A DNA stretch of 17,416 nucleotides from Fidelibacterota bacterium (GTDB lineage: Bacteria; Fidelibacterota; Marinisomatia; Marinisomatales; UBA2128): assembly GCA_046861645.1 (NCBI GenBank), contig JBHHUM010000045.1:1-17416 (forward strand). Direction: 5' to 3'. A model generated the notes under the pieces. It ran no database searches. It saw only the letters and a program-made list of their open reading frames with translations, and was not told the origin of the DNA. Position 1 is the first letter of the stretch, and each line of letters starts with the position of its first letter. Both the position numbers and the translations under genes were made by a program. Shown here in pieces: positions 1-17,416 of the stretch.

Positions 1-6
1 TTTTGA

Positions 7-33
7 TACTTTTCTTTGCATCAAAGAAAAGTA
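7..33. repeat. Perfect 12-bp inverted repeat (REP-like palindrome or terminator) downstream of the phosphatase gene
   Basis: TACTTTTCTTTG (7-18), loop CAT, CAAAGAAAAGTA (22-33). It lies 24 bp past the stop of the minus-strand ORF ending at 58 and may be truncated by the window edge. Confidence 0.75.
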
Positions 34-57
34 GACAACCTCGTTTTTGAGACCTTA

Positions 58-771
58 TTATGGTTTATTCCCAGATACATGAATGACTCTAGCTGCAATG
101 ACAGCAATATCGTCCAATTTCCCACCCAAGGCTGCCCCCGACCAGGGAGTACGACGTTGTGGATCGGTACTATTTCGCCGTGCCTGATGAGCTAAGGACC
201 GAGCCAGGTTGTCCATATCACTTTCTCCAGTAGCCAGTTCAGCCACCTGATTTTCAAAGAAGTTGTCCCATAAACCGTCCGTGGCTATTACCAACAGGTC
301 ATCTGGAAGCAGTTGATACGTGGACACAACCCCATCTGCAGGTTGATCAGGACTCCCCTCGCCCAACTGGAAGGGGAAATTGAAAGAGTGGAGTGTTATC
401 TGGCGGGACTGCCATACTTGTTCCTCCCGGAGGATGATGAAACCAGAATCCCCAACATTGACGGTAGCGAGCCGATCATCGTTGAGTATGACCACACAGG
501 CTGTGGACGAACCACGTTCCCTGTTCCCGTCACAGGCCTGACGTAGAGCTGACACCGGGTCCCGTTCCCCGGCTTGAATGGCCTGCTCCGTAAGCCGCAA
601 CAGTTCCCGGGCATAACGTCCTGGGTCTATACCCCGCAAGGTCCAACCGCCTACCCCATCGGCAACTCCCAAGGCGTTCAGTTCGTCATTAATGAAGAGT
701 GCGTCTTCACCGCCCTTGGCCGCCTTGGCTGGGTGGGGAAGGAGGTAGCTTCCGGATACAAATCTTAGCAT
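58..771 (-). CDS. PP2C/PPM-family Ser/Thr phosphatase, PTC7-like (resembles plant clade K / PPTC7)
   Basis: Motifs GGEDALF, LGVADGVGGW, GSSTAC, NVGDSGF, HSFNFPFQLG, IATDGLWDN, GGKLDDIAV; all metal-binding Asp positions are present. Confidence 0.92.
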   Translation of the reverse strand: MLRFVSGSYLLPHPAKAAKGGEDALFINDELNALGVADGVGGWTLRGIDPGRYARELLRLTEQAIQAGERDPVSALRQACDGNRERGSSTACVVILNDDRLATVNVGDSGFIILREEQVWQSRQITLHSFNFPFQLGEGSPDQPADGVVSTYQLLPDDLLVIATDGLWDNFFENQVAELATGESDMDNLARSLAHQARRNSTDPQRRTPWSGAALGGKLDDIAVIAARVIHVSGNKP

Positions 772-954
772 GGGTTGTTTTCTAGTAGTTAAGACTTCTC
801 AAATATACGGAGAAACACATTTACTAAATTATTATAGATTAATTATTGATGTCCTTAGAGGCACAACCTTTTTTAGTAATAATTGACAGGCTTACGAGTG
901 ATCACCGTTAGGAGGCAAGCTCTCCTGTATTATATGACAATGGCAGGAAGATTA

Positions 955-2151
955 TCAGATATACCGCCACAAATTCTTGCTGGTCACACAGTGTCCTTCC
1001 TCTACCCGGTTGTTGTAGATGTTAGCGAAACTCCTGGTAGGTTTTTTATCGTGGCTGTATTTGATTTCAACGGGGGTCAGTTTCCCCGTTTCCGTATTGT
1101 GGATGACCAGATCCACCTCGGCATGGGCAGTGTTGCGCCAGAAGTAAAGCTCCCACGGGAGACTGAAGTAGCTCCTGTTCTGCGTGAATAGATTTATCAC
1201 CAGGTTCTCAAACATGCCATCTCGGTCCGTCCGTGAATCTACAGGGGTAAAGTTGTTGATCACTGCATTTCGTATGCCCAGGTCGGAGAAGTAGACTTTG
1301 AATCCTTTGGAAATTTCCTTTCTCGGATTGGTGCTGTATGACCTAAGCAAATGGAGAATATGGAATTTTTCGTAAAGCCCAATGTATTCCAGGACCGTTC
1401 TCCGGCTGATACCTAACTGTCGTGCAATCTCATTGGGATTGATCTCACTGCCCAGTTGTAGCCCAAGGAATTGAAGTAGCTTCTGAAATACTCTTGGATT
1501 GCGAATGCCTTCGATCTCAAAGATATCCTTGAACAGTAGACTGGTAACGTAGTTCTTAAGAATAGCTTGTTTTCTCTCCCGGTTTCCCTCCAGATAGACT
1601 TCAGGAAGAGTGCCGTAGACACAGGCGGTGGGAATTATCTCTTCTATTCGGGTTCTGACCAGTGGATTGTCATAACCGCTAAGAATGTAGTCCAGATTGG
1701 CAGCTTCCCCAACGATCTCGCGAAAGGTAAGCGGGAACAGGTTAAGTGACAGGTGCCGTCCATAAAGGCTGTCTCCAATGTTCCTCATCATGAAGAATGA
1801 GGCTGAGCCCGTGACCACGACCGATGTCTGCGGAAAGTAGTCGTAAATCAGTTTTAGGATCGAGCCCGCCTGGTCGAGGTACTGTATCTCGTCTAAAGCA
1901 AGGAGGCGCACTCCGCTTTTCTCTCCTATGATCTCTTCAAGTCCTGCTATGACGGGCTGTAGAATATTCCGCTGACTTATGTCCTCAAAATCGAAATAGA
2001 GAACCTCTTCCCGCTCCTTCTCCAACCTCCTCAGTTCCCAAGTCTTACCAGACCTCCGCTGTCCCAATATCAGGATGATCATGGGTCTTTCCTGACTAAG
2101 CTCATCGTCAATCAGGGAACTGATTTGACGCTTAATATGGGCATTCGACAT
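955..2151 (-). CDS. ATP-binding protein, AAA_14 + DUF4143 family
   Basis: Walker A GQRRSGKT, Walker B LLALDEIQ, VVVTGS, KVYFSDLG, FENLV, and C-terminal EVDLVI...PVEIK (PD-(D/E)XK-like); ~400 aa is typical of the family. Confidence 0.9.
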   Translation of the reverse strand: MSNAHIKRQISSLIDDELSQERPMIILILGQRRSGKTWELRRLEKEREEVLYFDFEDISQRNILQPVIAGLEEIIGEKSGVRLLALDEIQYLDQAGSILKLIYDYFPQTSVVVTGSASFFMMRNIGDSLYGRHLSLNLFPLTFREIVGEAANLDYILSGYDNPLVRTRIEEIIPTACVYGTLPEVYLEGNRERKQAILKNYVTSLLFKDIFEIEGIRNPRVFQKLLQFLGLQLGSEINPNEIARQLGISRRTVLEYIGLYEKFHILHLLRSYSTNPRKEISKGFKVYFSDLGIRNAVINNFTPVDSRTDRDGMFENLVINLFTQNRSYFSLPWELYFWRNTAHAEVDLVIHNTETGKLTPVEIKYSHDKKPTRSFANIYNNRVEEGHCVTSKNLWRYI

Positions 2152-2394
2152 TATATTACTATATCCTTATGTTAATATGAAAGTGTAATACTATATATAA
2201 TGGTTAATTGCAACATTATTTTATTCCACAAATCCAAATGAATTAAGATAATGGAACACGTGGTTATACCTGTGGGCAGTCACCAAGATAACGCTCCTTA
2301 GCGTCTTTGAACGAGTCAGGTAATTTATTTTCCGGCTAATTACTACCATCTGCCTCCTGCCAACTGCTGCTGTCAGCTGCCCCAAACCTTCCCC

Positions 2395-2422
2395 TTGACT
2401 TCCCTCTCCAGCTTCGTAAATT
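2395..2422 (+). promoter_or_regulatory. Putative sigma70-type promoter for the DUF2914-SDR pair
   Basis: TTGACT (2395-2400), 16-nt spacer, TAAATT (2417-2422), about 50 bp upstream of the ATG at 2472. Confidence 0.5.
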
Positions 2423-2471
2423 CTCCCAGTTCCCATATCGTCCTATGCACAAAACATTAAAACCCTGACCT

Positions 2472-3275
2472 ATGTCTCTGGCAACTTTTATTCTTGTTAC
2501 CCTGGTCTTTGCCATGTTGGCGGTGGTGGCTCGGCAGTTGCGAGTGCCTAATGCGGTGCCTGTTCTGGCGGTTGTGTTCTTGATCTATGTAACTTTCGAA
2601 CTGTTCTCTGATGATAGTACAAGTGGTACAACACTTCCACATCCAGTTCAAATGGAAGAGGAAGAATCGTTTGTGGAGAATAGGGTGGAAGAGACAGATA
2701 CGGTTACCGTTGAAAATGTTCCAGTTGAGGTAGTGGCTCTGGATACTGTTCAGGAATCGGTAGAGGAATTGAATACTGGGGAAGTTAATGAAGTTGTAGT
2801 TGTGGAGCCAGTGATAGAAGTAGAAGAAGTTGGGGTCGATATGGAGGCTGTAGCTAAGGATGGGGAACCCACTCCAGCAGCAGACTCGCCATCTGTCGTA
2901 CTGCGCAAATTCCTCATTTGCCGTGATGTGAATGAAAAGACCCGGGAGGTTATCCGGCCGGGGAAAGAATTTCCAGGAGATGTGGGCAAACTCTTTTGTT
3001 TCACTGCTGTGAAAGCGGAGGCATTGCGGGACTCTATTATTCACGTCTGGTATTACAACAACTGGGAGATGACCCGCGTTCCCATCGAAGTACTGCGGGG
3101 TAATTTTTATCGAGTCTGGAGTCATAAGACGATTCTACCAAAGTGGACCGGTGATTGGTACGTTGCTGTAATTAACTCCAAGGGTGAAGAGATCGGTAGG
3201 AAGGAGTTCCGGATTATGCCCTCAGCAGGAGATGAACCGGTAGTGATTGACACTTTACAGGAGAGTAAAGAATGA
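2472..3275 (+). CDS. Membrane-anchored DUF2914-domain protein with an acidic linker
   Basis: Two N-terminal hydrophobic helices, an E/V-rich low-complexity linker, and a C-terminal domain LFCFTAV...IIHVWYY...YRVWSHKTI...WTGDWYVAV typical of DUF2914. Confidence 0.8.
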   Translation: MSLATFILVTLVFAMLAVVARQLRVPNAVPVLAVVFLIYVTFELFSDDSTSGTTLPHPVQMEEEESFVENRVEETDTVTVENVPVEVVALDTVQESVEELNTGEVNEVVVVEPVIEVEEVGVDMEAVAKDGEPTPAADSPSVVLRKFLICRDVNEKTREVIRPGKEFPGDVGKLFCFTAVKAEALRDSIIHVWYYNNWEMTRVPIEVLRGNFYRVWSHKTILPKWTGDWYVAVINSKGEEIGRKEFRIMPSAGDEPVVIDTLQESKE

Positions 3276-4213
3276 GCGTTCTCATCACAGGATCCTCCGG
3301 CTATATCGGGACCGAACTGTGCCGCCGTTACGCCGCTGCTGAGCACTCACCCAGAATAGTCGGTATTGACCTTGCACCACCCCGGGAAGAGTTTTCGAAC
3401 CTTACTTTTTATCAACTGGATTGCAACGGTGATTTGTCCCCTGTTTTTCAACGGCACAAAGTGGATACCATCATTCACCTGGTTTATGTTTTGAACATGA
3501 CCCACGACTCCCAGCAGATGTACAGGATCAATGTGGGGAGTCTGGAGAACATTCTCAATTACGCCAGTCAACACGGAGTAGCCCGTGTTGTAGTTACCAG
3601 TTCCGCCACGGCTTATGGCGCTCATCCGGACAATCCGCCACTCCTCACAGAAGATGATCCCCTGCGGGGGAATCACGATTTCCAGTATGCTTATAACAAG
3701 ACCATCGTGGAGGATCGGTTGAATCTATTTGCCACTGAATATCCGGATGTGGATGTGGTTATTGCCCGTCCAGCTATCGTCTGCGGTGCCCATATCAGCA
3801 ACTTTATTTCACGTTATATCAATAAACCCCTGGTACCACTGGTGAAGGACAGTCTCACGGAGATGCAATTCCTGCACGAAGAAGATGCGGCTGACGCTCT
3901 CTTTACCTTGGCAACAGAAGCTCCGGCGGGAGTTTACAATCTGGGACCGCCAAATACTATCCATCATGGGGAAGCAGTAAAGATTCTGGGAGGACGCTCC
4001 ATTAATGTTCGACCGGGATTATTACGGTTTATGACAGCTCTGGCGTGGACCCTGCGGTTGAAGTACTTTGCTGAAGCCCCAGCATCCATGATTAACTTCA
4101 TCCAGTACCCCTGGGTGGTAGACGGCAGTAAGATTGAGGAACTCACCAGTTTCCGTTATCGCTACTCGTCAGAGGATGCCATTCGTGCTTTTGAGGAAGC
4201 CCGGAACGAATAA
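3272..4213 (+). CDS. NAD-dependent epimerase/dehydratase (extended SDR)
   Basis: ITGSSGYIG Rossmann motif, SSATAYG, catalytic YAYNK (YxxxK), ARPAIVCG; ATGA overlap with the upstream gene. Confidence 0.92.
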   Translation: MSVLITGSSGYIGTELCRRYAAAEHSPRIVGIDLAPPREEFSNLTFYQLDCNGDLSPVFQRHKVDTIIHLVYVLNMTHDSQQMYRINVGSLENILNYASQHGVARVVVTSSATAYGAHPDNPPLLTEDDPLRGNHDFQYAYNKTIVEDRLNLFATEYPDVDVVIARPAIVCGAHISNFISRYINKPLVPLVKDSLTEMQFLHEEDAADALFTLATEAPAGVYNLGPPNTIHHGEAVKILGGRSINVRPGLLRFMTALAWTLRLKYFAEAPASMINFIQYPWVVDGSKIEELTSFRYRYSSEDAIRAFEEARNE

Positions 4214-4429
4214 TCCATATCTACTACCTATTAGATCAGTCAACTCCATAACTCAACCTCTCATTGGTCATAGATTTCAGGTGAGTTAAGAGGGAAGAGG
4301 AAGTGATTTGAAAAATGATTTTGAACTTCGCACATATTCCATGCAATTTGGACAAATAAATGTCATGTACTATGAAACTGAACCTAATAGGAACATAGTT
4401 GGCCTGATAGTAGGGAAGAGTGGAAACCG

Positions 4430-4870
4430 ATGGCTGATCTTCATCCCCCTTTGACGCATTTTCCTGTCGCTCTGCTGGTTACTGCATTTCTGTTCCAGGT
4501 AGTGGTGATATTACGACGGGAATGGCTGGCTCCCTCAGTACCCCTTTGGGTTCTGGGTCTGGCTGTGGCGATTACACTCTTTACCACTCTATCGGGTGAG
4601 GCTGCGGCAGAAATAGCTTCAGCCAGTGGTAACATTTCCGATGATGTCGCCACTCTTATCGCTAACCATGAGCAGTATGCAAATATTACCATCTGGGGGT
4701 CACTGGTTCTGTTTATTAGCTGGTTCTGGTGTCGTCTTAAATATGGTGACTCCCGGCTACTGGGAATGATCGTTCTTTTAGCCCTCTTCCTTCTCTCAGT
4801 GATAGTATTGATTACGGGGGATAAGGGTGGCAATCTAGTTCTGGAATATGGTGTGGGAGTAGAACTGTAA
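4430..4870 (+). CDS. DUF2231-family membrane protein (about 4 TM helices)
   Basis: N-terminal LHPPLTHFPVALL, SGEAA, NHE, C-terminal TGDKGGNLVLEYGVGV; four hydrophobic segments. Confidence 0.82.
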   Translation: MADLHPPLTHFPVALLVTAFLFQVVVILRREWLAPSVPLWVLGLAVAITLFTTLSGEAAAEIASASGNISDDVATLIANHEQYANITIWGSLVLFISWFWCRLKYGDSRLLGMIVLLALFLLSVIVLITGDKGGNLVLEYGVGVEL

Positions 4871-5032
4871 TGAAGGATTTAGTAACCTCTGTATGTCATG
4901 TAAGCAGTGGTACGGTCTGGTTAGATTGTGAAGTGAAAGAAACTTATTATTCCGGGTTTACTCTTCTCCACAGATTTGCCTTTCATTATCAAAATCGTAA
5001 AGAGAAAATAAGTTTTATTTAAGGGGTCATCC

Positions 5033-6109
5033 TTGCAGCGGCGTCAATTTCTTCAATCACTCCCAGCTCTGGTGGCACTGACTGCTGCTCCTTGGCGGTT
5101 GGGTAACCTCAAAGGACAGATCAATATTGCGGACTTGGAGGTTTGTGACATTCACCTTCATCTTCTGGCCTTGAGTGAAAAGAACGGATGCTATGTCAAT
5201 CCCCGCTTCCGCCGCTCGCTGGTTTATAATCTGGTGCACCTGTTCACCGATCTACCCTCGAAAGGGACTGCAGAAGAACAGGATAACCAATACGTGGAGA
5301 ATCTAGTAAAGTTGTTGCATACCCCTTTCAAACGACACAGCGCCGTACTCCTGGCTATGGATGGAGTGTACGACAGCTCCGGTGAGCTTGATCTGGATGC
5401 AACTCCCCTACTGGTCTCCAATGATTACCTTTTTAAAGTATGCTCCTCAAATGCTCAATTCAATCCCGGTGCTTCCGTCAATCCTTACCGTCAGGATGCC
5501 CTGGATGAGCTGGATCGGGTGGTTGAGTTGGGCGCAGTACTCATCAAGTGGATTCCCAATAGTCAGAGGATAAATCCTGAGGACAAACAGATTATTCCGT
5601 TCTACCGTAAGTTAGTGGAGTTGGGTATTCCTCTTCTGGTTCATGCCGCCGAAGAGCACGCCGTGCCTGCAGTGGATCAGTCTTACGGTGATCCCAACTT
5701 ACTCTATCGTCCACTGGAAGAAGGAGTACAGGTGATTGTGGCTCACGCAGCGGCAGATGGAGTCAGTCTTAAACATCCCTTTTTTGACCGTTTCCTCGAG
5801 ATGTTGGCTTGGTACCCGAACCTGTATGGTGATATATCAGCGTTGACTATGGCTCATATGTCCCGATATCTCAAACATCTGGTCGACCATCCCCACCTTT
5901 TTGAAAGGCTTTATTATGGAAGTGACTTTCCCCTGCAGTTTTTTCCCGCTACCAGCCCTTTTTACTTTCTTGGCGAGTTATCGACGAAAGAAGCCTGGCT
6001 CCTTCAGAAAATAGATAATACTTTGGAGCAGAATGTACTTACCCTGTACGAGTTAGGGATACCGCCTACATGCTTCTCGAAGGGATTTGATCTTCTCCCG
6101 GAGATCTAA
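5033..6109 (+). CDS. Amidohydrolase family (Amidohydro_2) metal-dependent hydrolase with a Tat-like leader
   Basis: N-terminal RRQFL; DIHLH (HxH), ASVNPYR, LLVHAAEE, VAHAA, YGDISA, YGSDFP; TTG start preceded by AAGGGG. Confidence 0.88.
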   Translation: MQRRQFLQSLPALVALTAAPWRLGNLKGQINIADLEVCDIHLHLLALSEKNGCYVNPRFRRSLVYNLVHLFTDLPSKGTAEEQDNQYVENLVKLLHTPFKRHSAVLLAMDGVYDSSGELDLDATPLLVSNDYLFKVCSSNAQFNPGASVNPYRQDALDELDRVVELGAVLIKWIPNSQRINPEDKQIIPFYRKLVELGIPLLVHAAEEHAVPAVDQSYGDPNLLYRPLEEGVQVIVAHAAADGVSLKHPFFDRFLEMLAWYPNLYGDISALTMAHMSRYLKHLVDHPHLFERLYYGSDFPLQFFPATSPFYFLGELSTKEAWLLQKIDNTLEQNVLTLYELGIPPTCFSKGFDLLPEI

Positions 6110-6112
6110 TCT

Positions 6113-7240
6113 TTGCTCCTGCTGATATTATCTCTTCTAGTCCTCCTGCTAATGATATTGTACTGGAAAACGCTCAAGTCCCTTTACAGGATTTTGATGC
6201 TATTGGCCAATATCCTTCCTGGGAGGATATCATCGTTTCTCAATGTGCTTGCACCAGGAGTGACAGTCGAGGATGCAACATATTCTTCGGGTGATGATCT
6301 GGAACTCCCTTTGAGGATATATCATCCCCACTCAATTTCCAAAGCTTCTGCGTTAATCCTTTTTCAAGGGGCCTCTCCCTCAGGAGAAAAACATGAGGTG
6401 ATCAACCGGCTGGCCAGAGGACTGGCAAAAGTAGGTTTCAGGGTGTTCATCCCCCGTTTGCCCAGGTTGAAGGAGATACTGATTCGAGTTGAGACAATCG
6501 AACGGATAATTGAAGTTTTCCAACAGGTGCAGGAACGCCGGGACATCTTTGCTGATAGAATCACTGTTATCGGTTTCAGCTTTAGTGGATCTTTACTGGT
6601 GAAAGCTTGCCTGGATAGACGGATGAATGGTCTTCCTGCCAGGGTGCTCTGCTATGGAAGTTATTTCGATCTGGAAAGGACACTGGAATTTGTGTTAACT
6701 GGGGAATACGGGTATGGAGAACGACAATATAGGTTGGAACCACACGAATGGGGAAGCACTGTTTTCTTCCATAATTATCTGGAGGAGTTGGATGGAGATT
6801 TCAATATCGATGCCCTGCGAAACTACTTCCTGTCTCTGATCGAAGAGGACTCAAAGAAAGCCGAGAATTATGCTTTACTCTCAAAAAAGGAGAAAGATTT
6901 CATTGATCTTATTAATCACGATCGTGAGGAGAGCCTGCGGATGGCAAGGGCTGTTATACCCAGGTTGCGGCCTATTATTGAAACTCTATCCCCACGTTAT
7001 TTTATCCAGGAGATCAACTTTCCTGTATATCTTGTCCATGGTGCAAAAGATAATATGATTCCCTTTACCGAGACTATGGCATTCAGTGAAGCCCTTGAGC
7101 AACAGGGTAAGGAAGTTAATACCTTTATCAGTCGGCTCTACACTCATAGTGAGCTGGAAGCGGGTAGTCGGGGAATTTTCAGCCTGATGGGGGAATTATG
7201 GCGTTTAGGTCGCTTCTTAAATGACTTTTTGTTTTTTTGA
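6113..7240 (+). CDS. Membrane-anchored alpha/beta-fold hydrolase
   Basis: N-terminal hydrophobic anchor, LPLRIYHP, nucleophile elbow GFSFSG, VHGAKDNMIP (Asp), YTH (His); starts 3 bp after the amidohydrolase stop. Confidence 0.82.
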   Translation: MLLLILSLLVLLLMILYWKTLKSLYRILMLLANILPGRISSFLNVLAPGVTVEDATYSSGDDLELPLRIYHPHSISKASALILFQGASPSGEKHEVINRLARGLAKVGFRVFIPRLPRLKEILIRVETIERIIEVFQQVQERRDIFADRITVIGFSFSGSLLVKACLDRRMNGLPARVLCYGSYFDLERTLEFVLTGEYGYGERQYRLEPHEWGSTVFFHNYLEELDGDFNIDALRNYFLSLIEEDSKKAENYALLSKKEKDFIDLINHDREESLRMARAVIPRLRPIIETLSPRYFIQEINFPVYLVHGAKDNMIPFTETMAFSEALEQQGKEVNTFISRLYTHSELEAGSRGIFSLMGELWRLGRFLNDFLFF

Positions 7241-7264
7241 GAAGGGTCTAAAGATGGTAATTTT

Positions 7265-7331
7265 TCTCGACGAGGTCTCGTCGGAAAATACTTGACTTTC
7301 TCGACGAGAGCATCTAAACTTCTCGTCAAGA
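7265..7331. promoter_or_regulatory. Four copies of an 11-bp palindromic box TCTCGWCGAGA (candidate operator array)
   Basis: TCTCGACGAGG 7265-7275, TCTCGTCGGAA 7276-7286, TCTCGACGAGA 7299-7309, TCTCGTCAAGA 7321-7331. Confidence 0.7.
7292..7320 (+). promoter_or_regulatory. Sigma70-type promoter of the 74-aa repeat protein gene
   Basis: TTGACT (7292-7297), 17-nt spacer, TAAACT (7315-7320); RBS AAGGAG at 7362-7367 before ATG 7374. Confidence 0.72.
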
Positions 7332-7373
7332 AGCGGGATTTCTTGATTTTCAACCAAAAGAAAGGAGAAAAAA

Positions 7374-7598
7374 ATGGCCGAAAAAGTAAAAACAGTAGGC
7401 GTAAATAAAGAATCCGGATTTCTTTACTACCTCGGTAAAGATGGTGATGTATGGCGTTCTAAAATGGCTCGAGCTGGTAAAGGTGGAGGGAATGCTGAAA
7501 AAGTAGCTTCCGCAGGTGTAAGCAGAGAATCTGGTTACCTCTACTTCATCGACAAGGATGGTGATGTATCTCGTGCCAAGATGGCTCGAGGTCGCTAA
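7374..7598 (+). CDS. Small basic protein built from two ~39-aa repeats; function unknown (possibly nucleic-acid binding)
   Basis: Strong RBS, own promoter and terminator. Residues 2-33 and 41-72 are identical at 21 of 32 positions; 15 K/R versus 9 D/E. Confidence 0.88.
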   Translation: MAEKVKTVGVNKESGFLYYLGKDGDVWRSKMARAGKGGGNAEKVASAGVSRESGYLYFIDKDGDVSRAKMARGR

Positions 7599-7621
7599 AT
7601 ACCGCATCATCGGTTGAACTT

Positions 7622-7650
7622 GAGAGCCCCCTGATGGGGGCTTTCTTGTA
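7622..7650 (+). terminator. Intrinsic terminator after the 74-aa gene
   Basis: Stem GAGAGCCCCC (7622-7631), loop TGAT, GGGGGCTTTC (7636-7645), running into a short T-rich tail. Confidence 0.8.
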
Positions 7651-7764
7651 TCCGGTAAGATTTATTTAACTCTGAAAGTGTATTACTTCATAGATTTGCA
7701 ATAATTCGTAAGCGAAAATAACGGGAAAAAATAAGCCAGAAACGGTATAAAATGGGGGGAAGTG

Positions 7765-8406
7765 ATGTTAAAACGATTTGCTTTTCGTTTTTGGATAATA
7801 GTACCAGGAGTCCTTATGACGCAAGTTGATTACAACAGTCAGATTCAACCTATCTTTAATAATAATTGCATAGTTTGCCATGGAATTTCGGGAGGACTCA
7901 GCCTGGCTTCTTATGAAGATCTAATGACCGGAGGTAGCCATGGTGAAGTGATAATAGCCTTTGATGCTGAAAATAGTATTCTCGCTCAGAAAATTCAGTC
8001 TGATCCTCCCTTTGGTAGCCGCATGCCACAAAACAATCCAACTTATTTTGATGAACATCCAGAGGAATTGCAGCTGATAATTGATTGGATTAATGAAGGA
8101 GCTGCCGAGACGGTATCAATTACTTCCCGTGTCAATCCTCCCAGTAAATTCGCCATAACAGGATCCTTTCCCAATCCGTTTAATGCCGCTACTACCATAA
8201 CCTTTACCGTACCCAGGTTGACGGACCTGGAACTGGAGGTTGTTAATCTTGTAGGACAGCGAGTGGCTATTCTGCTTGAAGGAACGGTAACTCCTGGGTC
8301 ACATCAAGTAGTATGGAAGGCTGACAAAATAAGCAGTGGGTTTTATGTTGCTCGTCTTAACGCAGACGGTAACATGTTCGCCACCAAGCTCCTGTTACTA
8401 AAGTAA
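7765..8406 (+). CDS. Secreted monoheme c-type cytochrome (planctomycete cytochrome C/PSCyt1-like) with a T9SS type A-like C-terminal sorting domain
   Basis: Signal peptide before QVDY; IQPIFNNNCIVCH (CxxCH at 7867-7881), RMP, IIDWINEGA; tail FPNPFN...NLVGQRV...SSGFYVARL...TKLLLLK. Start is GTG 7762 or ATG 7765. Confidence 0.85.
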   Translation: MLKRFAFRFWIIVPGVLMTQVDYNSQIQPIFNNNCIVCHGISGGLSLASYEDLMTGGSHGEVIIAFDAENSILAQKIQSDPPFGSRMPQNNPTYFDEHPEELQLIIDWINEGAAETVSITSRVNPPSKFAITGSFPNPFNAATTITFTVPRLTDLELEVVNLVGQRVAILLEGTVTPGSHQVVWKADKISSGFYVARLNADGNMFATKLLLLK

Positions 8407-8807
8407 TGAGTCGTGGGGGCAGGCTGGCCAGCAGTATCATCATGGGACTACTAGCTGGTTGTTCAGATATGGGTAGCGGTCCCCCTCCTGAAGATCTTAC
8501 TTTTTCTGGCGACATTCAGGTCATCTTTGACCATAACTGTACTACAGATTGCCATGAAGGAGAGAATGCAACCGGTGGTCTTAATCTTTCTTCGAATAAA
8601 AGCTATGAAAATCTTGTTAATGTCCCTTCTAATTATGTGGGTTTATTGCGTGTGGAACCGGGCAATGCTGACAGTTCTTCCCTTTATCTGAAGGTGATCG
8701 GCAATCCCCGAACCGAAGTCAGGATGCCTCTGGAAGGTAATTCTCTTTCTGAGGAACAGATCTTGAAAATAAAAATATGGATCGATGATGGTGCTCAGGA
8801 TAACTAA
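8406..8807 (+). CDS. Lipoprotein monoheme c-type cytochrome (PSCyt1-like) with a CX3CH motif
   Basis: Lipobox LLAG-C; IQVIFDHNCTTDCH (8538-8555), GGLNL, SSLYLKV, RMP, IKIWIDDGA; TAATG overlap with the upstream gene. Confidence 0.82.
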   Translation: MSRGGRLASSIIMGLLAGCSDMGSGPPPEDLTFSGDIQVIFDHNCTTDCHEGENATGGLNLSSNKSYENLVNVPSNYVGLLRVEPGNADSSSLYLKVIGNPRTEVRMPLEGNSLSEEQILKIKIWIDDGAQDN

Positions 8808-9894
8808 AATAATCTACTTTCTATTCATGGGGTTCCTACCAGCACTTCCGATTACCCTCCTGGCGGTTCCACGACTGGCTGTGCAGAATGGAGTCTCCTG
8901 CATAACCTGTCACTTGAATCCAACCGGAGGTGGTCTTCGTAATGAGTACGGTTCTTCCGTGGTTTCGTTAGATGAACTACCCCTTCTGTCACCATCAAAG
9001 CAACCAGCTTTTACAGGTGCTCTTTCTGATCATCTTCGGGTGGGTATGGATTTTCGAATGCAATCCTATGTTCACAGCGAGGTCAAAGACCAATGGGAAA
9101 TCGTTCTTTTCCCAATGCAGTTGGAGCTTTATGGTCACTGGTTAGTTACCAATGGTCTACAGGCTTATGCTGCTGTGGATGCAATAAGGAGCAATTCCGA
9201 AGTCTGGGTAAGTGTGGAAGTAAAAAAACTAAATGGTTACTTCCGAGCCGGTAAAATGATACCCCACTTTGGACTGGCACTTGATGATCATACGACTTTC
9301 GTGAGGGGGGGAAATATCAAGCTGAAAAATGGTCTCAATGCGGAAGGGATGATTTTTACACCTCTACGCTCCTTGGTTAATACCGTTGAGACCGGTATTA
9401 ATTTAGGGAATTTCTTTATCACTGGTAGTATCTCCGACGGCTACGTCTTTAGTGAATCAAAAAAAAGGACTTTAGCTGGGCGAGTGGAGTATTCTGGAAT
9501 GTTTCGAGAGATTACGATGCTGGCGGGTGGTTCGGTGATAGAGGAAGGTAATTTCCTCCTGTTGGGACTCTTTAGTGGTTTTGCCCGAGGATCATTCGCC
9601 TGGATGGGAGAGGTAAACATTGCTGACAATTGGGTAGGAGATGGTTCTTCCATAGCATCTTTCAATGAGTTAAGTTACGGGTTGTTTCCAGGGCTGACCG
9701 TCACAGCCAGATACGATTTTTTCGATGAAAATATCAAATACCTGCAAAATGCTATCAGCCGGATAACGGCTGGTATCGAATTCTTTCCAATACCCTATGT
9801 TGAAATCCGCAGTCAAGTTCGCGTTACCCAAGTATCTTTCGAAAAAAGTAGTAAAAGTCCTGAGTTTATCACTCAGGTTCATCTGTGGTTTTAG
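8785..9894 (+). CDS. Outer-membrane beta-barrel with an N-terminal monoheme domain (Cyc2-like cytochrome-porin architecture)
   Basis: Signal peptide, then AVPRLAVQNGVSCITCHLNPTGGGLRNEYG (CxxCH at 8899-8913). The remainder is alternating amphipathic strands ending ITQVHLWF (terminal-Phe beta-signal). Exact start uncertain. Confidence 0.8.
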   Translation: MMVLRITKIIYFLFMGFLPALPITLLAVPRLAVQNGVSCITCHLNPTGGGLRNEYGSSVVSLDELPLLSPSKQPAFTGALSDHLRVGMDFRMQSYVHSEVKDQWEIVLFPMQLELYGHWLVTNGLQAYAAVDAIRSNSEVWVSVEVKKLNGYFRAGKMIPHFGLALDDHTTFVRGGNIKLKNGLNAEGMIFTPLRSLVNTVETGINLGNFFITGSISDGYVFSESKKRTLAGRVEYSGMFREITMLAGGSVIEEGNFLLLGLFSGFARGSFAWMGEVNIADNWVGDGSSIASFNELSYGLFPGLTVTARYDFFDENIKYLQNAISRITAGIEFFPIPYVEIRSQVRVTQVSFEKSSKSPEFITQVHLWF

Positions 9895-9907
9895 AAAGGA
9901 GGAATAA

Positions 9908-10270
9908 ATGAAGAAAAGTGCCATGGGAATAATAGTAGTACTCTTATTAGGGGGAGTAGTGAAAGCTCAGGATGTAAAAAATGTTCGGGTTCTTCCTTTT
10001 AAGAGTACTCGCGAAATAGTGCCTTACATGAAAGAGATGGCTGGTACCTTGGGTGTGAAGTGCAATTTCTGCCATAATATGAAAGATAAATCACTGGATG
10101 AGATTAAACATAAGCTCATCGCCCGGGAGATGATGCGGATGGTGAACGGTATTAATAAAGATTACATGACACCGCTGAAGGTTGATGCCATCACTTGTTG
10201 GACTTGCCATCGTGGAACTTCTGAACCCCCTCGTAGTGTTGATGACAAGCGGAAACCCCACAAGCATTAA
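9908..10270 (+). CDS. Periplasmic diheme c-type cytochrome (short CytoC_RC/PufC-related family)
   Basis: RBS AGGAGG 9897-9902; signal peptide VKA|Q; KNVRVL, M...LGVKCNFCH (10061-10075), IAREMMRMV..IN, ITCWTCHRG (10196-10210). Confidence 0.88.
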   Translation: MKKSAMGIIVVLLLGGVVKAQDVKNVRVLPFKSTREIVPYMKEMAGTLGVKCNFCHNMKDKSLDEIKHKLIAREMMRMVNGINKDYMTPLKVDAITCWTCHRGTSEPPRSVDDKRKPHKH

Positions 10271-10287
10271 TCAGGTAGGGTTATCTC

Positions 10288-11661
10288 ATGGATATAACAT
10301 CGGTAATAGCTTTTGCTAAAGATCAAAACCAGAGGTTCATAAAGGAACTGGAGGAATTTGTAAAGATTCCGAGCATCTCCAGTAGTTCAGAGCATACAGC
10401 AGACATTCACCGTTGTGCTGATTTTTTAAGGGATCAAATGCACCGTATTGGACTGAAGAGAACGGAAGTCATAGCAACATCGGGGAATCCGATCGTTTAT
10501 GGTGAGTGGCTGGAGGCAGAAGGGAAACCAACAATACTGATATATGGTCATTATGATGTACAGCCAGTTGATCCCCTGGAACTTTGGGTATCACCTCCCT
10601 TTGAACCTCAAATCCGAGCTGGACGCCTTTACGGTCGTGGCACCGTTGATGATAAGGGACAGATTTACATCCACCTGAAAGCTATCGAATCCTGGTTAGC
10701 AGTACACGATCGGTTACCGTTGAATATCAAGTTTATTGCTGAAGGAGAGGAAGAAGTAGGTAGTACGAACCTGGGCGAATTTCTAGCCCACAATTACCAA
10801 TTGTTGAAAACGGATATAACGGTTATTTCGGATACACCCATGTTCAAGAAAGGGATGCCGTCCATCTGTTATGGTCTTCGGGGACTGGCCTATTATCAGC
10901 TGAATATACGGGGTTCCAAACAGGACCTGCACTCTGGTTCCTTTGGAGGTGTAGTGAAGAATCCTATTCAAGCTCTGGCTGAAATTATCGCCCAGTTTAA
11001 AGATGATAATGGGAGAATCACTATTCCCGGTTTTTATGATGATGTTATTCCTATAGGTCCTGAGGAGCGAGAAAACCTTTCTAAGCTACCCTTTGATGAA
11101 GAAGTTTTTCGCCGGGAAGTAGGTGCTCCAGCTCTCTCCGGTGAGGATGGCTACTCTATACTGGAGAACCTCTGGGTTCGACCCACACTGGATGTATGTG
11201 GAATTTGGGGTGGATTTCAAGAAGAAGGAGCCAAGACTATTATCCCCGCTGAGGCTCATGCTAAAGTAAGCATGCGGTTGGTACCCAACCAAACTCCAGA
11301 ACAAATTGGTAAACTGTTTGAAAAGTATATTCAGGAGATTGCCCCGCCAGAGGTGGAAGTGGTAGTGGAAAGTTTACATGGTGGTGATGGTTTCATTACG
11401 GATGTGACACATCCTGCTTTCAATGCCGTGAAGATTGCCCTTAGAAAAGGATTTGGGAAAGAGACTGTATTCATTCGCGAAGGGGGTTCAATTCCTTTTG
11501 TTCAAACGATGTCCGAAACTCTCCAAGTACCGTGCCTGCTGATCGGTTTTGGCTTACCAGATGAAAATGCTCATGCTCCCAACGAATGGCTCGATTTGGA
11601 AAATTATCACTTAGGTATATTAAGCAGTGTCTATCTTTATGATGAACTGGCTCGGAACTAA
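10288..11661 (+). CDS. M20 family dipeptidase (CNDP/Dug1-like, ArgE/DapE superfamily)
   Basis: YGHYDVQP, GRGTVDDKG, EGEEEVGS, DLHSG, GGSIP, AHAPNE. Confidence 0.93.
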   Translation: MDITSVIAFAKDQNQRFIKELEEFVKIPSISSSSEHTADIHRCADFLRDQMHRIGLKRTEVIATSGNPIVYGEWLEAEGKPTILIYGHYDVQPVDPLELWVSPPFEPQIRAGRLYGRGTVDDKGQIYIHLKAIESWLAVHDRLPLNIKFIAEGEEEVGSTNLGEFLAHNYQLLKTDITVISDTPMFKKGMPSICYGLRGLAYYQLNIRGSKQDLHSGSFGGVVKNPIQALAEIIAQFKDDNGRITIPGFYDDVIPIGPEERENLSKLPFDEEVFRREVGAPALSGEDGYSILENLWVRPTLDVCGIWGGFQEEGAKTIIPAEAHAKVSMRLVPNQTPEQIGKLFEKYIQEIAPPEVEVVVESLHGGDGFITDVTHPAFNAVKIALRKGFGKETVFIREGGSIPFVQTMSETLQVPCLLIGFGLPDENAHAPNEWLDLENYHLGILSSVYLYDELARN

Positions 11662-12943
11662 ACTCTCATTTCAAATTCTTTACCTGGGTGTTCTTATTCT
11701 TCCTCTGATGGCGCAGGAAGAAAATCAGAAATCTGAACAGATCTCAGATATCATCATTAACGGAAATAAAATCACTCAAGAATACATCATCCGTCGAGAG
11801 ATTTTTCACCCTGTCAATGCTTTATATGATTCAGTTTTGGCTGCTGAAGATCGGAACAGGATTGACAACTTGGGAATTTTCTCTGAAGTAAAAGTTATGC
11901 TTCAACCTAATGGTGATGGAACACAGAGTCTTGCTTTCGAGGTTGTAGAATCCTGGAGGATTTTTCCATTACCCATTATTATCTATCAGGAAGAAACTGG
12001 ATGGTCTTATGGTGGTATGGTAGTTATCAAGAATTTCAGGGGTAGGAATGAAAACCTGTCAGCGTTCGCCTCCTTTGGGGATAGAATGTTAGGTGGTATT
12101 GGTTTTGACGATCCCTGGATTTTAGGTGATCATGTATCATTTCGAGGGCATATATTTTTTCAAGTCTCTGAACATTTGTTTCTTCCTCATGAGTATCAAG
12201 AGCTTGATTTCGAAACAACAGTTGGTCGCTATTTCGGTTATCAATGGAAGATATGGGGAACTGTTAGTGTTGAGAAGAGATGGATTGATTACTTTGCTGA
12301 CGACAAACAGGATATTGAACAACACTATTTCCAAACAAAGTTTCAACTTATTTATGATACTCGAGATTTATACATAGATCCTTCAAGGGGAATCTACGTT
12401 GATACCCAACTTCGCCCTGAGATAGGACTGGATGAAGACTCTCCTAATTTTATTGAAATGGACATCACGGCCAGTTCTTTCAGGTTGCTCATCCCCGGTA
12501 AAAGAAAATGGGTAGTCGGTGCATCTGTTACTCTGCACCGTTACTTTGGAAATAGTTTACCTTACAAGATATTTTCTGTAGGAGGTGTTGAATCTGTCCG
12601 TGGTTGGGAGGTACTTGATTCTACCCGTTATATGAGTGAATCTTTTCGTTCAGGATTGAACTATTATTATATGTCGGCTGAACTTCGTCAGACTTTGATT
12701 CCCAAACGGTTGACTCGTTTTGGGACAGAGTTTGGATTAATCTTGGCAGAGTTCTTTGATTTAGGAGCAGCTGATAATACTTTCTCTGGTATGATCAAGA
12801 AAGAGCCAATATTCGGTGCTGGGGCGGGGATTCGTTTCTATGTTCCAGGAAATATTTTGTTTAGATTAGATTATGCGGTCGGTTATTATCAACAATCGTG
12901 GAGTAAACCACAGTGGCACATATCGGTAGGTCACAAATTCTGA
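11639..12943 (+). CDS. Omp85 (BamA/TamA) superfamily outer-membrane protein with a single POTRA domain
   Basis: Signal peptide LMA|Q; POTRA (IIINGNKITQEYIIRREI...RIDNLGIFSEV); NFRGRNE, YDTRD...PSRG, GGVESVRGW lid motif, GAGIRF, terminal GHKF. ATG 11639/11642 preferred over GTG 11627. Confidence 0.88.
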   Translation: MMNWLGTKLSFQILYLGVLILPLMAQEENQKSEQISDIIINGNKITQEYIIRREIFHPVNALYDSVLAAEDRNRIDNLGIFSEVKVMLQPNGDGTQSLAFEVVESWRIFPLPIIIYQEETGWSYGGMVVIKNFRGRNENLSAFASFGDRMLGGIGFDDPWILGDHVSFRGHIFFQVSEHLFLPHEYQELDFETTVGRYFGYQWKIWGTVSVEKRWIDYFADDKQDIEQHYFQTKFQLIYDTRDLYIDPSRGIYVDTQLRPEIGLDEDSPNFIEMDITASSFRLLIPGKRKWVVGASVTLHRYFGNSLPYKIFSVGGVESVRGWEVLDSTRYMSESFRSGLNYYYMSAELRQTLIPKRLTRFGTEFGLILAEFFDLGAADNTFSGMIKKEPIFGAGAGIRFYVPGNILFRLDYAVGYYQQSWSKPQWHISVGHKF

Positions 12944-12969
12944 GGTTGCGATGGTGAGGGAGGTTAACA

Positions 12970-14622
12970 ATGTCCACCGTGCATGAACAATTCAACGATC
13001 TGGTGAATCGATACTATGATGACTTCTTCAATTTTAATCCCACAGCTGGTCGAAATGCTGGTTTTCACAGCTATTGTGGTAAAGTACCGGATTTTTCTTA
13101 TGAGAACATCATGGGTTTTATTAAGCGACTGCAATTTTATGAAATTGAGGCAGAACGATTGGTGAAGGAAGACCTTGGAAAACAGGAATCTGCTGACCTG
13201 ACACAACTGATGTTGGCAATACGGTTTGAATGTTTCCGGTTGTTACAGTTGAGGTGGTGGGCTGAAGATCCCATGGCCTACGAAATCCATCTCGACGTTA
13301 GTTCATACTTAAAACGGAACTATGACACACTGTTAGTTAGAGCCCAGCACGTCGCTCAACATTTGCGTGAAATCCCCCGTTTTTTAGATCAACAGAAGTA
13401 TAATCTGCAATCACCTCTCCCCAGAATAAATTTGAGTACAGCTATTGAATCTTACCGAGGTTACAGAGACTTCTATCGACAAGAAGTTTCACCATATTTT
13501 TCCACCGTTGAGGATAAAAATGTTGTATTGGATTTAGAGCAAGCTGTGGACCGGGCAACCCGAGCTCTAGACGAATTCATTCGTTACATGGAAGAGGTTT
13601 TACTACCTGATTCCACAGAAGCTTTTGCCATAGGGCGCTTCAATCTGATTGATTTACTTCGTCATGGCGAAATGGTAGAGATGGGGTTAGGTGATCTCTT
13701 AATCCTTAGCCAGGAAGACCTGGATAAAAATAAAGATGCTTTCAAAAGCCTGGCTAAGGAATTTATGCCTGGGAAAAGTGCTGCTGAAGTGATGGCTGAG
13801 ATTGCCAGAGATCATCCCCAGGGGGAATCCCTTATCGAAGATACGAAAGGGATGTTAGAGGCGATCAGATCCTTCATCATTGAAAGGGATCTGGTCACCA
13901 TTCCCTCGGAAGTACGCATCAAGGTGGTGGAAACTCCGTCGTTCTACCGTTGGGCTTTTGCCATGTGTGATACTCCTGGACCCTATGAAAAGTCAGCAAC
14001 TGAATCTTTTTATTACGTGACCAATGTATTAGATGAATGGACTCCCAAGATGAAGGAAGAATGGCTCAGTAAATTCGATTATGCTACCTTGGACAATGTA
14101 TCTATTCACGAAGCTTACCCCGGCCATTATGTCCATTATCTCCACACTTTATCAGCTCCTTCGAAAGTGTCAAAATTGGCTGGAGCCTATTCCTTCTGGG
14201 AAGGATGGGCTCATTACGGGGAAGAAATGATGTTGGAACAGGGGTGGCACAAAGGTGACCTGCGTTACGGCTTGGCTCAAATCTCAGAAGCACTACTGAG
14301 AGATTGCCGATTCATCTGTGCCATAAAGATGCACACTCGCCAAATGACCGTTAAGGAAGCAACTGATTTCTTCATGGAAAATGCTCTCATGGCGGAGGTA
14401 CCAGCTCGTAAGGAGGCTGAGCGTGGCACGTTTGATCCGGGATATATGAACTATACTCTGGGGAAGTTGATGATTTTGAAACTCCGGGAGGATTGGAAAG
14501 CACAGGAGGGTGATTCGTATTCACTGAAAAAGTTTCATGATACACTTTTATCATTTGGTGCTCCACCCATTCCCCTTGTGCGGAAGCTAATGCTTACTTC
14601 CAACATCGATCAGATTCTCTGA
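12970..14622 (+). CDS. DUF885-family protein (putative zinc metallopeptidase)
   Basis: HEAYPGHYVH, EGWAHYGE, YTLGKLMILKLR, FHDTLL..G..PI; RBS GGAGG upstream; no signal peptide evident. Confidence 0.9.
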   Translation: MSTVHEQFNDLVNRYYDDFFNFNPTAGRNAGFHSYCGKVPDFSYENIMGFIKRLQFYEIEAERLVKEDLGKQESADLTQLMLAIRFECFRLLQLRWWAEDPMAYEIHLDVSSYLKRNYDTLLVRAQHVAQHLREIPRFLDQQKYNLQSPLPRINLSTAIESYRGYRDFYRQEVSPYFSTVEDKNVVLDLEQAVDRATRALDEFIRYMEEVLLPDSTEAFAIGRFNLIDLLRHGEMVEMGLGDLLILSQEDLDKNKDAFKSLAKEFMPGKSAAEVMAEIARDHPQGESLIEDTKGMLEAIRSFIIERDLVTIPSEVRIKVVETPSFYRWAFAMCDTPGPYEKSATESFYYVTNVLDEWTPKMKEEWLSKFDYATLDNVSIHEAYPGHYVHYLHTLSAPSKVSKLAGAYSFWEGWAHYGEEMMLEQGWHKGDLRYGLAQISEALLRDCRFICAIKMHTRQMTVKEATDFFMENALMAEVPARKEAERGTFDPGYMNYTLGKLMILKLREDWKAQEGDSYSLKKFHDTLLSFGAPPIPLVRKLMLTSNIDQIL

Positions 14623-15007
14623 TGTCGAAAATTCACCGGGTTTTCTCTGGAGCTCCCTAGGAATCTAAAATTGGGTACTGTTGAGCTCTAAGAGTTGGTG
14701 ATCAGATATATTAACAGGTGCTGCCCCCATTGCAGATAATGGTTTGAATTTTTCTCCAGGTGACGCTTACGCCCAAACCCGTAGGTGTCTTGAAATTATC
14801 GACAAAGCCCTACGAGAATTGGAGGCTGGTATTTCAAATGTAGTTCGTCCCCGTATGTATGTCACTGATATTTCCCGTTGAGAAAATTTTGGTCCTGTTC
14901 ATCATGAATATTTTGGGGAACACCCCCCTGCCACTTCTATGGTGGAGGTGAAAGCACTCATTGATCCTGAAATGCTAATTGAGATCGAAGTTCATGCTAT
15001 CATCAGG
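14622..15007 (+). pseudogene. RidA/YjgF (Rid) family pseudogene
   Basis: From ATG 14622: MSKIHRVFSGAP*ESKIGYC*ALRVGDQIY, frameshift near 14710, then TGAAPIADNG...GDAYAQTRRCLEIIDKAL...VVRPRMYVTDISR*ENFGPVHHEYFGEHPPATSMVEVKALIDPEMLIEIEVHA. Stops at 14658, 14682 and 14879. Confidence 0.9.
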
Positions 15008-15014
15008 AGAAATT

Positions 15015-15677
15015 TTAAGAACTGTCATCCTTCAGAGTTTTCTTTAGTAACACTACCTTATCAAATCTATTCTCCGTTCCTTTGCGCAGTCTACTTATAT
15101 TGCTGCGGTGAGTAAAGACAATATAAAAGAAAACAATTAAGGTGAAGATCTGTAAGGATAGTCCTGCTGGTGGAAAATCAAATTGGGGTAGTATCCAGAC
15201 GAAGAGGGGTAAGGTTCCTGTGGCAGTGATCGAACTAACCGAAACGTATCCCCAAGTGATGAGTGTGAGAATAAATACTAAGGCACAAATGGGGATGGCA
15301 TAGGGATAAAGGGCAATAATCAATCCCAACAAAGTAGCTACTCCTTTCCCTCCGCGAAATCCAGCGAAGATTGTATAAGTGTGACCCAAAACCGCAGCTG
15401 ATCCAGTAAGTACCCCACTAAAATGGACATCGATATTAGGCAGACCAGGGTAGTAGTTAGGTAATACAGCCGCAGCTAACCAACCTTTGAGAATATCTAC
15501 GACTGCAACTGACAGAGCAGGCCCCATACCTAGTACCCGGTAAATATTCGTCATCCCGGCATTTCCACTACCATGTTTTCTGATATCGATTTGACTGTGG
15601 ATTTTCCCGACAATCAGACTGGTAGGAATTGAACCTAGTAGATATCCCGACAACACAATTAAGAAAAGCTGAAACAT
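15015..15677 (-). CDS. plsY: Glycerol-3-phosphate 1-O-acyltransferase PlsY
   Basis: YLLGSIP, DIRKHGSGNAGMTN, DILKG, AAVLGH, FRGGKGVAT, YVSVSS, HRSNISRL..GTE. Confidence 0.96.
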   Translation of the reverse strand: MFQLFLIVLSGYLLGSIPTSLIVGKIHSQIDIRKHGSGNAGMTNIYRVLGMGPALSVAVVDILKGWLAAAVLPNYYPGLPNIDVHFSGVLTGSAAVLGHTYTIFAGFRGGKGVATLLGLIIALYPYAIPICALVFILTLITWGYVSVSSITATGTLPLFVWILPQFDFPPAGLSLQIFTLIVFFYIVFTHRSNISRLRKGTENRFDKVVLLKKTLKDDSS

Positions 15678-15757
15678 CAAAAAGTATTTGTTCTTGTTGG
15701 GAACTTTAAGAGTAATTGAGGAGTAAGCTCAGATATAAGTGCCAGCCAGGGGACCAT
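15677..15757 (-). CDS. Unannotated 26-aa small ORF coupled to plsY (MVPWLALISELTPQLLLKFPTRTNTF)
   Basis: AGGAGG (complement of 15767-15772) lies 9 nt upstream of ATG 15757; the TGA stop overlaps the plsY ATG (TGATG). Confidence 0.5.
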   Translation of the reverse strand: MVPWLALISELTPQLLLKFPTRTNTF

Positions 15758-15782
15758 TTGTCTCACCCTCCTAAAACCCCAC

Positions 15783-16412
15783 TTAGTCCCCTGTGCTGGC
15801 CTTCTTATATTCAAGAGATTTAATTTGATTTTTCTCGGGAGCTAACATTCCACCTGAAATGATAGTTTTCATTCCTTGTTCAACTGTCATTTGAGCATCG
15901 ATAGAATCGGCTTCCGGTAAAATGAGCATAAACCCCGATGTGGGGTTGGGAGTAGTTGGTAAAAATACATGGATATAGGTTATTCCTTCCTGATCGACAG
16001 ATTTTCCAGTGACAAAAGCCAGACTCCAAACTCCTTTGCGGGGATATTCTATCAATACAGTACGTTTAAAGGCACGACTGGAAGAACCACCTAATGCCTG
16101 AGTTATCTGTTTGGCAGTGCTGTATACCGATTTAGCAATGGGGATGCGTTGCAACATGGATTCTCCCACTTGTATAAGCTTGCGTCCCAGGATGTTGGTT
16201 ACCAGAATACCGAGAAAGAATATGGAAATAAACGATACAATAAGCCCTAATCCCGGGATATGTAGACCTATAATCCTGTCGATGACCGGGGCGGCCATAC
16301 CATCGAAGAAGTTGAAAAGGAACTGAAGTACCCAGACGGTAGCTGCAATGGGTGCCAGGGTTACCAGCCCGGCAACAATCTTGCCCCGTACTGTCTTCAG
16401 ATAACTACTCAT
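15783..16412 (-). CDS. DUF502 family membrane protein
   Basis: AGLVTLAPIAAT, IPGLG, RIPIAKSVY, VLIEYPRKGVW, FLPTTPNPTSGF, IISGG. Confidence 0.93.
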   Translation of the reverse strand: MSSYLKTVRGKIVAGLVTLAPIAATVWVLQFLFNFFDGMAAPVIDRIIGLHIPGLGLIVSFISIFFLGILVTNILGRKLIQVGESMLQRIPIAKSVYSTAKQITQALGGSSSRAFKRTVLIEYPRKGVWSLAFVTGKSVDQEGITYIHVFLPTTPNPTSGFMLILPEADSIDAQMTVEQGMKTIISGGMLAPEKNQIKSLEYKKASTGD

Positions 16413-16774
16413 CTTCCTTGGGAAAAGTTACATTTCAATCTGTTATGGTACAATTAGAAGGAATGAGGAATATTAAATTGATAATAGACTGTAATAGGAT
16501 TGACTCTTTGTTATAAGGAGTCTCTGTTTGTCACCTATCTCCGATAATAAGTGAATGTCGATTTCGTCTGGTGTAGTATATGCTAACACTAAATTTGGCC
16601 AATAAAACTTGGATTTAATTCCTCTGGTGTTTTTTCAATGATTGTTTCCCAAATAATGTATTTTGACTCTTACAGTATTGCACTCTTTACTTGCTTGGAT
16701 TCCATCTGGAGTATGATAATTCCAGATTAGATCTCTAAATAATTAGAAGGGAGTCAGTCATTAATAGAGGAAGT

Positions 16775-17284
16775 CTATAGAGCCCCTTCTAACCTTAAGA
16801 GGAATTTCTTCATTTCTAATCCACCTCCATAACCACCCAAAGTACCATTGTGAGCAATAACCCGGTGGCAGGGAATGATGACGGGTAATGGATTATGAGC
16901 ATTTGCTCCCCCTACGGCACGAATGGCATGGGGTTTATCCATAAGTTCTGCTATTTCTTTGTAAGAAGCAGTTTCTCCGTAGGGAATACGATTCACCTCC
17001 ATTAACACTCGTGCTCTGAAAGCAGTAGTCCTTAGATCAATAGGTACGGTGAACTGTTTAAGTCTACCCGAAAAGTAAGCAGAAAGCTCTTCTCGAGTAA
17101 ACTGACAGAGGTAATAGTCTTCTGCCAGTTCAGAAATTGGGTGTGTACATTTGTTTTTACCATTTGGTAGAATAATCTGTAGCACCCCCTTTTCAGTAAC
17201 AACAATTTCTAATTTTCCCAGGGGGGTATTTAGTGTTGTGTGATATAGTTTTTCAGGGTGTTGTTTCAACGGAGAGTAAACCAT
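16775..17284 (-). CDS. ogt: Methylated-DNA--protein-cysteine S-methyltransferase
   Basis: TPLG, YFSG, IPYGETASY, RAVGGA..NP, active site IIPCHRV, LGGYGGG. Start could be TTG 17269. Confidence 0.95.
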   Translation of the reverse strand: MVYSPLKQHPEKLYHTTLNTPLGKLEIVVTEKGVLQIILPNGKNKCTHPISELAEDYYLCQFTREELSAYFSGRLKQFTVPIDLRTTAFRARVLMEVNRIPYGETASYKEIAELMDKPHAIRAVGGANAHNPLPVIIPCHRVIAHNGTLGGYGGGLEMKKFLLRLEGAL

Positions 17285-17416
17285 TAGGCCGGTAATTTAC
17301 AAAAAATACTCCAGTAAGGATAAGAATCGCTCCTAACAGCATTCGGGGAGTAAACTGTTCACCTAACAGTTGCCAGCCAATTAACAACGCAATGATAGGT
17401 GGAATAAGAGCAATTG
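17253..17416 (-). CDS. 3' end of an EamA/DMT family transporter (partial, runs off the window; absent from the ORF track)
   Basis: The minus frame from 17414 reads IALIPPIIALLIGWQLLGEQFTPRMLLGAILILTGVFFVNYRPNGLLSVETTP*, with the P..A...G...LGE...G..LI..G pattern of EamA C-termini. Confidence 0.85.
   Translation of the reverse strand, partial: IALIPPIIALLIGWQLLGEQFTPRMLLGAILILTGVFFVNYRPNGLLSVETTP

What the first reader, a model, noticed from the sequence alone, without database searches (positions are those of the whole stretch)
7765..10270. Four-gene trans-envelope cytochrome cassette: candidate undescribed extracellular electron transfer system
Seen: four contiguous genes (1-bp overlap, up to 23-bp overlap, 13-bp gap), each with heme c motifs and a different targeting signal: T9SS-like tail, lipobox, beta-barrel with terminal Phe, and cleavable signal peptide (diheme). 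That is five heme motifs in total. Established: Cyc2-type fused cytochrome-porins and porin-cytochrome conduits move electrons across outer membranes. Inference: a low-heme chain from the surface through the outer membrane to the periplasm, unlike the multiheme MtrCAB/PioAB/Pcc systems. Direction and substrate are unknown, and no heme maturation genes lie in this window.
Basis: partly seen in the sequence, partly recalled or inferred. Interest (0 to 1): 0.88.

Follow-up and report, generated by a model that had tools for sequence, protein, structure and literature searches.

The report
Cyc2-like haem-porin cassette in Marinimicrobia
Four neighbouring genes in a likely Marinimicrobia genome encode small haem-motif proteins addressed to the cell surface, the outer membrane and the periplasm, built around a distant cousin of the iron-oxidising pore protein Cyc2; they likely form a short electron path across the outer membrane, which would point to unrecognised iron (or other metal) oxidation in a very abundant ocean group.

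Summary
In detail: four co-oriented, tightly packed genes (7762-10270) carry five haem c motifs and four different addresses. Gene C is a 16-strand porin with one N-terminal CXXCH. It belongs to a large unnamed family (3618 cluster representatives) that is a distant whole-length homologue of Cyc2 (hhalign 97.9%). It fails both published Cyc2 signature motifs (0 of 255 members). Genes A (T9SS tail) and B (lipoprotein, CX3CH) are PSCyt1 domains whose only solved relative is the iron oxidase FoxE. Gene D is a PufC-like dihaem cytochrome (NF033196).

The B-C-D core is near-universal in Marinimicrobia-type loci (D 30 of 30, B-type 28 of 29). The T9SS-tailed A occurs in 10 loci. About a third of sampled genomes of the phylum carry C (125 of 401). 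The genome has CcmABCEF, PorU and two haem-copper oxidases.

Best reading: a Cyc2-type outer-membrane electron-uptake module with added FoxE-like cytochromes. Direction and substrate are inferred only. No complex prediction or RNA evidence could be obtained. It is a new variant of a known kind. I found no paper describing it. Earlier findings of this scan report the porin plus FoxE-like lipoprotein pair in other phyla.

The parts
7762..8406 (+). Gene A: 214-aa monohaem cytochrome c (CIVCH, nt 7867-7881). It has an N-terminal signal peptide, a PSCyt1/FoxE-like domain and a T9SS type A C-terminal sorting domain (about nt 8167-8394). Predicted to be displayed on the cell surface.
   Evidence: PF07635 27.6 bits (cut-off 22); PF18962 27.7 (27); TIGR04183 30.6 (23). 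Ten-sequence orthologue alignment A6 keeps C36, C39, H40, M88-P89, the PNPFN motif and the final K. The A6 profile hits FoxE 5mab at E 1.3e-10. The model shows a helical domain plus a 7-strand sandwich, at low confidence.
8406..8807 (+). Gene B: 133-aa lipoprotein (lipobox LAGC, nt 8451-8462) with one haem motif CTTDCH (CX3CH, nt 8538-8555). PSCyt1/FoxE-like domain.
   Evidence: PF07635 21.4 bits, just under the cut-off of 22. Alignment A4 has invariant C19, C45, C49, H50, M107, P108. Motif spacing varies between CXXCH, CX3CH and CX4CH in relatives, with Cys and His always kept. The A4 profile hits both haem domains of FoxE 5mab at E 1.5e-16.
8785..9894 (+). Gene C: 369-aa fused monohaem cytochrome-porin (CITCH, nt 8899-8913), predicted 16-strand barrel ending HLWF. 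A distant Cyc2 homologue.
   Evidence: No Pfam or NCBIfam family. Family of 3618 cluster representatives. Invariant C39, C42, H43, P46, G48, D168, R174, H366. 16 strands, pLDDT 70.9. Nearest solved folds are 16-strand porins including OprP and OprO. hhalign to Cyc2-motif proteins gives 97.9%, E 3.8e-13 over 331 columns.
9908..10270 (+). Gene D: 120-aa secreted dihaem cytochrome c (CNFCH nt 10061-10075, CWTCH nt 10196-10210), PufC-like. Predicted to be periplasmic.
   Evidence: NF033196 c_type_nonphoto 79.1 bits (cut-off 70); PF02276 52.3 (22.4). The A5 profile hits reaction-centre cytochrome subunits, best 5yq7_C at 6e-33. Invariant M41, C52, C55, H56, C97, C100, H101; M75 and M78 nearly invariant.
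7628..7650 (+). Terminator-like hairpin after the upstream small gene. It is a possible upstream boundary of the transcription unit.
   Evidence: Consensus scan only: 6 terminator-like sites found against 3.1 expected in shuffles. Weak.

Best explanation
The four genes encode c-type haem-motif proteins that likely assemble into a Cyc2-type electron path across the outer membrane, predicted to carry electrons inward from extracellular Fe(II) (or another reduced metal) to the periplasm.

Shown:
- C is a 16-strand porin fused to one N-terminal CXXCH, homologous over its whole length to proteins carrying the published Cyc2 motif.
- A and B are PSCyt1 domains related to the Fe(II) oxidoreductase FoxE. 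A carries a T9SS sorting tail and B a lipobox.
- D is a PufC-like dihaem cytochrome with a signal peptide.
- B-C-D adjacency is conserved across Marinimicrobia-type loci.
- The genome has Ccm haem maturation, a T9SS sortase and two A-type haem-copper oxidase operons.

Inferred:
- The haem of C sits in or under the barrel, as modelled for Cyc2.
- Surface-anchored A and lipid-anchored B would extend the chain on the outer side and/or bridge C to D.
- D would shuttle electrons to the oxidases or Rieske/cytochrome b complexes.
- The inward direction rests on three things: the conserved Met beside each CXXCH (His/Met ligation usually means high potential), the Fe(II)-oxidising relatives Cyc2 and FoxE, and the PufC kinship of D.
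For: - Architecture and targeting.
- Cyc2 kinship: the A1 profile finds the N-termini of 400-530-aa ORFs bearing A[IV]P[AS]FARQTGxxCxxCH in 110 of 401 genomes of another phylum. hhalign of A1 against 16 such proteins gives 97.9%, E 3.8e-13 over 331 columns. The spacing is the same as Cyc2: AxPx[FL]A, then three residues, then three more before CXXCH.
- Fold: 16 strands. OprP 2o4v and OprO 4rjw/4rjx, the templates used for Cyc2 (Keffer 2021 passages), are among the top hits.
- FoxE kinship of B and A. FoxE 'extracts electrons from Fe(II)' and has His/Met haems (PMC10654088 passages).
- D is PufC-like.
- Conservation in loci L003-L035: D adjacent in 30 of 30 assessable, B-type adjacent in 28 of 29, A-type within 2.5 kb in 9 of 26 (plus L012).
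- A second C paralogue in the same genome again follows a PSCyt1-like gene and a dihaem cytochrome. A third PSCyt1-like lipoprotein sits by a 13-haem cytochrome and a barrel-like protein.
- Genome context: CcmABCEF, two COX1/2/3 operons and two Rieske/cytochrome b clusters; PorU at 685 bits.
- Family-level pattern: the three families with no oxidase match (0/15, 0/19, 0/3) also have no C (0/33, 0/30, 0/9).
Against: - No experiment or expression data exist, and no RNA holder is listed for this DNA.
- C fails both published Cyc2 signature motifs: PXFAR[QK][TY] in 0 of 255 family members and PXL in 0 of 255. So the function cannot simply be transferred.
It is not a set of proven iron oxidases.
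- The haem region of C (residues 24-81) and the conserved DDHT loop are modelled at low confidence. Haem position and axial ligand are therefore unknown.
- The B motif is CX3CH, and its Pfam score is just under the cut-off.
- Many Ignavibacteria-type loci have C with no cytochrome neighbour: only 16 of 42 have any. The partners are thus not obligatory for the family.
- Oxidase and C do not track each other strictly. Family f3 has oxidase in 15 of 16 genomes but C in 0 of 37. Some genomes with C, such as G501 at 97% completeness, show no oxidase match.
- The same genome holds large multihaem cytochromes (32, 17 and 8 haems), so outward electron transfer is also within its repertoire.
Confidence: 0.5

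Rival explanations
1. The same conduit runs outward. It would discharge respiratory electrons to extracellular acceptors such as Fe(III), Mn(IV) oxides or humics, like the Mtr and Pcc systems but with few haems.
For: The architecture itself is direction-neutral. The genome is rich in multihaem cytochromes typical of outward transfer (32-, 17-, 13- and 8-haem proteins). Cyc2-like genes have been reported in MAGs of Fe(III)-reducing taxa including Ignavibacteriaceae (He et al. 2019, PMC6344600 passages).
Against: All partner domains keep a conserved Met consistent with His/Met ligation. By general knowledge this is typical of high-potential haems and is poorly suited to reducing Fe(III) minerals. 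The characterised relatives Cyc2 and FoxE are oxidases of Fe(II). The C family is absent from the three oxidase-less families sampled.
Confidence: 0.17
2. The module is a redox sensor rather than an energy-conserving pathway. It would report the external redox state or Fe(II) level to periplasmic haem sensors and regulators.
For: In three relatives (L007, L009, L014) the gene right after D is a 733-738-aa trihaem periplasmic sensor with HAMP and an adenylate/guanylate cyclase domain. The paralogous cassette on contig C78 follows a PAS histidine kinase and two response regulators.
Against: The window has no signalling gene next to the cassette; the downstream genes are an M20 dipeptidase and an Omp85 protein. 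Only 3 of the 30 Marinimicrobia-type loci with downstream DNA show the cyclase. Regulators beside respiratory operons are common and do not make the operon a sensor.
Confidence: 0.1
3. The module serves iron acquisition or detoxification. The haem-porin and surface cytochromes would change the redox state of iron at the cell surface for uptake, or to prevent damage, without feeding the respiratory chain.
For: The barrel is related to substrate-specific porins (OprP, OprO and BBP2-type). Small monohaem proteins could act as ferrireductases or ferroxidases. The neighbouring genes are not respiratory.
Against: No iron transporter, siderophore or Fur-type gene lies next to it in the window or was seen among the haem-motif neighbours listed. 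A dedicated periplasmic dihaem carrier, conserved in 30 of 30 loci, fits onward electron transfer better.
Confidence: 0.08
4. The four genes are merely neighbours: independent periplasmic or outer-membrane cytochromes with no shared pathway.
For: No interaction evidence exists. A is missing from most loci, and many C genes in Ignavibacteria stand alone.
Against: The genes overlap by 1 and 23 bases and are separated by 13 bases. B-C-D adjacency is kept across a clade whose C proteins are only 32-69% identical. The same pairing of a PSCyt1 lipoprotein with C appears in the paralogue.
Confidence: 0.05

Closest known systems
Cyc2 fused cytochrome-porin (Acidithiobacillus ferrooxidans Cyc2; Mariprofundus ferrooxydans Cyc2PV-1; Keffer et al. 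2021, PMC8406198, passages read)
   Same: Signal peptide, a single N-terminal CXXCH and a 16-strand porin resembling OprO/OprP. An AxPx[F/L]A stretch sits at the same distance before the haem motif. Profile-profile homology covers 331 columns.
   Different: It lacks the R-[QK]-[TY] part of the defining motif and the PXL motif (0 of 255 family members). Instead it carries CxxCHxNPTGGGxRN and an invariant GLxLDDHTxFxRGG loop. It is shorter, at 369 aa. In a quick tree the family forms its own well-supported group apart from Cyc2-motif proteins. It is found in Fidelibacterota, Ignavibacteriota, Bacteroidota and Kryptoniota.
FoxE, dihaem Fe(II) oxidoreductase of Rhodobacter ferrooxidans SW2 (PDB 5mab/5mvo)
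   Same: The haem domains of A and B are homologous to both FoxE haem domains (E 1.3e-10 and 1.5e-16), with the CXXCH-type motif and the Met-Pro ligand motif.
   Different: A and B have one haem each, not two. A has a T9SS tail and B a lipid anchor, whereas FoxE is a soluble periplasmic protein (recalled). B has CX3CH. No foxY or foxZ genes were looked for. The organism is not a phototroph as far as I checked; reaction-centre genes were not searched.
PufC reaction-centre tetrahaem cytochrome and its non-photosynthetic relatives (NCBIfam NF033196)
   Same: D aligns to the first two haem segments of PufC (about residues 53-144 of 1dxr_C) and passes the NF033196 cut-off.
   Different: Two haems rather than four. 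It is below the PufC equivalog cut-off (59.8 vs 150). It is encoded after a haem-porin, not with reaction-centre genes.
Cyc2-Cyc1-oxidase pathway of iron oxidisers (rus operon type)
   Same: Works alike in outline: an outer-membrane monohaem porin, then a periplasmic dihaem cytochrome, then a haem-copper oxidase. All three kinds of component are present in this genome.
   Different: The periplasmic carrier is PufC-like, not a c4-type Cyc1. Two extra FoxE-like cytochromes are addressed to the outer membrane and the surface. The oxidase genes lie on other contigs.
Porin-cytochrome complexes MtrCAB, PioAB/MtoAB, Pcc
   Same: A trans-outer-membrane arrangement of a barrel plus cytochromes, with a surface-exposed cytochrome as in MtrC.
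   Different: Those use 26-strand barrels threaded by deca- or multihaem proteins (Keffer 2021 passage). Here there is a 16-strand barrel with a fused single haem, and five haems in all. The surface protein would be anchored by the T9SS rather than secreted by type II secretion (the latter recalled).

Membership tests
Cyc2 (as delimited by Keffer et al. 2021 / FeGenie) | Signal peptide and a single N-terminal CXXCH | tested here: met
   CITCH at residues 39-43 after a hydrophobic N-terminus. 243 of 255 family members have a single CXXCH.
Cyc2 (as delimited by Keffer et al. 2021 / FeGenie) | 16-strand beta-barrel porin resembling OprO/OprP | tested here: met
   The AF2 model has 16 strands, pLDDT 70.9. 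Foldseek gives 2o4v TMq 0.56 and 4rjw/4rjx 0.57. This is a prediction, not a structure.
Cyc2 (as delimited by Keffer et al. 2021 / FeGenie) | Upstream motif [AX]PXFAR[Q/K][T/Y], used as an inclusion filter | tested here: not met
   The window has AVPRLAVQN. The strict motif occurs in 0 of 255 family members. The relaxed PX[FLYWM][AS] occurs in 222 of 255.
Cyc2 (as delimited by Keffer et al. 2021 / FeGenie) | PXL motif about 4 residues after CXXCH | tested here: not met
   0 of 255 members have it. 240 of 255 have x[NDST]PxG instead.
Cyc2 (as delimited by Keffer et al. 2021 / FeGenie) | Length of at least 365 aa | tested here: met
   369 aa; borderline.
Cyc2 (as delimited by Keffer et al. 2021 / FeGenie) | Score above the cut-off of a FeGenie Cyc2 cluster HMM | not testable with these tools
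   The FeGenie HMMs are not held. Pfam and NCBIfam have no model that hits even canonical Cyc2-motif proteins.
Cyc2 (as delimited by Keffer et al. 2021 / FeGenie) | Fe(II) oxidase activity | not testable with these tools
   Needs biochemistry.
PSCyt1 (Pfam PF07635) | Score at or above the gathering cut-off of 22 bits | tested here: met
   A scores 27.6 bits. B scores 21.4 bits, just under, but B and A match one profile built from the neighbours (96.0 and 102.9 bits).
FoxE iron oxidoreductase | Dihaem protein encoded in a foxEYZ operon | tested here: not met
   A and B have one haem motif each, and their neighbours are C and D. FoxY and FoxZ were not searched for in the genome. Homology of the haem domain only.
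T9SS type A cargo | C-terminal sorting domain above the curated cut-off, with T9SS machinery in the genome | tested here: met
   TIGR04183 30.6 (cut-off 23); PF18962 27.7 (27). PorU NF033707 684.8 (420) on contig C51, and about 50 further CTD matches. SprA and PorKLMN were not searched.
NF033196 c_type_nonphoto (PufC-like non-photosynthetic cytochrome) | Score at or above 70 bits | tested here: met
   D scores 79.1 bits.
PufC reaction-centre cytochrome (NF040706) | Score at or above 150 bits; four haems | tested here: not met
   59.8 bits; two haem motifs.
MtrAB/PioAB/Pcc porin-cytochrome complexes | Large barrel (about 20-26 strands) enclosing a separate multihaem cytochrome | tested here: not met
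   16 strands with a fused single haem. MtrC-type Pfam hits on D are far below the cut-off (17 vs 30).

The most novel reading that the evidence does not exclude
A large share of Marinimicrobia (SAR406) and related FCB bacteria carry a minimal five-haem wire across the outer membrane. It consists of a T9SS-anchored FoxE-like surface cytochrome, a FoxE-like lipoprotein, a Cyc2-like haem-porin and a PufC-like carrier. With it they harvest electrons from dissolved or particulate Fe(II) or Mn(II) in vent plumes and low-oxygen water to supplement heterotrophy. This would be the first respiratory cytochrome displayed by type IX secretion, and an iron-oxidation route that current marker-gene surveys, filtered on the Cyc2 motif, do not count.
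Probability: 0.25. Interest if true: 0.85.

Novelty: new variant of a known kind. Interest (0 to 1): 0.62.

Why it matters
Cyc2 is the main marker used to map microbial iron oxidation. Its published definition filters on a motif that this family lacks in all 255 members checked. The family has 3618 cluster representatives and is present in 125 of 401 sampled genomes of this phylum, so it may be invisible to such surveys.

If the family does the same chemistry, a very abundant dark-ocean lineage and many Ignavibacteria would gain a lithotrophic electron source. Iron-cycle budgets in plumes and oxygen-minimum zones would then need revisiting.

The cassette also joins three separate iron- and photosynthesis-linked haem modules (Cyc2-like, FoxE-like, PufC-like) in one operon. 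It suggests that type IX secretion can place a cytochrome on the cell surface. Cultured carriers exist (Rosettibacter primus, locus L072), so the question can be tested.

Tried and rejected
- Complex prediction (C with B and two haems) could not be run. The queue was full, the job was not sent on, and the queue was still full. No verdict exists.
- Expression: no RNA holder is listed for 7600-10400. The only holders are four DNA runs of one study, marked as the possible source.
- Promoter scans gave nothing. There were 3 sigma-70-like sites against 5.7 expected. The Bacteroidetes-type TAnnTTTG motif (recalled) occurs once upstream of A at 7691-7698, but 9 times in the window against 12.4 expected.
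- Pfam and NCBIfam on C gave no family. The first 90 residues at E up to 10 gave only noise. The PDB sequence profile of C found nothing below E 0.065.
- phmmer of A alone against the PDB found nothing. Only the orthologue profile reached FoxE.
- The model of A is poor (pLDDT 65.3, pTM 0.42). Its fold search gave only weak generic beta-sandwich hits. The RgpB T9SS C-terminal domain ranked third at E 9.6e-4, which is not used as evidence.
The narrower A2 was used instead.
- Considered and rejected: an Mtr/Pcc-type complex (wrong barrel size and haem count), and a photosynthetic reaction-centre subunit for D (below the cut-off, two haems).
- Oxidase co-distribution is only a family-level pattern with exceptions. 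It is confounded by kinship and carries little weight.
- Literature searches found no paper attributing a Cyc2-like gene to Marinimicrobia, and none on a T9SS-sorted cytochrome. One search found 4 papers holding both terms, of which I read passages in the 3 listed. Searches were also run. The library holds only open PMC papers and bioRxiv. Supplementary gene tables and the figshare Cyc2 tree were not seen and could list such hits.
Full report
**What is there**

The window is contig C180 of a 2.51-Mb, 94%-complete genome. Its closest protein relatives and syntenic loci are named Candidatus Marinimicrobia, Neomarinimicrobiota or Fidelibacterota.

Four co-oriented ORFs occupy 7762-10270:
- **A** (214 aa): CIVCH.
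- **B** (133 aa): lipobox LAGC and CTTDCH.
- **C** (369 aa): CITCH, C-terminal HLWF.
- **D** (120 aa): CNFCH and CWTCH.

A and B overlap by 1 base, B and C by 23 bases, and C and D are 13 bases apart. Only 62 of 8926 six-frame ORFs in the genome contain CXXCH, so four in a row is not chance. A terminator-like hairpin follows the upstream small gene. D is followed after 18 bases by an M20 dipeptidase gene, with no terminator-like site between them.

**Identity of the parts**

A passes Pfam PSCyt1 (27.6 vs 22) and both T9SS sorting-domain models: PF18962 at 27.7 vs 27, and TIGR04183 at 30.6 vs 23. B scores 21.4 on PSCyt1, just under the cut-off. D passes NF033196, the family of non-photosynthetic PufC-like cytochromes (79.1 vs 70), and PF02276. 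C matches nothing in Pfam or NCBIfam.

Profiles built from orthologues sharpen this picture.
- The B profile (A4) hits both haem domains of FoxE, the Fe(II) oxidoreductase of Rhodobacter ferrooxidans (5mab, E 1.5e-16). It then hits the C-terminal haem domain of hydrazine synthase alpha.
- The A profile (A6) also hits FoxE (E 1.3e-10).
- The D profile (A5) hits reaction-centre cytochrome subunits, best at 6e-33.
- Conserved Met residues accompany every haem motif: M107-P108 in B, M88-P89 in A, and M41 and M75/M78 in D.
- In B-type proteins the Cys-Cys spacing varies (CXXCH, CX3CH, CX4CH), while both Cys and the His are always kept. This argues that the odd motif is functional.

**Gene C is a distant Cyc2 homologue**

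The C family has invariant C39, C42, H43, P46, G48, D168, R174 and H366. Its consensus is ALPRFAxxxGxxCxxCHVNPTGGGLRN.

Keffer et al. 2021 (passages read) define Cyc2 by these features:
- a signal peptide;
- one CXXCH;
- a 16-strand porin modelled on OprO/OprP;
- the motif AXPXFAR[Q/K][T/Y] before the haem site;
- PXL after the haem site;
- a length of at least 365 aa.

A profile of the C family picked out the N-termini of 400-530-aa ORFs in 110 of 401 genomes of another phylum. Of the 29 loci returned, 27 held an ORF with A[IV]P[AS]F[AS]RQTGxxCxxCH-type N-termini.

A cultured carrier, Rosettibacter primus, has both kinds of gene. One is a C-family gene. The other is a 406-aa protein with AIPSFARKY, three residues, CQTCH and PKL. 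The window's own genome also has a canonical-motif protein on contig C165.

hhalign of the C family against 16 such Cyc2-motif proteins gives 97.9% probability, E 3.8e-13, over 331 columns covering both cytochrome and barrel.

The AF2 model of C has 16 strands (pLDDT 70.9). The haem region (24-81) and the loop 159-197 that holds the invariant DDHT motif are at low confidence. The nearest solved folds are 16-strand porins including OprP, OprO and OprB.

Yet the strict Cyc2 motif is absent from all 255 family members checked, and so is PXL. 240 of them carry x[NDST]PxG instead. In a quick tree the 78 C-family rows form one group (support 99) apart from the 17 Cyc2-motif rows and two haem-less porins. 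Inside it there is a Fidelibacterota clade (34 rows, 97) and an Ignavibacteriota/Bacteroidota/Kryptoniota clade (42 rows, 88) (quick method, with long branches flagged).

So C works like, and descends with, Cyc2. It is not a member of Cyc2 as currently delimited.

They are not proven oxidases.

**Size and spread of the family**

- The profile finds 3618 cluster representatives at E up to 1e-3, 2141 at 1e-10 and 625 at 1e-30 among 1.84 billion.
- In species genomes, 247 loci encode a relative.
- In the window's phylum, 125 of 401 sampled genomes have it at E up to 1e-10. That is 72 of 190 high-quality genomes and 45 of 114 genera, patchy by family.

**Conservation of the neighbourhood**

Among the 33 best loci (L003-L035, almost all titled Marinimicrobia-type), the counts are as follows:
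- D is adjacent in 30 of the 30 with at least 450 bases downstream.
- A B-type PSCyt1 gene without a T9SS tail is adjacent in 28 of the 29 with at least 500 bases upstream.
- An A-type gene (PSCyt1 plus T9SS tail) lies within 2.5 kb upstream in 9 of the 26 with enough DNA, plus L012. That makes ten loci in all.

Among the other 47 loci (mostly Ignavibacteriota):
- D is adjacent in 1 of 46.
- A PSCyt1 gene is adjacent in 4 of 46.
- A different T9SS-tailed monohaem protein lies upstream in 12 of 43.
- Only 16 of 42 have any cytochrome neighbour.

That Ignavibacteria surface protein matches Pfam Temptin_C (2e-15). It shares the CxxCHxNPxGGGxRN motif with the N-terminus of C, and the C profile detects it.

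The window's genome has a paralogous set on contig C78: an EB_dh protein, a dihaem cytochrome, a PSCyt1-like protein and a C paralogue. It also has a third PSCyt1-like lipoprotein beside a 13-haem cytochrome and a barrel-like protein at the end of contig C167.

The stable unit in this clade is therefore B-C-D. The surface cytochrome is an add-on, seen in several subclades.

**Genome context**

- CcmE, CcmF, an ABC ATPase placed as CcmA, CcmB and CcmC lie together on contig C113, and there is no ResB.
- PorU scores 685 bits, and about 50 other ORFs carry sorting tails.
- There are two COX1/2/3 operons, two Rieske/cytochrome b clusters and several multihaem cytochromes.

**Mechanism and direction**

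The shown facts fit a Cyc2-type path: external donor, then the haem in or under the 16-strand barrel, then a periplasmic carrier (D), then oxidase.

A (outside, attached by the T9SS) and B (lipid-anchored, face unknown) are inferred to lengthen or bridge the chain.

The inward direction is inferred from three things:
- likely His/Met ligation, which by general knowledge gives high-potential haems;
- the Fe(II)-oxidising relatives: Cyc2PV-1 at 208 mV (Keffer abstract) and FoxE, which extracts electrons from Fe(II) (PMC10654088 passages);
- the PufC kinship of D.

At family level, the three oxidase-less families sampled (0/15, 0/19, 0/3) have no C (0/33, 0/30, 0/9). However, f3 has oxidase (15/16) without C (0/37), and some genomes with C show no oxidase match. 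This is weak and confounded by kinship.

The DNA is held by four runs labelled hydrothermal vent metagenome. These are probably its source, so they give no independent habitat evidence.

**Rivals**

Four rival readings are set out in Rival explanations, with the evidence for and against each: outward electron transfer, redox sensing, iron acquisition and mere adjacency. None is excluded.

**What is known and what is new**

- Cyc2-like genes have been noted in Ignavibacteriaceae and Bacteroidetes MAGs (He et al. 2019, passages).
- Among the papers holding both 'Cyc2' and 'Marinimicrobia' (4 found; passages read in the 3 listed), none attributes such a gene to Marinimicrobia.
- Term searches inside two broad Cyc2 surveys found no mention of these phyla in the main text.
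- Searches for type IX secretion together with cytochromes and extracellular electron transfer found nothing on the point. The Melioribacter respiration paper does not mention a porin or secretion.
- Supplements and the figshare Cyc2 tree were not seen.
- Earlier findings of this scan (read after my own analysis) describe the same porin plus FoxE-like lipoprotein pairing in Zixibacteria, Ignavibacteria-type and other genomes. They agree with this reading.
- What this window adds is the four-gene form with a T9SS-tailed FoxE-like cytochrome and a conserved PufC-like carrier in Marinimicrobia.

**Verdict**

This is a real, conserved, unannotated variant of the Cyc2 theme. I put about 0.7 on it being an outer-membrane electron conduit of some direction, and 0.5 on the specific inward, metal-oxidising reading. 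No interaction, expression or biochemical evidence was obtainable here.

Noticed in passing
window 7374-7598 (+): A 74-aa ORF made of two internal repeats (ESG[FY]LY..KDGDV.R.KMAR), with a strong ribosome-binding site and a terminator-like hairpin after it. It has no Pfam family. It is highly conserved (E 1e-35 to 1e-43) just upstream of the cytochrome cassette in 15 Marinimicrobia-type loci. Atlas neighbours are Fidelibacterota hypotheticals only.
   Followed up: partly
G000:C78:28293-31971 (L002, L119): A paralogous cassette: an EB_dh-domain protein (380 aa), a dihaem cytochrome c (316 aa), a PSCyt1-like protein with CX3CH (162 aa) and a C paralogue (361 aa). It is preceded by a PAS histidine kinase and two response regulators.
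   Followed up: partly
G000:C165:11560-12858 (-) (L121): A 432-aa protein with a near-canonical Cyc2 N-terminus (IPSFSRKY, three residues, CSTCH, then PKL). It lies in a region with cupredoxin-like proteins, a Rieske/cytochrome b pair and an 8-haem cytochrome. The genome therefore has both a Cyc2-type gene and two C-family genes.
   Followed up: partly
G000:C142:11065-16144 (-) (L117): Three adjacent multihaem cytochromes with 8, 32 and 17 CXXCH motifs, with MtrC/MtrF-like and c7-type Pfam hits. This is a candidate separate extracellular electron transfer system.
   Followed up: no
G000:C167:48658-51436 (L118): A 420-aa barrel-like protein, a 13-haem cytochrome and a PSCyt1-like lipoprotein (142 aa) in a row at the contig end, after a molybdopterin oxidoreductase/NrfD cluster. 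PSCyt1 lipoproteins thus recur beside outer-membrane redox genes in this genome.
   Followed up: partly
G000:C67:7068-10724: A 1218-aa protein with an N-terminal PSCyt1 haem domain very like that of A and a T9SS-type C-terminus. It lies upstream of a Rieske/cytochrome b/8-haem cluster and two oxidase operons.
   Followed up: partly
L007:1747-3963, L009:3955-6156, L014:7573-9789: In three relatives the gene after D is a trihaem periplasmic sensor (three Mcp40H-20-type sensor domains) with HAMP and an adenylate/guanylate cyclase domain. In L009 and L014 a 364-aa dihaem protein precedes the B-type gene.
   Followed up: partly
L072:5325-5996, L044:5141-5809 and ten more Ignavibacteria-type loci: The T9SS-tailed monohaem protein upstream of the porin matches Pfam Temptin_C. 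It carries the same CxxCHxNPxGGGxRN motif as the porin's own N-terminus, as if the surface protein and the porin plug share one haem module.
   Followed up: partly
L031 and L034: Contigs titled Winogradskyella sp. and Gammaproteobacteria carry Marinimicrobia-type cassettes. In the tree, the C protein of L031 sits 0.06 changes per column from that of L006. These are likely mis-binned contigs rather than transfers.
   Followed up: no
window 11627-12943 (+): A single-POTRA Omp85-family gene two genes downstream of D. An Omp85 homologue lies downstream of the cassette in 18 of 81 loci searched and the M20 dipeptidase in 10. Whether it helps insert the haem-porin is unknown.
   Followed up: no
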